Source: Deinococcus cellulosilyticus NBRC 106333 = KACC 11606 (GTDB lineage: Bacteria; Deinococcota; Deinococci; Deinococcales; Deinococcaceae). Taken from it: a stretch of DNA of 64,000 bases. The position numbers and the translations under genes were made by a program. This document shows, piece by piece, positions 1 to 64,000 of this stretch; position 1 is the first letter of the stretch, and each line of letters opens with the position of its first letter. Location of the stretch: the NCBI RefSeq assembly GCF_007990775.1, contig NZ_BJXB01000015.1:89053-153052 (forward strand), written 5' to 3'. The notes beneath the pieces are model-generated. The model had not been told where the DNA came from and ran no database searches. It saw only the letters and a program-made list of their open reading frames with translations.

Positions 1-730
1 CCTGATCCAGGGTGTCCTGAATCCATTGTCTCAGGCTGCTGCGAAGTGCCTCTGGGCTTTCGTTGCGGTGCATCTGTTTGAGGTGTTGCAGTGCTGAAGG
101 TGCACCTCGCCCGACAAATTCCCTCAGGATCACTTCCAGCCGGAACCACAGGCTGTGCAGTTCAGCGTTGCGGCGCTGCTGCTGGTAGGTTCTGAAGGCC
201 GCCATGATGTTGGGTGGGAGTGGATGGGGCACGTCGAGCACGTGATAATTGCCCTCTGAGATCTGGGGAGGAGGGAGCAGTGCGTCTCCATCGACCCACA
301 GGCAAGGGTGCAGGGTGCTGGTTTCTTGCAGGACGCATCCGGTGAACACCTCCTGATACAGTCCGAGATGCAGGACCTGCCAGTCCTGTTCGGGTCTGGA
401 GCGGGCATTTCCGTGGATCAGGGCGACCACGGCGCGGGCATGTTCCACAGGGATCTGATAGCCCGAAAAAACCACATCGCTGGCCTGGTAGATCATCTCC
501 AGTGCCGCTACTGCATCCTTCTGTTCCCAATGGGCGATGAGCAGTTCACCTTGCACAAAAAGCAAGAAGGCCCGACCTTCTTTGCTGCAAAGGGCGGCTG
601 TCATTTTGTGGTCCTCGATCAGGGGAAAAAGGTCCTGGATCAATTGATCCACGGTGATTTCCACACCCAGAGGCTGGTTTTTGGGCAGCTGGGCAAAGAC
701 TTTTTCCTGGATCTCCGGGGTGACTTTCAT
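1..730 (-). CDS. Hypothetical protein of unknown function. The gene is partial, with its C-terminal end beyond the window start.
   Basis: An open frame runs on the minus strand from ATG at 730..728 to position 1 without a stop. Its ATG overlaps the TGA of the upstream membrane-protein gene as ATGA. I recognise no domain. Confidence 0.45.
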   Translation of the reverse strand, partial: MKVTPEIQEKVFAQLPKNQPLGVEITVDQLIQDLFPLIEDHKMTAALCSKEGRAFLLFVQGELLIAHWEQKDAVAALEMIYQASDVVFSGYQIPVEHARAVVALIHGNARSRPEQDWQVLHLGLYQEVFTGCVLQETSTLHPCLWVDGDALLPPPQISEGNYHVLDVPHPLPPNIMAAFRTYQQQRRNAELHSLWFRLEVILREFVGRGAPSALQHLKQMHRNESPEALRSSLRQWIQDTLDQ

Positions 731-1449
731 GCCAGTTTCCTTGGGGAGAAGTACAGCAGGACACTCATTCCGGTCAGCCAGACGATCTCGTAGAGGGTGT
801 GGGTCAAAGGAGACCAGTCACCGATGATTCCAATGATGCGGCCCACATTCACCAGGGTCAGGGCAATGCTGACCACCTGCACCTGCTTGCCAATCCTGCC
901 CCCTCCAATCAGAAAACTCTGCAGCAGGTAAAGCACAAAGACCAGCATGATGATGGCATGAATCAGGATGTTTAGAAACGGCATTTTGGTGACATAGGTG
1001 GTGAACAGATAAACCGTTACAGAACTGATCACGGCAGCAATGCCAATCAGCAGGGCAAAGCGCCCATTCGGGTACAACCCCTGTTGTTCCATGATGTAGG
1101 GCAGGCTGAAAGAGCCCATCATGATGCTGATGGTGGCCAGCAGGAAGATGTAATCGCTGCTGGGGTCCAGCACCCCGGTCAGGTTCAGGTATTGTTTGCC
1201 GGGCAACAGCATGAGGTCTCCCACCGTCACCAGCAACACCCCCCAGCTGAGGCCCAGGAAAGGCGTTTTCAGGGCCTTGGGTGCCTGCTGGTAGAACGTG
1301 TTGAGTGCTGCTGCTCCGAGTGCGTCACTGAGCAGCACAGGCAACAGTCTCCAGGGGTTCTGGGGATCAATGGTGATCAGGACAAGCCACCCAATCCAGA
1401 AGAGCCCCATGAAGGTCAACCGCTGTGGGAGAGGGGTTCTCAGGAGCAT
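727..1449 (-). CDS. Multi-pass integral membrane protein of unknown function
   Basis: 240-aa ORF with several hydrophobic segments. It is translationally coupled (ATGA) to the downstream gene. Confidence 0.5.
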   Translation of the reverse strand: MLLRTPLPQRLTFMGLFWIGWLVLITIDPQNPWRLLPVLLSDALGAAALNTFYQQAPKALKTPFLGLSWGVLLVTVGDLMLLPGKQYLNLTGVLDPSSDYIFLLATISIMMGSFSLPYIMEQQGLYPNGRFALLIGIAAVISSVTVYLFTTYVTKMPFLNILIHAIIMLVFVLYLLQSFLIGGGRIGKQVQVVSIALTLVNVGRIIGIIGDWSPLTHTLYEIVWLTGMSVLLYFSPRKLA

Positions 1450-1584
1450 GCTGGAATCAGTCTAACACAAGCTTTTAATCGTTCCGATGTCAGCCAGGGG
1501 TCTCTTGAGTTTGAACCCCGACTTGTGCTAGCATAGGGGCTTGAGTCCCCTTTTTGAAAAGGGGTGTTCTGGGAGGCACAAAAA

Positions 1585-1884
1585 ATGTTTGCAATTGTCC
1601 AAAGCGGCGGCAAGCAGTACCGCGTGAGTGAGGGGGATGTGATCCGCGTTGAGCGCGTGAACGCAGACGCCGGCACCACCGTTGAACTGCCTGTGCTGCT
1701 CCTGCAAGGCGAAAACACCCTGGTGGGTGAAGGCGTTCAAGGCAAGCTCGTGAAGGCCGAAGTGGTCGCTCACGGTCTGAGCAAGAAAATCTATGTCCGC
1801 AAGTACAAGAGCGGCATTCAATACCGTCGCCGTAACGGTCACCGTCAGCAGTTCACCACGCTGAAAATCACGGCGCTCGGGTAA
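1585..1884 (+). CDS. rplU: 50S ribosomal protein L21
   Basis: [23 protein letters not shown]... closely matches Deinococcus and other bacterial L21. A GGGAGG ribosome-binding site lies 8 nt upstream of ATG 1585. The track ORF begins earlier, at 1564. Confidence 0.9.
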
Positions 1885-1897
1885 GAGGTAACAGGCC

Positions 1898-2167
1898 ATG
1901 GCACACAAAAAAGGTGTAGGTTCCTCTAAAAACGGACGTGACAGCAACCCCAAATACCTCGGCGTCAAGAAATTTGGCGGCGAAGTGGTGCTTGCGGGCA
2001 ACATCCTGGTTCGCCAGCGTGGCACCAAGTTCAAGGCTGGCAACGGCGTGGGCATGGGCCGCGATCACACCCTGTTCGCTCTGCAAGACGGCATTGTGAC
2101 CTTTGCTGACAAAGGCACCAAGGGCCGCTTCATCAGCGTGCAGGCCCAGGTTGCTGCTGCAGACTGA
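1898..2167 (+). CDS. rpmA: 50S ribosomal protein L27
   Basis: [28 protein letters not shown]... is the canonical L27 N-terminus. It lies 13 nt after rplU. Confidence 0.95.
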
Positions 2168-2178
2168 ATCTCAAACCA

Positions 2179-2216
2179 GGGTGAGGGCCAGGTCAAAACT
2201 GGCCCTCACTTTTGTC
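2179..2216 (+). terminator. Rho-independent terminator downstream of rpmA
   Basis: GGGTGAGGGCCAG-gtcaaaa-CTGGCCCTCAC followed by TTTTGTC. Confidence 0.7.
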
Positions 2217-2251
2217 ATGTGACTCACGCACAAAAGCGGGAAACTCAGGTC

Positions 2252-3313
2252 ATGCAGAAGCTTTTGGTGACGTTCATTCTGACAGCCTCCCTGGCGCAGG
2301 CACAGGAGTTTAACAGCATCCGCATGGTTTCGGACCAGCAGGTGTGGGGCTTCACCCGTGGAGGGGCTTACTTCTCCGAAGATGCTGCCCAGACCTGGAA
2401 ACAGGTGACTCCGGCTTTCACCGAGCAGGTGACTGCCCTGCAAGGCTTTGCGCTGGACGCAAAACATGCCTGGCTCACCGGGCAGGGAGATGGCAAGGTG
2501 CTGCTGGCCTTCACGCAGGATGCCGGGCAGAACTGGACGCAACTGAAGCTTTATGAGCAGGGACAGGGGGCCTGGGTGCAGTTCCGCGACCCCCAGAACG
2601 GTTTTGCCGTGATTGGGATGGACGCAGGCATGAGCCACCAGGCTTTCATTCTGCTGAAGACCTCCAATGGCGGGGTCACCTGGCAGAAGGTCAACAGCAG
2701 CAAGAACGATTACTTCAAAACGCCTGAGTTGCAGGGAGGCAACCTCCCGGACATCTGCTGCATCACCGATGCCCTCTTTGTGAACGACAAAACGGTGCTG
2801 GTGACCGGCGGATACACCCCCATCGAGAAGCCCTACTTTTTTCGCAGCAACAATGGGGGCAAGACTTTTGTGGCAGCCAGTTCAATCCTGCCCCTGAATG
2901 CCACAGAGCGAAAAAGCTTTTCCCGTCTTGAAATCCCGTATGCTAAAGGGGATGTGGTGCTGGTGGTGGGAACCTTCAGCACACCTGAGCAACCCAGTGT
3001 TCTGGTGACCTTCCTGTCGCAGGATGGCGGAAAGAGCTGGGTCAGAGGAGAAAAACTCAACCCCAGATCTCAACCTCAACGGACACAGGTGCTCTTCACG
3101 GACGCCAAAAACGGATTCACCTGGCTGGGAGGGAAGTTGTACAAGACCTCCACCGCCGGACAGACCTGGCACGAAATCAAGGTGCCCTTTGAAAATGCTG
3201 CGGGGTTCAAACAGATCACCTTCGCAGACCCCAGAAACGGCATGGCTCTTCTGGACACCTCCCTGTGGATCACCGGGAACGGTGGAGAGTCATGGCAGGA
3301 AATCAAGAGGTGA
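2252..3313 (+). CDS. Secreted BNR/Ycf48-like repeat protein (sortilin/sialidase-type repeats)
   Basis: Signal peptide MQKLLVTFILTASLAQA. Repeated SxDxGxTW-like motifs (AQTWKQV, GQNWTQL, GGVTWQKV, GGKTF, GGKSW, AGQTWHEI, GGESWQEI). Start chosen at the in-frame ATG within track ORF 2219..3313. Confidence 0.6.
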   Translation: MQKLLVTFILTASLAQAQEFNSIRMVSDQQVWGFTRGGAYFSEDAAQTWKQVTPAFTEQVTALQGFALDAKHAWLTGQGDGKVLLAFTQDAGQNWTQLKLYEQGQGAWVQFRDPQNGFAVIGMDAGMSHQAFILLKTSNGGVTWQKVNSSKNDYFKTPELQGGNLPDICCITDALFVNDKTVLVTGGYTPIEKPYFFRSNNGGKTFVAASSILPLNATERKSFSRLEIPYAKGDVVLVVGTFSTPEQPSVLVTFLSQDGGKSWVRGEKLNPRSQPQRTQVLFTDAKNGFTWLGGKLYKTSTAGQTWHEIKVPFENAAGFKQITFADPRNGMALLDTSLWITGNGGESWQEIKR

Positions 3314-3316
3314 AGT

Positions 3317-4630
3317 GTGGCTTTTCGGGACGTTCTCGAAATTGAAGTGATTGCAGGCAACGGTGGCGATGGTGCCATGAGCTTCCACCGGGCCAAATAC
3401 ATGCCCAAAGGTGGCCCGGACGGTGGTCACGGGGGCAAGGGCGGCAGTGTGTTCCTGCGGGCGGTCAACAACGTCAGCAGTCTGGACACATTGATCGGCA
3501 GACGCAAATACAAGGCCAGCAACGGCTGGTACGGTGAAGGCCGCCTCAGAAACGGCAAAGACGGCGAGGACATGGTCATTGATGTGCCCGTCGGAACCAC
3601 CGCCTTCGATGTGGAATCGGGCCGTGTGATTGCCGACCTGACCGAAGTCGGACAGGTCAAACTGGTCGCCAAGGGCGGATCGGGCGGACGCGGAAACAGC
3701 GTGTTCGTGACCCCCACCCGCCAGGCCCCCAGATTCGCAGAACTCGGGACCAAAGGGGAAACCCGCAAGATCCGTCTGGAACTGCGTCTGATTGCAGATG
3801 TGGGGCTCGTGGGCTACCCCAACGCCGGAAAATCCAGCCTGCTTGCCAGACTGTCCCGCGCCAATCCCGAAATCGCCGATTATCCGTTCACCACCCTGAG
3901 CCCCATTCTCGGTGTGGTGACCCGTGAAGACCAGGAAGACCAGCGTTTCACCCTGGCAGACATCCCCGGCATCATCGAAGGGGCCTCTGAAGGCAAAGGG
4001 CTGGGCCTGGAGTTCCTGCGCCACATCAGCCGCACCCGACTGCTGGTGTACGTGCTGGCCGGAGATCAGGACCCGGTGGGCAACCTGGAAAGCCTGCAGA
4101 CCGAGTTGCAGAGCTACGACCCCAGCCTGCTGGACGCTGCCGCCTGCATCGTGCTGAACAAAATCGACCTGATCGAAGAAGACGTGCAGGAGATGATCGA
4201 GGAAGAGTTGCAGGAATTCGGTCTCCCGGTGCTGAAAATCAGTGCCCTGGAAGAAATCGGCCTTGACCAGCTCAAAGAAACCCTCTTTGACCTGCTGCCC
4301 TCCCGTGAACTGTGGCGTGAAACCCACACCCTGGAAGAAGAACCCGAAGTGGTCCGCATCGAGCCCCTGCGCATCGAACGCCACGAGGACATCATCCCGG
4401 GAGACAACGAATACGAAGAGGAAATCGAAATCGTCTGGGAGGTGCTCGGAGGGGGCTTTGCAGAACGTCTGGCCCGCTTCTCCCGTCACCTCGACGACGC
4501 TGCAGAATACCTGCAGGCCTACTTCAAACGGGAAGGTCTCTTCAACGCCCTCAAACGTGCTGGAGCCAAACAGGGCGACACCGTGGAAATCGGCATCATG
4601 AAGTTCGAGTACTTCGAGGACGAGAACTGA
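3317..4630 (+). CDS. obg: GTPase Obg/CgtA
   Basis: Gly-rich Obg fold N-terminus (GGDGAMSF...[14 protein letters not shown]), G domain with [11 protein letters not shown], and a C-terminal extension. GTG start after an AAGAGGTGAAG ribosome-binding site. Confidence 0.9.
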
Positions 4631-4728
4631 TTTAGAGAGCAGAAGGCCAAAGGCAGAAGGCTCTCACCTGATGGCCAAAGCTCTAACTTTTTTGCCTTCT
4701 GCTTTCTGCCTTCTGCTGAGGGGTATGT

Positions 4729-5346
4729 ATGATTCACGCTAGGCTTCCTGGCCCGAACTCTTATAATGAAACCGCTGAGCGTGGCATGATGATGATTCCT
4801 CCACACCTCGATTTCTGGGCAAGACGCATTCAACTGATGGTGAAACCCCGACGCTTTGAGCATGTGCTGAGGGTGGCCGAACTGGCCCACCAGATTGCAC
4901 TGTCCAATGGTCTGGATGCGGATCTGGCCTATGAGGCAGGCCTCCTTCACGACATTGCCCGGGACATCAGCAGCACGGATTTGCTCAAACTCGCTCCACC
5001 GGAGTGCCCCATCGATGAGCGGCATCCGCTGGCCTTGCATGGGCGTGCCGGAAGGGTGCTGCTGGAGTACTGGGGGTACAACAACGAGGATGTGCTGTAC
5101 GCTGTGGAGGAACACACCACCGGGCCGAGTCCGGACCGTCCCATCAGTGCAGTGGTCTACATTGCCGATGTGAGCGAGCCCGGGCGCAACGTGAACCACC
5201 ACATCCGTGAGATGGCCTTTGATGACCTGCAGGGTGCGCTCGATCTCGCCATTGGCAGCAAGGTGCGTTACCTGCAGGGCCGGGGCATCGAGGTGCATCC
5301 CAGAACCATGAAGGTGTTCAACAGCCTCATTTCCAGCGACAGGTGA
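4729..5346 (+). CDS. yqeK: HD-domain phosphohydrolase YqeK (bis(5'-nucleosyl)-tetraphosphatase family)
   Basis: The HD motif (LLHDIARD) and conserved synteny downstream of obg support the call. Confidence 0.7.
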   Translation: MIHARLPGPNSYNETAERGMMMIPPHLDFWARRIQLMVKPRRFEHVLRVAELAHQIALSNGLDADLAYEAGLLHDIARDISSTDLLKLAPPECPIDERHPLALHGRAGRVLLEYWGYNNEDVLYAVEEHTTGPSPDRPISAVVYIADVSEPGRNVNHHIREMAFDDLQGALDLAIGSKVRYLQGRGIEVHPRTMKVFNSLISSDR

Positions 5347-5356
5347 AGATGCATTG

Positions 5357-6622
5357 ATGGAACGAACCCCCAAGAGCAAACCGAAGCAGCAGTGGCGCAT
5401 CTGGCGCACCGTTCAACTGACCAGCCTGATGCTGGCCGCCAGTGGCCTCCTGGGTTTTGCCCTGATGAGTGCCCAGGGCATCACCGGGAAGCGTGCAGGT
5501 CTGGTCACCGCCAGTGGTGAAGCGCCCAGTTTCACGGTGTTGCTTGCCGGTCTGGAAGCGTCTTACTGTGCCTGGGCCACCCCCACAGCTCCGGCCCGCA
5601 AGTGCACGCCTGAGGAAGCGGTGGACCGCAACAAGGTGGTGGACGGCATGCACACCGACACCATCATGCTGGCGACCTTCAACAAGACCAACGTGCAGAT
5701 CCTCAACATTCCCCGGGACACCCAGGCCGAGGGAACCTACCGCAAGATCAACTCCTCTTTCAAGATCGGGGGTCCCGAGCAACTCCTCGGAGATGTGGAG
5801 ACCCTGATCGGGCAGCGCATCGATTACTACGCCATTGTCCGTCTGGACTTTGTCGGAGATGTGATTGATCGGCTGGGAGGGCTGGATGTGGTGGCTCCGG
5901 CAGATGTGGCCTTCGATGACCGTGCTGCAGACCTGCACCTGCACCTGAAAGCCGGACCCCATCACCTGAATGGCAAAGATGCGGTGGCCTTCCTGCGCAT
6001 GCGCAAAGCTCCAGGGTGGGGAGATGACTATGGCCGCATTGACCGCCAGAAGCTCGCCATTGCCCAGTTGCTGGACAAATTGCGCAGCTCCCAGGGGCTC
6101 ACGGCACTGCCAGGCATCCTCTCACAGTTCAACAACGGGGTGATCACCAATGCCGATCCCAGCATGATCGATGCGATGGTGCCCTTCCTGAAGAGTTACC
6201 GCCTGCAGATGGCCACCCTTCCGACCAATGAAATTCCCGGTTCCAGCAACCTGGCGGTGGACCGTGCAGCTTTAGACCTCATGAATGCCCCCACCCAGCA
6301 GGTGGCCCAGAGTGCCATTCCAGAATCGCCCGTGCGCATTGTGGATGGCAGTGGCACCGGACTGGGGAAGAAGCTTTCAAACTACCTCTCCCAGCAGGGG
6401 TATAAGATTTCTCAGGTGGAAGAGCAGACAGCCAGTTCCGAACAGAGCTCTGTGGCCACCCGCAATGAGGTGAGCGATGCCGAGCAGGTGTCCACCCGCC
6501 TCAACCTGCCCAGAATTCAGACCCTGCGCCTTCCTGTAGAGTACGGCGAGGTGGTGGTGTTTCTCGGGCAGGACGCCAACAGCAAATACGCAGCACTCGC
6601 TGCCCTCCCCGGAACAGAGTAG
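5357..6622 (+). CDS. LytR-CpsA-Psr (LCP) family cell-envelope phosphotransferase
   Basis: N-terminal TM anchor, LCP catalytic core (MHTDTIMLATFNK...NIPRDT...INSSF) and a C-terminal LytR_C-like region. ATG preferred over the TTG 3 nt upstream. Confidence 0.8.
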   Translation: MERTPKSKPKQQWRIWRTVQLTSLMLAASGLLGFALMSAQGITGKRAGLVTASGEAPSFTVLLAGLEASYCAWATPTAPARKCTPEEAVDRNKVVDGMHTDTIMLATFNKTNVQILNIPRDTQAEGTYRKINSSFKIGGPEQLLGDVETLIGQRIDYYAIVRLDFVGDVIDRLGGLDVVAPADVAFDDRAADLHLHLKAGPHHLNGKDAVAFLRMRKAPGWGDDYGRIDRQKLAIAQLLDKLRSSQGLTALPGILSQFNNGVITNADPSMIDAMVPFLKSYRLQMATLPTNEIPGSSNLAVDRAALDLMNAPTQQVAQSAIPESPVRIVDGSGTGLGKKLSNYLSQQGYKISQVEEQTASSEQSSVATRNEVSDAEQVSTRLNLPRIQTLRLPVEYGEVVVFLGQDANSKYAALAALPGTE

Positions 6623-6717
6623 ATTTTTCATGAACCCATGTTCGTGAATTCCTGACTTTTCTACTCGTTTCCCACGCCAGAGTGAGGTACACTCACTCTT
6701 ATTCAGCAAGGAGAACC

Positions 6718-7053
6718 ATGCAAGACAGAGAACTGATTCAACTGATTGTGGATGCCGCAAAAGACAAAAGAGCCGAAGATGTGGTGGTCTTAGACCTCCA
6801 GCACGTGAGCAGCACCCTCGATTACTTCATCATCTGCACCGCCAGTGCAGGGCTGCAGATCAACGCTGTACAGAATGCTGTGCGCGAGGCCACCAAGGAA
6901 AAAGGCGTTCATGCCCTTGGAATTGAAGGCCCCAGCGACCGCTGGATTCTGATCAACTTCGGCACGGTGATCGTGCACGTCATGACGAAAGAGGCTCGTG
7001 ACTATTATGACCTGGAAGGTCTCTGGTCTGATGCCCAGCACGTTGCAGTCTAG
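6718..7053 (+). CDS. rsfS: Ribosomal silencing factor RsfS (Iojap)
   Basis: MQDRELIQLIVDAAKDKRAEDVVVLDL...DYFIICTA...WILINFGTVIVHVM is the RsfS signature. Start chosen at the internal ATG of track ORF 6682..7053. The C-terminus overlaps the convergent kinase gene. Confidence 0.75.
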   Translation: MQDRELIQLIVDAAKDKRAEDVVVLDLQHVSSTLDYFIICTASAGLQINAVQNAVREATKEKGVHALGIEGPSDRWILINFGTVIVHVMTKEARDYYDLEGLWSDAQHVAV

Positions 7054-8260
7054 GTAAAACCACATCCACCTGGGTTCCGCCCCCATCGGGGGTGGAGATC
7101 CTCAGGTGGCCTCCGTGGGCTTCCACGAAGCGTTTCACCACAGCCAGACCCAATCCCCAGCCCTTCTTGCCGTTGTTGCGTTTCAGGCGGTAGAAGGGCT
7201 CCATCACTTTGCGCTGTTCCTCTTCGGGAATGCCAGGGCCGTAATCCCGCACGCTGATGGTCACTTCCTTGCCCATGGCGTACACCCCGATGTCCACATT
7301 GGTGTGGGAGGGAGCGTACTTCAGGGCGTTTTCCACGAGGTTGCGGATCACCTGTTTGATGCGCACCACATCCACATCCAGCATCACCGGGGTGAGGGGC
7401 AGGATGCACTGCACGCGGGGTTCTTCCTGGGCAAACTCGCGCACCATTTCGCGGATGTCGATGCGCTCCCACTTGAGTTCGAGGTTCACATACACGTCCT
7501 CCAGGCGGCTCAGGTCGGTGAGGACCGTCAGTTCCTGGGTGCTGTTGACCAGGCGTTCCAGCAGGGTGCGGCGCTGGTCTGCGGTCAGGGAATCCCGGCT
7601 GAGCAGATTGGTGGCCAGCACCAGTTGCTGCAGGGGTTTGCGCAGTTCGTGTGAGGTGATGGCGTTCAGTTCCATCTGCAGTTGCTTCTGGGCCTCCACC
7701 TTGTTCTTTTCTTCGTGGTAGTTGACCCAGATGCGGGTCATCATGGCGGCCAGCAGACCGAAAGTGATGGACACCAGGATGCGCAGCCAGAACTGCTGGG
7801 TGCGCAGGGTGTACAGCACGTTCAGGCGGTTGTCCTGAATCAGGTCGCGGGACTGCATGGAGAGCTGCATGGATTCCCGGTAGGCTTTTTCCAGCAGGGG
7901 AATGCTGGGGGGGGTGGTCTGGATGGCCTGCTGCAGGTTCCCGATGATGCTGCTGAGTCTGGCATCTCCGTAGGTTTCCACCTCTTTGACCTGTGGGAAT
8001 TCGCTGTTGAGGTTCTTGAAGGTGTCTCTCAGCAGGGCGAGGTTCTGCTCGTAGGTGGCACTGCAGATCTGGTGGTCAGAGGTCTGCATCAGGATGCAGG
8101 CGATGCGCTGGTTGAGCTGGTAATAGTGGTGGTTGCTCCAGATCAGGTTCTGGCGGGTCAGGGCGTCATAGGAGGGCAGAAAAGCCAGCGTAAACAGCAT
8201 GAAAGACACCCCGGCAACCAGCAGGGCAGCAATCAGAGGGGTAAACCTGTGACGCAGCAT
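6980..8260 (-). CDS. Sensor histidine kinase with no cognate response regulator in the operon
   Basis: Two TM segments, H-box SHELRKPL, N and G boxes (NLVENALKYA, DYGPGIP, GWGLGLAVV). Start chosen at MLRHRF. Confidence 0.8.
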   Translation of the reverse strand: MLRHRFTPLIAALLVAGVSFMLFTLAFLPSYDALTRQNLIWSNHHYYQLNQRIACILMQTSDHQICSATYEQNLALLRDTFKNLNSEFPQVKEVETYGDARLSSIIGNLQQAIQTTPPSIPLLEKAYRESMQLSMQSRDLIQDNRLNVLYTLRTQQFWLRILVSITFGLLAAMMTRIWVNYHEEKNKVEAQKQLQMELNAITSHELRKPLQQLVLATNLLSRDSLTADQRRTLLERLVNSTQELTVLTDLSRLEDVYVNLELKWERIDIREMVREFAQEEPRVQCILPLTPVMLDVDVVRIKQVIRNLVENALKYAPSHTNVDIGVYAMGKEVTISVRDYGPGIPEEEQRKVMEPFYRLKRNNGKKGWGLGLAVVKRFVEAHGGHLRISTPDGGGTQVDVVLPRLQRAGHQTRDLPGHNSHEPLSS

Positions 8261-8262
8261 GT

Positions 8263-8778
8263 TCACTCCACGCGGATGCTCTTCAGGAACCACACCCACT
8301 TGCTGCCGTATTCCAGCACGTTGAAGCGGTCAGGGTAGGCGTGGCTGGGAAAGACCACCAGCAGGGGGCCTTTGTCTTCAATGGTGAGGGGTTGACCGTC
8401 CCCTTTGAAGGCGATCATCACCGGGTAATCCAGCACGTCCTGCGCATTGATGAAGGTGCTGTAATCGTTGGTGGCCACCATGTAGAGCTTTTTGGGGGTC
8501 AGCTTCAGGTGATCCATCAGGTCGGCGATCATCACCCCCTGGTAGGTGTGTGGGTGGCTGGCGTCATCCGGGCGTGCTGTGCGGTACTCGATGATCCGCA
8601 AAGACTCCAGCTGGGCCTGGGTGAATGTCGTTTCCCCTTTCATGGACTGCACCGTGAGGACCACGGGATCACTGCCTGCTGCAGGCATGGCCTGGGCTGG
8701 ACGCACCTCCTGATACACCTGGGGTCGGGTGCATCCTGTGAGCAGGAGCACCGCGCAGGAAACCAACAAAGCCCGCAT
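8263..8778 (-). CDS. Lipoprotein of unknown function
   Basis: Lipobox LLLTGC at the N-terminus. Lies between the molybdopterin enzyme gene and the kinase gene with 2-13 nt gaps. Confidence 0.5.
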   Translation of the reverse strand: MRALLVSCAVLLLTGCTRPQVYQEVRPAQAMPAAGSDPVVLTVQSMKGETTFTQAQLESLRIIEYRTARPDDASHPHTYQGVMIADLMDHLKLTPKKLYMVATNDYSTFINAQDVLDYPVMIAFKGDGQPLTIEDKGPLLVVFPSHAYPDRFNVLEYGSKWVWFLKSIRVE

Positions 8779-8791
8779 ACTTAACAGGATA

Positions 8792-10789
8792 CTACGCTTT
8801 TGTCACAGCAATCATGTTGGCGTGAAAGGTGCTCCCCGCGCCCAGATCGGTGAGCCTCTCTGAGGTGAGGGTGTTGATGCTCTTGCCATCTCTGGCACTG
8901 AGGCCCCACCAGCTTCCTTCCAGCACCACAACACCAGGGGTGACCCCTTCATGCAGGCGCACCTGCCGGACCACTTCCCCTTGCGGACTGCTGAGTTTTG
9001 CATCCTGTCCGTGCTCCAGGCCCAGATGGGCTGCGTCTTCGGGGTGCATCAGGGCGAGGGGTTCCCCACCTTCTGCCTGGGTCAGGTTGCTCAGGTTTCC
9101 GTAAGTGCTGTTCAGAAAATGGTGGGCAGGAGGGGTGATCAGTCGGAAAGGAAACTCGGGGGTGGGCTGCAGGCTGTCTGGTGTGTAATGGGGAGCAGGG
9201 ATGAGCTGGATTTTGCCTGTCTGGGTCAGTGCCCCGTGCAGGTAAGGCAGGTGGCCTTCTGGCACGTTCAGGCGCACAGAGCCTTCCTGCTTGACCTTTT
9301 CAGGGGTGATGCCCTGCATGAAGGGATGGTCGGTGTCCAGCAGGTGCTCCAGCAGCTGGTCCATGTTCCAGTAGAGGGTCTCCTCGGTGAGGCCCAGGCG
9401 TTTTCCCAGCTCCTGAAAGACCCAGGAGTTGGGTTTTGCCTCTCCAGGAGCGTTCAGCATTTTCGGATTGTAACCCAGATGGGTGTGGCCGTAACTGGTG
9501 TACAGGTCCTCATGCTCCATGAAGGTGGTGGCAGGCAGAAGGTAATCTGCGAGTTTCGCGGTTTCGGTCATGGCCTGTTCCAGCACCACCACCAGCAGGT
9601 CTTCACGTTTGAAGCCCTGAATCACCCGGTCTGTATCCGGGGCGACCACCACCGGATTGGTGTTGTACACGAACAGGGCATGGATGCCTTTTTCGGGTTC
9701 CAGTGCACTGGCAAGCTGGGTCATGTTGACGCGAGGCGTCTCTGCTTTGATCAGGTGTCCGGCCCCGAGCTTCCGGCGGTTCAGGTGAAAATAACCGCTG
9801 GTGGAGAGGGTGACGCCTCCTCCCCGGTGCTTCCACTGGCCCATCACGGCGGGCAGCAAGAGCACAGAGCGCAGGTTGTTGCCGCCATACTCATGGCGGG
9901 TCATGCCGTAGCCCACCCGGATGTAACTCGGGGTGGTGGTGGCGTACTCCCGGGCAAGCTGCTCGATTTTTTCCACAGCAATACCAGTGATCTCTGAGAC
10001 TTTCTCCGGGGTGTAAGGACGGGCCGCCTCCCGGAGTTCTTCAGAACCCACGCAGGCCTCTTCCAGGTAGGCCCGGTCCTCCAGGCCCCACCTGAAGATC
10101 AGGTGCATGAAACCGAGTGCCAGTGCAGCATCTGTGCCAGGGTTGATTTTGATGTGCTCATCGGCAAAGAGGCTGGTTTTGTTCTGGTAGGGGTCGATGT
10201 GGTAGATCTTCGCCCCGTTCTTGCGGGCTTTTTTCAGCCAGGGGGTGAGGTGGCTGTTGGTGGTCAGGCTGTTGATGCCCCACAGGAAGATCAGCCTTGC
10301 GTGTGGCACATCTTCGGGAATCACCCCATACCTGGGTCCATAAGTCATCATCCAGGCTTCGGTGCCCGCAGTGGCACAGATGGTTTCCTCGAGTTCATTG
10401 GCCCCCAGGGCCCGGAAGAAGGAATGCACATGGGTTCCCTCACGCAGGCCCATCGTTCCAGCGTAGTTGTAGCGCAGGAGGGCATGAGGGCCGTGTTTCT
10501 GCAGGACTTCTTTCAGGCGTTCTGCGATCTCATCGAGGGCCTGGTCCCAGGAAATGCGCACAAAGCCTTCCCCGACCCGTTTCATGGGGTACAGAGGCCG
10601 GTCTGGATGGTATTGCCTTGCTGGATAGTGCACCGTCTTGGCACACGCAAACCCCTGGGTGATGGGGTGACCTGCATCCCCGGTCACTTTGATGGCCCGC
10701 TCTCCGAGAACCGGATCAGGAGCAAGGGTGATCTTCAGGCGGCAGGCGTCGGGGCAATCCAGAGGGCAGGTCAGGAACACATCACGCAT
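8792..10789 (-). CDS. Molybdopterin-dependent oxidoreductase (MopB superfamily; NarB/Nas- or formate-dehydrogenase-like catalytic subunit), cytoplasmic
   Basis: N-terminal 4Fe-4S motif CPLDCPDAC...C, MopB domain signatures throughout, and a C-terminal molybdopterin dinucleotide-binding region. No Tat signal. Substrate not assignable. Confidence 0.75.
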   Translation of the reverse strand: MRDVFLTCPLDCPDACRLKITLAPDPVLGERAIKVTGDAGHPITQGFACAKTVHYPARQYHPDRPLYPMKRVGEGFVRISWDQALDEIAERLKEVLQKHGPHALLRYNYAGTMGLREGTHVHSFFRALGANELEETICATAGTEAWMMTYGPRYGVIPEDVPHARLIFLWGINSLTTNSHLTPWLKKARKNGAKIYHIDPYQNKTSLFADEHIKINPGTDAALALGFMHLIFRWGLEDRAYLEEACVGSEELREAARPYTPEKVSEITGIAVEKIEQLAREYATTTPSYIRVGYGMTRHEYGGNNLRSVLLLPAVMGQWKHRGGGVTLSTSGYFHLNRRKLGAGHLIKAETPRVNMTQLASALEPEKGIHALFVYNTNPVVVAPDTDRVIQGFKREDLLVVVLEQAMTETAKLADYLLPATTFMEHEDLYTSYGHTHLGYNPKMLNAPGEAKPNSWVFQELGKRLGLTEETLYWNMDQLLEHLLDTDHPFMQGITPEKVKQEGSVRLNVPEGHLPYLHGALTQTGKIQLIPAPHYTPDSLQPTPEFPFRLITPPAHHFLNSTYGNLSNLTQAEGGEPLALMHPEDAAHLGLEHGQDAKLSSPQGEVVRQVRLHEGVTPGVVVLEGSWWGLSARDGKSINTLTSERLTDLGAGSTFHANMIAVTKA

Positions 10790-10821
10790 TTGAGACTCCT
10801 TATATCACGTCTCTGTGCCCA

Positions 10822-12021
10822 TCAAAGGGCAACACTTTCCATTCTTCGTTTCAAGGGTCCGGCCAGCACCACATGCATGAGGGCAATGACCAGGCCGATC
10901 AGGCCACAGGAGAGCCACAGGGTCACGCTGCCGTAACTGTCCAGCAGCCACCCTCCAAAGAGGGGAGCCACCATTGCTGCCAGACCCCAAGCTGCACCAT
11001 TGATGCCTGCATAGGTTCCACGCAGGTGCGCAGGAGCGAGGTCTGCGGTCACGCTGGAAGCCACGGTGTTCATGCCCAGCTCTCCCAGGGTCCAGACCAC
11101 CACCGCGATCATGAATCCGGTCAGGTCGTGGGCCACAATGTGCATCATCATTCCAACCCCCATCAGGAGGGCAGAAACCGCCATGACGGTGGGCCTTGGG
11201 AATCTTGGCAGGACCATCTGGGCAGGAATCCCAAGCAAAACAATGATCAAACCATTGATGGCAATGGTGCGGCCAAAATCTGCAGCAGAATAATTCAGCT
11301 TCTGCATCGCCAGAGACAGCACCCCGAAACCCTGCATCATCAGGACGCCAAACAGGAAGCCCGCAAAAGTGTAGGCATAAAGCAGGCTGTCCCTGGGCAT
11401 TCGCATTTTCTGGGAGACCGCTTTCTGCTGCTTTGTGAGGGTCTCCCGGAAAAAGAACAGCATCAGAAGACCGCAGGCCGTGGAGGTGATGGCGTCCCCA
11501 TAAAAAAGGTAGCGGTAATTCTGGTCGGCCAGCAGACCCGCCAGAATCGGTGCAATGGCGGCCCCGAGGTTGATGGCCCAGTAATTCATCCCGTAAGCCC
11601 GGATGCGGCCTTCAGGGGGCACCAGATCGGCCACCGCAGCCTTCATGCCCGGACGGGAGGTGTTCATGATGAAGCCCAGCAGCACAATCACCCCCATCAG
11701 CAGGTAGAAATGCCGCACCTCACTGAGGGCCACCATGAAAACAGCTGTTCCAAACATCGAAAAAAGCATGACGTTCTTGCGCCCCAGCCGGTCCGTGATG
11801 AACCCGGCCAGAAACTGCGCCACAAAAGACCCCACCCCAAAAAGGCTCAGTGCAAGAGCTGCATGCCCGGTGCTCCACAAAAGCTGTGTGGTCAGGTAAT
11901 AACTCAAAAAGGGAATGACAAAATCCCCCACCCGATTGATCAGGGTGCCCCACCACAAAATCCAGAACTGCTGGGGCAATGCAGGCAAGATGCGTTGAAT
12001 CAGGGGGCTGCGCGCGTCCAT
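10822..12021 (-). CDS. MFS transporter
   Basis: Twelve predicted TM segments and MFS motif A (GFITDRLGRKNVMLF). Confidence 0.8.
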   Translation of the reverse strand: MDARSPLIQRILPALPQQFWILWWGTLINRVGDFVIPFLSYYLTTQLLWSTGHAALALSLFGVGSFVAQFLAGFITDRLGRKNVMLFSMFGTAVFMVALSEVRHFYLLMGVIVLLGFIMNTSRPGMKAAVADLVPPEGRIRAYGMNYWAINLGAAIAPILAGLLADQNYRYLFYGDAITSTACGLLMLFFFRETLTKQQKAVSQKMRMPRDSLLYAYTFAGFLFGVLMMQGFGVLSLAMQKLNYSAADFGRTIAINGLIIVLLGIPAQMVLPRFPRPTVMAVSALLMGVGMMMHIVAHDLTGFMIAVVVWTLGELGMNTVASSVTADLAPAHLRGTYAGINGAAWGLAAMVAPLFGGWLLDSYGSVTLWLSCGLIGLVIALMHVVLAGPLKRRMESVAL

Positions 12022-12077
12022 AGGTTACCCTACCTTTTCGGGTTTGTGTGCGGTATACGCCAGGGTGCTTAAGGATG

Positions 12078-12538
12078 CCGAGGGCAGAAGGCAGAAGGCA
12101 GTGCGACTCGGCGCTCAGCGCGAAACGGGCCGCCCCGTGAGCGTCGTCAGAGCAAGAAGGCCGCCCACAAGCGACTGGGTGCTCCCCAACCGCCGGGGAG
12201 CACGTCGTCAGAGTCAAGAAGCATGCAGTCAGGCCAGGAAGAAGGCAGAAGGCATTTGCAGGGACGTAGCGTGCTACGCCCCGTTGCCAGAGATCTCCAG
12301 TGACACCTGTAAGGGCAGGATTTGTGTGCGTTTGTTGCCATCCACAAACGCACAGCCCTGACCACGGCTCTGGTTTTTCTGCAAATGCATGGGATCAAAA
12401 TTCAGACCAGCCAGGCTCTGGAGCAGTTGAGCCGCTGGAATGCATCTGATTGAGCAGATGGCTGAACTGCTGGCAGTCTGTTGGGTGTAGCACGTTGCGC
12501 CATTACAGGGATGGTCACGAATGCCCTCGGCCCTCGGC
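12078..12538. repeat. Non-coding region holding several copies of the GCCGAGG / GCAGAAG heptamer tandem-repeat family, in inverted orientation at its two ends
   Basis: GCCGAGGGCAGAAGGCAGAAGGCAG at 12078-12102, GGAAGAAGGCAGAAGGC at 12237-12253, GCCCTCGGCCCTCGGC at 12523-12538. Internal hairpin GTGCTCCCC-aaccgcc-GGGGAGCAC. Confidence 0.6.
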
Positions 12539-12540
12539 TT

Positions 12541-12969
12541 TTACGCTGACAGCTGTTTTTTCAGGCGGGTCAGAATGGCTCCCATTCCACGCAGACGCAT
12601 GGGAGTGATCAATTCAGAGAGGCCCATGTTGAAATAAAAATCATCTGGAACGTTGAGGATTTCCTCGGGGGTGGCCCCTTGCAGACCTTCGAGCAGAATG
12701 CCTGCGAAACCACGCACGGTGGGGGCCTCCTGAGGGGCATCAAAGTACAGGTGGACCTTTCCGTCCTCCACTTCGGAGAACAGGAAGAAAGGGCTCTGGC
12801 ATTCGTGCACCTGCTCCATCTGGTCGTGGTCGGCCTGCAGGCGCTCGGGGAGGGGAGGAACACGTTTGGAGAAGTCCAGCAGGGCCTGCAGCCTGAAGGC
12901 TTTGGGGCTCTTCTGGAACATGTTCACAACAGCTTCCAGTTTGGGGGGTAAGGCAGTCATGCTTACCAA
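12541..12969 (-). CDS. sufE: Cysteine desulfuration protein SufE
   Basis: The SufE fold signature ...ECQSPFFLF...GFAGILLEGL with the conserved Cys supports the call. The true start may be the ATG 9 nt inside (MTALPPK). Confidence 0.75.
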   Translation of the reverse strand: MVSMTALPPKLEAVVNMFQKSPKAFRLQALLDFSKRVPPLPERLQADHDQMEQVHECQSPFFLFSEVEDGKVHLYFDAPQEAPTVRGFAGILLEGLQGATPEEILNVPDDFYFNMGLSELITPMRLRGMGAILTRLKKQLSA

Positions 12970-13077
12970 TCTACCTCAAGTTCTAGACGGGCTTTTGTGA
13001 TGTGTCTAGTAGTTTACTGGACTTATCAATTATAGTGGTAGGGAATATTTGCACCCAAGACGCCAAGGAGGTATCAC

Positions 13078-13941
13078 ATGAGTTACGCAAACCCTGAAGT
13101 GCTGGTCTCCACCCAGTGGGTCGTGGACAACCTGGACAACGCAGACATCCGAATCATCGAAGTGGACGAGGACATCCTGCTCTACGAAGTGGGCCACGCC
13201 CCCGGAGCCCTGAAGATCGACTGGCAGAACGACTTCTGGGACCCCGTCGAGCGCGAATTCATCCAGCCCGAACAGTTCGCCGAACTGCTGGGTCGCCTGG
13301 GGGTCACCCCCGAAACCACCGTCATCCTGTACGGTGACAAGAGCAACTGGTGGGCCGCCTACGCCTTCTGGTTCTTCCAGTACAACGGCCACAAAAACGT
13401 CAAACTGATCAACGGTGGCCGCCAGAAGTGGATCGAAGAAGGCCGTCCCCTCACCACCGACGTGCCCGAAGTGACCCCCACCACCTACCCTGTCGGTCAG
13501 CGTGACGAGTCCATCCGCGCCTACCGCGAGCAGGTCCGTGCCCACATCGAGAAAGTCAAAGCCGGTCAGGGTGCCCTCGTGGACGTGCGCAGCCCCGACG
13601 AGTTCTCCGGAAAAGTCACCCACATGCCCACCTACCCCCAGGAAGGCGTGCTGCGTGGCGGTCACATCCCCGGCGCACAGAGCATCCCCTGGGCCAGAAC
13701 CGTCAACGAAGACGGAACTTTCAAGAGCGCAGACGAGCTGAAAGCCCTCTACGAGCCCGTCGGCGTGACCCCCGACAAGGAAGTCATCGCCTACTGCCGC
13801 ATCGCAGAGCGCTCCAGTCACAGCTGGTTTGTGCTGACCCAGCTTCTGGGCTATCCCAAAGTCTCCAACTACGACGGAAGCTGGACCGAGTGGGGCAATG
13901 CAGTGGGCATGCCCATCGAGAAGACCTACAAGCCTGAGTGA
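13078..13941 (+). CDS. sseA: Thiosulfate/3-mercaptopyruvate sulfurtransferase (tandem rhodanese domains)
   Basis: Two rhodanese domains with active-site CRIAERSS. Ribosome-binding site AAGGAGG upstream. Confidence 0.85.
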
Positions 13942-13975
13942 TTGCCGAGGGCCGAGAGCCCAGAGCCGAGGGTAA

Positions 13976-14018
13976 AAAGAGAACGTCCAGAATCAATCTG
14001 GACGTTCTCTTTTTATTT
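13976..14018 (+). terminator. Rho-independent terminator after sseA
   Basis: AAAGAGAACGTCCAGA-atcaa-TCTGGACGTTCTCTTT followed by TTATTTG. Preceded by the heptamer repeats GCCGAGGGCCGAGAGCCCAGAGCCGAGGG at 13944-13972. Confidence 0.75.
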
Positions 14019-14109
14019 GTATTGGGGTGTGAAATGAGAGATGATTCAAATGCATTTTGGTTTTGAGTTGATTCGAGCATTTCCTGGATTTGCTGTTTCT
14101 GCTCTCGGC

Positions 14110-14433
14110 TCAAATCAAAACCGCAGTCCCGCTTGCCGTCACCATCAGCATGCTGCCGTTGGCCCCGACGGTTTCGTAATCCAGATCCACGCCGATGATG
14201 GCGTTGGCCCCGAGACGACGGGCGTTTTCTTCCATTTCACGCAGGGCGATGGTGCGGGCTTCGGCGAGTTTTTCTTCGTATGCGCCGCTGCGACCCCCGA
14301 TCACGTCGGTGATGTTGGCGAAGAAGTCGCGCACAATGTTTGCGCCCAGGATGGCCTCGCCGTTCACGATGCCACGGTATTCTCTGATCTGGTGTCCTTC
14401 AAGGGTGGATGTGGTGGTGATGATCATTTTCAT
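14110..14433 (-). CDS. YbjQ/UPF0145 family protein
   Basis: 107 aa; ...[13 protein letters not shown]...[11 protein letters not shown] is typical of the YbjQ family. Confidence 0.8.
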
Positions 14434-14548
14434 GTACCTCGAAATCAGTGTACGGATTCAGGCTCAGAAAAGTTCCTGGGGTGATCCCGGAGGCTGGCAA
14501 CAGGAAAGCCACCCCTGAGGGTGGCCCTGGTTTTGAAAGCTTCTGGTT

Positions 14549-16417
14549 TTACTGTCCTAAAACGGGTTCTCCGCGCTCTGCATGGTTCAGGATGTGCCTG
14601 AGGGCCAGCGGGATCACCGCATCCCAGCCCTGCGGGTGGCATGCGGCAGGGAAAGGTACAGGTGGAGCATTGCGCCTTTCATATCCAGCAAACAGTTCCG
14701 AGAGCCTGCGGTCCTGGGCGTGAATGGCGGCATCAAACAGGGCGCGGGTGACCTGAAAGGCCTCCTCTTTGAGGCCATAATTCCACATGCCCAGTGCTGC
14801 GAGTGCAGAATCATGCGGCCAGACGCTGCCATTGTGGTAGGAAACGGGATTGTAGCGCACGGAACCCTCAGCCAGGGTGCGGATGCCCCACCCGCTCCAC
14901 AGCCCGGAGTTGAACACCGTGCGGGCCACCTCAATGGCGTAGGGCTCGGGGATGATGCCGGTCCAGAGGGTGTGGGCGGCATTGCTGACCATCACCTTCA
15001 TGGGTTTCTTGTTTCCATCGAGGCCATGCACGTAGTAGTTGGCTTCCGGCCAGTAGAAGTGCGCCTGAAATTTCTGTTGCAGCCTGCTGGCAAGGGTGCG
15101 GTACACCTGGGCCTGTGCAGGGTTCCCCAGCGTCCGGTAAATCTGTTCTGCTGCACGGTAGGCGGCGTAGGCGTACCCCTGCACCTCCACAATGGCGATG
15201 GGTTTTGTGGAGTCAGGCTCCTCCCCGTTTTCGAAGAACACGCTGTCTCCAGAGTCCTTCCAGACCTGGTTTTTGATGCCTCCATTGGGGTCGGGAATGT
15301 ATTCCAGAAAGCCGTCCCCATCCGGGTCGGCGTCGGTCTGCATCCAGTGCAGTGCAGCCTCAATGCCGGGAAGCAGTCCAGAAATGAAGTCCAGATCATC
15401 CGTCACTTTCAGGTATTCACCACACAGCCAGACAAAGAGGGGGGTGGCATCCACGGTGCCATAGTAAGGACGGTGGGGGGTGTTTCCCGTCAGGGTGAAT
15501 TCGCCGACACGCTCCTCGTGGAGGATTTTTCCGGGCTGTTCCAGGGTCACAGGATCATGTTTCTGCCCCTGATGGTCTGCCAGGTACTTCAGGATGCCTT
15601 TTGAGATCTGTGGGTAGTCCTGCACGGTCATGTGCCCGATGATCAGCGAGTCACGCCCAAAGGGAGCCACGAACCAGGGGATGCCCGCAGCAGGGAAGAT
15701 CCCGCTTTTTGTTTCAAACAACAGGGAACGGAAGTCCTGAACCCCCCTGAAAAGCACCTCCTGGTCCTTCTCGTTTTTGAGGGTGATGCGGGGTTGCCAG
15801 TGCTGGTCGTACTCTGACCGCAGGGCCTCGAAGTCGATGGGTTGAGGGGTTTCACCATCCAGCAGGGCATAGACTTCAATCTGGATTTCAGCGTTGCCTC
15901 TGGCCTGCCAGTGCAGGGCCTCGCCATCCCAGGACCCTGCAGGGGTGCTTTGAATCAGGGTGTGCCGGGTGATGCCGTCCTGACCAGAGTAACTGAAACG
16001 CACCCCCTGTGCGGTGGCTTTCACTTCCACCTGCCGGTCCCAGTTGCCATATCCCCTGACCTGAAACATGTCTGCAAAATCCGAATTCAGTTTCAGTCGG
16101 ATGGTGTAGGGGGCGTCCTGGTAGGACTGGATCGACAGGATGTCCCTGACCCCGTTGCGGTGAAGCATCAGGGAGCGTTCCACCCCGAGTTTCATCAGGT
16201 ACCCCAGGTCATCGTTGGAGGAGACCTGATGCAGTTCAAAAGGGTAGGAGAGGTGTTGCATCAGGGTGTTGAGGGGTTCCCCATCCAGTTCCCAGCGGTA
16301 TTCGCTGAGGAAACGGGTGTCTCTGCGGTACAGGCCACTCTCGCCAGAGGAGATGCGGAATTCGTCGTCTCCCACCCAGTAGAGTTCGTTTTCTTTGAGC
16401 ACGGCACGGTATTTCAA
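14549..16417 (-). CDS. (alpha/alpha)6-barrel glycoside hydrolase, amylo-alpha-1,6-glucosidase / glycogen-debranching (GDE_C) family
   Basis: 622 aa, with N-terminal beta-sandwich-like region plus a C-terminal GDE_C-like barrel (GIPWFVAPFGRDS..., ...WPHDSALAA...). It is the last gene of the sugar ABC operon. Confidence 0.55.
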   Translation of the reverse strand: MKYRAVLKENELYWVGDDEFRISSGESGLYRRDTRFLSEYRWELDGEPLNTLMQHLSYPFELHQVSSNDDLGYLMKLGVERSLMLHRNGVRDILSIQSYQDAPYTIRLKLNSDFADMFQVRGYGNWDRQVEVKATAQGVRFSYSGQDGITRHTLIQSTPAGSWDGEALHWQARGNAEIQIEVYALLDGETPQPIDFEALRSEYDQHWQPRITLKNEKDQEVLFRGVQDFRSLLFETKSGIFPAAGIPWFVAPFGRDSLIIGHMTVQDYPQISKGILKYLADHQGQKHDPVTLEQPGKILHEERVGEFTLTGNTPHRPYYGTVDATPLFVWLCGEYLKVTDDLDFISGLLPGIEAALHWMQTDADPDGDGFLEYIPDPNGGIKNQVWKDSGDSVFFENGEEPDSTKPIAIVEVQGYAYAAYRAAEQIYRTLGNPAQAQVYRTLASRLQQKFQAHFYWPEANYYVHGLDGNKKPMKVMVSNAAHTLWTGIIPEPYAIEVARTVFNSGLWSGWGIRTLAEGSVRYNPVSYHNGSVWPHDSALAALGMWNYGLKEEAFQVTRALFDAAIHAQDRRLSELFAGYERRNAPPVPFPAACHPQGWDAVIPLALRHILNHAERGEPVLGQ

Positions 16418-16479
16418 GGTCTTGACCTTTCCAGAAGCTGAAAGACTTCTTGTTGATGGAGAAGCAGGAAGAGGAAGGT

Positions 16480-18051
16480 TCAGCCCTTCACGGAACTGCC
16501 CACGGAGTTCTCCACAAAGTAACGCTGGAAGAACAGAAAGAGCAGGATGATGGGAATGGCACTGATCACGGCTCCGGCCAGAATCAGGCCGTAATCGCCC
16601 TGACCTGCGTAGGCCTGACGGAAATTGGCGAGGCCCACCGGAAGGGTCAGGTTGGTGGCCGGATTCTGCACCACCACCGAAGGCCAGAAGAAGTCGTTCC
16701 AGGACCCCTGGAAGGTGGTGATCGCCAGGGTGGCAATGGCAGGCAAAGTCTGGGGCAAAGTCACGTGCCAGAAGCTCTGGAAGGCACTTGCGCCATCAAT
16801 GGCGGCGGCTTCATCCAGTTCTTTGGGGAGGCTCTCAAAGAACTGTTTCATCAGGAAGACCTGGGCACTGCCCACCAGTCCACTGACCACCAGACCCCAG
16901 GGGTTGAAGAAGTTCGGCAGACCGAAGAGTTTCGAGAGGCCCCACAGCCCGTCCCGGAGCAGCAGGAAGTTGCTCAGGAAGGTCACCTGCATGGGCACCA
17001 TCATGGTGAAGAGGACCAGCACAAAGAGCAGGTTCTTGCCAGGGAATTGCAGTCTGGCAAAGGCGTATCCAGCCAGAGAGGCAAACGCAATGCTGGTGAT
17101 GACCTTGACGATGGCGACCAGGAAACTGTTTCCGACCCATCTCAGGAAGATGCTGTTGCCGGTTTCGAGGTCCACAGACTCCCGGAAGGCCCTCAGGTAA
17201 TTGTTGAAGGTGAAGCCCATCACGCCAGGGGTGATGTTGTTGAAGAAGTTCGCCCGTCCGAAACGCTCCACTTTGGTGGGAGGAAGGGTGGAATCGGTGA
17301 GCTGCTGCCCGCGTTCGAGTTCCACATTCAGAGGGGTGCGGTCCAGAATGATGGGGCCATCCAGATAATACTGCCCGTCTTTCTTGATCAGCGAGACCAC
17401 GGTGTCTGCAGGAACGTTGATGCGTTGCTGCTGGGCCTCGGGGGTGTCCAGATGGACTTTCACCACCTGTCCATCCACAACCGCCTGCAGGTCTTCAGAG
17501 AAGGTTCTGGGGGTTTTGGCCCTCACCTTTTCACCCTGCTGCGCTGTCAGGCTGGGGTACACCACGTTCAGGGTGTAGCGGGTGATCGTCCCATCCACCA
17601 GTTTGCCTTCGCGGTCTGGACGCTGGGCATCCTGGGTGTCCACGGCTTTCAGGTCTTTCACCTCAGAGAAGTCTGCAGCGTACACGGGGTCACGCACGGC
17701 ACCAATGCCTGCTCCAGGCTGCAGCCTCAACACCTGCACGGTGGGGGGGGTGACTTCCTGGCCTTTCGGCGTAAAAACACTGACTTCAAATGGAACGGTG
17801 GCTCCAGGGTGCAGTTCCCCAAAGAAGCCTCCACCCCCTCCGGCCACACCCAGACGGTAGGCTGCCCCCATGTTGGTGATGCCCAGTTTGGGCAGGTTCA
17901 GGGTGGGAGGGTATTCCAGGGGGTTGTCCTTGAAGCTGGTCAGGGTGCCCATCAGGAAAGGCCCCAGCACCACCAGAGAGAAGGCGATCAGGATGGTGTA
18001 GATCCACACGGCGCGGGCGACCAGACGGGTCCGGTAATAGGTGGTGTTCAT
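16480..18051 (-). CDS. Carbohydrate ABC transporter permease (MalG-like) with a periplasmic domain of about 280 aa inserted after TM1
   Basis: EAA loop ELDEAAAIDGAS, five C-terminal TM segments, and a long hydrophilic loop between TM1 and TM2. Confidence 0.8.
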   Translation of the reverse strand: MNTTYYRTRLVARAVWIYTILIAFSLVVLGPFLMGTLTSFKDNPLEYPPTLNLPKLGITNMGAAYRLGVAGGGGGFFGELHPGATVPFEVSVFTPKGQEVTPPTVQVLRLQPGAGIGAVRDPVYAADFSEVKDLKAVDTQDAQRPDREGKLVDGTITRYTLNVVYPSLTAQQGEKVRAKTPRTFSEDLQAVVDGQVVKVHLDTPEAQQQRINVPADTVVSLIKKDGQYYLDGPIILDRTPLNVELERGQQLTDSTLPPTKVERFGRANFFNNITPGVMGFTFNNYLRAFRESVDLETGNSIFLRWVGNSFLVAIVKVITSIAFASLAGYAFARLQFPGKNLLFVLVLFTMMVPMQVTFLSNFLLLRDGLWGLSKLFGLPNFFNPWGLVVSGLVGSAQVFLMKQFFESLPKELDEAAAIDGASAFQSFWHVTLPQTLPAIATLAITTFQGSWNDFFWPSVVVQNPATNLTLPVGLANFRQAYAGQGDYGLILAGAVISAIPIILLFLFFQRYFVENSVGSSVKG

Positions 18052-19250
18052 CTGTTCACCTCGTCTTTGAAGAACTGCCGCTGGACCAGCACCACCAGCA
18101 GGGTGAGGACCGCGAGGATCATGGCTGCAGCACTCGCCATGCCCGCGAGCGAACTTCCTCCACGGAATGAATAATTGTAGATGTAGTAAGAGAGGGTGAT
18201 GATGGAATCAAGAGGGGCTGCATCCCCGATCACCTTCACCTGGTCGAACATCTGCAACGTCCCAATCAGGCTGATGGTCACCGCATAAAAAGTCACGGGT
18301 TGCAGCTGTGGAACGGTCACATACCAGAACTTCTGACCAGGGGTGGCTCCATCGAGTTCTGCTGCTTCATACAGGCTGGTGGGAATGCCCTGGAGACCGG
18401 CCAGAAAGAACAGCATCAGGGTCGGAATGGTGGTGAAGGTGTTCATCAGGATGATGAAGAGCAACGGAATGGGGAGCAAGCCAAAGAGTTTGTCGGTGTT
18501 GTACACCCAGTCGAAATCAAAAGTGGCGACATCTCTGGGCTGAATCCATCCCATGAAGCTTGCGACCAGCACCGCAATGCCCCCGATGGCTGCACTGATC
18601 CACAGCAGGAGAGGATCGGACCAGTGCACGTAGGTCACCCTGCGAATCCGGGCCAGCGCATCGAAAGACGTGGCTTCCCTGTGCTCTGGAACGTAATTTT
18701 TCGCTTCACGCAGCCGCTCGAAAATCACCTGAATGATCTGCGCCACCACCAGCACCACCACAAACAGCACGATGTGCGGGGTGTACTGGGTGAACTGGGT
18801 GGTCAGGTAATTGGCAATCCCTTTCTTCTGAAAGAGCCACAGGAAGACCAGGGTGATCACCACCGAACTGGTGATGGATGGCATGTAGTACGCAGACCGG
18901 AAGAACATCAGACCCCGAATGCGCTGGTTCAGCACCACTGCGAGCAGCAGGGCACCTGCAGTCTGCAAGGTGGTGGTGACAAAGCTGAAGAGCAGGGTGT
19001 TGGTCAAAGCAATTCTGAATTTGTCGTCCTGAAAAATGTTGATGTACGATTTCAAACCCACGAACTTCGGAGGGTTGAACAGGTCGTAATCGGTGAAGCT
19101 GAAGTACACTGCCCGCACAAAACCGTAGAAGAAGAAAACCAGCAGGGTCAGCAGAAAAGGGGCCAGAAAGGCATACGCAGTGAGGGTGTCCCGGCGGACC
19201 CTCATCTTCTCTGGAGACTTGGGGGATGCTTTGACTCGGGTGTTCAACAT
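18048..19250 (-). CDS. Carbohydrate ABC transporter permease (MalF-like)
   Basis: EAA loop LYEAAELDGATPG. Start chosen at the internal ATG (MLNTRVK...). Overlaps the downstream permease by 4 nt. Confidence 0.8.
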   Translation of the reverse strand: MLNTRVKASPKSPEKMRVRRDTLTAYAFLAPFLLTLLVFFFYGFVRAVYFSFTDYDLFNPPKFVGLKSYINIFQDDKFRIALTNTLLFSFVTTTLQTAGALLLAVVLNQRIRGLMFFRSAYYMPSITSSVVITLVFLWLFQKKGIANYLTTQFTQYTPHIVLFVVVLVVAQIIQVIFERLREAKNYVPEHREATSFDALARIRRVTYVHWSDPLLLWISAAIGGIAVLVASFMGWIQPRDVATFDFDWVYNTDKLFGLLPIPLLFIILMNTFTTIPTLMLFFLAGLQGIPTSLYEAAELDGATPGQKFWYVTVPQLQPVTFYAVTISLIGTLQMFDQVKVIGDAAPLDSIITLSYYIYNYSFRGGSSLAGMASAAAMILAVLTLLVVLVQRQFFKDEVNR

Positions 19251-19365
19251 GACCTTTTCCTTGAGATGGCCCTTCTCAGGCACTCCCAATGGGGAACGCC
19301 TGAGAAGGAAAGGAAGGAAGTGGAGGGTGGACCTCACCGCACCTGTGCGAGCGAGGTGAGGTTTT

Positions 19366-20589
19366 TTAGCGTTTCATCACCGAGTTCAGGTCAGCCTGGG
19401 CTTTCTTCAGGGCCTCGTCGGTGGTGGACTTGCCGCTCATCACGGCCTGCAGGGCGGCGTTCACGGGGGTCATCCAGTCGCCACCGTACTGCTTGAAGCT
19501 GTACCCGTACACGTAGCCATCGCTGGCCCCCTGGAACACCACTTTGGCGTTCACAGCCTCCTGGGTGGTCTTGTTGAAGTAGGCGTTGCTCTGCAGGCTG
19601 GTGCGGCTCGGGATCGCCAGACCTTCGGTGAGGATGAACTGCTGGGTTTTCTCACTGGTCAGCAGGTCGAGCACCTTCAGGGCAGCAGCCTGGTTTTTGG
19701 ATTCCTTGTTCACAGCCCAGCCCACGGTGTAGATGAAGTTGCCGCGTTTTTTGGTCTTGTCGTTTCTGGGCAGGGGGGCGGTGCCGTATTTCAGGTTGGG
19801 GGCGTTGTCGCGCAGGAAGCCCGAGATCCAGGCCCCTTCGATGGCCGCTGCGACCTTGCCGCCTCCAAAGCATCCACCAGACCAGCCCTGGGAAAGGTCA
19901 GAGGGCAGAATGGCGGTTTTGTCTTTCACCAGTCCGGTGTAGAAGTTGAAGGCTTCTTTGAACCGGGGATCGAGCAGGTTGCTGTTCCCTTTGGTGTCAA
20001 AGGTTTTCCAGCCGGTGGCAAAGGCGAAAGCACCAAATCGGGCGAAGTCTGCAGGCAGGCAGATGCCGTAATAGTCGTTTCCAAGTGCTTTCTTGACCTT
20101 GCGCAGTTTGTCGGCAAAGGTGCTCCAGGTGTCGTTCTCGTTGGGGTAGGGAACGTCCGCCTCATCAAAGAGGTCTTTGTTGTAGGTGATCGCAAGAGAG
20201 TTGAAATCCTTGGCCACTGCATACACCTTGCCCGAGTCGGTGAAGGCCTTGACCAGGGTGGGCAGGAAGGGTCTGGTGTTCACCTTGCCGTTTAAGGGAA
20301 GAAGTTTGCCGGTCTTGATGAACCCCGGAGCCACGAAGATGTCGATGTACATCAGGTCTCCGGCGGTTCCGCTTGACAGGGCGTTGGTCAGCGCAGCGTT
20401 GAAATCCCCCTGGAAGGGCTCAAACACCGCTTTGATGCCCTCTTTGGCCAGCGCAGGGTTCACGATCTTGTTCAGCAGGTCGTTGACGATGGCCACATCG
20501 GCCCCGGCGAATCCATTGAGCTTCACGACGGTTTCGGCACTGGCGGCACCGGCCAGCAAAGCAGCAGCGAGCAGCAGACTTCTTCTCAT
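19366..20589 (-). CDS. Extracellular solute-binding protein (family 1, maltodextrin/oligosaccharide-type)
   Basis: Signal peptide MRRSLLLAAALLAGAASA, about 400 aa, substrate-binding protein fold. First gene of the operon after the LacI regulator gene. Confidence 0.8.
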   Translation of the reverse strand: MRRSLLLAAALLAGAASAETVVKLNGFAGADVAIVNDLLNKIVNPALAKEGIKAVFEPFQGDFNAALTNALSSGTAGDLMYIDIFVAPGFIKTGKLLPLNGKVNTRPFLPTLVKAFTDSGKVYAVAKDFNSLAITYNKDLFDEADVPYPNENDTWSTFADKLRKVKKALGNDYYGICLPADFARFGAFAFATGWKTFDTKGNSNLLDPRFKEAFNFYTGLVKDKTAILPSDLSQGWSGGCFGGGKVAAAIEGAWISGFLRDNAPNLKYGTAPLPRNDKTKKRGNFIYTVGWAVNKESKNQAAALKVLDLLTSEKTQQFILTEGLAIPSRTSLQSNAYFNKTTQEAVNAKVVFQGASDGYVYGYSFKQYGGDWMTPVNAALQAVMSGKSTTDEALKKAQADLNSVMKR

Positions 20590-20634
20590 GTTTCTCTCCT
20601 CCTATTTGTTCAAACCCCTTATGGGGTTGAGCAA

Positions 20635-21606
20635 TCAAACGGTTGAATCGGGTGGGGGTGCGGTGGTGGTCCCGATCTGGAGTTGCACCGGGACGTACAC
20701 CCCCTGGGGGTCCTCCCCCTCAATGCCGGACAGGGCAAGCTGCACGGCGGCGTGGGCGATGCGGGAAATGTCCTGTGCAATGGTGGTGAGGTTCTGGTTC
20801 GGGAAGGGAAAACCGTCAAAGCCGATCACAGACACATCCCGGGGAACGTTGACCCCGAGGTCCTGCAGTGCTCCAATCGCTCCGATGGCCATTTCGTCAC
20901 TGGCTGCGAAGAGGGCGGTGAAATGGTGTCCTGCTTCCCAGGCCCTGCGAACAGCCCGGTAGGCGTCCAGGGTGTTGAAATGGCCTTCGAGGTCGTGCTC
21001 TGGCTGAAGGTGCAGGCCTGTACCTTTCAGGGCTTCACAGAAACCCTGGCGGCGGTCATCTGCGGCCTGGCTGGGAACCTGGGTGCCCAGAAAGGCGAAT
21101 TCACGGTGGCCCAGTGAAATCAGGTGTTCTGCGGCGAGTTTGCCCCCTTCAAGGTCATCCGGGACCACAAAGAAGTTTCCGGGTTCATGCCCAATCACCA
21201 CAGCAGGAATGTGCTGGGTTTGCAGGTAATCGAGGCGTTTGTGGGTGTGCTGGGCACTGAAAAGCAGCACCGCATTGGGGAGGCGCACATAACTGGAGAG
21301 GTCTTCTTCAAGTTCAATGAACTGGATGCCGAGTTCCTGGGTTTCGCGGGTCAGGGCCCGCCAGATCAGGGCAAAATACGGGCTGATGCGGCTGTCTCCC
21401 TGTCCGATGGAAATGCCGATGGTGTACTTGGAGCGCATGCTCAGCTCACGGGCTGCGGGATCGGGGACAAAGCCCAGGCGGTTCATGACCTCCAGCACTT
21501 TTTCCCGTGTGGCTGCGGCGACGGTGGTTTTTCCGTTGATGACCCGGCTGACGGTGCCTTTGGAGACACCGGACACGCGCGCGATTTCGTCAATGGTGAT
21601 TTTCAT
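20635..21606 (-). CDS. LacI-family transcriptional regulator
   Basis: N-terminal helix-turn-helix IDEIARVSGVSKGTVSRVING plus a periplasmic-binding-protein-like effector domain. Confidence 0.85.
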   Translation of the reverse strand: MKITIDEIARVSGVSKGTVSRVINGKTTVAAATREKVLEVMNRLGFVPDPAARELSMRSKYTIGISIGQGDSRISPYFALIWRALTRETQELGIQFIELEEDLSSYVRLPNAVLLFSAQHTHKRLDYLQTQHIPAVVIGHEPGNFFVVPDDLEGGKLAAEHLISLGHREFAFLGTQVPSQAADDRRQGFCEALKGTGLHLQPEHDLEGHFNTLDAYRAVRRAWEAGHHFTALFAASDEMAIGAIGALQDLGVNVPRDVSVIGFDGFPFPNQNLTTIAQDISRIAHAAVQLALSGIEGEDPQGVYVPVQLQIGTTTAPPPDSTV

Positions 21607-21623
21607 TCTTCCACCTTAGCCTT

Positions 21624-21699
21624 TGTTACCGGTTACAAAACATGGAGACAGAAGTTGCCGCACCTCTGGGAAAGGGAGCATGTCTTGTAACCGGTTACA
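21624..21699. promoter_or_regulatory. Two LacI-type palindromic operator candidates
   Basis: The site at 21686-21699, TGTAACCGGTTACA, is a perfect 14-bp palindrome. The site at 21624-21637, TGTTACCGGTTACA, is the same with one mismatch. Both fit the LacI-family consensus TGtAAnCGnTTaCA. Confidence 0.55.
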
Positions 21700-21929
21700 A
21701 CAACAGTAATAGCACCATCTGCAGGCCCCGTCAAGAGGGGCAGAGATCCCAGAAAAATGAAAATCCTGACAACGCCCTCTCAGAAATCAAAATCCCAGCT
21801 CTTTTTCACTCACTACACTTAGTGGCAGACAGAGCCCATCAGGACAGCTTTACCGCTAATGCAAACACACAAATTCTGGAAACCAAACAAGCTGGACACT
21901 CCTGGCACCCCATGTGCCAGAATTCGACC

Positions 21930-22574
21930 ATGGCTCCTTTACTGATCTTTGACTGCGATGGCGTGCTGGTGGACAGTGAGATCCTCTCCAACCGGGCAGG
22001 TGTGGAACTGCTGGGTGAACTCGGTTTAGAGATCAGTCTGGAAGACCACATCGACCGCTTTGTGGGCAGAAGTGCCGCCGATGTGGAAAAAGAACTCACC
22101 GACCTGCTGGGCCGCCCCCTCCCCGAAAATTACTCCCAGCTGAAAATCCAGCGCACCGCCGAAATCTTCGAACAGGAACTGCAGGCCATCAATGGCATCC
22201 ATGAGGCCCTGGAGAACCTGCCCGGTCCAAAATGCGTGGCCTCTGGAAGCCACCTGACCCGCATCCAGCAATCTCTGCGCCTCACCAGACTCACCCCCTA
22301 CTTTGAGCACATCTTCAGCATCGATCAGGTGAAAAGAGGCAAACCCGCCCCCGACCTCTTTCTGCTGGCTGCGGAAACCCTGGGTTATGCCCCCTCAGAC
22401 TGCCTCGTGATCGAAGACAGCATCACAGGAGTGCAGGCCGCCCGCGCCGCCAACATGCGGGTGCTTGGGTTCACGGGAGGAAGCCATTGCAACCGCACAC
22501 ACGCCCAGAACCTGCTGGATGCAGGTGCAGAGCGGGTGTTTGAGGACATGCGGGGGTTGCCGGGGCTGGTGTGA
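21930..22574 (+). CDS. HAD-IA hydrolase (beta-phosphoglucomutase / sugar-phosphatase-like)
   Basis: Motif I LLIFDCDGVLVDSE, plus motif II, motif III and the K/DD motifs. Start chosen at the internal ATG of track ORF 21642..22574. Confidence 0.75.
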   Translation: MAPLLIFDCDGVLVDSEILSNRAGVELLGELGLEISLEDHIDRFVGRSAADVEKELTDLLGRPLPENYSQLKIQRTAEIFEQELQAINGIHEALENLPGPKCVASGSHLTRIQQSLRLTRLTPYFEHIFSIDQVKRGKPAPDLFLLAAETLGYAPSDCLVIEDSITGVQAARAANMRVLGFTGGSHCNRTHAQNLLDAGAERVFEDMRGLPGLV

Positions 22575-22585
22575 GGAGGCCTTTT

Positions 22586-22808
22586 GCCGAGGGCTTAGAG
22601 CCGAGGGCAAAAGACAGAAAACAGTCATGCAGTGTGAAGGGACTCAGGCTCAGGTGCACAAATGTTTCCCGGCTGGGAATGAACATGACCTGCTGTTCAT
22701 CACCCTGCTGCTGGTCTCAAGAAAACAAGACCAGCAGCAATTCTTTTGTCAGCTTCTTGTGCAGGACAGAGGGGTGTAGCTCTCGGCCCTCGGCTCTCGG
22801 CCCTCGGC
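22586..22808. repeat. Intergenic element bounded by inverted heptamer-repeat arrays; candidate miniature repeat element
   Basis: Left end GCCGAGGGCTTAGAGCCGAGGGC at 22586-22608, right end GCTCTCGGCCCTCGGCTCTCGGCCCTCGGC at 22779-22808. About 170 bp of AT-richer interior carries only low-complexity ORFs. Confidence 0.55.
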
Positions 22809-22832
22809 AAAAGGCTGCTCGCAGCCTTCCCC

Positions 22833-23780
22833 TTACCTGATCCCCTTCGTCAGGTACGCATTGCTGTAGAAATCACTGGCCTTTGCAGTGGCAGGCACTT
22901 TGCCCAGGTTTTTCAGGACATTCACGGCTTTTGCCCAGGAACTGGGGTCGCTGTAGCCCAGCGCGGTTTTGTTGGTGTAACTGCTGCGCATCAGGTTGAT
23001 GGAGGCGTTCAGGACGCTGATGTCTCCTCCTGCGCTGCCGAAGTACTTCTTGCCGACCTCAAAAGCTTTCTGGGGGTTGCTCACGGTGTAGGCCAGACCC
23101 TTCTGGGTGGCCCTGAGGATTTTCTGCAGGGTCACGCGGTCTTTCAGCAGACGGTCAGACACGATCACGCCGTTTCCCACCATCGGGTAAGCACTGGTGA
23201 GGTCCAGGGTGTTCACCTTGGTGTTCTGCTGCCTCAGGATCAGGGGCTCATTGTTGATGAAGCCGAGTGCAGCGTCCACCCGCCCGGCTTTCACGGCCTC
23301 AAGCTGGGTGAAGCCGATGGGGGCAATCTGCAGGTCGGTTTCCTTGATCTTGTTCTTGGCCAGCAGGGCCTGCAGGGCAATGTAGGATGCTCCGAAAGCT
23401 CCAGGAATGCCCAGCGTTTTGCCTTTCAGGTCACTGGCCTTCACGATGTCCTTGCTCGAAAGGCTGAAGATGGTGACGGGAAGCTTCTGGTACATGGCCA
23501 GCACGTATTTCACCTTCGCACCCTGGGCCTGTGCGAAGATGGCGTCTTCAGCATCGCCCACCACGGCGTCAATTTTTCCCTGCAGCAGGAGGGGCATCAG
23601 TTCAGAGACAAAACCGTGTTTGAATTCCACTTCAAAGCCCTCTGACTTGTAGTGACCCATGGCATCAGCAGCATAAAAAGGGGTGAATTGCACGTTGGGG
23701 ATGTAACCCAGACCGATGGTCAGGGGTTTGGCAGCTGCCACACCGGTCAGCAGCAATGTTAAGAGCGCGGCATGTTTCAT
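22833..23780 (-). CDS. ABC transporter substrate-binding protein, NMT1/THI5 (NitT/TauT, SsuA-like) family
   Basis: The signal peptide MKHAALLTLLLTGVAAA and an SsuA/THI5-like fold support the call. Confidence 0.75.
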   Translation of the reverse strand: MKHAALLTLLLTGVAAAKPLTIGLGYIPNVQFTPFYAADAMGHYKSEGFEVEFKHGFVSELMPLLLQGKIDAVVGDAEDAIFAQAQGAKVKYVLAMYQKLPVTIFSLSSKDIVKASDLKGKTLGIPGAFGASYIALQALLAKNKIKETDLQIAPIGFTQLEAVKAGRVDAALGFINNEPLILRQQNTKVNTLDLTSAYPMVGNGVIVSDRLLKDRVTLQKILRATQKGLAYTVSNPQKAFEVGKKYFGSAGGDISVLNASINLMRSSYTNKTALGYSDPSSWAKAVNVLKNLGKVPATAKASDFYSNAYLTKGIR

Positions 23781-23859
23781 GGGTTACATTGTACGATTCC
23801 CTCAGATTCCCAAATGGAAGTTGCCTGAGTTGACACTGCAGCCCATTCACGTTTTGTTG

Positions 23860-25323
23860 TCATTTGCTGCGCCTGCGGTATTTCAAAACGGCCCTCTCCA
23901 GCAGGGTCACCACCAGATAAAGTCCGGCTCCCAGGGTGGTGAGGAGCAGAATCGCTGCGAACATGCGTGGGGTGTTGTAATAGGCCCTCGCCTGGTTGAT
24001 GGCCGCACCCAGGCCAGGAGCGTTGCTGACAAACTCCCACACCACTGCACCAATCAGGGCAAGGCTTGCTGTCAGTTTCAGGCCCCCAAGCAGCACAGGA
24101 AGGGCACCCGGAGCTTCCAGCAACCACAACCTCTGCCAGAACGAGGCTTTCAGGGTGTCAAAGTACTCGTGGTAGTTGTTTTCGACTTCACGCACCCCGG
24201 TCATGGTGGCAATCATCACCGGATAAAATGCCGTGAGCGTCGCTGCAACCACAGCAGGGGCCGTCCCGAAACCAAGCCAGATGATGAGCAAGGGGGCAAT
24301 GGCAATGATCGGGGTGCTCTGGCTTGCCACCAGAAAAGGGGAGAAGATGCGTTCCAGCATCGGGAAACGGCCCAGCGGATATCCCAGGATGATGCCCATC
24401 ACCATGCCGCAGGCAATGCCCATCAGGGTGGTGCGCAAAGTCAGGAGCATCTGGCTGTACAGTTCTCCCCAGGCCGTCTGCAATTCGACCAGCACTTTCA
24501 GTGGACTGGGCAGTGAAAAAGCATTCTGGGTGAAGCTCAGGAGGTGCCAGATCAGCAGAAAAACCAGCAGGGCCAGGAGGGCCAGCCATCCCTCAACACG
24601 CATTTTTCTGGAGGGAGGGGTGTTGCTGAGCAGGGTGGAGTTCCCCTCTCCCAGAAGCTCCCTGAGTTGCGCTTCAATTCCGTCTGTGTAGGCACTGACC
24701 CGGCCTTCCAGTCTTGTGTCGATGATGTCGGCAATCCCCCCATTTTTCACCACCACCACCCGGTCGGCCAGATACACCGCCTCACGGATCGAGTGGGTCA
24801 CGAACAGGATGGTGCGGCGGTCCTTGCGGTGAAGCCGCCTCAATTCCGCATTGAACCTCTCGCGCACCAGGGCATCCAGCGCAGCAAAAGGCTCATCCAT
24901 CAGGATGATCTCACTGTCCTGCGCCAGGGCACGGGCCACTGCCACCCGGGCCTGCATTCCTCCAGAAAGTTCTGCAGGGTACAGGTCGTGGTACTGGTCC
25001 ATCCCCACCTGCTTGAGGGCCTCCCGGGGCTCCATCCCTTTGCGCTGCACCTCACGGGGCAGGTTGACGTTTTTCAGCACGGTTCGCCACGGCAGCAGGC
25101 GATAATTCTGGAACACAAAAGCGGGCTGGGAGCAGACCTTCACAGTCCCCTGTTTGGGCTTCAGCAGTCCAGCAATCACCCTGAGGAGGGTGCTTTTCCC
25201 CCCACCACTTGCCCCGATGATGGCAATGAATTCACCAGATTCTACCGTCAGATCGACGTTTCTCAGCACATCCCGGCCATTGAGTTCGATGGCAATGTCT
25301 TTCAGCTCAATGGCCTTGTTCAT
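23860..25323 (-). CDS. Fused ABC transporter ATP-binding and permease protein (NitT/TauT family)
   Basis: N-terminal nucleotide-binding domain with Walker [10 protein letters not shown], signature LSGGMQ and Walker B ILMDEP. It is followed in the same frame by a transmembrane domain of six predicted helices with an EAA-like loop. Confidence 0.8.
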
Positions 25324-25387
25324 GGTTAGCAGTGTATGAGAGTGAGAAGGTGGGGTCTAGGGGCAAATCACATTTGGCAGAAGGAAG

Positions 25388-25509
25388 CCGAGGGCCGAGG
25401 GCTTAAATGCTTCGCCTGCAGGTCAAAAGCCAATGGCTTGCTTGTTTTTGTGATGCAAGCACATGCTCAAGCCTGTTTTGCTCTCGGCCCTGTGCCCTGT
25501 GCCCTCGGC
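25388..25509. repeat. Second inverted heptamer-repeat-bounded element
   Basis: GCCGAGGGCCGAGGGC at 25388-25403 and GCTCTCGGCCCTGTGCCCTGTGCCCTCGGC at 25480-25509. The interior holds the hairpin GCTTGC-ttgtttttgtgat-GCAAGC. Confidence 0.5.
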
Positions 25510-26363
25510 TTCCCCAGCGTGTTCACAATGATCACCCCAACCAGTGCAATCCCACCCCCGATGATGGAGATGTGACTGGGCACCTCATGCACCCAGAAAT
25601 ACGAGATCAGGATGGCGAGGACCGGAGACACGTACAGAAAGCTGGTGGTGATGTTGGCAGGCACGCGGCTCAAGGCAAAGGTCCAGGTCAGGTAGGCGAG
25701 GGCTGCAGGGAAAATCCCGATGTAGATCACAGCCCAGTTGGCACTGGCAGGAGCAGCCCGGATTTCTTCTGGCAGGCCGGGCAAGGAGACCAGCATCGGA
25801 ACCGTCCCGAACACCAGAGACCACACCGTGAACTGCCTGGAAGGGTATTTTTTCAGCAGCGGTTTTTGCAGCACGAAGTACAGCGAGGTCACAAAAGCTG
25901 ACAGCAGGATCAACAAGGCCCCCTGGGTGAAGCTCAGGTCTGCTTCTTTTCCCAGCACAATCAGGGTGACCCCTGAAATGCTCACTGCAATCCCAAGCCA
26001 TCCCAGCCAGTTCAGACGTTCCCCCAGCCAGAAGGTGGCCATCAGGGCCGTGAACACGGGACCGGCAGCAATGATCAGGCTTGCCACACCTGCCGGAACC
26101 GTGAGCTCTCCAAAATTCAGGGCGTAATGGTAGATGGTGATCCCCAGAATCGACACCCCGAAAATCCTGGGCACGTCTTTCCACTCCGGGAAAGGAATCC
26201 GCGCCACTGCTGCGTAAACCAGCAGCACTGCACTCGCCACCAGAAAACGGTAGACGGTGAGGTGCTCGGGGGTGAAGTGATCCAGCCCTGCCTTGATTCC
26301 AGCAAAAGAAGAAGCCCAGAAGAGAATGGTCACCAGAATGGCAGTCAGGCTGAGGGGGTCCAT
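25467..26363 (-). CDS. DMT-superfamily (EamA) transporter
   Basis: Ten TM segments in two EamA repeats. The C-terminal tail is encoded by the heptamer repeat element. Start chosen at MDPLSL. Confidence 0.7.
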
Positions 26364-26719
26364 AGGGGCATCATAACCCGCACCCTTGCACGGTCTCTCA
26401 GCGAAATAGCCCAGCATTGTTACCGTGCATTGTTACTGTCTGGGGAGGGGAGGGGAATAACGTTACTGTTTGCTGGCCGGGAAGTGAGAGTGCCGAGTGC
26501 AAAGAGCCTAGAGCAATTGCAAATGTTCCGCTGATGGCTTGTAAGGGCATAGGTTCTGCACAGTTTATTCTTGATCAAGATCTCTGGCATGTGCTTTTTA
26601 AATGCCTTGCATTCCCCTTCATCAGCTGGAATGACCAATTCCTGCATTGCTGCCCTCGGCTCTCGGCTTCCTGCCTTTTCCGTACAAATGACGTGAAATC
26701 CACCTTCCCAGGTCTTAGC

Positions 26720-28240
26720 ATGAAGTTTATGAACCTGGAGTACGTACAGAGAATCCTCGGAAGCCGCGTCTATGACGTGGCCAGAGAGACCGCGCTTGAC
26801 TTCGCCCGTGGCCTGTCAGACCGGCTCGGGAACACCATCTACTTCAAGCGTGAAGACACCCAGCCTGTGCATTCCTTCAAGCTCAGGGGCGCTTACAACA
26901 AGATGGCCACGCTCAGTGAAGAGGAACGGGCCAGAGGGGTGATTTGCGCCTCTGCGGGAAATCATGCGCAGGGGGTGGCGTTCAGTGCCCAGAAGATGGG
27001 TGTCCGGGCGGTCATCGTGATGCCTGCCACCACCCCGGACATCAAGGTGCAGGCTGTGCGAGGGTATGGCGCAGAAGTGGTGCTGCATGGAGACAGTTAC
27101 AGCGATGCTGAAGCCCATGCCTACCAGCTTCAGGCCGAGCATGGCCTGACTTTTGTTCACCCTTACGATGACCCTTATGTCATTGCCGGACAGGGGACCA
27201 TCGGTCTGGAAATCCTGCAGCAGTGCCGTGCCCAGAAATACACGGTCTTTGTGCCCATCGGTGGGGGCGGTCTGGCTGCCGGGATTGCGGTGCTGCTCAA
27301 AAGTGTCAACCCGGACATCAAAATTGTTGCCGTGGAACCGGAAGATTCCGATGCCATGACCCGCAGTGTGGAAGCTGGAGAGCGGGTCACCCTCTCCCAG
27401 GTCGGAATTTTTGTGGATGGGGTCGCAGTGAAGCGCGTCGGGGAACACACCTTCAATCTGGTGCGCCAGTATGTGGACGAGTACGTGCGGGTCTCCACCG
27501 ACGAGGTGTGCGCGGCCATCAAGGACATCTTTGATGACACCCGCGCCGTGCAGGAACCTGCAGGTGCTCTTGCCACGGCAGGCCTGACCCGTTACGTGCG
27601 GGAAAAAGGCATTCAGGGGGAGACCCTGGTGGCCCTCACCTGTGGTGCGAACATCAACTTCAACCGCCTGCGCCATGTGGCAGAACGGGCCAATGTCGGT
27701 GAGCAGAAAGAAGCCATCATCGCCGTCACCATTCCCGAGCGTCCCGGGGCTTTCAAAGGGTTCATTCGTGCACTTGGGAAACGCAACATCACCGAGTTCA
27801 ATTACCGCTATGCGCCCACTGCAGAAGCCCACATTTTTGTGGGGGTGCAGATGGAGCAGCCCAGAGACAAGCAGCAGATCATCGAGGACCTGCGTGCCCT
27901 CGATTATGCGGTCACGGATCTCAGTCAGGATGAACTGGCCGCTGTCCATGTGCGACACATGGTGGGAGGGCGGGCTCCAGAGGCAGAAAACGAGCGCATC
28001 TACAGCTTCGTTTTTCCTGAGCGGCCTGGTGCCCTGTCGGATTTTCTGGAGGCCATGCAGGCCACCTGGAACATCAGCCTGTTCCACTACCGCAACCACG
28101 GCAGTTCCCACGGACGGGTCCTGTGTGGCATTCAGGTGCCCGATGGAGACCTGGACGCCTTCCAGACCTTCCTGGATCGCCTGGGTTACGAGTACCAGTG
28201 CCAGGAGAACAACCCGGCCTACAAACTGTTTCTCAGGTAA
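26720..28240 (+). CDS. ilvA: Threonine dehydratase, biosynthetic (two C-terminal regulatory ACT-like domains)
   Basis: PLP site FKLRGAYN, ...SAGNHAQGVA... and a tandem C-terminal regulatory-domain pair. Start chosen at MKFMNLEY within track ORF 26417..28240. Confidence 0.9.
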   Translation: MKFMNLEYVQRILGSRVYDVARETALDFARGLSDRLGNTIYFKREDTQPVHSFKLRGAYNKMATLSEEERARGVICASAGNHAQGVAFSAQKMGVRAVIVMPATTPDIKVQAVRGYGAEVVLHGDSYSDAEAHAYQLQAEHGLTFVHPYDDPYVIAGQGTIGLEILQQCRAQKYTVFVPIGGGGLAAGIAVLLKSVNPDIKIVAVEPEDSDAMTRSVEAGERVTLSQVGIFVDGVAVKRVGEHTFNLVRQYVDEYVRVSTDEVCAAIKDIFDDTRAVQEPAGALATAGLTRYVREKGIQGETLVALTCGANINFNRLRHVAERANVGEQKEAIIAVTIPERPGAFKGFIRALGKRNITEFNYRYAPTAEAHIFVGVQMEQPRDKQQIIEDLRALDYAVTDLSQDELAAVHVRHMVGGRAPEAENERIYSFVFPERPGALSDFLEAMQATWNISLFHYRNHGSSHGRVLCGIQVPDGDLDAFQTFLDRLGYEYQCQENNPAYKLFLR

Positions 28241-28280
28241 AGCTGTTCCCCAGAGGCCCTGGACTTTTCGGGGTCTTTTT

Positions 28281-28979
28281 TCATGCCTTCAAGATGATTC
28301 GCAAGGCCAGTTCCACAGGCTCATAGCTGCTGAGCTGCGGGATGTCCGCATCTGGAGCCTCCAGTTGGAAGCGGTTGATCCAGACCGGCCTCAAACCTGC
28401 ATTTCTGGCCCCCTCCACATCTTTGTCCCACAGGTCTCCCACCATCACAGCTTCAGAGGGCGTACACCCCACAGTGTGGACGGCGAGCTTAAAGAGGGCA
28501 GGGTCTGGCTTTCGCAAACCCACCTCTCCAGAAACAAACCAGTGCCGGGGCAGGTTCTGCAACAGTTCCACATCCCGATCAAATTTGTGGGGTTGGTTGG
28601 TGATGATGCCCACTTCCGTCACCTGCCCTAAAGCCTGCAACACCTCCAGGGCTCCCGGGATCAGGGTGCGCTCTGCATCAAACCTGCTGCGGTACAGTCC
28701 GAATGCAGCGTGTCCTCTTTCCAGGGTGCAACTGTCCCCACAGGCTTCAAACATGCGCCTGAAACGCTCTGCTCTGGCGTGGTGGATGTCGTATTTTTTT
28801 GCCAGCACATCCACCATCAGGGTGTCATACAGGTCACTGTTCATGCGTTCCAGCACCTCCAGCGAGGTGCGGTTTTCCGCAAGCTGCTCCCCAAAAACAT
28901 GTTGCAATGCCTTCTGGGAGGTCCCGGTGTGGTCCAGCAGGGTGTCATCCAGATCAAAAAAAACCACTTTTGGAATCAT
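28281..28979 (-). CDS. HAD-family hydrolase
   Basis: Motif I VVFFDLDDTLLD and the C-terminal GDxxxD motif (MVGDLWDKD). Start at MIPKVVFF. Confidence 0.75.
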   Translation of the reverse strand: MIPKVVFFDLDDTLLDHTGTSQKALQHVFGEQLAENRTSLEVLERMNSDLYDTLMVDVLAKKYDIHHARAERFRRMFEACGDSCTLERGHAAFGLYRSRFDAERTLIPGALEVLQALGQVTEVGIITNQPHKFDRDVELLQNLPRHWFVSGEVGLRKPDPALFKLAVHTVGCTPSEAVMVGDLWDKDVEGARNAGLRPVWINRFQLEAPDADIPQLSSYEPVELALRIILKA

Positions 28980-29054
28980 GCCTTCATTCTGGAAGAAGAT
29001 CTGACACACGGTGCTCCATTGATCTGCACAAAATCAGGAGGCTATGCTGCTCTC

Positions 29055-29678
29055 ATGCCCGATCTTGCCTCCCTTGACCTGCCCACAGAAATCCACACCC
29101 CGCGTCTGCTGTTGCGCATTCCCAGCATGCAGGATGTGGAGCCCTTCCAGAACCTGATGGCCCTTTCCCACGAGCACCTGCAACGCTGGATGGCCTGGGC
29201 CTGCACCCTCCCAGAAATCCAGGTCACCCGTGAGCGCATGGAACAGAGCATCCAGTTTTTTCATGACCGCAAGGAACACCTGCGTTTCATGATTGTGCGC
29301 CGCAGTGACGCTGCCCTGATGGGCACATCCATCTTCAATTTTCTGGACTGGGACACCCCCAAGGCAGAAATCGGTTACTGGCTGGGCAAAGACTTCACCG
29401 GACAGGGTTACATGCGTGAGGCCGTGCAGGCCATGCTGGAGTATGGTTTCAACGAGATGAAACTCCACCGCATCGAAATCTGCACCGACGAGGAAAATCT
29501 GGCTTCCAGACGCATCCCTGAGAAACTTGGCTTCACCCTGGAAGCCGTCTTGCGAGAAGAACGCAGACACCACCTGCACCCCGAGAAATACATCAATTTC
29601 TGCATTTACGGGCTTCTGGAGAGAGAATATCGGGGTCAGATCCCAAATTGGTCCCACACACCAGATTTGATGTTGTAA
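29055..29678 (+). CDS. GNAT N-acetyltransferase (RimJ/RimL-like)
   Basis: The acetyl-CoA-binding motif ...GYWLGKDFTGQGYMREAVQAML...HRIEICTDEENLASRRIPEKLGF supports the call. Start chosen at the internal ATG of track ORF 28710..29678. Confidence 0.7.
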   Translation: MPDLASLDLPTEIHTPRLLLRIPSMQDVEPFQNLMALSHEHLQRWMAWACTLPEIQVTRERMEQSIQFFHDRKEHLRFMIVRRSDAALMGTSIFNFLDWDTPKAEIGYWLGKDFTGQGYMREAVQAMLEYGFNEMKLHRIEICTDEENLASRRIPEKLGFTLEAVLREERRHHLHPEKYINFCIYGLLEREYRGQIPNWSHTPDLML

Positions 29679-30349
29679 ATTCTGGAGGCGGGCACGCTGA
29701 CGGTGGTGCGCTCGGGGTAGAGCAGGGCAGTGAGTTTGCCTCCGAAGACGCATCCGGTGTCGATGTTCGCGGTGTTGTTCACCCAGCGCACCTTGCGGAC
29801 CGGGGTGTGGCCGTAGACCACCAGGGACAGGCCATGGTAATCCTTGGTCCAGTCCACCCGGGTGAGTTTGCCGTTGTGCATCACCCGTTCTCCGTGAATG
29901 GCAAGGTCTCGGGCAATGGGGGTGTTCACCCCGTGAAATTCTGCGGGGAGTCCTGCGTGGGCCACCACCAGACGGCCATGGTCGAGCATGAGCTGGGATG
30001 GAAGGCCATTCAGAAAGCTGAGCAGGTCGGCCTGGAAGGCTTTGGAGGTGGCTTCGATCTGCTGGATGGACTGCCGGGTGTTCGGGGAATCCACCTTCTT
30101 CTGCCCGGAAAGGTGGTTGAGGATGCGCAAATCATGGTTTCCCATCACGCACTGGGCGACCCCTTCCCTCACGAGGCGCATGACCAGCTGGTAGGACTCC
30201 ACCACCTGCGGTCCCCGGTCGGCGATGTCTCCCACAAAGATGATTTGCCGGTCGTCAGGGTGCCGGAAGCGGGCAGAGTACCCGAGTTGTTTGAGCAGGC
30301 GTTGCAGTTCTGCGTAACACCCGTGAATGTCACCGATGATGTCGTACAT
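29636..30349 (-). CDS. Metallophosphoesterase, PPP-family (ApaH/PrpE-like diadenosine tetraphosphatase)
   Basis: The motifs GDIHGC, GDIADRG and GNHD support the call. Confidence 0.7.
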   Translation of the reverse strand: MYDIIGDIHGCYAELQRLLKQLGYSARFRHPDDRQIIFVGDIADRGPQVVESYQLVMRLVREGVAQCVMGNHDLRILNHLSGQKKVDSPNTRQSIQQIEATSKAFQADLLSFLNGLPSQLMLDHGRLVVAHAGLPAEFHGVNTPIARDLAIHGERVMHNGKLTRVDWTKDYHGLSLVVYGHTPVRKVRWVNNTANIDTGCVFGGKLTALLYPERTTVSVPASRIYNIKSGVWDQFGI

Positions 30350-30389
30350 GGTCGTGGTCAGGGTCTCGATTCAGGTTCTGGTCTGGGAT

Positions 30390-31148
30390 TCAGTAACCTG
30401 CACCCAGAAAGTGCAGGCCGTGGGGTTTGACATTGGGGCCTGCCTCGGCACGGTTTTTGCCTTGCAGCAGGACTTCGAATTCACTGAGGGTCTGTCTGCC
30501 ACTGCCAATCAGCAGCAGGGTCCCGATGATGGCGCGGATCTGGTGGCGCAGAAAGCTCTCGCCACGGATGTGCACGGACAGATGGACACCGGAGTGCTCC
30601 AGATGACAGCCGTAGATGATGCGTCGGGTCTGGCGCTCTTCCTGGGTGGCAAAAGCCCTGAAATCGTGTTCTCCGATCAGCAGTGCAGCAGCCTCTTCCA
30701 TCTGCTTTAAGTTTAAAACATAAGGCACCCTCAGCGCACGGGTCTCATAGAGGGGACGCCTTTCTTCACAGAGCAACAGGTCATAGCGGTAGGCACGCCA
30801 TTTGCAGCTGAAACGGGCGTGAAAACCCGTTCTGGCCTCTTCTGCTTTCAAAACGCTCAGGTCCTCGGGAAGGTGAGCGTTCAGAGCACGCTTCAGTTTT
30901 GAGATGGGCACCCTGAGGTTTTTCACATCCACATGCACAGGCATGTTTTCGGCATGCACCCCGGTGTCGGTGCGGCCACAGGCCACAGGGACATGGGCTT
31001 CGGCAAAGCGCGAAAGGGCTGTGTGAAGCTCGGCCTGCACGGTGCGTTCGCCTTTTGCCTGCATCTGCCAGCCCTGAAAATGGGTCCCAAGGTACTGGAT
31101 TTCCAGGTACAGCCGCTGGTGGTCAGGTGGAGGGGCGTAGTCTGCCAT
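30390..31148 (-). CDS. truA: tRNA pseudouridine(38-40) synthase
   Basis: The catalytic region ...ACGRTDTGVHA... and overall TruA length and pattern support the call. Confidence 0.85.
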   Translation of the reverse strand: MADYAPPPDHQRLYLEIQYLGTHFQGWQMQAKGERTVQAELHTALSRFAEAHVPVACGRTDTGVHAENMPVHVDVKNLRVPISKLKRALNAHLPEDLSVLKAEEARTGFHARFSCKWRAYRYDLLLCEERRPLYETRALRVPYVLNLKQMEEAAALLIGEHDFRAFATQEERQTRRIIYGCHLEHSGVHLSVHIRGESFLRHQIRAIIGTLLLIGSGRQTLSEFEVLLQGKNRAEAGPNVKPHGLHFLGAGY

Positions 31149-31181
31149 TCGCTGTCAGCCTACGGGGTTTGGGTCTGGCTT

Positions 31182-33236
31182 TCAAGCGTCCCTTTTGCCG
31201 CGCAGGGCATAGTAGGCCTGTTTCTGCTCGTACATGCGTTCATCGGCAATGCGCAGCAGTTCGATCAGGCCTTCCGATTCATCCGGGAACAGGGACATCC
31301 CGATGCTGGCCCCCAGTGGGAACCCCCGGAGGCTCAGTGCCTGAATGGCGGTCTGGAAGCGCTCAGCGGCCTGCTGGGCTTCCAAAGTGCTGGTGGAGGG
31401 GAGGTAGGCCAGGAATTCATCTCCGCCCAGACGGAAGATCAGGTCGGTGGAACGCTGCACGCTCTTCAGGGACCGCCCCACCTGCCGGAGGATGTCATCG
31501 CCAAACTTGTGTCCGAAGTGGTCGTTGATGGCCTTGAAGCCGTTCAGGTCCATCAGCAGAAAGCTGGCAGGTTGCCCCGAGCGCCTGAGGCTGGCAAGCC
31601 CGAGTGGAATGAGGTTTTCCAGGGCACGGCGGTTGGGGAGGCCTGTGAGGGGGTCGGTTGCAGCGGCCTCCGAGAGCTCCTGGCGCAGTTTTGCTTCCTG
31701 AACGATCACAGCAAGCTGGCTGCCCAGGAGTCCAGCTACCTCCAGAGCGTCCTGATCGAAAGCGTGTTTGTCCAGCATGTTGTTCAGGGACAGGAAAGCC
31801 AGCATTTGACCTTCATGCACAATGGGAACACACAGGTCGGCCTGCAGTTTTGCCAGGGGGACCAGATCCTGGAGCACGTCTGTCTGGATGCGCTGCACAT
31901 CTGCATCGCTGCTGTCCAGCCTGCGGATGCGGGGAATGCCGTTCAGACACTCCTCCTGTGAGCCGCCGTACCAGACCAGAACGTCCTGTTCGGGAATCCG
32001 CACATGGGCCAGAGGACCAAGATCGAGCCCCTGGCTGGCAACCATGCGGTAATGCTGGTCCTCGCGGATCAGGAGGGCTCCGTACTGTGCTCCGGGAAGC
32101 AGGTCTGCAGCGGCGGTCATCAGCAGGGAATTGAGTTCATCCAGGCTCAGGGAGCGCAGGGCACTGAGGATGGCCTCACTTTTCTTGAGGCGCTCCAGCA
32201 GGGTCTGTTTCTGGATCAGCATCCCCAGCTGACGTCCCAGGTTGCTCAAGAACTCCTGCTCCTCACTGTCCCAGCGTTCATACTCCTTGCGCCCCACCAC
32301 CAGAAAGGCCCTGGAGCGGCTCAGGGAAGGCAAGGGAATGATGGCAACGGCAGCCCGGTCAAAGTCAGGCAGGTGGTGGCTGCGGGCGGTCTCTTCATCA
32401 TGGGTGAACAGGGCACGCTGCTCCAGGTAGGCCTTCCACAGCAGGTTGTGATTGAATTCCACATTCTGTGCGTCCAGAAGGGTGTGGGCGTAAGGCCTGA
32501 AGGTGTTCTTGTCGTACACGTACACCCCGCAACTGGTGTAATTGCGGTGGGAGAGCAGGGCGTAACACACCTGCTGGGCCCCCTCTTTGAGGTTGTGGGC
32601 GTCCTGCAGTTCCAGCGTGATGTAATTCAGGAAGGCATTTTCCTGATTGCGGGCAATTTGCGAAAGCCTCGCCTCCACCACTTTCAGCAGTTCATCAAGC
32701 TGGATGTGACGGGGCACCCCCCGCACTTCCAGCTGCGTCACCCGCTGGTTCAGGGCATAGATGGCGTAGGTGTTTGGAAGGGTCTGGATGATGTTCTGGT
32801 GGAGTTCCACCGATTTCACTCCATTGGACAGCAGGAAATCGCGGGTGTAGTTCAGCACGCTTTCCACGGTGGGGCTGTCTTCCAGTTCGCTCCACAGGCC
32901 CAGAAGCAGAGACTGGGTGGTCCCTGTGGGAGCGGTGCGGGGCCTGCGGTAGACCAGGCCAATGAAGTTGGCCAGCACCAGCATCCCGGCCACCAGCAGG
33001 GTTTTGCTGGCAATGGGGGTGCTCCAGCCCAGCACGATCAGCATGGCCAGCACAAAAGCACTGATGGGACCCGCAGGAATCGGGTAGATCAGCAGGGTGC
33101 CTGCAATGAGGAGGGCCACCAGCAGTCCCACCAGTTGAACGGGATACAGCTGAACCAGCAGCAGCACACCTCCTGCTGCGAGCAGGGGCAGGGCCATCTT
33201 GCTCCAGAGGGTGCGAGACACCGTCAGGGTGTTCAT
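31182..33236 (-). CDS. Membrane-anchored GAF-GGDEF diguanylate cyclase
   Basis: N-terminal TM helices, GAF-like middle region, and GGDEF domain with RLGGDEF and DPLTGLPNRR. Start at MNTLTVSR overlaps the upstream stop as ATGA. Confidence 0.8.
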   Translation of the reverse strand: MNTLTVSRTLWSKMALPLLAAGGVLLLVQLYPVQLVGLLVALLIAGTLLIYPIPAGPISAFVLAMLIVLGWSTPIASKTLLVAGMLVLANFIGLVYRRPRTAPTGTTQSLLLGLWSELEDSPTVESVLNYTRDFLLSNGVKSVELHQNIIQTLPNTYAIYALNQRVTQLEVRGVPRHIQLDELLKVVEARLSQIARNQENAFLNYITLELQDAHNLKEGAQQVCYALLSHRNYTSCGVYVYDKNTFRPYAHTLLDAQNVEFNHNLLWKAYLEQRALFTHDEETARSHHLPDFDRAAVAIIPLPSLSRSRAFLVVGRKEYERWDSEEQEFLSNLGRQLGMLIQKQTLLERLKKSEAILSALRSLSLDELNSLLMTAAADLLPGAQYGALLIREDQHYRMVASQGLDLGPLAHVRIPEQDVLVWYGGSQEECLNGIPRIRRLDSSDADVQRIQTDVLQDLVPLAKLQADLCVPIVHEGQMLAFLSLNNMLDKHAFDQDALEVAGLLGSQLAVIVQEAKLRQELSEAAATDPLTGLPNRRALENLIPLGLASLRRSGQPASFLLMDLNGFKAINDHFGHKFGDDILRQVGRSLKSVQRSTDLIFRLGGDEFLAYLPSTSTLEAQQAAERFQTAIQALSLRGFPLGASIGMSLFPDESEGLIELLRIADERMYEQKQAYYALRGKRDA

Positions 33237-35566
33237 TTCAGTGCCCCCATCCACTGCCTCAGGTCCCGGTGGCTGAGCGGTCTCGAGATGTGGTACCCCT
33301 GAATCAGGTCGCAGCGGTGGGTCCTCAGCCACTGCACCTGCTCTGAAGTCTCCACCCCTTCGGCGATCACTTTGAAACCCAGCCCATGCCCGAGCTGGAT
33401 CAGGCTGTCCATCAGGCGGTTGTCGGTCTCCGACTCCCCGAGGTAGGTGGTGAAACTGCGGTCCAGCTTCAGGACATCCAGAGGCAGATGTTTCAGGTAG
33501 CTCATGGAGGAGTACCCCACCCCGAAATCGTCCAGAGCCACCTTGATGCCCCACCTGCGCATCTCTTCGAGCCTGGAGACCACCACATCCCGTTCCTGCA
33601 TCAGGGTGCCCTCGGTGACTTCAATCTGCAGCCTTGAAGCCCTTTCTCCCAGACGAAGGGCAAAGTCCCGCATCCAGGCAAAGAATTCAGAGTCGCGGAT
33701 GGTGCTCGGAGACAGGTTCACCGAGCAGACAAAATCCAGGTCGCGCAATTCCTCCATGGCCAGCTCAATGACCCGCTGGTCCAGCCTGCGAATCAGGCCT
33801 GTCTCCTCGGCCAGATTGATGAATTCCTCGGGCGAGATGAAGCGTCCCTGGCGGTTTTGCAGGCGCACCAGGCATTCCACCCCCCACAGTTTCTGCTGGT
33901 GAATGTCCCACAGGGGCTGGTACTGCAGCACCAGTTTGCGTTTCTGGATGGCATCTCTGAGTTCCTGCTCGATCAGCATGCGTTCGCTGGAGGGAAGGTC
34001 AAACTCAGGGCGGTACACGGCCACCCCCTGGCGGTTCAGTTTGGCGTACCTCAGGGCAGAGTTGGCCTGCCGCAGCAAATCATGGTAGGTCTGACCCTGG
34101 TGGGGATAGATGGCCAGACCCATCGCCAGAGACAGGATGTGTTGCTGCCCTGCAAAGTGCAGGGGTTGCTCAAAAGCATTCTGCACGCTGTAGGCCACCT
34201 GCATCAGTTCCGAGATGGAAGAGCGGCGCAGCACCATGGCGAATTCATCCCCATCGAGCCTTCCGAGCAGGTCCGGGTGGGCCACATGCTTGCGCAGCTT
34301 TCGGGCCACGGCCTGCAGGAGTTCATCTCCCACGGCAAAGCCCAGAGAGTCATTGATGTCCTTGAAACGGTTGACGTCCCACAGCATCACCCCCACCACA
34401 TTCTGTGGATCTGCGGTCAGGATGAGCTGGTCTGCGGTGTCCTGCAGGTACGCCCGGTTGTAGAGTCCGGTCAATTGATCCGACTGGTTCAGGTATTCGA
34501 GGCGTTCCAGCGAGGCTTTCTGGGCACTGATGTCCCGGACCACGGCCAGCACGTCCTCTTCGCTGTGACGGGCCACCCGGGCCTCAAAGAACTGCACACT
34601 CTGACCCAGATCGAGGGCGTATTCAATGGTCTGCAGTTCTGCTGTCTCCAGGGCTCTGGAGATCACATGCTCGAACATCTCTGCCAGATGGGGAGGGAAG
34701 AGGTCGTAAATGCGTTTTCCAAGAAACATCTCCACTGGAGCAGCAAGCAAATCAGGATCTGGAGAGTGCACGTCCTTGCACACACCAGATCGGTCAATCA
34801 GGAACACTGTGTCTGGAATGGCGCTCAGCATGGTGCGGTGTCGGGCTTCACTTTCCCGCAACTGGCGTTCTGCCTCCTTGCGGTCCCGGATGTCCCGGGC
34901 GATCAGCACGGTGATGCGTTCGGCGGTGTTGGGTTCCACCCAGCTGCGGCACACCACCTCCACCTCCAGCCTTTCACCGGAGAGGCTTTTCCAGTGCTGC
35001 TCGGTCGGGGGCATGATCTGGTCCTCAGAAGGGAGGGCCTGCACCAGTTTCAGCAGGAAGGTCTGGTCTTCGGGTTCCACGACCTGCCAGAGGTTGAGTC
35101 CCACCGCCTGCTGGTCTGGAATGCCAAGCAGGGCGGCCATGCTGGAATTGGCATAGACGATGTCCAGCCGTTCACTGAGCATGCAGATGGCATCTGGCGA
35201 GATCTCCACCAGCGACCTGAAACGCTCCTCGCTCTGCATGACCTCGCTGATTTCTGGACGGACAGGGTTCAGAAACACCACCGCCCCTCCTGCAGGGCGG
35301 CTTTTCACAAACAGGTCCATCTCTGCTGGATGGTGTGCCGAGCGGTATTTGAGGTGGGCCGTGATGTGCTGGCCCTCGCGAGGAAGGTGTTCCCCTCGAA
35401 AGATGTTGCGGAGTTCTTCGCTGAAATGGCTGTCAAATGGGGTGTCCATGGGGTCCAGGGGAAGCAGGGTCCTGGCATAAGCGTTGCTGTAAATGCAGTA
35501 CCCCTGGGGGTTGGTCACAATCACGCCACTTTCAATTGCATCTGTCAATTCATCCCAGATTGGCAT
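33233..35566 (-). CDS. PAS-PAS-GGDEF-EAL c-di-GMP turnover protein
   Basis: Two PAS domains, GGDEF (RLDGDEF), and EAL domain (ECLVRLQ..., ...EGVE...). Confidence 0.85.
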   Translation of the reverse strand: MPIWDELTDAIESGVIVTNPQGYCIYSNAYARTLLPLDPMDTPFDSHFSEELRNIFRGEHLPREGQHITAHLKYRSAHHPAEMDLFVKSRPAGGAVVFLNPVRPEISEVMQSEERFRSLVEISPDAICMLSERLDIVYANSSMAALLGIPDQQAVGLNLWQVVEPEDQTFLLKLVQALPSEDQIMPPTEQHWKSLSGERLEVEVVCRSWVEPNTAERITVLIARDIRDRKEAERQLRESEARHRTMLSAIPDTVFLIDRSGVCKDVHSPDPDLLAAPVEMFLGKRIYDLFPPHLAEMFEHVISRALETAELQTIEYALDLGQSVQFFEARVARHSEEDVLAVVRDISAQKASLERLEYLNQSDQLTGLYNRAYLQDTADQLILTADPQNVVGVMLWDVNRFKDINDSLGFAVGDELLQAVARKLRKHVAHPDLLGRLDGDEFAMVLRRSSISELMQVAYSVQNAFEQPLHFAGQQHILSLAMGLAIYPHQGQTYHDLLRQANSALRYAKLNRQGVAVYRPEFDLPSSERMLIEQELRDAIQKRKLVLQYQPLWDIHQQKLWGVECLVRLQNRQGRFISPEEFINLAEETGLIRRLDQRVIELAMEELRDLDFVCSVNLSPSTIRDSEFFAWMRDFALRLGERASRLQIEVTEGTLMQERDVVVSRLEEMRRWGIKVALDDFGVGYSSMSYLKHLPLDVLKLDRSFTTYLGESETDNRLMDSLIQLGHGLGFKVIAEGVETSEQVQWLRTHRCDLIQGYHISRPLSHRDLRQWMGALK

Positions 35567-35810
35567 GGTCTTCCTTTGGTTCCCGGACGTCTTTTGATGG
35601 TGCGAGCCATATTGGATTATACGCTTTCACCAAATGCGAGTCTAACGGTTCTGTTGCACAGAAATGTCTGCAGAAAGCAAAATGGGGCAACATCAGTGCA
35701 GAGCATCTCCTGGATGCAAGAGGAATTTTCCAGATTGCACATCAGGGATCTCCCGTCTTGCACCAGACAGGTCTTTTGTTTTCAGAGACCTGACCCGATA
35801 GACTCTGGGC

Positions 35811-36920
35811 ATGAAGCATCACCTCTACCCGCACAGCACCACCTTCAGCCCTGATCCCCAGAGGGTGTTCTCATTCGATCTGGAGGGAAGGCTGATTTCG
35901 GTGTTCAAAGGTGGGGTGGTGTACAAGCGGGACCTGTCCAGCAACGTGCATGTGCGCTACCAGCAGGAGGGCAGACAGCGTGAGGTGCTGAACCCTGAGC
36001 AGGCCAGACGATTTTTTGAAGACGTTGAGAGGCAAATCCAGGACCTGCTCCCCATCCTGCCAGAGGATCTGGTTTGCAGGTTGAGAGACCGTTACACCCC
36101 GGATCAACTGCTGGACCAGAAAGCAAAGTTTTTGCAGGTGTACCGTCCCATCTCCATTCTGCCGCCCGATCAGTACCTCTCCGTGGTGCTGCAGGCCACC
36201 GAGGGGTGCACCTGGAACAAATGCACCTTCTGCAATTTCTACGCAGACCGTCCCTTCAAGGTGAAAACCCCGGAAGAGTTTGCAAAGCACGTGCAGGAGG
36301 TCCAGGCTTTCTTTGGTGAAGGGGTGCGGCTTCGCAAGAGTGTCTTTCTGGCAGACGGCAATGCCCTTGCCCTCAGCTTTTCCAGACTGCAGGAGATGCT
36401 CTTTCAAACCCGGCAGGCGTTTCCCGGTCTCCCGGTGGCCAGTTTCATTGATGTGTTCACAGGCAGCAGGCACACCCCTGAAGAGTGGACCGCCCTGAAA
36501 GACCTGGGCCTCCAGAGGGTCTTCATTGGCATGGAAAGTGGCCTGGACGAGGTGCTGCGCTTCATCAACAAGCCTGGATCTCAGGCAGACCTGCTGGAGT
36601 TTGTCTCTGAACTGAAACATGCAGGATTGCAGGTGGGCCTGATTCTGATGGTCGGGGTCGGTGGGCATGAATTCCGTGAACCTCATGCAGAGGCATCCCT
36701 GGAGGCCCTGAAAAAGATGCCTCTGGACGCAGGAGACCTGATTTACCTGTCGCCTTTTGTGGAACATCCAGGGTTCACGTACTCGGAGAAACGGGAAGCC
36801 GCAGGGCTCACCCCCATGTCTGAGCCTGAAGTGGAAACGGAACTGGCCCTGATGGCGAAAAGAGTGCGCAGCATGGGCCTGAAAGCTGCAAGATATGACA
36901 TCCGGGAATTTCTGTACTGA
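35811..36920 (+). CDS. Radical SAM domain protein with non-canonical CX4CX2C motif and an N-terminal extension of about 130 aa
   Basis: The cluster motif CTWNKCTFC is read directly from 36211-36240. Radical-SAM core motifs VFLADGNAL and RVFIGMESG are present. Confidence 0.65.
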   Translation: MKHHLYPHSTTFSPDPQRVFSFDLEGRLISVFKGGVVYKRDLSSNVHVRYQQEGRQREVLNPEQARRFFEDVERQIQDLLPILPEDLVCRLRDRYTPDQLLDQKAKFLQVYRPISILPPDQYLSVVLQATEGCTWNKCTFCNFYADRPFKVKTPEEFAKHVQEVQAFFGEGVRLRKSVFLADGNALALSFSRLQEMLFQTRQAFPGLPVASFIDVFTGSRHTPEEWTALKDLGLQRVFIGMESGLDEVLRFINKPGSQADLLEFVSELKHAGLQVGLILMVGVGGHEFREPHAEASLEALKKMPLDAGDLIYLSPFVEHPGFTYSEKREAAGLTPMSEPEVETELALMAKRVRSMGLKAARYDIREFLY

Positions 36921-37203
36921 TTGATCAGGTGTGTTTCAGCTCACAGGAGTATGAAGGTCTATAAGGCAGATTCTTCAGTGGCACCAGCTCAGGACCAAAC
37001 AACAGGCACCCTGACCCTGAAACATGTTATGGTCTGTCTGGTACACACTTTGCATTCTCAGGCCTGTTCAGAGGTGGACCCGGTTCAAGGTCAGTAAACT
37101 TGCACTGAATTCAAAGTTGTATGATACTGATCTGACAGAAGTCCACAACACTGAATGGCACTGTTTTTGCCTGTGCTGCACACCAAATCGATTAGGGGGA
37201 AAC

Positions 37204-38856
37204 ATGAGTAAGATTTCACGCCGCAACCTACTGAAGATTCTGGGTCTGGGAAGCGCTGTCACCGTGACCGGAAGTGCAGCCAGAGCACAGACCGCCACCT
37301 CTGGCAAAGTCACCCTTTTCACCTTCCTGCACTCCAACGACACCCACGACCACCTGGAGCCCACCACCGTCACCGGAACCGGACCCGACGGCAAGGCGTT
37401 CAGCGTGCAATACGGTGGGGTCGCCCGCGTCAAAACCCTCATCGACGAACTGAAGCGCCGCTCCATCAACCCGGTCATCCTGGATGCCGGAGATGTGTTC
37501 ACCGGAACCCTCTATGGTCAGGTGTACAAAGGCCTTGCTGACCTGGCCTACATGGAAGCTTTTGGCACCCAGGCCCAGACCATCGGCAACCACGAGTTCG
37601 ACAACGGTCCTGCACAGCTTGCCGATTACATCAAGAACGCCAGTTTCCCGGTGGTGTCCGCCAACATTGACGCTTCCGGTGACGAAAAACTCAAGGGCCT
37701 GATCAAGCCCTACACCATCGTCCAGACCGACAACGGGCCTCTTGGTGTGATCGGTGTGACCACCCCGGACACCCCCATCACTTCCAGCCCCGGAGACACC
37801 GTCAAATTCCTGGACCCCCGCGAAACCGTGCAGAAAGCTGCCGATGAACTGCGTGCCCAGGGCATCAACAACATCGTGCTGCTCTCCCACCTTGGGTACA
37901 GCGTGGATCTTGCTCTCGCGCCACAACTCAAAGGCGTGGGTGTGATCATCGGTGGTCACAGCCACACCCCCCTCGGCAAGTACGAAGGCCTCGGACTCCC
38001 CGCCTCAGAAGGGCCCTACCCCACCGTGCTGCAGGATGCCAGTGGCAACCCCATCCTGATTGTTCAGGCCTGGGAATGGGCCAAGTTCTACGGCTCCCTG
38101 CGCGTGGGCTTCAACGAAGAAGGTGTGCCCCAGACCTGGGTCGGCAAAGTTTACCCCGTCACTGCAGACTACAAGAACGACATCCGTCTGCAGGCCACCA
38201 TGCGTGCTTTCCAGCTTCCCCTCGAAGCCTTCCGCAAGACCCCCGTGGGCACCGCTGCCGTCAAACTGAACGGCGACCGTCCAGACGTGCGCAAACGCGA
38301 GACCAACCTCGGCAACTTCATCAGCGACGCCTACCTGTGGGCCACCCAGAAGTATGGCACCCAGATCGCCCTGATGAACGGCGGGGGCATCCGGGCCAGC
38401 ATCGCCGCAGGCACCGTGACCAACGGGGACACCATCACCGTGCAGCCCTTCGGCAACACCGTCTACGTGATGGATCTGACCGGCCAGGAAATCATCGCTG
38501 CCCTGGAAAACGGGGTCAGCGACTGGGCCAACGGAGCAGGTCGCTTCCTGCAGGTGGGCGGCATGCGCTACAGCTTCGACCCCACCAAGGCCGCAGGAAG
38601 CCGCGTCCTCAGCGCAGAAATCAAACAGGCCGATGGCACCTTCAAAGCCATTGACCCGGCAGCCACCTACAAAGTGGTCACCAACAACTTCATTGCGAAC
38701 GGTGGGGACAACTTCGCTGTGCTGAAAAACGCCAGAGGGTTCCGTCAGGACACCTACCTCACCGACTACGTGGTGGTCAACGACTACTTCGCTTTCGTGA
38801 AATCTGCCAACCCTGTGGTGGAAGGTCGCATCACGATTGTGAACGAACCCAAGTAA
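37204..38856 (+). CDS. Bifunctional metallophosphatase / 5'-nucleotidase (UshA-like), Tat-secreted
   Basis: Tat signal SRRNLLKILGLGSAVTVTGSAARA, calcineurin-like N-domain (NDTHDH, GNHEFD), and a 5'-nucleotidase C-terminal domain. Start chosen inside track ORF 37024..38856. Confidence 0.8.
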   Translation: MSKISRRNLLKILGLGSAVTVTGSAARAQTATSGKVTLFTFLHSNDTHDHLEPTTVTGTGPDGKAFSVQYGGVARVKTLIDELKRRSINPVILDAGDVFTGTLYGQVYKGLADLAYMEAFGTQAQTIGNHEFDNGPAQLADYIKNASFPVVSANIDASGDEKLKGLIKPYTIVQTDNGPLGVIGVTTPDTPITSSPGDTVKFLDPRETVQKAADELRAQGINNIVLLSHLGYSVDLALAPQLKGVGVIIGGHSHTPLGKYEGLGLPASEGPYPTVLQDASGNPILIVQAWEWAKFYGSLRVGFNEEGVPQTWVGKVYPVTADYKNDIRLQATMRAFQLPLEAFRKTPVGTAAVKLNGDRPDVRKRETNLGNFISDAYLWATQKYGTQIALMNGGGIRASIAAGTVTNGDTITVQPFGNTVYVMDLTGQEIIAALENGVSDWANGAGRFLQVGGMRYSFDPTKAAGSRVLSAEIKQADGTFKAIDPAATYKVVTNNFIANGGDNFAVLKNARGFRQDTYLTDYVVVNDYFAFVKSANPVVEGRITIVNEPK

Positions 38857-38980
38857 CATCTTGTGTCCATGGGCCGTTCCCCTGCGGGGGAACGGTTTTT
38901 GTTGACCGGGGTTGCTGAGGGCCAGCCCCTCAAACGCCCACCCATGTCCCCCTCTGTAGGGGCGGGCCGCTGGCTCGCCC

Positions 38981-39376
38981 TTATTGCAAGGAATCCAACC
39001 CCCACAACCCCCGTGATGCCAGTTCCACCAGATTCCCACTGGGATCGTAGAACAGGAGGGAATCTCCTTTGAGGCCCCCCCAGCTGTAGCGGGTCACTTC
39101 AAAACCAGCAACTTCCAGACGGGCCTCCCAGAAGTCCAGGCGGTCCTGCTCCATTTCAAAGCAGACATGTCCTCCGGGCCTGACCCCATGGGTGGGCAGG
39201 GTGCCTGGCCTGAGGGATTCTTCGGGGTTGAACAGCAGGAGCATGCCGTTGCCTGCCTTCAGGAAAACGTGGCGCGGGAGTCTGCGGGAGTGCACCTCAA
39301 AACCCAGCAGGCCACAGTAGAACGCTTCTGCTTCCAGCAGGTCATGCACATACAGGCAGGTTTCGAGAATGTTCAT
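38981..39376 (-). CDS. VOC-family (glyoxalase/bleomycin-resistance fold) protein
   Basis: 131 aa with the beta-alpha-beta-beta-beta module pattern (LGFEV..., HVCFE...). Confidence 0.65.
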   Translation of the reverse strand: MNILETCLYVHDLLEAEAFYCGLLGFEVHSRRLPRHVFLKAGNGMLLLFNPEESLRPGTLPTHGVRPGGHVCFEMEQDRLDFWEARLEVAGFEVTRYSWGGLKGDSLLFYDPSGNLVELASRGLWGLDSLQ

Positions 39377-39462
39377 GTGGGTCTATTGTATAAAAGTCGC
39401 ATAAAACAGATGCCTGTTTCTGAAGCGCAGGAACACTTCTTCCTCAGCTCTCGTACCATGAA

Positions 39463-39972
39463 ATGGAGGGTTCCATGATTTTCTGGCTGTGTTTGCTCAT
39501 TGGAGGTGCATTGATTCTGGTTTCACTGCTGTTCCAGCATGACAGCACGGTGGACGCGGGTTCTCCAGACCTGCATGATGTTTTTTCCTGGCTGAACCTC
39601 AGGGCTGTGGTGTTTGCTGTGGCTTTTTTTGGTCTGGGGGGCGTGATTGCGTCCCGTCTGGGCCTGAACATGGGGGGACAGTGGGTTTTCGCCCTGATCA
39701 CGGGCCTGAGTGTGGGCATCACCACGGCCTGGCTTTTCCGTTATGCCAGACAGCAGGAGTTCAGTGGTCAGGTGGGTGATCTGGTGGGACGCACCGGCAA
39801 GGTGATCGTTCCCCCGAGGCCCGAACATCCCGGCAAGGTGATGCTGACGGTTTCCGGTCAGGTCACCGAATTTCACGCCCACTCGAGTGACCTCTTGCAG
39901 GTGGGTGAGCCCATCATCGTGGTTGGGGTGGAACAGGGTACATTGAATGTCAGGCGCTGGCATCAGATCTGA
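39463..39972 (+). CDS. NfeD-family membrane protein (partner of flotillin)
   Basis: N-terminal TM segments plus a C-terminal OB-fold-like soluble domain. It lies immediately upstream of the flotillin gene. Confidence 0.7.
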   Translation: MEGSMIFWLCLLIGGALILVSLLFQHDSTVDAGSPDLHDVFSWLNLRAVVFAVAFFGLGGVIASRLGLNMGGQWVFALITGLSVGITTAWLFRYARQQEFSGQVGDLVGRTGKVIVPPRPEHPGKVMLTVSGQVTEFHAHSSDLLQVGEPIIVVGVEQGTLNVRRWHQI

Positions 39973-40005
39973 CCTGAACAGCGTGACAGCATTGAGGAGG
40001 ATTCA

Positions 40006-41310
40006 ATGAACAATCTGGATTTGAGTTCGCTGCTGGTGATCGTGGGTCTGGTGGTCATCGCAGTGGTATTTGTGGTCATTCTGGTCAAGAATTTTCTGAT
40101 TGTGGTGCCCCCGAACCGGGTGCTGGTGATTTCAGGTCGCCGCACTGCCCAGGAGGGGGGCGATTCGGTGGGTTACCGGGTGATCCGTGGGGGGCGTGCT
40201 TTCCGGGTTCCAGTGCTGGAACAGATCAACTGGATGGACCTCAACACCATCCCACTGGACCTCACCGTGCAGAATGCCTACTCCAAAGGGGGCATTCCAC
40301 TGACTGTGCACGCTGTGGCGAACGTCAAGGTCAATGCCAGAGAGCCTTACCTCTCCAATGCCATTGAGCGTTTTCTGGAAGTGAAACGGGAGCAGATCAC
40401 CCAGATCACCAAGGACACCCTGGAGGGGAACCTCCGTGGCATCATCGCCACCCTGACCCCCGAGGAGATCAACGAGGACCGCCTGCGCTTCGCAGAAGCC
40501 CTGATCGAAGAGGCTGAGCACGACATGCACAAGATCGGCATGCAGCTCGACACCCTCAAGATCCAGAACGTCTCGGATGAATCAGGATATCTGGATTCCA
40601 TCGGTCGCCGTAGAACTGCCGAGGTTCTGAAAGAGGCCCGCATTGCCGAGGCCGAGCGCAACGCCGAAGCCACCCAGGCCGAGGCGGGTGCACAGCAGCG
40701 TTCCCAGGTGTCCCAGGCCCAGGCGCAGCAGGCGATCATTGAAGAGCAGAACAAACTCAGGGTCCGTACGGCCGAACTGAATGCCGTTGCTGTTGCCAAG
40801 GAGAATGAAGCTGCAGTGGCCGGGGAACGGGCCCGGGTGATTGCCGAGCAGGAACTGGAGCACCAGCGGATCGTGCTGAACCAGAAGCGTCTGGAAGCCG
40901 ACGTGATCACCCCTGCCCGTGCACAACGCGAAGCCAGCCTGCTGGAAGCCCAGGCCGATGCAGCCCCCATCATCGAAGAGGGCCGTGCCAAGGCAGAAGC
41001 GTTCCGTTTGCTGGTTGAAGCGTTCAATCAGGCGGGAGTTGCAGGAGAGCGCGCGTTCATCCTCAACATGATGCCCACCCTGGTCAAAGAGATGGCCGAT
41101 GCTGTGCGCAGCGTCAAGATCGACAAACTCAACGTCATCGATTCTGGCAACGGTGAAGGCTTCAATTCCACCCTGCACAACCTGCCGAAAGGCATCCTGA
41201 GCCTGCTGGATCAGGTGGAGACCACCACCGGAGTGGACCTGCTCTCCACCTTCAAACGCAGTGCAGAGCAGCACGAAGCCCGGACTGAAGGCAAGCAGGA
41301 CCATGCATAA
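40006..41310 (+). CDS. Flotillin / SPFH-domain protein
   Basis: N-terminal TM anchor, SPFH domain, and a long Ala/Glu/Gln-rich coiled-coil flotillin region. Confidence 0.85.
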   Translation: MNNLDLSSLLVIVGLVVIAVVFVVILVKNFLIVVPPNRVLVISGRRTAQEGGDSVGYRVIRGGRAFRVPVLEQINWMDLNTIPLDLTVQNAYSKGGIPLTVHAVANVKVNAREPYLSNAIERFLEVKREQITQITKDTLEGNLRGIIATLTPEEINEDRLRFAEALIEEAEHDMHKIGMQLDTLKIQNVSDESGYLDSIGRRRTAEVLKEARIAEAERNAEATQAEAGAQQRSQVSQAQAQQAIIEEQNKLRVRTAELNAVAVAKENEAAVAGERARVIAEQELEHQRIVLNQKRLEADVITPARAQREASLLEAQADAAPIIEEGRAKAEAFRLLVEAFNQAGVAGERAFILNMMPTLVKEMADAVRSVKIDKLNVIDSGNGEGFNSTLHNLPKGILSLLDQVETTTGVDLLSTFKRSAEQHEARTEGKQDHA

Positions 41311-42472
41311 AATCTTGCTGATTTCGGCTGCGCTTGCTGGAGTGTCTTTTGCCCAGTTCACCCAGGCGGTGACCCCCGAGCAGGCCCTTGCCAGACTGTT
41401 CACCCAGGGGCCCATCAAGCCCGAATGGTTTGCACCAGAGGTTCTCAAGCAGGTTCCACTGGCCCAGATTCAGGCGGTCATCACCGGAATTGCCCAGCAG
41501 GGAGGGGCTTTCCAGAAAGCGGTCCCTGCAGGGCAGGATTTCACGCTGGAATTCGAGAAAACCCTGGTGACAGCCACCCTCCGACTGGACGCCCAGGGCA
41601 AGATCACCACCCTGCTTTTCAAGGCGGTGAAGCCCAGGGTCAAGGACCTGAGGGAAGCCATGAAAGGCTACTTCACCCTGCCAGGAAAATTCAGTGTGGT
41701 GGTCATGAAAAATGGGCAGGTCCTTCAGCAGGCTGGAGTCACAGAGCCTCTGGCGGTGGGGTCCACTTTCAAACTTGCGGTGCTGGCTGCCCTTCAGGAA
41801 CAGATTGAGGCAAAAAAACTGGGCTGGGACACGGTGGTCACCCTCGAACCCCAGGACATCAGCCTGCCCAGCGGTCAACTGCAAGACTGGTATCCCGGAG
41901 CCCATTTCACCCTGGAAACCCTGGCAGGCCTGATGGTCTCCCAGAGCGACAACACTGCAACAGATGCACTGATTCGCATTCTGGGCAGGGAGGCCATTGA
42001 AAAATTTCTGCCTGCAGCCAATCAGCCCCTGCTGACCACCCGCAATCTTTTTGCCCTGAGAGACGCCGCAAACAAGTCCGCACTTGAGCTCTACCTCAAA
42101 GGGGATGTGGCCGCAAAGCGTGAGGTCCTGAAGCAACTCGACCAGATCCCGGCGCAGAAGATCCAGTTCTCAGGCACCCAGGGAGACCTGCGGGCCGAGT
42201 GGCTCCTCACCCCCACCGAGGCCTGCACCCTGATGTCAAAAGTGCAGAACCTGAAAATCACCCAGATCAATCCGGGTGTGGTCAACCCTGCAGACTGGAA
42301 GCAGGTCAGTTACAAAGGCGGCAGTGAGGTGGGCGTGCTGAACCTGACCACCGCACTGCTGGACCAGGCAGGCAACACTTACTGTGTCAGTGCCACCTGG
42401 AATCACACCCAGGCCATCGATGACAGCAATTTCATCCAGCTGTACATGAATGTCCTCGGCAGTCTGGAGTGA
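41303..42472 (+). CDS. Secreted class-A beta-lactamase-related serine hydrolase with an N-terminal extension of about 120 aa
   Basis: Signal peptide MHKILLISAALAGVSFAQ, motifs STFK (SxxK) and SDN, and a KGG-type KTG-box variant. It overlaps the flotillin stop by 8 nt. Confidence 0.65.
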   Translation: MHKILLISAALAGVSFAQFTQAVTPEQALARLFTQGPIKPEWFAPEVLKQVPLAQIQAVITGIAQQGGAFQKAVPAGQDFTLEFEKTLVTATLRLDAQGKITTLLFKAVKPRVKDLREAMKGYFTLPGKFSVVVMKNGQVLQQAGVTEPLAVGSTFKLAVLAALQEQIEAKKLGWDTVVTLEPQDISLPSGQLQDWYPGAHFTLETLAGLMVSQSDNTATDALIRILGREAIEKFLPAANQPLLTTRNLFALRDAANKSALELYLKGDVAAKREVLKQLDQIPAQKIQFSGTQGDLRAEWLLTPTEACTLMSKVQNLKITQINPGVVNPADWKQVSYKGGSEVGVLNLTTALLDQAGNTYCVSATWNHTQAIDDSNFIQLYMNVLGSLE

Positions 42473-42482
42473 ATCCATCTTC

Positions 42483-42515
42483 AGAAGACCCCGCATGTGC
42501 GGGGTCTTTTTGTTG
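42483..42515. terminator. Hairpin terminator between the convergent hydrolase and repeat-protein genes
   Basis: GACCCCGCA-tgt-GCGGGGTC followed by TTTTTGTTGTTTTC. Confidence 0.65.
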
Positions 42516-42526
42516 TTTTCTGCGTC

Positions 42527-43018
42527 TCAGGAGGTGTAGCTGGCACTGGAGCTCGAATAATTCTGCTGATCGTCCTGCAGCACCTTGAAGGCCACTGTTC
42601 CCAGCAGGGCCAGCAGTTCTGCAGGCACATTGCCCTGAATCTCAAGGTCCTTGCCCTCGACCTGACCACCGATGCGTCCAGCAAGCTGATTTCCCTCGGC
42701 ACGGAAGTTCAGGTCATATCCCAGCGAGGGGCCTCCGAACCTTCCAGTGATGTGCTGGCCTTCAATATCAAAAAGAATGTCCTGTCCAATAAAATTTCCT
42801 CCCAGACGTCCTTCGCTGTGTCTGCCCAGCTGGACATTCACATCAAAACCATCGCTGCTGCCACCAATGCGGCCTCGCACCGTCTGGTTTTCAATGTTCA
42901 GGAGGATGTTCTTGCCAATCTGGGCTCCACCGATGCGTCCACGTACCAGGGGAGGGGTGTATGTGGCCTGGATGTCATATCCCACACTGCTGCCACCAAT
43001 GCGTCCCTGTATTTCCAT
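42527..43018 (-). CDS. Gly-rich tandem-repeat protein (six 22-aa repeats, GR[IFL]GG...G.D...) of unknown function
   Basis: Repeat units are read directly from the translation: GRIGGSSVGYDIQATYTPPLVR, GRIGGAQIGKNILLNIENQTVR, GRIGGSSDGFDVNVQLGRHSE, GRLGGNFIGQDILFDIEGQHIT, GRFGGPSLGYDLNFRAEGNQLA and GRIGGQVEGKDLEIQGNVPAELL. No signal peptide. Confidence 0.5.
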   Translation of the reverse strand: MEIQGRIGGSSVGYDIQATYTPPLVRGRIGGAQIGKNILLNIENQTVRGRIGGSSDGFDVNVQLGRHSEGRLGGNFIGQDILFDIEGQHITGRFGGPSLGYDLNFRAEGNQLAGRIGGQVEGKDLEIQGNVPAELLALLGTVAFKVLQDDQQNYSSSSASYTS

Positions 43019-43150
43019 GACACCAGTTTACGGTTTGAACCGTCTACATTGTTACACTTTTATCACATTTGTATGGGCATTGAACCTGTATGTGTTGTTG
43101 CCTGACACAACAAAAGAGGGGAAGCCAGACTTCCCCTTTATGCATGTCGT

Positions 43151-43990
43151 TCAGCCTTTTTTGCGAGTCTCGGCCAGTTTCATCCAGTCCTGGGGGGAAA
43201 GTTCATCCAGGATGTTGAATTCTCCGGCATTCCACACGCTTTCTCCACCATCAATGTGGATCAGGTCTCCGGTGATGAAGCCTGAGAGGTCGCTCAGCAG
43301 GTAGCTTGCAAGGTTGGCCAGTTCCACATGGTCGCCATAACGCCTGAGTGGGATGCGGCTCTTGAGTTTTTCGCCGAACTCTTCAGAGGGGAGAAGCCTT
43401 TCCCATGCCCCTTCGGTGGGGAAAGGACCGGGAGCCACAGCATTCAGGCGGATGCCGTATTTGCCCCACTCTGCAGCCAGAGATTTGGTCAGGGTTACGA
43501 CCCCTGCCTTGGCAACAGCACTGGGCACCACATAGCCACTGCCGCTCTGCGCGTAGGTGGTGGCGATGTTCAGGACCACGCCGCCACTTTTGCGGGCAAT
43601 CCAGCGTTTCCCGAGTTCCAGGGTGCAGTAGAAGGTCCCATGCAGCACGATGCCCAGCACGGCGTCCACAGCACGGTGGGAGAGCATCTGGGTGGGGGAG
43701 ATGAAGTTCCCTGCAGCATTGTTGACCAGGGCATCAATGGGCCTGCGTTTTTCGATGGTGTCAATGACTTCCGTGACCTGCTCGGGGTTTCTCACATCAC
43801 AGGTCTGGTAGAAGACAGGCCCAAGATCTTTGAATTCCTCTGCCGTTTCTTGCAGCACATTTTCACGGCGACCCAGGATGGTGACTTCTGCACCGAGTTC
43901 CAGAAACCGCTTCACCATGCTTTTGCCCAGCCCACTGCCACCACCGGTGACCAGGACGTGCTTGCCTGCCAGCAAATCATTTTGAAACAT
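43151..43990 (-). CDS. SDR-family oxidoreductase (2,4-dienoyl-CoA reductase-like)
   Basis: TGGGSGLGK Rossmann motif and the YxxxK active site region. Confidence 0.8.
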   Translation of the reverse strand: MFQNDLLAGKHVLVTGGGSGLGKSMVKRFLELGAEVTILGRRENVLQETAEEFKDLGPVFYQTCDVRNPEQVTEVIDTIEKRRPIDALVNNAAGNFISPTQMLSHRAVDAVLGIVLHGTFYCTLELGKRWIARKSGGVVLNIATTYAQSGSGYVVPSAVAKAGVVTLTKSLAAEWGKYGIRLNAVAPGPFPTEGAWERLLPSEEFGEKLKSRIPLRRYGDHVELANLASYLLSDLSGFITGDLIHIDGGESVWNAGEFNILDELSPQDWMKLAETRKKG

Positions 43991-44064
43991 GTCTTTCTCC
44001 TTGTGTTTTTCAGTGTACCCAAATTTCTGTACTGAGTCAAAAATTAAGACGGGGGTGAGGGGTG

Positions 44065-44093
44065 TTGACAGTGCACTAGTAAACTAGTACACT
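44065..44093 (+). promoter_or_regulatory. Near-consensus sigma-70-type promoter (TTGACA-17-TACACT) with an embedded inverted-repeat operator
   Basis: TTGACA at 44065-44070 and TACACT at 44088-44093. Between them lies the inverted repeat GTGCACTAGT-aa-ACTAGTACAC (9 of 10 matches). It sits 26 nt upstream of the ABC ATPase start. Confidence 0.5.
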
Positions 44094-44118
44094 AAGGCCA
44101 TAGAAAGAAGGAGGAGAA

Positions 44119-45012
44119 ATGAGCATCCTTGCCATTCAAGATTTACACAAGACCTACGGAGCCCGCCCCGCCGTCCAGGGCGTCAACATGAAAATTGGCA
44201 GCGGCCAGATCTACGGATTTCTCGGCCCCAACGGAGCAGGAAAAACCACCACCATCCGCATGCTGCTGGGCCTGATCCGTCCCTCCAGAGGCAACATTCA
44301 ACTCTTTGAACAACACCTCAACCGCCGTGCCCTCACCAAAGTGGGAGCCATTGTGGAAGCCCCCAGTGCCTACGGTCACCTGACCGGCAAAGAAAACCTG
44401 CAGGTGGTGGCCCGCCTCAGGGGCATGAGCGAACGCCGCATCCCTGAACTGCTGGACTATGTGGGCCTGAAAGACGCCCAGAACCGGGTGGTGCGCGGTT
44501 ACTCGCTTGGCATGAAAGGCCGCCTCTCCATCGCCGCAGCCCTGATGGGTTCCCCTGAATTTCTGGTCCTTGATGAACCCACCAACGGCCTTGACCCCAA
44601 CGGCATCCGTGAAGTGCGCGAACTGATCCAGTCCCTGCCCCAGCGTGGCATCACCGTGATGGTCTCCAGCCACATCCTCTCCGAAGTCGAACAGATGGCC
44701 ACCCACGTGGGCATCATCCACCAGGGCATGATGCGCTACGAAGGGGCCCTGAAAGACCTGCAGAACCGCTCCAAACCCACCCTGCGCATCCGGGTCAGTG
44801 ATCCAGAAGTGGCTTTCAGCAAACTGCAAATGTCCTACCCCCAGGCCCAGCTTTCTGAAAAGACCATCGAACTCCCTGCCGATCCTGAGAAGGCCCCTGG
44901 CATCATCCGCGAACTGGTGCAGCAGAACTTCGATGTGTACAGCATCACTCCCCACCAGGCCACCCTCGAAGACCTCTTCATGAACATCACCAGCAAGGAG
45001 CGTGCACAATGA
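44119..45012 (+). CDS. ABC transporter ATP-binding protein (ABC-2 / bacitracin-lantibiotic-export type)
   Basis: The Walker A GPNGAGKTT, signature LSLGMKGRL-type and Walker B LVLDEP motifs support the call. Confidence 0.85.
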   Translation: MSILAIQDLHKTYGARPAVQGVNMKIGSGQIYGFLGPNGAGKTTTIRMLLGLIRPSRGNIQLFEQHLNRRALTKVGAIVEAPSAYGHLTGKENLQVVARLRGMSERRIPELLDYVGLKDAQNRVVRGYSLGMKGRLSIAAALMGSPEFLVLDEPTNGLDPNGIREVRELIQSLPQRGITVMVSSHILSEVEQMATHVGIIHQGMMRYEGALKDLQNRSKPTLRIRVSDPEVAFSKLQMSYPQAQLSEKTIELPADPEKAPGIIRELVQQNFDVYSITPHQATLEDLFMNITSKERAQ

Positions 45013-45725
45013 TCGGTTTGCTGCAAGCAGAAGCCCTGAAATACCGCCGGACCCCCACTTTGCTTCTCTCCATCGGTGTGCCCATCGGACTGGGCCTCCT
45101 GATCTGGGCGGTCTTGACCTTCGGCAGTGGAATGAGCAGCCTGAAAGGGCCTGCCGGATGGAAAATGCTCGGAGAATTCATGACCCAGATGTGGATGCAG
45201 ATGGTGCTTCCCTTCGGTGCAGCCATCATCAGCTCACAGGTGTGGGGTCTGGAAACCCAGGACAACCACCTCAAACACCTGCTGGTCCAGCCCATCACCC
45301 GCACCCAGGTGTACTTCACCAAACTGATTGCCCTGATTGCCCTGATCGGCCTTGGCATCCTCGTGATGGGTCTGGTTTACCTCGGAATTGGCGGCATCCG
45401 TGGCTTCGGTGAGGGCCAGCAGGTGCTCACCCTCCTCAAGAACCTCGGCCTGACCGGTCTGGTGGCCCTCCCCCTGGTGACCCTGCACCTGTGGATCAGC
45501 ATGCGCGTCAAGGCCATGACCCTCAACATCTCCCTGGCCGTGCTTGGTGTGATGGCCGCAGGATTCGCCGCTGGCAGCAAGTTCTGGTACTACATTCCCT
45601 GGACCTACGCTCCTGCTGTGCTGAGCCCCAAGTTCCACGACATGGCCCTGATTCTGGGTGGCAGCGTGACCCTGGTCCTGATCCTCCTCAGCGTGCTGGA
45701 CTTCCGCAGAAGAGACCTGCACTGA
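45009..45725 (+). CDS. ABC-2 family transporter permease
   Basis: Six TM segments. It overlaps the ATPase gene by 4 nt. Confidence 0.75.
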   Translation: MIGLLQAEALKYRRTPTLLLSIGVPIGLGLLIWAVLTFGSGMSSLKGPAGWKMLGEFMTQMWMQMVLPFGAAIISSQVWGLETQDNHLKHLLVQPITRTQVYFTKLIALIALIGLGILVMGLVYLGIGGIRGFGEGQQVLTLLKNLGLTGLVALPLVTLHLWISMRVKAMTLNISLAVLGVMAAGFAAGSKFWYYIPWTYAPAVLSPKFHDMALILGGSVTLVLILLSVLDFRRRDLH

Positions 45726-45774
45726 CCTTCAAAACTCCCCTCCTCCTTGAATGATTGACAACCCATATATGAAT

Positions 45775-45807
45775 CCCCGAGAGTGAATGGCTCTCGGGGT
45801 TTTTCTG
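45775..45807. terminator. Bidirectional hairpin terminator
   Basis: CCCCGAGAG-tgaatgg-CTCTCGGGG followed by TTTTTCTG. Confidence 0.65.
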
Positions 45808-45815
45808 TCCCAAAA

Positions 45816-46220
45816 TCAGACGTGCTGACGGGGTTTTCTGCTGGCAAGCCACGCACCACCTGCGGCAATCAGGAACAGCACCCACTGTCCCAGCATCAGG
45901 AAATCCTGGGTGCTCTGGTGCCAGAGGGCAAGCTGCAACAGCCAGGAAACCGCGTAGAGCAGGCACAGGCCACTGACCACCTGGTACAGCACAGTGGCTT
46001 TCGGAAACCTCAGGCTGGCAAAGATCAGACCTGCAGCAAGCACCAGCAGGTCCACCGTGACCAGATGGAAGGCCCCCACTTTCATCAGCCAGTTCTGGTG
46101 CCCGGCAGGAGATGATGGCTGGAACTGCAACACCTCCTGTCCTCCCATGAACACATGAATTCCAAAAGCGAGCAGAAAGAACAGACCTGTGAAAAGGGCA
46201 TAACCATTTAAACTTTTCAT
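45816..46220 (-). CDS. Small membrane protein of unknown function
   Basis: 134 aa with four hydrophobic segments. Confidence 0.45.
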   Translation of the reverse strand: MKSLNGYALFTGLFFLLAFGIHVFMGGQEVLQFQPSSPAGHQNWLMKVGAFHLVTVDLLVLAAGLIFASLRFPKATVLYQVVSGLCLLYAVSWLLQLALWHQSTQDFLMLGQWVLFLIAAGGAWLASRKPRQHV

Positions 46221-46232
46221 GAGTTACTCCTT

Positions 46233-46733
46233 TCAGTGGGTGGAGAGGGCTCCGGCACGAATCATGTTGTTGACCACCACATGATGGAAAGGGGAAATTA
46301 CGGCGTAATACAGCCGCCCGGTCCAGTGGTGGTATTCAATCAGGGTGTAGAGCTGGATGGTGTCCTGCTGTTTTTCAACTGCAAGGTAAGCCGTCAGGTG
46401 TCGGTCTTTTGCCGCCGAGACCCAGAGGTTCCCCTCCGCATGCATGACGGTGAAAAAGGCAGCTTTTTTGCCTTTCACAAAAGGAACGTCTTTTGCAGAG
46501 ATAGGCTGCATCTGGACAGCACCATGTCCCTTGAGGCCAATCAGGGGAACCAATTGGCCTCGCAGCCAGTACAGAAAGGTCAGCCATGCCGGGGAGTAGG
46601 AGAAGCATCCAGCGATGAATTCCCTGAGGGGTTTATGGGTCTTCACCCGCTTCACCTCGATGTAATCTGCCTTCTGAATGAAGGGGAGAAGTCCCTGGGG
46701 GTACTGCCCTGGCCGGTAACGGGTCTGGATCAT
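46233..46733 (-). CDS. Hypothetical protein of 166 aa
   Basis: Good ORF with no recognised motif. It lies downstream of the TetR regulator gene in the same orientation. Confidence 0.45.
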   Translation of the reverse strand: MIQTRYRPGQYPQGLLPFIQKADYIEVKRVKTHKPLREFIAGCFSYSPAWLTFLYWLRGQLVPLIGLKGHGAVQMQPISAKDVPFVKGKKAAFFTVMHAEGNLWVSAAKDRHLTAYLAVEKQQDTIQLYTLIEYHHWTGRLYYAVISPFHHVVVNNMIRAGALSTH

Positions 46734-46814
46734 CTGCGTTCCTCCTGTGAAACTCTGTTGAGATCACTCTGTTGATGGGCACTCTCAGAAATCAGGTGTT
46801 GTCGCCTCTGCCGC

Positions 46815-47345
46815 TCAGAGGCCCAGTCGGTCCAGCATGAGCAGGTGAATCCGGGCTTTTTCGGCACGGTCATGTTCAAAACTGGCCTGCTGGCTCCCCA
46901 CGAACAGCCAGTAAAAGCCTCTGGCCAGCAAAGTGGCGGTCTCCTGCTCAGGAATGATCTGCAGGATCAGGTCATGCACGTACTGCTCGCGGGTGTGGTC
47001 CAGACGTTCCTGAACGGCGCGTGCACGGTCATCCACCCTGGCCCATCCCCGGAAAGAGACTTCCATGGCAGGCTCATAGGTGGTGATCTGTCTGACCAGT
47101 GCCCTCAGACGTGCCCTGGGATCTGCAATGGTCTGCAGGTGGGCAATGATGTCCAGGGTGGAGACCTGTTCATAAAAATCCAGCAGTGCCTGCTCGTAGT
47201 CGTTCAGATGGGCAAAGTGATGGTAGAAAGACCCTTTGGTGACTTGCAGGTGTTTGCACAGGGTGTCAATTTTGAGCCCCTGAACGCCACCTTTGCTCAG
47301 CAGGTGCAGGCCAGCCATGAAAAAATCTTCTTGGGTCTTGCGCAT
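46815..47345 (-). CDS. TetR/AcrR-family transcriptional regulator
   Basis: N-terminal helix-turn-helix ...LCKHLQVTKGSFYHHF.... Confidence 0.85.
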   Translation of the reverse strand: MRKTQEDFFMAGLHLLSKGGVQGLKIDTLCKHLQVTKGSFYHHFAHLNDYEQALLDFYEQVSTLDIIAHLQTIADPRARLRALVRQITTYEPAMEVSFRGWARVDDRARAVQERLDHTREQYVHDLILQIIPEQETATLLARGFYWLFVGSQQASFEHDRAEKARIHLLMLDRLGL

Positions 47346-47351
47346 GAATTA

Positions 47352-47378
47352 AACATACCATACCGTATGGTATGTTTA
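47352..47378. promoter_or_regulatory. Perfect 27-bp palindrome, candidate TetR operator
   Basis: AAACATACCATAC-c-GTATGGTATGTTT lies 7 nt upstream of the TetR start codon. Confidence 0.65.
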
Positions 47379-47395
47379 TCGGGATGAATGTCCCC

Positions 47396-47806
47396 TCAAA
47401 GGCTGAAAATTCTGCGAGAACGAAGTTGCTCGTCAGTCAGAGAAAAGGCCAGAGCAGCGACCAGAACAACAAGCAGAGCAGCCCAGGGATGGGCTTCTGG
47501 ACTGTCAAAGGGTTGAAAGATCAGCAGAAAAGTTCCCCATCCACCTGCCAGATGAATGCCCACAGCCGCCCACTGTTGTGCTGCTCCCATTCTTGAACGG
47601 ATCAGGTCTGAGAGCGCCGTGGTGACCAGCGCAGGAAGAAAACCTGCCAGAGGGGTCATCATCATGTTCAGAAACAAAGTTTGTGTGGCTTTTAGCAAAG
47701 AAAAGGAACTGCTCTCAGGATTCAAGAGTTGGAAGAGCAGGGTGGCCACCAGAGAGGCCACCAGCAACGCCACCCATTTCCTGGCGAGCCACGCCAGCAG
47801 GTTCAT
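47396..47806 (-). CDS. Small membrane protein, paralog 3 of a tandem triplet
   Basis: 136 aa with shared motif PALVTTALSDLI and C-terminal DEQLRSRR. Confidence 0.5.
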   Translation of the reverse strand: MNLLAWLARKWVALLVASLVATLLFQLLNPESSSFSLLKATQTLFLNMMMTPLAGFLPALVTTALSDLIRSRMGAAQQWAAVGIHLAGGWGTFLLIFQPFDSPEAHPWAALLVVLVAALAFSLTDEQLRSRRIFSL

Positions 47807-48213
47807 CTGGGTTGCAGTCTGGGCCGCAGGCGTTCATCAATCAGGAAGAACACCAGTGCAGCACCCATCGAGAGTCCAACAAAAAACCAGTCGTCGGAAG
47901 ACAGGCGGGGCCTGAATCCGAGCAGGGCAAACATCACCAGAAATCCACCCAGCAGGTGAATCACCAGAGCAGAGGTGCGTCTGGCGTTGCCAAAAGCAGG
48001 ACTGATGGCATCCGAGAGTCCAGTGGTGACCAGAGCAGGGAGAGAACCAATGTAAAGGGCAAAGAAACCTGCAGTGATCAGTCCTTCAACAGTGTGTGAA
48101 AAGAGAAGAGAAGAGCCATCCCACAGTTCCATGACCGCAAAGGCCACAGCCACCACCAGGGCAGCCCCAATCAGGGCCAGAACTTTTCTTCCAATCCATT
48201 TCAAGACGGGCAT
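47803..48213 (-). CDS. Small membrane protein, paralog 2 of a tandem triplet
   Basis: Start chosen at MPVLKW, giving 136 aa. Motif PALVTTGLSDAI and C-terminal DERLRPR. ATGA overlap with paralog 3. Confidence 0.5.
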   Translation of the reverse strand: MPVLKWIGRKVLALIGAALVVAVAFAVMELWDGSSLLFSHTVEGLITAGFFALYIGSLPALVTTGLSDAISPAFGNARRTSALVIHLLGGFLVMFALLGFRPRLSSDDWFFVGLSMGAALVFFLIDERLRPRLQPR

Positions 48214-48223
48214 GAATCCTCCT

Positions 48224-48637
48224 TCAGGACCCTGAGGGTCTGCGTTTGCGCCGCAGCAGTTCGTCGAACACAAAAAAAGACAGGACGGCCAGCGCACAGA
48301 GTCCCAGTTTCTCCCAGTTCTCAGGTCCCCAGGGTCTTTCGTATCCATTTACGAGAAGCAGCAGAGGAAAGATTCCTGACAGGTGGACCAGCAGGGCAGC
48401 CCAGAGCCGAAACCTGCCCACAGAAGCAGCAAACAGGTCCGAAATTCCGGTGACCAGCAGGGCAGGAACCGCTCCAAACCACAGGGTCAGAAACCAGAAC
48501 ACCAGGGTCTCATACAGCAGGTTCGGGTGGATGCGGGCATCGGTTGGCTTGTCCTGAACCATCACAATGAAAGTCAGGATCAAGCCAGACCCAAGCAGGG
48601 CCAGCACTTTGCGGATGAGCCAGTGGTGCGCCAGCAT
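48224..48637 (-). CDS. Small membrane protein, paralog 1 of a tandem triplet
   Basis: 137 aa with motif PALLVTGISDLF and C-terminal DELLRRKRR. Confidence 0.5.
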   Translation of the reverse strand: MLAHHWLIRKVLALLGSGLILTFIVMVQDKPTDARIHPNLLYETLVFWFLTLWFGAVPALLVTGISDLFAASVGRFRLWAALLVHLSGIFPLLLLVNGYERPWGPENWEKLGLCALAVLSFFVFDELLRRKRRPSGS

Positions 48638-48658
48638 GGCTTCACCTCCCTTGCAGGG

Positions 48659-49042
48659 TCATTGGGGGAGCTGGTCAGGACCTCTGGTGGCCTGCTGCCT
48701 GTGCAGGGCTTTCGAGCGCATGCCAGCAATGTTTTTCATGTTGAAGAAATGCATTCCACCGAGCACCAGCATCACCACACCCAGCTGGGCACAGAGGTAT
48801 TTGATGATGTCTGGCAGAGCGTCAGGTGGGGTCCTGAAGTTCAGGAACAGGGCCACAAAGCCAATGTTGACCAGATAGAACCCGACCTTGAGCAACTGGT
48901 TCACCGAATCGGCCATGGTTTCATTGCCTCCAAAGGCATCCAGCAGAAAGATTCTGCCATTGCGGTGAAGGGTGTTCGCAACCCAGATGGTCAGGGTCAG
49001 GCTGACGCCCAGGTACAGCAGGTAAATCAAGGCTTCTGTCAT
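48659..49042 (-). CDS. Membrane protein of unknown function
   Basis: 127 aa with three or four TM segments. Confidence 0.45.
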   Translation of the reverse strand: MTEALIYLLYLGVSLTLTIWVANTLHRNGRIFLLDAFGGNETMADSVNQLLKVGFYLVNIGFVALFLNFRTPPDALPDIIKYLCAQLGVVMLVLGGMHFFNMKNIAGMRSKALHRQQATRGPDQLPQ

Positions 49043-49089
49043 ATCAACCTCCTAAAGCTCTTATGGTTTCAGCTGTCTGGCAGCTGGAA

Positions 49090-49800
49090 TCATCTGTTCA
49101 ATCTGGGTCCCACCTGCGATTTCTGCACGATGGTGAGGACCTGTTCCAGAAAAGGCTGAATCATGGGCCTGAGCATGGGGAAGGTGCTCAGGTTCAGCAC
49201 CTGTGCCACCAGATCGAGGGTCTGGTCGATCATCTCGCGGGTGGTGTGCTGGTTTTCGGTCTCGTCATAAATGAAGTGCATGATGAAGACCATCTGCAGG
49301 GCCCACAGGCCCAGAACCAGCAGTTTTTCGGTGTCCTCTGGCAGCTTCTGGTCTTTCAGGACCAGACGAATGGTCTCCAGGCCCCTCTCCTGGATGTTCA
49401 TTGTGCCTGCACCCAGCACACTGAGAGGATGCTCTGGTTCACCGGCATATTTGAAGATGGTGCCCAGCAGTTTCTTGTCATGCTGAATCACATCGAATTT
49501 GGTGTGAAACAGGATTTTCATGCGCTCAGAAAGCAGAGGGGTTTTCAGAGCCTGTTCGGTGACCAGACGGTGGTGGGTGTCCTGAACGTGTTCATAATAA
49601 GCAGAAACGATGGCTTCCTTGCTGGGAAAGTAATAGTAGGCCGAACCCAGGGCCACTCCGGCAGCCTTGCTGATTTCTCGCATGGTAACGGCCTCAACCC
49701 CACGCTCTCTGAACATGCCCAGTGCAGTGCTCAGGATTCTGTTTCGGGTGTTGGAGGGATCGCCAGCATCAGATTTGAACATGTTCAAATGATAGGGCAT
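49090..49800 (-). CDS. TetR/AcrR-family transcriptional regulator
   Basis: The helix-turn-helix ...MREISKAAGVALGSAYYYF... supports the call. Confidence 0.85.
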   Translation of the reverse strand: MPYHLNMFKSDAGDPSNTRNRILSTALGMFRERGVEAVTMREISKAAGVALGSAYYYFPSKEAIVSAYYEHVQDTHHRLVTEQALKTPLLSERMKILFHTKFDVIQHDKKLLGTIFKYAGEPEHPLSVLGAGTMNIQERGLETIRLVLKDQKLPEDTEKLLVLGLWALQMVFIMHFIYDETENQHTTREMIDQTLDLVAQVLNLSTFPMLRPMIQPFLEQVLTIVQKSQVGPRLNR

Positions 49801-49863
49801 GTTGTCTTCTGGCGCAAGAGGTTAGAATCCAGAAGTGACCGGACAGCCCAGAATTTTGCAAAA

Positions 49864-51927
49864 ATGAGGGCCACGTCCAGATCAGACCTCACCGAATGGA
49901 GTCCACAGATGACTGAAATGTTAGACCCTTATCTATGGCTGGAAGACATTGAAGACCCCAGAGCCCTTACATGGGTGGAGCACCACAAGCAGGACCTGCA
50001 GGCCCTCACCTCAAAGTCAGAATTTGAAACCCTGCAGCAACAAATTGAGCAGGCCCTCAATGCCAACGACAACATTCCCTTTCCCACAGGCAGACAGGGC
50101 ATGTATTACAACCTCTGGAGGGACGCAAAGAACCCGAGAGGACTCTGGCGCAGAACCAGTCCGGAGTCTTACCGGACAGCAAACCCGGATTGGGAAATTC
50201 TGCTGGATCTGGATGCCCTTGCAGCAGCAGAGCAGGAAAACTGGGTCTGGAAACATGTGGAGGTCTGCCCCCAGCAGCCAGACCGTGCCCTCATCTTCCT
50301 GTCCAGAGGGGGAGCAGATGCTGTGGTCATGCGCGAATTTGACCTGCAGACCCGCACTTTCCTGCCAGATGGCTTCCAGCTTCCAGAAGCCAAACAGTCT
50401 GCAAGCTGGAAAGATGCTGACACCCTGTGGTTCACTTCCGCACTCTCTGAGGCAGAAAAAACGGCAGCAGGGTACCCCTTCATCACCCGTGAATGGTCCA
50501 GGGGAACAGGTTTCACTGAGGCAAAGATCATTCACTCCGGGGAACCCACAGATGCAGGGGCCTGGACCTACAATGAAAACACAGCCGGACACCACCATCA
50601 GGTGATCCGGCAACTGGTGCACTTCTTTGATGCCCGCTTGCTGCTTCCCTGGGAGGGTGAAGTGCGGGTGCTGAACAAACCTCCTCGCTCAGAGGCCTTC
50701 TTTTTCCAGGATCAGGTGATCTGCTGGTTGCGCCAGCCCTGGACCCAGGGAGGCCAGGAGTTTGGTGCAGGAAGCCTGCTCATCACCTCTGTGCAGGAGG
50801 CACTGGAGGGACAGCCTGAGTACACTTTGCTTTTCAGGCCAGAAGAAGCCATGTCGGTGCAAAACGTCACGGTCACCCGGCAGCATGTGCTTGTGACGGT
50901 GCTGCACCATGTGCGCAGTGAAGTCCATGCCTTTTCCAGAACAGAAGGGCAGTGGGTGACCTCCAGAATCCCCGTTCCAGAACTCGCTCACATTGAACTC
51001 TGGCCTGAAGATCGAGAAGGCAGTGACGCTGCCCTGATGACGGTGACTGGATTTTTGACCCCCAGCACCCTTTACCGCCTGCTGCCTGATGGAACGCAGG
51101 AAATCCTGAAGTCCAACCCCCATTACTTCGATCCCACAGGATTGAAAGTGGAGCAGCATTTTGCAACCAGCAAAGATGGCACCCGCATTCCCTACTTTCA
51201 GGTGGCTGCAGAAGACCTTCAGCTGGATGGAAAGAACCCCACCCTGCTTTACGGCTATGGTGGCTTCGAGAATGCCAGAACCCCCATCTACAGTGCCAGC
51301 ATGGGCCTTGGGTGGCTGAGAAAAGGCGGGGTGTATGTGCTCTCCAACATCCGGGGAGGCAGTGAATACGGACCGGCCTGGCACCAGGCGGCACTCAGGG
51401 AAAACCGCCAGCGTGCCTTCGATGACTTCATTGCCATTGCCGAGCACCTGATTGAGCGTGGGGTCACCTCTGCAGAACACCTCGGGGTCAGGGGAGGCAG
51501 CAATGGAGGTCTCTTGACCAGTGTCATGCTCACCCAGCGTCCAGACCTCTTCAAAGCCGTGGTTTCCGAGGTTCCCCTGACCGACATGCAGCGCTACCAC
51601 AAGCTGCTGGCCGGAGCAAGCTGGATGGCCGAATACGGAAATCCAGAAACCGACGACTGGAACTTCATTCATAAGTACAGCCCCTACCACAACACCCGAC
51701 CTGCCTCTGAGCAGAAATATCCCAGATCGCTGTTCCTGAGTTCCACCCGGGATGATCGGGTTCACCCTGGGCATGCCCGAAAAATGGTGGCCCGACTCAA
51801 AGAGCAGGGGCAGGATGTCCTGTACTACGAGAACACCGAGGGAGGACATGCAGGGTCTGCCAACAACCGACAGATGGCCCACTGGCAGTCCCTGATCTAC
51901 ACCTTCCTGTGGAATGAGCTCAACTGA
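49864..51927 (+). CDS. S9-family serine peptidase (prolyl oligopeptidase)
   Basis: N-terminal beta-propeller region and C-terminal alpha/beta hydrolase with GGSNGG nucleophile motif and the catalytic Asp/His region. The start is uncertain: the track ORF 49063..51927 has a spurious N-terminal extension antisense to the TetR gene. Confidence 0.75.
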   Translation: MRATSRSDLTEWSPQMTEMLDPYLWLEDIEDPRALTWVEHHKQDLQALTSKSEFETLQQQIEQALNANDNIPFPTGRQGMYYNLWRDAKNPRGLWRRTSPESYRTANPDWEILLDLDALAAAEQENWVWKHVEVCPQQPDRALIFLSRGGADAVVMREFDLQTRTFLPDGFQLPEAKQSASWKDADTLWFTSALSEAEKTAAGYPFITREWSRGTGFTEAKIIHSGEPTDAGAWTYNENTAGHHHQVIRQLVHFFDARLLLPWEGEVRVLNKPPRSEAFFFQDQVICWLRQPWTQGGQEFGAGSLLITSVQEALEGQPEYTLLFRPEEAMSVQNVTVTRQHVLVTVLHHVRSEVHAFSRTEGQWVTSRIPVPELAHIELWPEDREGSDAALMTVTGFLTPSTLYRLLPDGTQEILKSNPHYFDPTGLKVEQHFATSKDGTRIPYFQVAAEDLQLDGKNPTLLYGYGGFENARTPIYSASMGLGWLRKGGVYVLSNIRGGSEYGPAWHQAALRENRQRAFDDFIAIAEHLIERGVTSAEHLGVRGGSNGGLLTSVMLTQRPDLFKAVVSEVPLTDMQRYHKLLAGASWMAEYGNPETDDWNFIHKYSPYHNTRPASEQKYPRSLFLSSTRDDRVHPGHARKMVARLKEQGQDVLYYENTEGGHAGSANNRQMAHWQSLIYTFLWNELN

Positions 51928-51977
51928 CCACAAAACAGAGGAGGGGAAACCCCTCCTCTTCTGGTTCTGATCTTGAC

Positions 51978-52715
51978 TTACTGCACAGCGAAACTGACTG
52001 TGACCACTGCTGTCACGTCTTTTTCTAGACTGGTGGTGTCAAAAGAGCCATAATCATCCACCTGGGTGGTGAAGCGGGGGGTGATCTGAAAAACCCCCAT
52101 CCGGGCACTCTTCATGGGACCAAGGTCACTGCCTGCACTCTTCACCATGATGCTGGCACGCTCTCTGGCGTCTTTGGTGGCCTCCTCAAGCAGTTTGATG
52201 CGAAGCTCGGGAAGCTGTGTGTAAAGGTACTGCAAAGGGCTGGATTCCAGAGGGATGCCCTTGGCAATCAGATTGCTGGCGGCCTGATTGATGGCAGGAA
52301 CCTTCTTCACATCCTTGCTGCGAAGCTGGTAATGCTTGCGCAGGATGTACCCTTTGACACTGGATTCGCGACCATTTTCATCCCGGTTGTAGAAGGTGGT
52401 CGGTTCGGTGACGATGGCATCCTCAATGCGCTCTTCAGGGGTGAGGCTCTGGGTGTCCAGAAAAGCATCCACCGTTCTGGCGGCGGTGCTGATCTCGGTG
52501 TAGAGGTTTTGCAGTTCGGTGCCCTGGGTGCTGATGGAGAAATCCCAGATCACGTAATCCGAGGTGATGGCCTGTTTGGTGGAGCCGGTCACCGTGATGA
52601 TGTCGTCTGCTTTCTTGATGTCTCTGAACCCAGAAACCGCAATGTAGGCGCACACGACAAGGGCAATTCCAAGGAGCAGTAAGCCGATGAGTAATTGTGG
52701 GAAATCTTGCTTCAT
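51978..52715 (-). CDS. SIMPL-domain protein (DUF541-type, periplasmic/immunogenic protein family)
   Basis: 245 aa with an N-terminal TM/signal anchor and the SIMPL pattern. Confidence 0.65.
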   Translation of the reverse strand: MKQDFPQLLIGLLLLGIALVVCAYIAVSGFRDIKKADDIITVTGSTKQAITSDYVIWDFSISTQGTELQNLYTEISTAARTVDAFLDTQSLTPEERIEDAIVTEPTTFYNRDENGRESSVKGYILRKHYQLRSKDVKKVPAINQAASNLIAKGIPLESSPLQYLYTQLPELRIKLLEEATKDARERASIMVKSAGSDLGPMKSARMGVFQITPRFTTQVDDYGSFDTTSLEKDVTAVVTVSFAVQ

Positions 52716-52796
52716 TTGTTCACCTTGCCTTACGGTACTCCTTTAATTGGGGTTTTTCCTTTAATCTCCCTGAAGCCTTTCGGCTAGCTTGAGAAC

Positions 52797-53510
52797 ATGC
52801 TGGAAATTGTCAGAATCACTGACTGGAACGACCCGAGAATTGACGAATTTGGTGAGCTTCAGAACCGCGCTTATTTCGACCCGGACATGCTGATCCCCAT
52901 GTGGGTGATCAAACAGATGATGCAAAACCCCAGCCCTCACCGCAATGATGCTCTGCTGGTCGCTGTGGAAGATGACAGGGTGCTCGGGGGGAGTGTGTTT
53001 CATTACCTGCCTCCTGCCCACGCAGGTTTTTCCAGCATCCTGGCTGTAGACCCTGAAGCCCGTGGAAAAGGGGTCGCCAGAGCCCTGCATCATGCCCGCT
53101 GGGAAACCCTCACAGAGATGGCCAAGGCCCCTCCCAGAGCTGTTTTCATTGATGTGGTGGCTCCAGACCGCCTCAGCGAAGAAGAACTGGCCCGTGAAAG
53201 GGAGTACGGGTTTGACCCCTGTGGCAGGAGGAAGGTTTTCAAGCACCTGGGGTTCAAGCAGCTGGACATTGAATACCACCAGCCTGTCGGAGGACTGGAT
53301 GGGGGGCCTGTCACCAACATGGACCTGCTGATCTACGCCCCCAATTTGCGGGATGTTTTTCCGCTGGACTGGGTGCTCGATACCATGCACGCCTACTGGG
53401 TGCCCTGGCTGGGCAGTGAAAGGGCCCATCAGGCCACCGAGGAATTGAGGGCCAGAGCGAAAACCGACCCGGTGGACCTGCTACCACCCGACCACATGTG
53501 CGGTCCATAG
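52797..53510 (+). CDS. GNAT-like acetyltransferase domain protein
   Basis: The acetyl-CoA-binding-like segment ...ILAVDPEARGKGVARALHH... supports the call. Confidence 0.5.
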   Translation: MLEIVRITDWNDPRIDEFGELQNRAYFDPDMLIPMWVIKQMMQNPSPHRNDALLVAVEDDRVLGGSVFHYLPPAHAGFSSILAVDPEARGKGVARALHHARWETLTEMAKAPPRAVFIDVVAPDRLSEEELAREREYGFDPCGRRKVFKHLGFKQLDIEYHQPVGGLDGGPVTNMDLLIYAPNLRDVFPLDWVLDTMHAYWVPWLGSERAHQATEELRARAKTDPVDLLPPDHMCGP

Positions 53511-53532
53511 GTGTTGTAGCGGATATGGATTT

Positions 53533-54897
53533 TTGAGCGCACAGGGTTATGCTTTGACCATGCAAAACCTGAAACCCTTCATCGATCAGGCCAGACTTGA
53601 CCTTGCCGAACTGGTCGCACTCGAATCGGTCTCTGCCCAGGGCCGCATGCTGGCCGAAACCGCCAACCGGGTGAGTGAAATGCTGCAGGCAGAAGGCTTC
53701 ACTGTGCAGGCTTACCTGGGAGATGTGGCCCCCATTCTGGTCGCAGAGGCCGGAGAGGGTCCCAGAACCCTCCTCATCTACAACCACTACGATGTGCAGC
53801 CCGAAAGTCCCATTGAGCTCTGGGATTCCCCACCTTTCGAGGCCACCGAGCGGGATGGTCGCCTGTATGGCCGGGGCATCAGCGATGACAAGGGAGAATT
53901 CATTTCCCGTCTGGCTGCAGTGCGTGCCCTGAAAGCCCAGAATGGTGGAAAGCTCCCCCTCAAGGTCAAATGGCTGATCGAAGGGGAAGAGGAGATTGGC
54001 AGCCCCAGTCTGGCCCGTTTCGTCCATGAGCATGCCAGCGAACTGCAGGCCGATGGTTGCTGGTGGGAATTCGGCAGCATCGACCCCGAAGGCAGACCCA
54101 TCATCTACGCAGGCCTGAAAGGCATCATCTGCCTGGAACTGAGAGCAAAAGTCTCTGATTCGGACCTGCACTCCAGCCTGGGTGCAGTGGTGGACAATCC
54201 CCTCTACAAGCTCTCCAGGGCCATTGCCAGCATGCGTGACGCTTCTGGAAAAGTCACCATCGATGGCTTTTACGACGATGTGAGGGCCCCCTCCGAAGCA
54301 GATCTGGAGGCTGTCCGGAACATTCCTGATGAAAGTGCAGCCACGCGTCAGGCCTACGGGATCAAAGGTTACCTGGGAGGGGTGTCAGGAGAGGCCTACT
54401 ACAGACGCCTGATCTTTGAGCCCTGCCTGAACGTCAACGGCTTTCATGGTGGATATGGGGATGCAGGCAGCAAAACGGTGCTTCCAGCAGAAGGCTTTGT
54501 CAAAATCGACTTCAGACTGGTGCCCGACCAGAGCCCTGAACGCATTCTGGAACTGCTGAGGGCCCACCTGGACGGCCAGGGCCTGGAAGACATCGAAATC
54601 ATTGAACTGGAAAGCCATGAGCACCCGGCCCGCAGCGATGTTGCTGATCCTTTCGTGCAAACGGCCCTTCAGGTGGCCTCAGAAGTGCACGGCAAACCTG
54701 CAGTTTTGCAGCCCAGCAGTGCAGGCAGTGGCCCAATGCATCCCTTCATTGAGGCCATCGGGCTCCCTGTCATTGCTGCAGGCATCGGAAACCACGCTTC
54801 CAGGGTGCATGCCCCCAACGAGAACATCGTGATTGCCCACTTTGAAAAAGGCATCGAATTTGGTCTCAGGTTCATGGAGAGGCTCTCGAAGCTGTAA
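53533..54897 (+). CDS. M20-family metallopeptidase (dipeptidase / ArgE-DapE-like)
   Basis: Metal ligands HYDVQP, GRGISDDKG and EGEEEIGS, plus a dimerisation domain. Confidence 0.8.
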   Translation: MSAQGYALTMQNLKPFIDQARLDLAELVALESVSAQGRMLAETANRVSEMLQAEGFTVQAYLGDVAPILVAEAGEGPRTLLIYNHYDVQPESPIELWDSPPFEATERDGRLYGRGISDDKGEFISRLAAVRALKAQNGGKLPLKVKWLIEGEEEIGSPSLARFVHEHASELQADGCWWEFGSIDPEGRPIIYAGLKGIICLELRAKVSDSDLHSSLGAVVDNPLYKLSRAIASMRDASGKVTIDGFYDDVRAPSEADLEAVRNIPDESAATRQAYGIKGYLGGVSGEAYYRRLIFEPCLNVNGFHGGYGDAGSKTVLPAEGFVKIDFRLVPDQSPERILELLRAHLDGQGLEDIEIIELESHEHPARSDVADPFVQTALQVASEVHGKPAVLQPSSAGSGPMHPFIEAIGLPVIAAGIGNHASRVHAPNENIVIAHFEKGIEFGLRFMERLSKL

Positions 54898-54960
54898 AAA
54901 TTCCCTTGCAGAAAAAGAGGACAGAGTTGCTTCTGTCCTCTTTTTCTGCATATCAGGTTT

Positions 54961-55581
54961 CTAAAGGGTAACTTTGAGGGGTTCTGCGCTCTGAACCTCA
55001 AAAGGGAATTCGATCTGTTTCGCCACCCGAACCGCAAAATCCATTCCATGCTCGAGTCCGATCAGATGCAGGCTCAGGATCATCCCTGCCGAGACTCCGG
55101 CTGAAGTGAAGACCTTCCCTTCCTGAGTGAAAGGGATGCCTTCCTGAATGTTGACCTGAGGATAGGCTTTCTGCAGGTCCCCCAGATCCTCCCAGTGTGT
55201 GGTTGCTGTTTTGCCTTCAAGGAGTCCTGCCTCTGCCAGCAGGAATGCGCCTGTGCAGATGGAAGCTGTGGTCTCTGTCCCTTCATGCACCTGCCTGATC
55301 CACTCAATCACAGCGGATTTCTTGAGTTCTTCGGTGACCACACCTCCAGCCACAATCAAAACGTCCAGGGCAGGATGGTTTTCAATGGTGTGGTGGGGCA
55401 GCACCTGAAAGTTGTTTCTGCCCCTGATCGGGTGATCCTTTTCAGCAATCAGAAGGACCTCATACGGCTCGGGTTCACCAAGGCGTTTTTTCAGGCGGTT
55501 GGCCACACTGAACGCTTCAAAGGGGGCACTGAAATCCATCACTTCTGCTTCGTCAAAGATGTAGATCCCAACAGTTTTCAT
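54961..55581 (-). CDS. DJ-1/PfpI-family protein
   Basis: ...ASICTGAFLLAEAGLLEG... carries the nucleophile-elbow Cys. Start at MKTVGIYIF. Confidence 0.8.
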   Translation of the reverse strand: MKTVGIYIFDEAEVMDFSAPFEAFSVANRLKKRLGEPEPYEVLLIAEKDHPIRGRNNFQVLPHHTIENHPALDVLIVAGGVVTEELKKSAVIEWIRQVHEGTETTASICTGAFLLAEAGLLEGKTATTHWEDLGDLQKAYPQVNIQEGIPFTQEGKVFTSAGVSAGMILSLHLIGLEHGMDFAVRVAKQIEFPFEVQSAEPLKVTL

Positions 55582-55763
55582 GGAGGCAGTGTAGATGGCA
55601 CAAAAACAGGCCTTCTTGATTTGTCCGAATCTGTCCGGTTTCTGTCCGCTGCGTTGATCGGTGGAACAGGAGCATTCACCTGGACTGGCTCTTGTTGCTC
55701 TGTCAGAGGGTCTCCAAAGAAGCACAAAAAGAAAAAGGCCCCTTTGCAGGAGCCTGAAATTTC

Positions 55764-55851
<88 letters not shown>

Positions 55852-55975
55852 GGGCAAGAAGTATGATATGTACAAATTGCGTTTTTGTCAAGACGTAGGC
55901 AAGATGGGTTATTTCTGCACCATGACAGTGAAAACCACAGCCCACCTTCTGTGATCCTCACCCCTGAAGGAAGCC

Positions 55976-56440
55976 ATGTTCTGGAAACGTCCCTCTCCCA
56001 AAATCAGTGTTTCTGGTGTGCATGATCTGGCCCTCAGGGGGGTCAGTCACATCATCTCCATCAATGACCCGGATCGGGCTCCTCCCAGAGAGGTCTTGCA
56101 GAGTGATGCAGAAGTGCTGGTTCTCAAGTTCTCAGACACTTTCGAAAGTCTGGCAGGCAGCGATCCTCCAACCCTGCAGCACCTTCAGGCAGTGAAGGCG
56201 TTTATTGAAGAGGAAAGGCAGCAGATTCGCAGGGTGCATGTGCATTGCAAGGTGGGAACAAGCCGCTCCACAGCAGTGGCTTTGCTGGTGATGCACCTTC
56301 TGGAACCCCAGAAATCAGAAGCAGAACTGGTTCAGATGCTCAAAAAGGTCAGGCGTCAGGCAGCCCCCAATCCGCTGATCATCCGTCTGATGGATCAGCA
56401 GGAAGGCACGCACTTTGCAGAAGCATTAAGTTACACCTGA
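55976..56440 (+). CDS. Protein tyrosine / dual-specificity phosphatase-like protein
   Basis: The CX5R P-loop VHCKVGTSRST supports the call. Confidence 0.6.
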   Translation: MFWKRPSPKISVSGVHDLALRGVSHIISINDPDRAPPREVLQSDAEVLVLKFSDTFESLAGSDPPTLQHLQAVKAFIEEERQQIRRVHVHCKVGTSRSTAVALLVMHLLEPQKSEAELVQMLKKVRRQAAPNPLIIRLMDQQEGTHFAEALSYT

Positions 56441-56678
56441 GTTACATCTGTCACCCATTCGGGGAATCTGTCGAGACAAATAAAATTGCCCTGAGCACAG
56501 GTTTTTCGGGCTTCCGGGGTCCAGAAGTACGCCAGGGGTGACACACTTTTGTCTAAGTGTATTGGGCAGCAAAACACTTTACAGCACCTGCAATTCATGT
56601 TACCTTTGTTCCTGTCGCTTGCAGGGTGCCAATTGGCGGGCTTTGCATGTCGAGACTTCACAATATGGAGAAACAACC

Positions 56679-56957
56679 ATGAGCATCAACAAGACCGAAG
56701 TGATCCAGCAGTACGCAACCAAAGAAGGCGACACCGGCAGCACCGCAGTGCAGATTGCCATCCTCACCGCCCGCATCAACAACCTTTCTGCTCACCTGAA
56801 CGTGAACCAGAAAGACAAGCACGGCCAGCGCGGCCTGCAGATGATGGTCGGTCAGCGCCGCCGCCTGCTGCGTTACCTGGAGCGCAGCGACTTCCAGGGC
56901 TACATCGAACTGACCGACAAGCTCGGCATTCGCCGTGGTCACGCACAGGTCAAGTAA
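56679..56957 (+). CDS. rpsO: 30S ribosomal protein S15
   Basis: [40 protein letters not shown]...[16 protein letters not shown]... is canonical S15. A GGAG ribosome-binding site precedes it, after a leader of about 240 nt. Confidence 0.9.
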
Positions 56958-56973
56958 GTCAAGTTGCACCCAT

Positions 56974-57000
56974 GCCCACCCTTCGGGGTGGGTTTTTTTG
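56974..57000 (+). terminator. Rho-independent terminator after rpsO
   Basis: GCCCACCC-ttcg-GGGTGGG followed by TTTTTTTG. Confidence 0.8.
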
Positions 57001-57182
57001 TTCCTGATCTCAGCAGCCACTGTTTAAATCCAGATGTATCGTCCTGACCTTTCTATTCGCTTCTTGCCCTGACCACGCGCTTACGGGACGGCCCGTTTCG
57101 TGCTGGGCGCTTTGCTCAAGCAGAAGTCAGTTTAACTGACTTCTGCTGAAAGCAGTATGTTGATCCTGTGCACAAAATCCAC

Positions 57183-58511
57183 ATGCTGCTGCTTCTAGGA
57201 GCCCTCATGTCTGCAGCCCAGGCCAGAGAATTCAGAGTTCACGCCCTGCAACCCCAGTGGGAGATTGCGGTCTACAGGTCTGCAGAGACCTTCCAGAAAT
57301 GGATGCGCAGCCAGTTGATGCTGGCCCAGACCAACTTTGACCCTGAGCGCCCCAACCTGGTGGTCCTGACAGAGCTCAATGGTCTTCCCCTGGCGATCAG
57401 GGGCTCAGTGCTGGCGCAGAAAGCCCCCAGCCTGCAACTGGCCCTGGCAGCAAGCCTCATCAAACACCTTCCAGAAAGTGCCTATTTTGCCCTTTCAAAA
57501 AAGGTCAACATTGTGCAGGGCCTGATGCTGGCCCTCGCTCCAGAAAACATGCAACTGTACCTGAGGACCTGTGCAGAGCTTGCAAGGGAACATCAGGTTT
57601 ACCTGCTCTGTGGCAGCAGTGTGCACCCCAGACTCACAGAGCAAAACGGCACCATCCGCATGGGTGCTCCTGAACTCTACAATCAGGCGGTCTTGCTCAG
57701 TCCAGAAGGCAAAGTGCTTGGAACCTGGGACAAGGTTCACCTCACGGCAGATGAGTACCCACTCGGCATGGTGGATGCCCCTTTAAAGGATCTGGTCACG
57801 GTTCCCACTCCAGTGGGAGACATCGGGGTGGCCACCAGTCTGGACGCCTTCAGGCCAGATGTGATCGAGCAACTTGAGCGCACAGGGACCACTGTTTTTC
57901 TTCAACCCGATGCCAATGCCACAGAGTGGACAGGCACCGAGCACGGGACCTCCACAACAAGGCCCCAGCCGGAAGCGTGGCTGGACAGCAGCTGGGCTGT
58001 CGTGCAAAACAGCAGGACCATTCAGTACGCCGTGAATCCGATGGTGGTGGGCAACCTGTTTGATGTGAGTTTCGATGGACAGAGTGCCATCATTGGCAAG
58101 GCAGACCAGGCCGCCAACCAGCAGTCTTACATCATGACCGAGCCCAGAGCGGGATTCCTGGCCCTGATGCCCTGGGTGAAAGAGGGTACCCCTGAAGAGC
58201 TCAGGACCCTGGGGGAAAAGCTGAAAGCAGGCTCGAAAGATCCACAGGAAAACCAGTACCGCTCAGGGGCCATCTTTGCAGATCTGACCTTGCCAGCGAG
58301 CACCGTGCCACCCCATCCGTTGCGTCCTTATGAACAGGCCTTGCAGGCTGTGATTGACGGCAAAGACATCCACAATCCAGCCAGAGCCCTGGGTTTTTTC
58401 TGGTGGATCGTGGGAGGTCTGCTGCTCATGTCTCTGTTCAGCAGGGCAAAAAAAGGAACAAAAGTGGTGCTGGGCCTGTTGGGTCTGCTGCTGGTTGGGC
58501 TGGGATTCTAG
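57183..58511 (+). CDS. Extracytoplasmic carbon-nitrogen hydrolase (nitrilase superfamily)-like protein with Ser at the catalytic Cys position
   Basis: Signal peptide MLLLLGALMSAAQA; Glu motif VVLTE; Lys motif WDKVHL. The segment GDIGVATSLDAFRPD aligns to the GxIGvaICyDxRFPE Cys motif with Ser at the Cys position. Two C-terminal TM segments. Confidence 0.6.
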   Translation: MLLLLGALMSAAQAREFRVHALQPQWEIAVYRSAETFQKWMRSQLMLAQTNFDPERPNLVVLTELNGLPLAIRGSVLAQKAPSLQLALAASLIKHLPESAYFALSKKVNIVQGLMLALAPENMQLYLRTCAELAREHQVYLLCGSSVHPRLTEQNGTIRMGAPELYNQAVLLSPEGKVLGTWDKVHLTADEYPLGMVDAPLKDLVTVPTPVGDIGVATSLDAFRPDVIEQLERTGTTVFLQPDANATEWTGTEHGTSTTRPQPEAWLDSSWAVVQNSRTIQYAVNPMVVGNLFDVSFDGQSAIIGKADQAANQQSYIMTEPRAGFLALMPWVKEGTPEELRTLGEKLKAGSKDPQENQYRSGAIFADLTLPASTVPPHPLRPYEQALQAVIDGKDIHNPARALGFFWWIVGGLLLMSLFSRAKKGTKVVLGLLGLLLVGLGF

Positions 58512-59911
58512 AGCAGTCCAGCGTCATTGACCCGGTTGTTCTGCAAGGTGATGGTTTTGCGCGTTTTCAGGACCCGCAGTTCCACTTTTCCTGAAGGAAG
58601 CTGGGTGAATCCGAAATATCCCGTTGCATCCGTAACGGTGCGGGCCACCAGACGACCCGATTTCCAGAGTTCCACAGCCACCCCAGACGTCTCCTTGCCT
58701 TTCAATCGGCCTTTTAAAGAGGTGCTGGGCAGAGGGGCCACATCAAAGGCCTCACCTGCGGGCAGCAGGTTTTTCAGCCCCTCGTATTCGGTGGTCACAA
58801 CAGGATTGGACATGTAGTTCCCGAGGGTCGGGAAACGGTAAGAGTAACCCGCCCATCCCATCCCTGCCTCCAGGGCTTTCTGGGTCTGGGCCTGAATGCC
58901 AGCAAAATCATTGAGGTACCAGGCGATGCCAGACGCATTCACTCCAGCCTGTTTCGCTGCAAAATCCACCCACCCTGCGTACCACTGGTCCTGCGGGGCT
59001 TTGCTCTGGCGTTTGTAGTTCATCATCACGTTCAGCTCCAGATAGCCTTCTCTCAGCCACTGGGGCCAGTTCTGCAAAACCTCGCCATAAGTGCGGGTGG
59101 TTTTGAACTCTTCTGTGGTCTTCGGTGCAGCCCCGTAAGTGATGGTGGCCGCACTGAACCACGCTCTGGGCTTCACGCTTTTGACCTCCAGAAAGAGGTG
59201 TTTGACCAGCAGAGACACCTGTTCCCTTCTCCAGTCGCTCCATTTCCGGTCCTGGGGAATGGGCACACTGGTGGCCCCGGTTTCCCTGAAGTACCTGGAG
59301 AGCGAATAGGGATTGTATCCCCAGATGGGAGCACTGATCTTGACCGGATCAGGATACCGGATGCGGTCCAGCATGATGCCATCGAGTTCATAATTCTGGG
59401 CCAGGCTGCGCAGACCATCGGCAAAGAACTTCACCACCCCGGGATGGGCGAGGTCAAAGTAATAGTCTCTGCCGGTGTAGGCCTCACCTGCATTGTTGAA
59501 GGTCAGCCAGGTGTCTGCAAACTCATCCAGACCGTGGGCATTGATGGGATGAAGGGGGTTCTGGGGAGGGGTCACCTCACTGTTGGTCATCCCGTGAATG
59601 ATCACCCAGGCGTGCACCTGCATGCCTGCTTTGTGGGCTTCACGGATCAGGACGTCCAGAGGATCAAACCCTCTGGGCATGGCAGGATCTTCCGTCACCG
59701 GGAAGGTGCTTTTCAGGCAGTAGCAATCTGCCCGCCTCACCACCTGGGGAAAAAGGGTGTTGAGGCCCATGGTTCGGGCATCCTGCACCAGTTTCCTGAT
59801 TTCCGTTTCGGTTTTGAAACCTGGACCAAAAGCGTCCACCCACAGGCCCCGAAGGGGTGCAGCAGCAGCGGTGGAGAGCAAAGCAGACAGAAGGAGCACG
59901 ATGCGTTTCAT
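58508..59911 (-). CDS. Secreted glycoside-hydrolase-like TIM-barrel protein (GHL10/DUF187-type) with a C-terminal beta-sandwich domain
   Basis: Signal peptide [19 protein letters not shown], a GHL10-like core (...[10 protein letters not shown]...[10 protein letters not shown]...), and a C-terminal CarbopepD_reg-like segment. Confidence 0.55.
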
Positions 59912-60065
59912 GGTGTCTGGGTCAGTATACGGGCTGCCTGTGAAAATTGGCCTTAAGGTTTGCAGGCCCTTTCAACACAAATGTGCACTTCCGGGAAAGT
60001 GTGCTATAATTGCAAGGCTTATTCTGGGCCGAAGAGGCTCAGGACTCCAAGGGAGGCTTAAGAAC

Positions 60066-60287
60066 ATGGCTAAAGTCTGCGAACTTTGCGGAAAAGGACC
60101 CGTCGTGGTGAACAGTGTCATCCGTCGTGGTAAGGCAAAAAAAGATGGCGGTGTGGGTCGTAAAACCACCGGCATCACCAAAACCCGTCAGCTGCCCAAC
60201 CTGCAGCGTGTGACCCTGCGCCGTGGTGAAGCCACCCTGCGCCTGCGTGTCTGCACCAAGTGCCTGAAGAGCGCCCACACCCTCTAA
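60066..60287 (+). CDS. rpmB: 50S ribosomal protein L28
   Basis: [18 protein letters not shown]...CTKCLKS matches L28. An extended -10 promoter TGcTATAAT lies at about 60005-60013, and a GGGAGG ribosome-binding site precedes the ATG. Confidence 0.9.
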
Positions 60288-60304
60288 GGGTGCGGTCCAC
60301 CTAG

Positions 60305-60347
60305 CAAGCCTCACTTCTGAATCCCTGGAGTGAGGCTTAACTTTTGC
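60305..60347 (+). terminator. Rho-independent terminator after rpmB
   Basis: AAGCCTCACT-tctgaatccctgg-AGTGAGGCTT followed by AACTTTTG. A second hairpin, AAACGCAG...CTGCGTTTTTTT, lies at 60369-60400. Confidence 0.7.
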
Positions 60348-60439
60348 AGGCAGACCATTGCTTAACTGAAAACGCAGATGCACAGCGCTGCGTTTTTTTC
60401 TATTGTTGAAATGAAAAAACCAGTAAAGGACAATGGAAC

Positions 60440-61171
60440 ATGCCCAAACTCAATCAAATTATCGCTGTGGAAAAATCAGTCAAAAGCCGCTCTTTTCAGG
60501 AACTCACTGAGGCGCATCACGCCCTGCAGAAACCCACCCTGCTTGCGGGCATCTCCCGCACCTACAGACCCAAAGATGAAGAGGGAGAGCAACTGCCTCC
60601 CGAGTCCACCCGTGTGCAGGTGAAAGCAGAGGAGATCATTCAGCGCACCTCACAGATCCTCTCCAATCTTTTTGATGTGACTGCCACCAAAGACTGGACC
60701 AACTGTGAAGCCAGAGCCAATGTGGTGGTCGGGGAACAGGTTCTGCTGAAAGACGTTCCCGTGAGCTATCTGCTTTTCCTGGAAAAACAACTGGTGGATC
60801 TGGTGACCTTTGTGCGTAAGCTGCCTGTGCTGGACGCCTCCGAAAGCTGGTCTTTCGACCCTGGTGCAGACTGCTACGCCACAGAACCCATCCAGACGGT
60901 GCGCACCAAGAAAATCCCACGCAACCACGTCAAAGCAGAGGCCACCGACAAGCACCCCGCCCAGGTGGAGGTCTACTACGAGGATGTGACTGTGGGTTAC
61001 TGGCGCACCATCAAATTCTCTGGAGCCCTCCCTGCCCAGCGGGTCCATGAGCTTCTGGGTCGCATCCAGAAGTTGCAACAGGCCGTCAAATTTGCCCGTG
61101 AAGAAGCCAACGGCGTGGAGGCAAAAGAGCAGAAGGTTGGAGAAAAGATCTTCAATTACCTCTTCGGTTGA
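60440..61171 (+). CDS. Hypothetical protein of 243 aa with no recognisable domain
   Basis: Clean ORF with a plausible ribosome-binding site. It lies immediately upstream of the tRNA-like ncRNA locus. Confidence 0.5.
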   Translation: MPKLNQIIAVEKSVKSRSFQELTEAHHALQKPTLLAGISRTYRPKDEEGEQLPPESTRVQVKAEEIIQRTSQILSNLFDVTATKDWTNCEARANVVVGEQVLLKDVPVSYLLFLEKQLVDLVTFVRKLPVLDASESWSFDPGADCYATEPIQTVRTKKIPRNHVKAEATDKHPAQVEVYYEDVTVGYWRTIKFSGALPAQRVHELLGRIQKLQQAVKFAREEANGVEAKEQKVGEKIFNYLFG

Positions 61172-61228
61172 TCTGGCCTACGCCGTTTGATGAATGCCCG
61201 GGGTCTGGCCCACCTCTATAATGGGTTC

Positions 61229-61595
61229 TGGAGTACCAGGCTCAGTCTGAACTTCAAGCTCACCGGAGCGAGGTGCACAGTGCAGGTTCGACTCCTGCCC
61301 CTGCCACTCCTGGCAGGGTGGCCCAACGGCAGAGGCACACCCAACTCCACCATCAACTTCAAGTTCTTGCTCCAGACTCCGTATTCGCTGCTGAACGTCA
61401 AATCGAATGCCAATGGTCGGAACTTGCTGGATATGGGTTCAAATCTCATCTGGCCCGCCACTCATGGGCCGGTGGCCTAACGGTAAGGCACAGCAACCTC
61501 AAGAATGAACCAGAGGCTTAAACGTGTTGATGTGTGCAATTGAGCAGCACACCCTGGCTCCGAATCAGGCTACGATTCGGGGCCGCTTTTTTGGA
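61229..61595 (+). ncRNA. Candidate structured ncRNA of about 370 nt containing two circularly permuted tRNA-like cloverleaf modules (Y-RNA-like tRNA mimic), with its own -10 box and terminator
   Basis: Perfect TATAAT at 61217-61222. Module 1 spans 61265-61348: GGAG-cga-GGTG / CACAGT / T-arm GCAGG-TTCGACT-CCTGC / CCCTGCC-A-ctcct-GGCAGGG / TG / D-arm GCC-CAACGGCAGA-GGC / A / CACC-caa-CTCC. Module 2 spans 61424-61496: TTGCTG / GAT / T-arm ATGGG-TTCAAAT-CTCAT / CTGGCCC-G-CCActcat-GGGCCGG / TG / D-arm GCC-TAACGGTAA-GGC / A / CAGCAA. The terminator GGCTCCGAATC-aggctac-GATTCGGGGCC plus TTTTTT lies at 61555-61595. Confidence 0.4.
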
Positions 61596-61615
61596 CCCCC
61601 TGACAGATTCTGAGC

Positions 61616-62116
61616 TCAGGCTTCCAGGGTGTTGCGCGGTGCTTCAGGCTTTCTGGCGAACAGACTGGAGGCCATCAGCAGAATGGTCCCAGAGACAATG
61701 CAGATGTCTGCAAGGTTGAAAATGGGAAAGGGCTGCCCATAAATCCTCTGTGTGACCCAGGACAATTGGTGGGAATAAAACATGTCAATCACCTTGCCAT
61801 ACCAGAAAACATCAATGGCGTTTCCCACAGCCCCCACAGCGATCAGGAGCAAACTCCAGAAGGTGATGCCCTGGGGTTTCTGTTTTGAAAGATAAAACAG
61901 AAGGCCAATTCCCACCCCAACACGAAGCACAGCCAGGAAGACAGTGGCTCCAGCAAACAGGTTCCACGCTGCCCCTGTGTTAAAGGTGAGGATAAGGGAC
62001 AGGACGTTCTGAATCACGGGTGTGTAGGTATCGGTCTGCAGGTGACCCAGAGACCAGACTTTAAGCCACTGGTCCAGTCCAATCAATACAGCGAAAATCA
62101 AGAGGGCAACGGGCAT
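61616..62116 (-). CDS. lspA: Lipoprotein signal peptidase (signal peptidase II)
   Basis: Conserved LspA blocks ...NTGAAW..., ...VGNAIDV..., ...FPIFNLAD... and four TM segments. Confidence 0.8.
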   Translation of the reverse strand: MPVALLIFAVLIGLDQWLKVWSLGHLQTDTYTPVIQNVLSLILTFNTGAAWNLFAGATVFLAVLRVGVGIGLLFYLSKQKPQGITFWSLLLIAVGAVGNAIDVFWYGKVIDMFYSHQLSWVTQRIYGQPFPIFNLADICIVSGTILLMASSLFARKPEAPRNTLEA

Positions 62117-62190
62117 ACTGCATGGTATCTGCCCGGAAGATGAGATAAAAAAACCGGAGGTAACCTCCAGTCACAGTTCCAAAACAGTGT

Positions 62191-62694
62191 TCAGGCTTCT
62201 GGCGTGGTTTGCTTTTTGGGCTCAGGTTTCTTGCTGAAGAGGCTGGCTGCAATCAGCAAAATGGTTCCCACCACCACACAGGAATCTGCAATGTTGAAAA
62301 TGGGGAAGTCCTGCTGATGGATCTTCTGGGTGACCCAGGAGAGCTGGTGGGAGTAGAACATGTCCACCACTTTGCCCAGGCGAATGCCATCAATGGCATT
62401 GCCCACTGCTCCAGCAGCGATCAGAACCAGAGACCAGAAGGTGATGCCTCTGGGTTTTTCCCTCCAGAGGTAGACCAGAATCCCGATTCCCACCACCAGG
62501 CGCAGCACAGCCAGAATTTTGGTGGCTCCACCCAGCATTCCCCAGGCGGCACCTGTGTTGTAGACCAGGGTCAGGGAGAGCACATTGTCAATCAGGGGTT
62601 TCAGAACGTAAGGCTGCAGGTTTCCGACCGACCAGGCTTTAAGCCACTGGTCAAGACCAATCAGCACGGCAAAGACAATCAGAGCAAGCGGCAT
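62191..62694 (-). CDS. lspA: Lipoprotein signal peptidase, second tandem paralog
   Basis: Same conserved blocks (NTGAAW, GNAIDG, FPIFNIAD). It shares colinear conserved blocks with the adjacent copy. Start at MPLALIVF. Confidence 0.8.
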   Translation of the reverse strand: MPLALIVFAVLIGLDQWLKAWSVGNLQPYVLKPLIDNVLSLTLVYNTGAAWGMLGGATKILAVLRLVVGIGILVYLWREKPRGITFWSLVLIAAGAVGNAIDGIRLGKVVDMFYSHQLSWVTQKIHQQDFPIFNIADSCVVVGTILLIAASLFSKKPEPKKQTTPEA

Positions 62695-62824
62695 CCCTAG
62701 AAGTATACCGGAGCCAAAAATGAAACGGGTAGGGAAGATCACTGGCAGTGTGCAGCGCAGCCTGAGCTGCGTCAAATCCGTACAAAACAACTTTCCGTCA
62801 GAGCAAAAATGTTAGATTAAACCC

Positions 62825-63292
62825 ATGGCGAAAGTGGAGTCCTTCGATTTAGACCACACCAGGGTTCGCGCTCCATACGTGCGCATTGCTGGCGTGAAAC
62901 ACACCCCGAAAGGGGACACCATCACCAAATATGACCTGCGTCTGACCCAGCCCAATCAGGAAGCCATCGATTCCGCAACCCTACACACCCTGGAGCACCT
63001 GCTTGCAGGCTACCTGAGAGACCACCTGGAGAATGTGCTGGATGTGTCCCCCATGGGCTGCCGCACGGGCATGTACATGGCTGTGATCGCTGAACCTGCT
63101 CCTGACGATGTGCGAGCAGCTTTCGAGAAATCCCTTGAAAATGTGGCCCAGCACGGTGAGAAGATTCCCGGAGTCAGTGAACTGGAATGTGGCAACTACC
63201 GGGACCATGACCTGCAAAATGCCAGAGCGGTGGCCAGAAAAGTGCTGGACCAGGGCCTGATTGTGCAGGAGACCATCAACATTCAAAGATGA
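62825..63292 (+). CDS. luxS: S-ribosylhomocysteine lyase LuxS
   Basis: The metal-binding HTLEHL motif and the conserved Cys region ...SPMGCRTG... support the call. Confidence 0.9.
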   Translation: MAKVESFDLDHTRVRAPYVRIAGVKHTPKGDTITKYDLRLTQPNQEAIDSATLHTLEHLLAGYLRDHLENVLDVSPMGCRTGMYMAVIAEPAPDDVRAAFEKSLENVAQHGEKIPGVSELECGNYRDHDLQNARAVARKVLDQGLIVQETINIQR

Positions 63293-63302
63293 CACGGCAG
63301 CG

Positions 63303-63824
63303 ATGACACAGCTTCCCCCCTCAGACGACCCCCTCAAAGCACTTGACCAGACCCTGCTGCAGCTCCTGACTGCGCTGGAGGTCGTTCTGATTGCCCGTCC
63401 TCTGGCCACTGTCCTGGGGGAAGAAGAAGAGGTGACCGGTGCCCAGCTCCGCACCCTGCGTTTTCTGGACAGTGTGGAATTCGCTCTGGTGGGTGACATT
63501 GCCGCTGGACTGGGCATTTCCTATCCTGCAGCAACCAAGGCCGTGGATCGCCTGTGTGACCGGGGTCTTGCCGAGCGTTACAGAGATGCCATGGATGCAC
63601 GCCGAATCCAGGTCAGCCTGACCGCCAGAGGAAAGTCTGTTCTGCAGGAGGTGCAGTCTGAACGCACCCGCTACCTGCAGGGCATTTTTGAGCAGCTGCC
63701 CCAGTCCCCAGCAGAAATGAACAGCCAGCTTTCTCTGCTGCTCCGGGAGATCATCCGAGATCCTGATGTCCTGGACGCAATTCGCAGGCAGAGCGGACAG
63801 GTCAGAACAGACGGACATATATAA
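63303..63824 (+). CDS. MarR-family transcriptional regulator
   Basis: The winged helix-turn-helix ...LRTLRFLDSVEFALVGDIAAGLGISYPAATKAVDRLCDRGL...RRIQVSLTARGK supports the call. Start chosen at the internal ATG of track ORF 63261..63824. Confidence 0.75.
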   Translation: MTQLPPSDDPLKALDQTLLQLLTALEVVLIARPLATVLGEEEEVTGAQLRTLRFLDSVEFALVGDIAAGLGISYPAATKAVDRLCDRGLAERYRDAMDARRIQVSLTARGKSVLQEVQSERTRYLQGIFEQLPQSPAEMNSQLSLLLREIIRDPDVLDAIRRQSGQVRTDGHI

Positions 63825-63832
63825 GGAGAGAA

Positions 63833-63858
63833 ATCAGGAGGCGCAAGCCTCCTTTTTT
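63833..63858 (+). terminator. Rho-independent terminator after the MarR gene
   Basis: AGGAGGC-gcaa-GCCTCCT followed by TTTTTTG. Confidence 0.75.
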
Positions 63859-64000
63859 GTTGCTTTTGTTTCCCTCTTTCTGTGGCACTTCCCTCCAAAA
63901 TCTGTATAGACAAGTGCTTTGGTAAGCAGATGCTGCTAGGGGTTTTTTTGCCGTCTGAAACGTTCTGCTTATGGTGTATGCGGATGTGGCGTATCAGGGG

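What the first reader, a model, noticed from the sequence alone, without database searches (positions are those of the whole stretch)
61187..61600. Non-coding transcription unit with two circularly permuted tRNA-like cloverleaf modules (candidate Y-RNA-like tRNA mimic or new RNA class)
No convincing protein frame exists between the 243-aa hypothetical gene and lspA, but the region has a perfect TATAAT at 61217-61222 and a strong intrinsic terminator at 61555-61595.

Twice within it, a canonical T-arm (GCAGG-TTCGACT-CCTGC; ATGGG-TTCAAAT-CTCAT) is followed directly by a 7-nt 3' acceptor strand and a discriminator. A 5-nt loop comes next, then the perfectly complementary 7-nt 5' acceptor strand, the usual two nucleotides (TG), and a canonical D-arm (GCC-CAACGGCAGA-GGC; GCC-TAACGGTAA-GGC).

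The flanking sequences pair into an anticodon-stem analog (GGAG/GGTG with CACC/CTCC; TTGCTG with CAGCAA). Each module is therefore a complete tRNA cloverleaf permuted at the anticodon loop, with a capped acceptor stem. This is the architecture described for the tRNA-mimic domain of bacterial Y RNAs (YrlA). The second module even encodes CCA.

I see no Rsr/Ro (TROVE-domain) gene in the window; the upstream gene is an unknown 243-aa protein. The two modules also share the motifs AACTTCAAG and AACCTCAAG in their flanks.
Basis: partly seen in the sequence, partly recalled or inferred. Interest (0 to 1): 0.88.

Follow-up and report, generated by a model that had tools for sequence, protein, structure and literature searches.

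The report
Twin tRNA-mimic RNA partnered with DUF7873
The region encodes a real, roughly 330-base structured non-coding RNA containing two tRNA look-alike domains, and this RNA is found next to the same very highly conserved protein of unknown function (DUF7873) in many bacterial phyla and in large phages, a pairing I could not find in Rfam or in the searched literature.

Summary
Window 61230-61595 (+) is a separate non-coding transcription unit, with a -10 box at 61217-61222 and an intrinsic terminator at 61555-61595. It contains two complete cloverleaves, each circularly permuted, with a 7-bp acceptor stem closed by a loop.

On a 29-sequence alignment spanning several phyla, 61 base pairs in 12 helices are 96.5% paired. 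Compensatory double changes occur in 53 of the 61 pairs, against 19-28 in slid controls.

The "unknown 243-aa gene" upstream is Pfam DUF7873. It is about 75-80% identical between Deinococcus, Chloroflexi, Actinobacteria, Acidobacteria and others. The RNA lies directly downstream of this gene in 75 of 80 bacterial genomes and in 74 of 78 viral contigs. In actinophages and a Rhizobium jumbo phage the pair sits inside tRNA gene arrays.

The RNA also carries Y-U-N-A motifs spaced every 6 nt.

No Rfam family reaches its threshold: YrlA scores 19-37 bits against a gathering score of 69. No Ro/Rsr gene lies nearby. Nothing turned up in the searched literature.

The best reading is a new RNA-protein module built on YrlA-type tRNA mimicry and tied to tRNA or translation biology. 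The mechanism is inferred, not shown.

The parts
60440..61171 (+). DUF7873 protein gene (243 aa), the conserved genetic partner of the RNA
   Evidence: Pfam PF25283, E 2.4e-118. There are 7207 homologues, and the closest 120 are 75-95% identical across phyla. The RNA follows this gene in 75/80 genomes and 74/78 viral contigs.
61217..61222 (+). -10 promoter box TATAAT; the inferred transcription start is about 61230
   Evidence: Read directly from the sequence. A TANNNT box lies 12-15 nt upstream of the conserved GGAG in all 13 non-actinobacterial rows that have one, out of 29 rows. No -35 box was called.
61230..61595 (+). The whole RNA, about 330 nt of structured body plus terminator
   Evidence: The nhmmer profile matches full length in 75/80 loci. 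It occurs once in the window.
61230..61235 (+). H1 5' strand GGAGTA, pairing with 61368-61373 TGCTCC; this helix closes domain 1
   Evidence: Columns 9-14 pair with 222-227; 92% paired, 4 of 6 pairs with double changes.
61238..61264 (+). 5' hexamer repeats: four units of Y-U-N-A-R-N (GCTCAG TCTGAA CTTCAA GCTCAC)
   Evidence: U and A are invariant every 6 nt. Lag-6 autocorrelation is 0.425 against 0.262 in shuffles, z=22, over 95 unique sequences. No covarying partner was found.
61265..61275 (+). 5' strand of the anticodon-stem analogue of module 1 (GGAG cga GGTG), pairing with 61338-61348 (CACC caa CTCC)
   Evidence: Read from the sequence. The equivalent 5-bp stem is fully paired in 70% of sequences against 28% when partners are shuffled, and the sequences differ between lineages.
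61282..61298 (+). T-arm of module 1
   Evidence: 5 bp plus a TTCGACT loop; 98.6% paired, 3 pairs with double changes.
61299..61318 (+). Capped 7-bp acceptor stem of module 1 (CCCTGCC / A CTCCT / GGCAGGG)
   Evidence: All 7 pairs show double changes, 98.5% paired. The stem is always 7 bp and stacks directly on the T-arm.
61321..61336 (+). D-arm of module 1 (3-bp stem, 10-nt loop, class-II/tRNA-Leu-like), preceded by U8-G9
   Evidence: Nearly invariant GCCCAA..GGCAGAGGC. Phage versions read GGCGGAATTGGTAGACGC, as in the window's own tRNA-Leu.
61355..61385 (+). Conserved middle segment: further Y-U-N-A units flanking the H1 3' strand (61368-61373), then ...GTATT
   Evidence: Column information is about 2 bits at T213, A215, T219, T233, A235, A238 and T239.
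61387..61401 (+). 5' strands of long-range helices Pa (GCTGCT) and Pb (CGTCAA), separated by GAA
   Evidence: They pair with 61543-61548 and 61527-61532. All 12 pairs show double changes, 99.4% paired.
61409..61417 (+). Pc 5' strand (GCC..TGGT), pairing with 61509-61517
   Evidence: All 7 pairs show double changes, 93-95% paired.
61425..61429 (+). Anticodon-stem analogue of module 2 (TGCTG), pairing with 61491-61495 (CAGCA)
   Evidence: All 5 pairs show double changes, 82.6% paired on a MAFFT alignment.
61433..61449 (+). T-arm of module 2
   Evidence: 99.3% paired, 4 pairs with double changes.
61450..61472 (+). Capped 7-bp acceptor stem of module 2, with G-CCA (61457-61460) directly after the 3' strand
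   Evidence: All 7 pairs show double changes, 99.5% paired. N-CCA occupies this position in 57 of 171 unique modules; chance would give about 2%.
61475..61489 (+). D-arm of module 2 (4-bp stem, canonical class-I type), preceded by U8-G9
   Evidence: 99.1% paired, 3 pairs with double changes.
61496..61524 (+). Conserved 3' segment: two U-N-A units, then the Pc 3' strand, then CTTAAACG
   Evidence: T400/A402, T407-G408-A409 and T420-A424 are near-invariant.
61527..61548 (+). 3' strands of Pb and Pa, enclosing the conserved internal loop TGTGCAATTG (61533-61542)
61555..61595 (+). Intrinsic terminator
   Evidence: 12-bp stem, 7 G-C pairs, T-run. A comparable GC-rich hairpin follows the RNA in the other loci shown.

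Best explanation
Window 61230-61595 encodes a stable, highly structured non-coding RNA of about 330 nt. With the adjacent DUF7873 gene it forms a self-contained two-gene module, most likely a ribonucleoprotein.

The RNA has two domains. In each, a long covarying stem ends in a four-way junction that reproduces a tRNA: anticodon-stem analogue, T-arm, 7-bp acceptor stem and D-arm, with U8, G18G19 and the T-loop in place. The topology is circularly permuted and the acceptor end is closed by a variable loop. This is the same design as the tRNA-like domain of YrlA.

Single-stranded Y-U-N-A units spaced every 6 nt flank both domains. I infer that they are the periodic binding sites for the protein, possibly as an oligomer.

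The two L-shaped tRNA mimics would present tRNA elbows and acceptor ends to enzymes that recognise tRNA shape: RNase P, CCA-adding enzyme, TruB/Dus-type modifiers, and possibly synthetases or EF-Tu. In many lineages the capping loop is probably opened by RNase P with 3' trimming to leave an N-CCA end, as shown experimentally for M. smegmatis YrlA.

Because phages place the module inside their tRNA gene arrays, its role is most likely in tRNA or translation homeostasis.

What is shown: the RNA family, its structure, its linkage to DUF7873 and its tRNA-array context. What is inferred: protein-RNA binding, processing and function.
For: **Non-coding and autonomous.** The region has a -10 box and a terminator. 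A TANNNT box lies upstream of the GGAG in 13 of 29 sequences, all of them non-actinobacterial. The only ORF through the region is a spurious 97-aa frame that reads across the tRNA-like arms.

**Structure.**
- RNAalifold predicts 55 pairs, 46 of them with compensatory changes.
- My 12-helix model is 96.5% paired. It has 53 of 61 pairs with double changes, against 19-28 when partners are slid, and 0 of 500 shuffles reach the observed values.
- The AC1 stem is supported separately.

**tRNA features beyond the arms**.
- Position 8 is U in all 171 unique modules.
- Position +1 is G in 84%.
- N-CCA follows the acceptor 3' strand in 33%.
- Position -1 is U in 48%, and in 67% of the modules my rough sorter assigned to module 2.
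- The acceptor stem is always exactly 7 bp.

**Linkage to DUF7873.**
- The RNA is on the same strand, within a few hundred nt downstream of the gene (about 0.5 and 1.4 kb in L001 and L016), in 75 of 80 genomes. These span Deinococcota, Chloroflexota, Actinomycetota, Acidobacteriota, Armatimonadota, Myxococcota and Cyanobacteriota.
- It is present in 74 of 78 IMG/VR contigs.
- It is present in Arthrobacter, Gordonia, Vibrio, Ralstonia, Klebsiella, Rhizobium and Pseudanabaena phages.
- No other gene is conserved nearby.

**tRNA context.** The pair sits inside the tRNA arrays of phages Mimi, Phendrix and RHph_TM30. Real tRNAs lie within 3 kb in 38 of 78 viral loci.

**Hexamer periodicity.**

**Precedent.** M. 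smegmatis YrlA has a 7-bp acceptor stem, is cut by RNase P in vivo and in vitro, and receives CCA (PMC4201824).

**Protein.** DUF7873 gives a confident model (pLDDT 88.6). It has a conserved basic C-terminal helix motif, AVKxARxxAN. Its cross-phylum conservation is extreme.
Against: - No expression, binding or processing data exist for this RNA. The ribonucleoprotein idea rests on gene linkage only.
- The DUF7873 fold matches nothing informative, so RNA binding is unproven.
- About 5-7% of loci have no RNA within the fetched flanks (Herpetosiphon L005, L006 and L013; L029; L114 and L115). In L127 the RNA lies upstream of the gene.
- In several variants the capping loop is a long helix that extends the acceptor stem, sometimes pairing the ACCA itself (L096, L143, L147). 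This argues against obligatory cleavage.
- Most Streptomyces copies lack CCA.
- Module 1 is replaced by a plain hairpin in some Streptomyces and is absent in Vibrio and Rhizobium phages, so two mimics are not essential.
- The covariation statistics use related sequences, so the shuffle counts are not probabilities.
Confidence: 0.55

Rival explanations
1. It is a bona fide Y RNA, a divergent double YrlA, that works with a Ro60/Rsr protein encoded elsewhere in the genome. In this reading DUF7873 is only a neighbour or an accessory factor.
For: YrlA is the best Rfam family on both modules (20.5 and 19.2 bits). It gives full-length alignments to domain 2 in other loci (37.1, 33.6 and 32.9 bits). 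The stem-plus-tRNA-module layout is the same. The consensus middle segment GCCGAACG fits the GNCGAAN0-1G Ro-binding motif. Deinococcus species are known to have Rsr (PMC4201824). In Gordonia phage Mareelih a Ro-like gene sits next to a tRNA-Asn/tmRNA array like the one in the Phendrix locus that carries DUF7873.
Against: All scores are far below the gathering score of 69. The motif is not conserved: GCTGAACG in the window, GATCG in many Streptomyces, and AGTAAATG in the phage L082. No Ro homologue lies in the 64-kb window or in the flanks of loci L001-L088 (tblastn with Bxz1 gp220; Pfam on window ORFs of 450 aa or more). The 357 phage records with a Ro-like gene include no Arthrobacter, Rhizobium, Klebsiella, Serratia, Ralstonia or Pseudanabaena phage, although phages of those hosts carry DUF7873 and the RNA. 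Only about 5% of bacteria have Ro (PMC4201824).
Confidence: 0.1
2. It is a precursor that RNase P and 3' trimming cut into two or three base-paired pieces. The freed CCA ends are aminoacylated, and the particle acts on the ribosome or with EF-Tu. This would be analogous to two-piece (permuted) tmRNA with SmpB, with DUF7873 in the SmpB role.
For: The gene order T-arm / acceptor 3' strand / N-CCA / spacer / acceptor 5' strand / D region is exactly that of permuted ssrA genes. The Rfam permuted, beta and cyano tmRNA models give weak partial hits on the modules. N-CCA is enriched about 20-fold. Module 1 has a near-invariant discriminator A and a tRNA-Leu-type D-arm. From my own knowledge, LeuRS identity in E. 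coli does not require the anticodon. The extreme conservation of the protein would fit a ribosome-associated factor.
Against: There is no conserved reading frame or stop codon after either module. The downstream segments are paired and covary. Neither acceptor stem has a G3-U70 pair. The anticodon-stem analogues continue into long helices that would not fit a decoding site. CCA is absent in two thirds of modules, and some loops are closed helices. The host and some of these phages already have a normal tmRNA.
Confidence: 0.12
3. It is a conflict element. Either the RNA is a decoy that soaks up defence or toxin enzymes acting on tRNA acceptor ends or elbows, or it is an RNA antitoxin that neutralises DUF7873, in the manner of a type III toxin-antitoxin system.
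For: The distribution is patchy and looks horizontally transferred, with presence on large phages and some plasmids. It is a compact protein-plus-structured-RNA cassette with no other partner. One weak PADLOC hit to KwaB was found (E 4.6e-4, Vibrio phage protein only).
Against: There are no PADLOC, PHROGs or NCBIfam hits for the window protein. The 75-80% identity across phyla is the opposite of the fast evolution typical of conflict genes. The window neighbours are housekeeping genes: rpmB, lspA and luxS. The RNA has its own promoter downstream of the gene and is not a tandem-repeat antitoxin.
Confidence: 0.1
4. It consists of decayed tRNA genes or an integration-site remnant with no function of its own, or merely a 3'-UTR element of the DUF7873 mRNA.
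For: ARAGORN and one phage annotation mistake parts of it for tRNAs. In actinobacteria no separate -10 box is visible, so co-transcription with the gene is possible.
Against: The whole 330 nt is conserved across phyla with compensatory changes, including parts that are not tRNA-like. The permuted topology cannot arise from simple decay. The unit has its own promoter and terminator in most lineages.
Confidence: 0.02

Closest known systems
YrlA / bacterial Y RNAs (Rfam RF02553) with Ro60/Rsr
   Same: The RNA has a stem carrying a circularly permuted tRNA-like module (T-arm, loop-capped acceptor stem, D-arm) with canonical T-loop and D-loop residues. The 7-bp acceptor version (M. smegmatis) is cut by RNase P and receives CCA. 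Both occur in bacteria and phages.
   Different: This RNA has two modules in one 330-nt transcript. It carries 6-nt periodic Y-U-N-A repeats. Its outer stems and conserved loops are different, and the Ro-binding motif is not conserved. It is linked to DUF7873 rather than to a TROVE protein. It scores 19-37 bits against a gathering score of 69.
Two-piece (circularly permuted) tmRNA with SmpB
   Same: The gene order is permuted in the same way: T-arm, acceptor 3' strand, CCA, spacer, acceptor 5' strand. Both have a dedicated small protein partner and occur in phage tRNA arrays.
   Different: There is no tag reading frame, no pseudoknot series and no G3-U70 pair. Full D-arms and anticodon-stem analogues are present. 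There are two tRNA-like domains. A normal tmRNA coexists in the same phage (L082).
Periodic RNA binders: TRAP (NAG repeats) and Cas7-family crRNA backbones (6-nt register)
   Same: Short motifs repeat at a fixed 6-nt spacing in single-stranded RNA, which is the signature of a repeating protein surface. The Foldseek top list for DUF7873 is made of Cas7 chains.
tRNA-like elements made from longer transcripts (mascRNA, viral tRNA-like structures)
   Same: They are recognised by tRNA-processing enzymes because of their L-shape mimicry.
   Different: Those have normal tRNA topology and are eukaryotic or from RNA viruses. None is paired with a dedicated conserved protein gene.

Membership tests
YrlA / Y RNA (RF02553) | Covariance-model score at or above the Rfam gathering score (69 bits) | tested here: not met
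   Window modules score 20.5 and 19.2 bits. The best relative scores 37.1 bits.
YrlA / Y RNA (RF02553) | Encoded next to a Ro60/Rsr (TROVE) gene | tested here: not met
   No TROVE domain among the ten window ORFs of 450 aa or more that were scanned. tblastn with Bxz1 Ro finds nothing in the window or in loci L001-L088. The rest of the source genome could not be searched.
YrlA / Y RNA (RF02553) | tRNA-like module: T-arm, capped acceptor stem, 2 nt, D-arm, enclosed by a stem | tested here: met
   The module is present twice.
YrlA / Y RNA (RF02553) | Conserved Ro-binding helix motif GNCGAAN0-1G | tested here: inconclusive
   The consensus GCCGAACG fits, but the window has GCTGAACG and many lineages differ. 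A 5-letter motif is expected by chance about 0.3 times in 330 nt.
YrlA / Y RNA (RF02553) | Physically bound by Ro60/Rsr | not testable with these tools
   Needs immunoprecipitation.
tRNA (RF00005) | Contiguous cloverleaf with an anticodon loop, detected by tRNA finders | tested here: not met
   ARAGORN and Rfam find only tRNA-Leu at 55764-55850. The modules are permuted and have no anticodon loop.
tmRNA, including permuted forms (RF00023, RF04321, RF01850, RF01851) | Model score above threshold, a tag reading frame, and a G3-U70 alanine identity pair | tested here: not met
   Only partial hits of 19-25 bits against 47-84. There is no conserved frame, and the segments after the modules are paired. 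No G3-U70 pair.
Pfam DUF7873 (the partner protein) | Full-length match above the gathering score | tested here: met
   394.7 bits against 27, residues 1-242 of 244.
Cas7 / RAMP backbone proteins (considered for DUF7873) | Significant structural or sequence similarity to Cas7 | tested here: not met

The most novel reading that the evidence does not exclude
DUF7873 and this RNA form a previously unrecognised, ancient ribonucleoprotein class. It is shared by at least seven bacterial phyla and by jumbo and tRNA-rich phages. In this reading a repeating protein surface reads Y-U-N-A units every 6 nt and scaffolds one or two permuted tRNA mimics. The acceptor ends of those mimics are opened by RNase P and carry CCA. 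The particle acts directly on the translation or tRNA-maturation machinery, and does so independently of Ro60.
Probability: 0.4. Interest if true: 0.88.

Novelty: new variant of a known kind. Interest (0 to 1): 0.8.

Why it matters
Bacterial tRNA-mimic RNAs have so far been tied to Ro60, which only about 5% of bacteria have. This finding shows the same permuted tRNA-mimic design used twice in one larger RNA. That RNA is wedded to a different protein, which is unusually conserved and has no recognisable fold relatives.

It gives DUF7873 a concrete and testable partner; the family has about 2,500 clusters at 50% identity. It explains unannotated gaps of 450-1,100 nt, and mis-called "tRNAs", next to this gene in phage genomes. 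It also points to an unexplored function that large phages carry together with their tRNA sets.

The 6-nt periodic motif and the N-CCA in the capping loops lead directly to experiments on binding, RNase P cleavage and aminoacylation.

Tried and rejected
- **Protein coding.** The only ORFs (97 aa at 61187-61480 on +; 81 and 82 aa in other frames) read through the tRNA-like arms and were rejected.
- **Canonical tRNA or tmRNA, or any Rfam family.** Nothing reaches threshold.
- **Single-sequence folding.** It is uninformative for the whole RNA (z = -1.33). Only the comparative analysis revealed the long-range helices.
- **A local hairpin GUGUUG/CAGCAC in the 3' region.** This was my first reading. 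It is superseded by the long-range helices Pa and Pb, which covary.
- **Pairing of the 5' hexamer repeats with the UCAG units of the middle segment, including a pseudoknot with H1.** It works in some sequences but fails in the window, and no covarying diagonal was found.
- **GGAG/CUCC of H1 as a Shine-Dalgarno / anti-Shine-Dalgarno mimic.** Actinophage versions read AGAG/CUCU, so the pair covaries and the sequence identity is not kept.
- **Other protein-family libraries.** NCBIfam, PHROGs, PADLOC, PDB sequence search and BFVD gave nothing useful. The afdb50 library was unavailable.
- **A third conserved gene in the neighbourhood.** None exists in bacterial or viral loci. The apparent clusters are antisense shadow ORFs.
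- **Correlation between encoded CCA in the modules and in host tRNA genes.** There are too few nearby tRNAs, and the phages contradict it.
- **The first AlphaFold run with 15 near-identical sequences.** It failed (pLDDT 46). A diverse 69-sequence alignment fixed it.
- **Literature.** Six searches found nothing on DUF7873 or on such an RNA.
Full report
**1. What is in the window**

A perfect TATAAT lies at 61217-61222. An intrinsic terminator lies at 61555-61595 (12-bp stem, T-run).

ARAGORN and Rfam at gathering thresholds find only tRNA-Leu at 55764-55850 in the whole 64 kb. The ORFs through the region, including a 97-aa frame that starts at 61187, read straight across the tRNA-like arms and are not credible.

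With permissive thresholds, the best Rfam family on both modules is YrlA, at 20.5 and 19.2 bits against a gathering score of 69. The region is not a member of that family by score.

**2. The upstream gene is the key**

The 243-aa protein is Pfam DUF7873 (E 2.4e-118).
- It has 7207 homologues at 90% clustering. The nearest 120 are 75-95% identical even though they come from Deinococcus, Chloroflexia, Ktedonobacteria and Dactylosporangium.
- The family comprises about 2,500 clusters at 50% identity, nearly all of them about 245 aa long.

I fetched 80 genomic loci from GTDB representatives. They cover Deinococcota, Chloroflexota, Actinomycetota (including many Streptomyces), Acidobacteriota, Armatimonadota, Myxococcota and Cyanobacteriota.
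- T-loop motifs appear about 100 and 250 nt after the gene's stop codon in almost all of these loci.
- An nhmmer profile built from the window RNA finds the RNA on the same strand downstream of the gene in 75 of 80 loci. In all but two (L001 and L016) it lies within about 150 nt of the stop codon. Most matches are full length; 12 Streptomyces loci match only domain 2.
- The exceptions are three Herpetosiphon genomes, L029, and one 1.1-kb contig.
- No other gene is conserved in these neighbourhoods.

**3. Structure**

I aligned 29 sequences that are less than 85% identical to each other (A2). RNAalifold on this alignment and my own scan for stacked covarying diagonals agree on the following layout.

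Domain 1:
- The 5'-terminal GGAGYR pairs with YRCUCC in the middle of the RNA (helix H1; window 61230-35 with 61368-73).
- Inside this helix lie four Y-U-N-A-R-N hexamers, then an anticodon-stem analogue, T-arm 1, a 7-bp capped acceptor stem and D-arm 1.

Domain 2:
- Three long-range helices (Pa, Pb, Pc) lead to anticodon-stem analogue 2, T-arm 2, a 7-bp capped acceptor stem and D-arm 2.

Counting my 12-helix, 61-pair model on A2 gives these figures:
- 96.5% of cells are paired, against 39-47% when partners are slid by 1-3 columns.
- 53 pairs have changes on both sides, against 19-28 in the slid controls.
- 0 of 500 shuffles reach any of the observed measures.

MAFFT misaligned the anticodon-stem analogue of module 1, so I tested it separately. 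Five of five pairs form in 70% of sequences, against 28% when partners are shuffled, and the stem sequences differ between lineages. One search gives the window coordinates of all helices.

Both modules carry the residues that build a tRNA elbow. Module 2 has a canonical class-I D-arm (U8, A14, G18G19, A21, A26). Module 1 has a 3-bp D-stem with a long loop. In phage versions this arm reads GGCGGAATTGGTAGACGC, as in the window's own tRNA-Leu.

**4. Extra tRNA-like details**

I examined 171 unique modules from bacteria and viruses.
- The acceptor stem is always 7 bp and abuts the T-arm.
- Position 8 is always U.
- Position +1 is G in 84%.
- The triplet directly after the discriminator is CCA in 33% (57 of 171). 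CCA is the commonest triplet there, whereas chance would give about 2%.
- The base before +1 is U in 48%.

The window has GCCA in module 2 (61457-61460). M. smegmatis YrlA is the one YrlA with a 7-bp acceptor stem. It is cleaved by RNase P in vivo and in vitro and acquires CCA (PMC4201824). Processing at 61312 and 61466 is therefore plausible.

It cannot be universal, however. Most Streptomyces copies lack CCA. In some viral copies the "loop" is a long helix that continues the acceptor stem (L096, L143, L147). In L166 and L168 it contains a further nested tRNA-like element.

**5. A 6-nt register**

The 5' segment shows invariant U and A at columns 21/23, 27/29, 34/36 and 40/42. Over 95 unique 5' regions, identity at lag 6 is 0.425 against 0.262 in shuffles (z = 22), with harmonics at lags 12 and 18.

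Similar units follow each module. More distant phage RNAs keep the period while changing the unit, for example CGUUAG in phiRSL1.

I found no covarying partner for these segments. I therefore read them as single-stranded sites for a repeating protein surface. This is an inference.

**6. Phages**

DUF7873 is encoded by 75-81 phage records: Vibrio, Gordonia, Rhizobium, Klebsiella/Serratia jumbo phages, Arthrobacter, Pseudanabaena, Ralstonia phiRSL1 and Prevotella Lak megaphages.
- In Arthrobacter phage Mimi, Gordonia phage Phendrix and Rhizobium phage RHph_TM30 the gene sits inside the tRNA gene array.
- In most phage loci checked, an unannotated gap of 450-1,100 nt follows the gene and contains the RNA. 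Mimi (E 2e-47), Phendrix (E 2e-38), phiRSL1, Klebsiella LPKP23 and Pam2 have two modules. Vibrio D472 and RHph_TM30 have one. I found no module downstream of the gene in the AT-rich Lak-A1 locus.
- In LPKP23, part of the RNA is annotated as "tRNA-Stop(tta)".
- Among 78 IMG/VR contigs with enough downstream sequence, 74 have at least one module within 900 nt and 42 have two. Real tRNAs lie within 3 kb in 38 of them.
- No other protein is conserved in these viral loci.

**7. Relation to Ro/Y RNA**

Chen et al. searched for YrlA only next to TROVE genes, so this RNA would have escaped their search. I took the Ro-like protein of mycobacteriophage Bxz1 (gp220) as a probe.
- It has no tblastn match in the window or in any locus flank.
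- None of the ten window ORFs of 450 aa or more that I scanned has a TROVE domain.
- The 357 phage records with a Ro-like gene are from Mycobacterium, Streptomyces, Gordonia, Microbacterium and a few others. They include no Arthrobacter, Rhizobium, Klebsiella, Serratia, Ralstonia or Pseudanabaena phage, although phages of those hosts carry DUF7873 and the RNA.
- The Ro-binding motif GNCGAAN0-1G matches the consensus middle segment but is not conserved across lineages.

I therefore do not file the RNA as a Y RNA. I could not search the rest of the source genome for rsr.

**8. The protein**

With a diverse 69-sequence alignment, AlphaFold gives a confident model (pLDDT 88.6, pTM 0.74). It consists of long helices packed against a beta-sheet that includes a long hairpin.
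- NCBIfam, PHROGs, PADLOC and Pfam (beyond DUF7873 itself) add nothing.

**9. Variants that inform function**

- Some Streptomyces copies replace module 1 with a plain hairpin but keep H1, the hexamers and domain 2.
- Distant phages keep only one module.
- L016 has two tandem RNA copies.
- In L127 the RNA precedes the gene.

The constant core is therefore DUF7873, the hexamer repeats and at least one permuted tRNA mimic.

**10. Promoters**

A TANNNT box lies 12-15 nt upstream of the GGAG in 13 of the 29 aligned sequences, all 13 of them non-actinobacterial. It is often accompanied by a TTGxxx box about 17 nt further upstream. In actinobacteria the GGAG directly follows the terminator hairpin of the gene, so co-transcription or a different promoter type is possible there.

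**11. Verdict**

The evidence points away from membership in the Ro/Y RNA system and towards a distinct, widespread RNA-protein module. That module is absent from Rfam 15 and from the searched literature.

The proposed mechanism is protein binding to the hexamers, display of tRNA mimics to tRNA enzymes, and RNase P/CCA processing in many lineages. It is inferred from anatomy, context and the YrlA precedent, and it needs the experiments listed above.

Noticed in passing
window 61616-62116 (-) and 62191-62790 (-): Two tandem lspA (signal peptidase II, Peptidase_A8) paralogues lie immediately downstream of the RNA, followed by luxS at 62825-63292 (+).
   Followed up: no
L082 2072-2600 (Gordonia phage Phendrix, MN096369): Rfam finds a full-length tmRNA (89 bits) between tRNA-Asn and tRNA-Arg. 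The GenBank record annotates nothing there.
   Followed up: no
L085 3513-3596 (Klebsiella phage LPKP23): The feature annotated as 'tRNA-TERM / tRNA-Stop(tta)' overlaps the DUF7873-associated RNA between its two tRNA-like modules. It is probably a mis-call rather than a suppressor tRNA.
   Followed up: partly
L033, L036, L040, L044, L069, L073 and others, about 6753-6845 (Streptomyces): ARAGORN-89-nt 'tRNA-Phe/Leu/Ala' genes. These combine the terminator of the DUF7873 gene, the hexamer repeats (read as an anticodon loop CUGAAGC) and T-arm 1. They are false positives that may contaminate tRNA annotations.
   Followed up: partly
L166 about 3796-3935 and L168 (IMG/VR contigs): The capping loop of module 1 holds a nested, normally ordered tRNA-like element (acceptor GAACAAT/ATTGTTC, D-arm, T-arm). 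Its acceptor stem is coaxial with that of module 1, giving a third tRNA mimic in one RNA.
   Followed up: partly
L042, L059, L043, L047 and similar Streptomyces loci, about 6770-7040: This is a short form of the RNA. Module 1 is replaced by a simple hairpin, while H1, the hexamers and domain 2 are kept.
   Followed up: partly
L016 6124-6506 and 6736-7063 (Ktedonobacterales MAG): Two tandem copies of the RNA lie about 0.8-1.4 kb downstream of the DUF7873 gene, with an inserted ORF-like stretch in between.
   Followed up: no
L090 (Gordonia phage Mareelih) compared with L082 (Phendrix): In Mareelih a Ro-like gene sits just upstream of a tRNA-Asn / tmRNA / tRNA-Arg / tRNA-Gln array. Phendrix has a similar run of genes (tRNA-Asn, tmRNA, tRNA-Arg, tRNA-Gln) and carries DUF7873 plus the RNA about 1.4 kb further along the same array. 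I did not check whether Phendrix also has a Ro gene. The two RNA-protein systems may therefore occupy equivalent niches in related phages.
   Followed up: partly
L009-L020 (Dactylosporangium), about 5500-5950: A tRNA-Leu gene lies about 50-500 nt upstream of the DUF7873 gene, directly upstream in several of the Dactylosporangium genomes. This echoes the phage tRNA-array context and the tRNA-Leu-like D-arm of module 1.
   Followed up: no
window 59757-60287 (+): The listed 176-aa ORF is an over-extension. Only residues 106-172 match ribosomal protein L28, so rpmB is about 60072-60287. It is followed by hairpins before the DUF7873 promoter-like site at 60406-60434.
   Followed up: no
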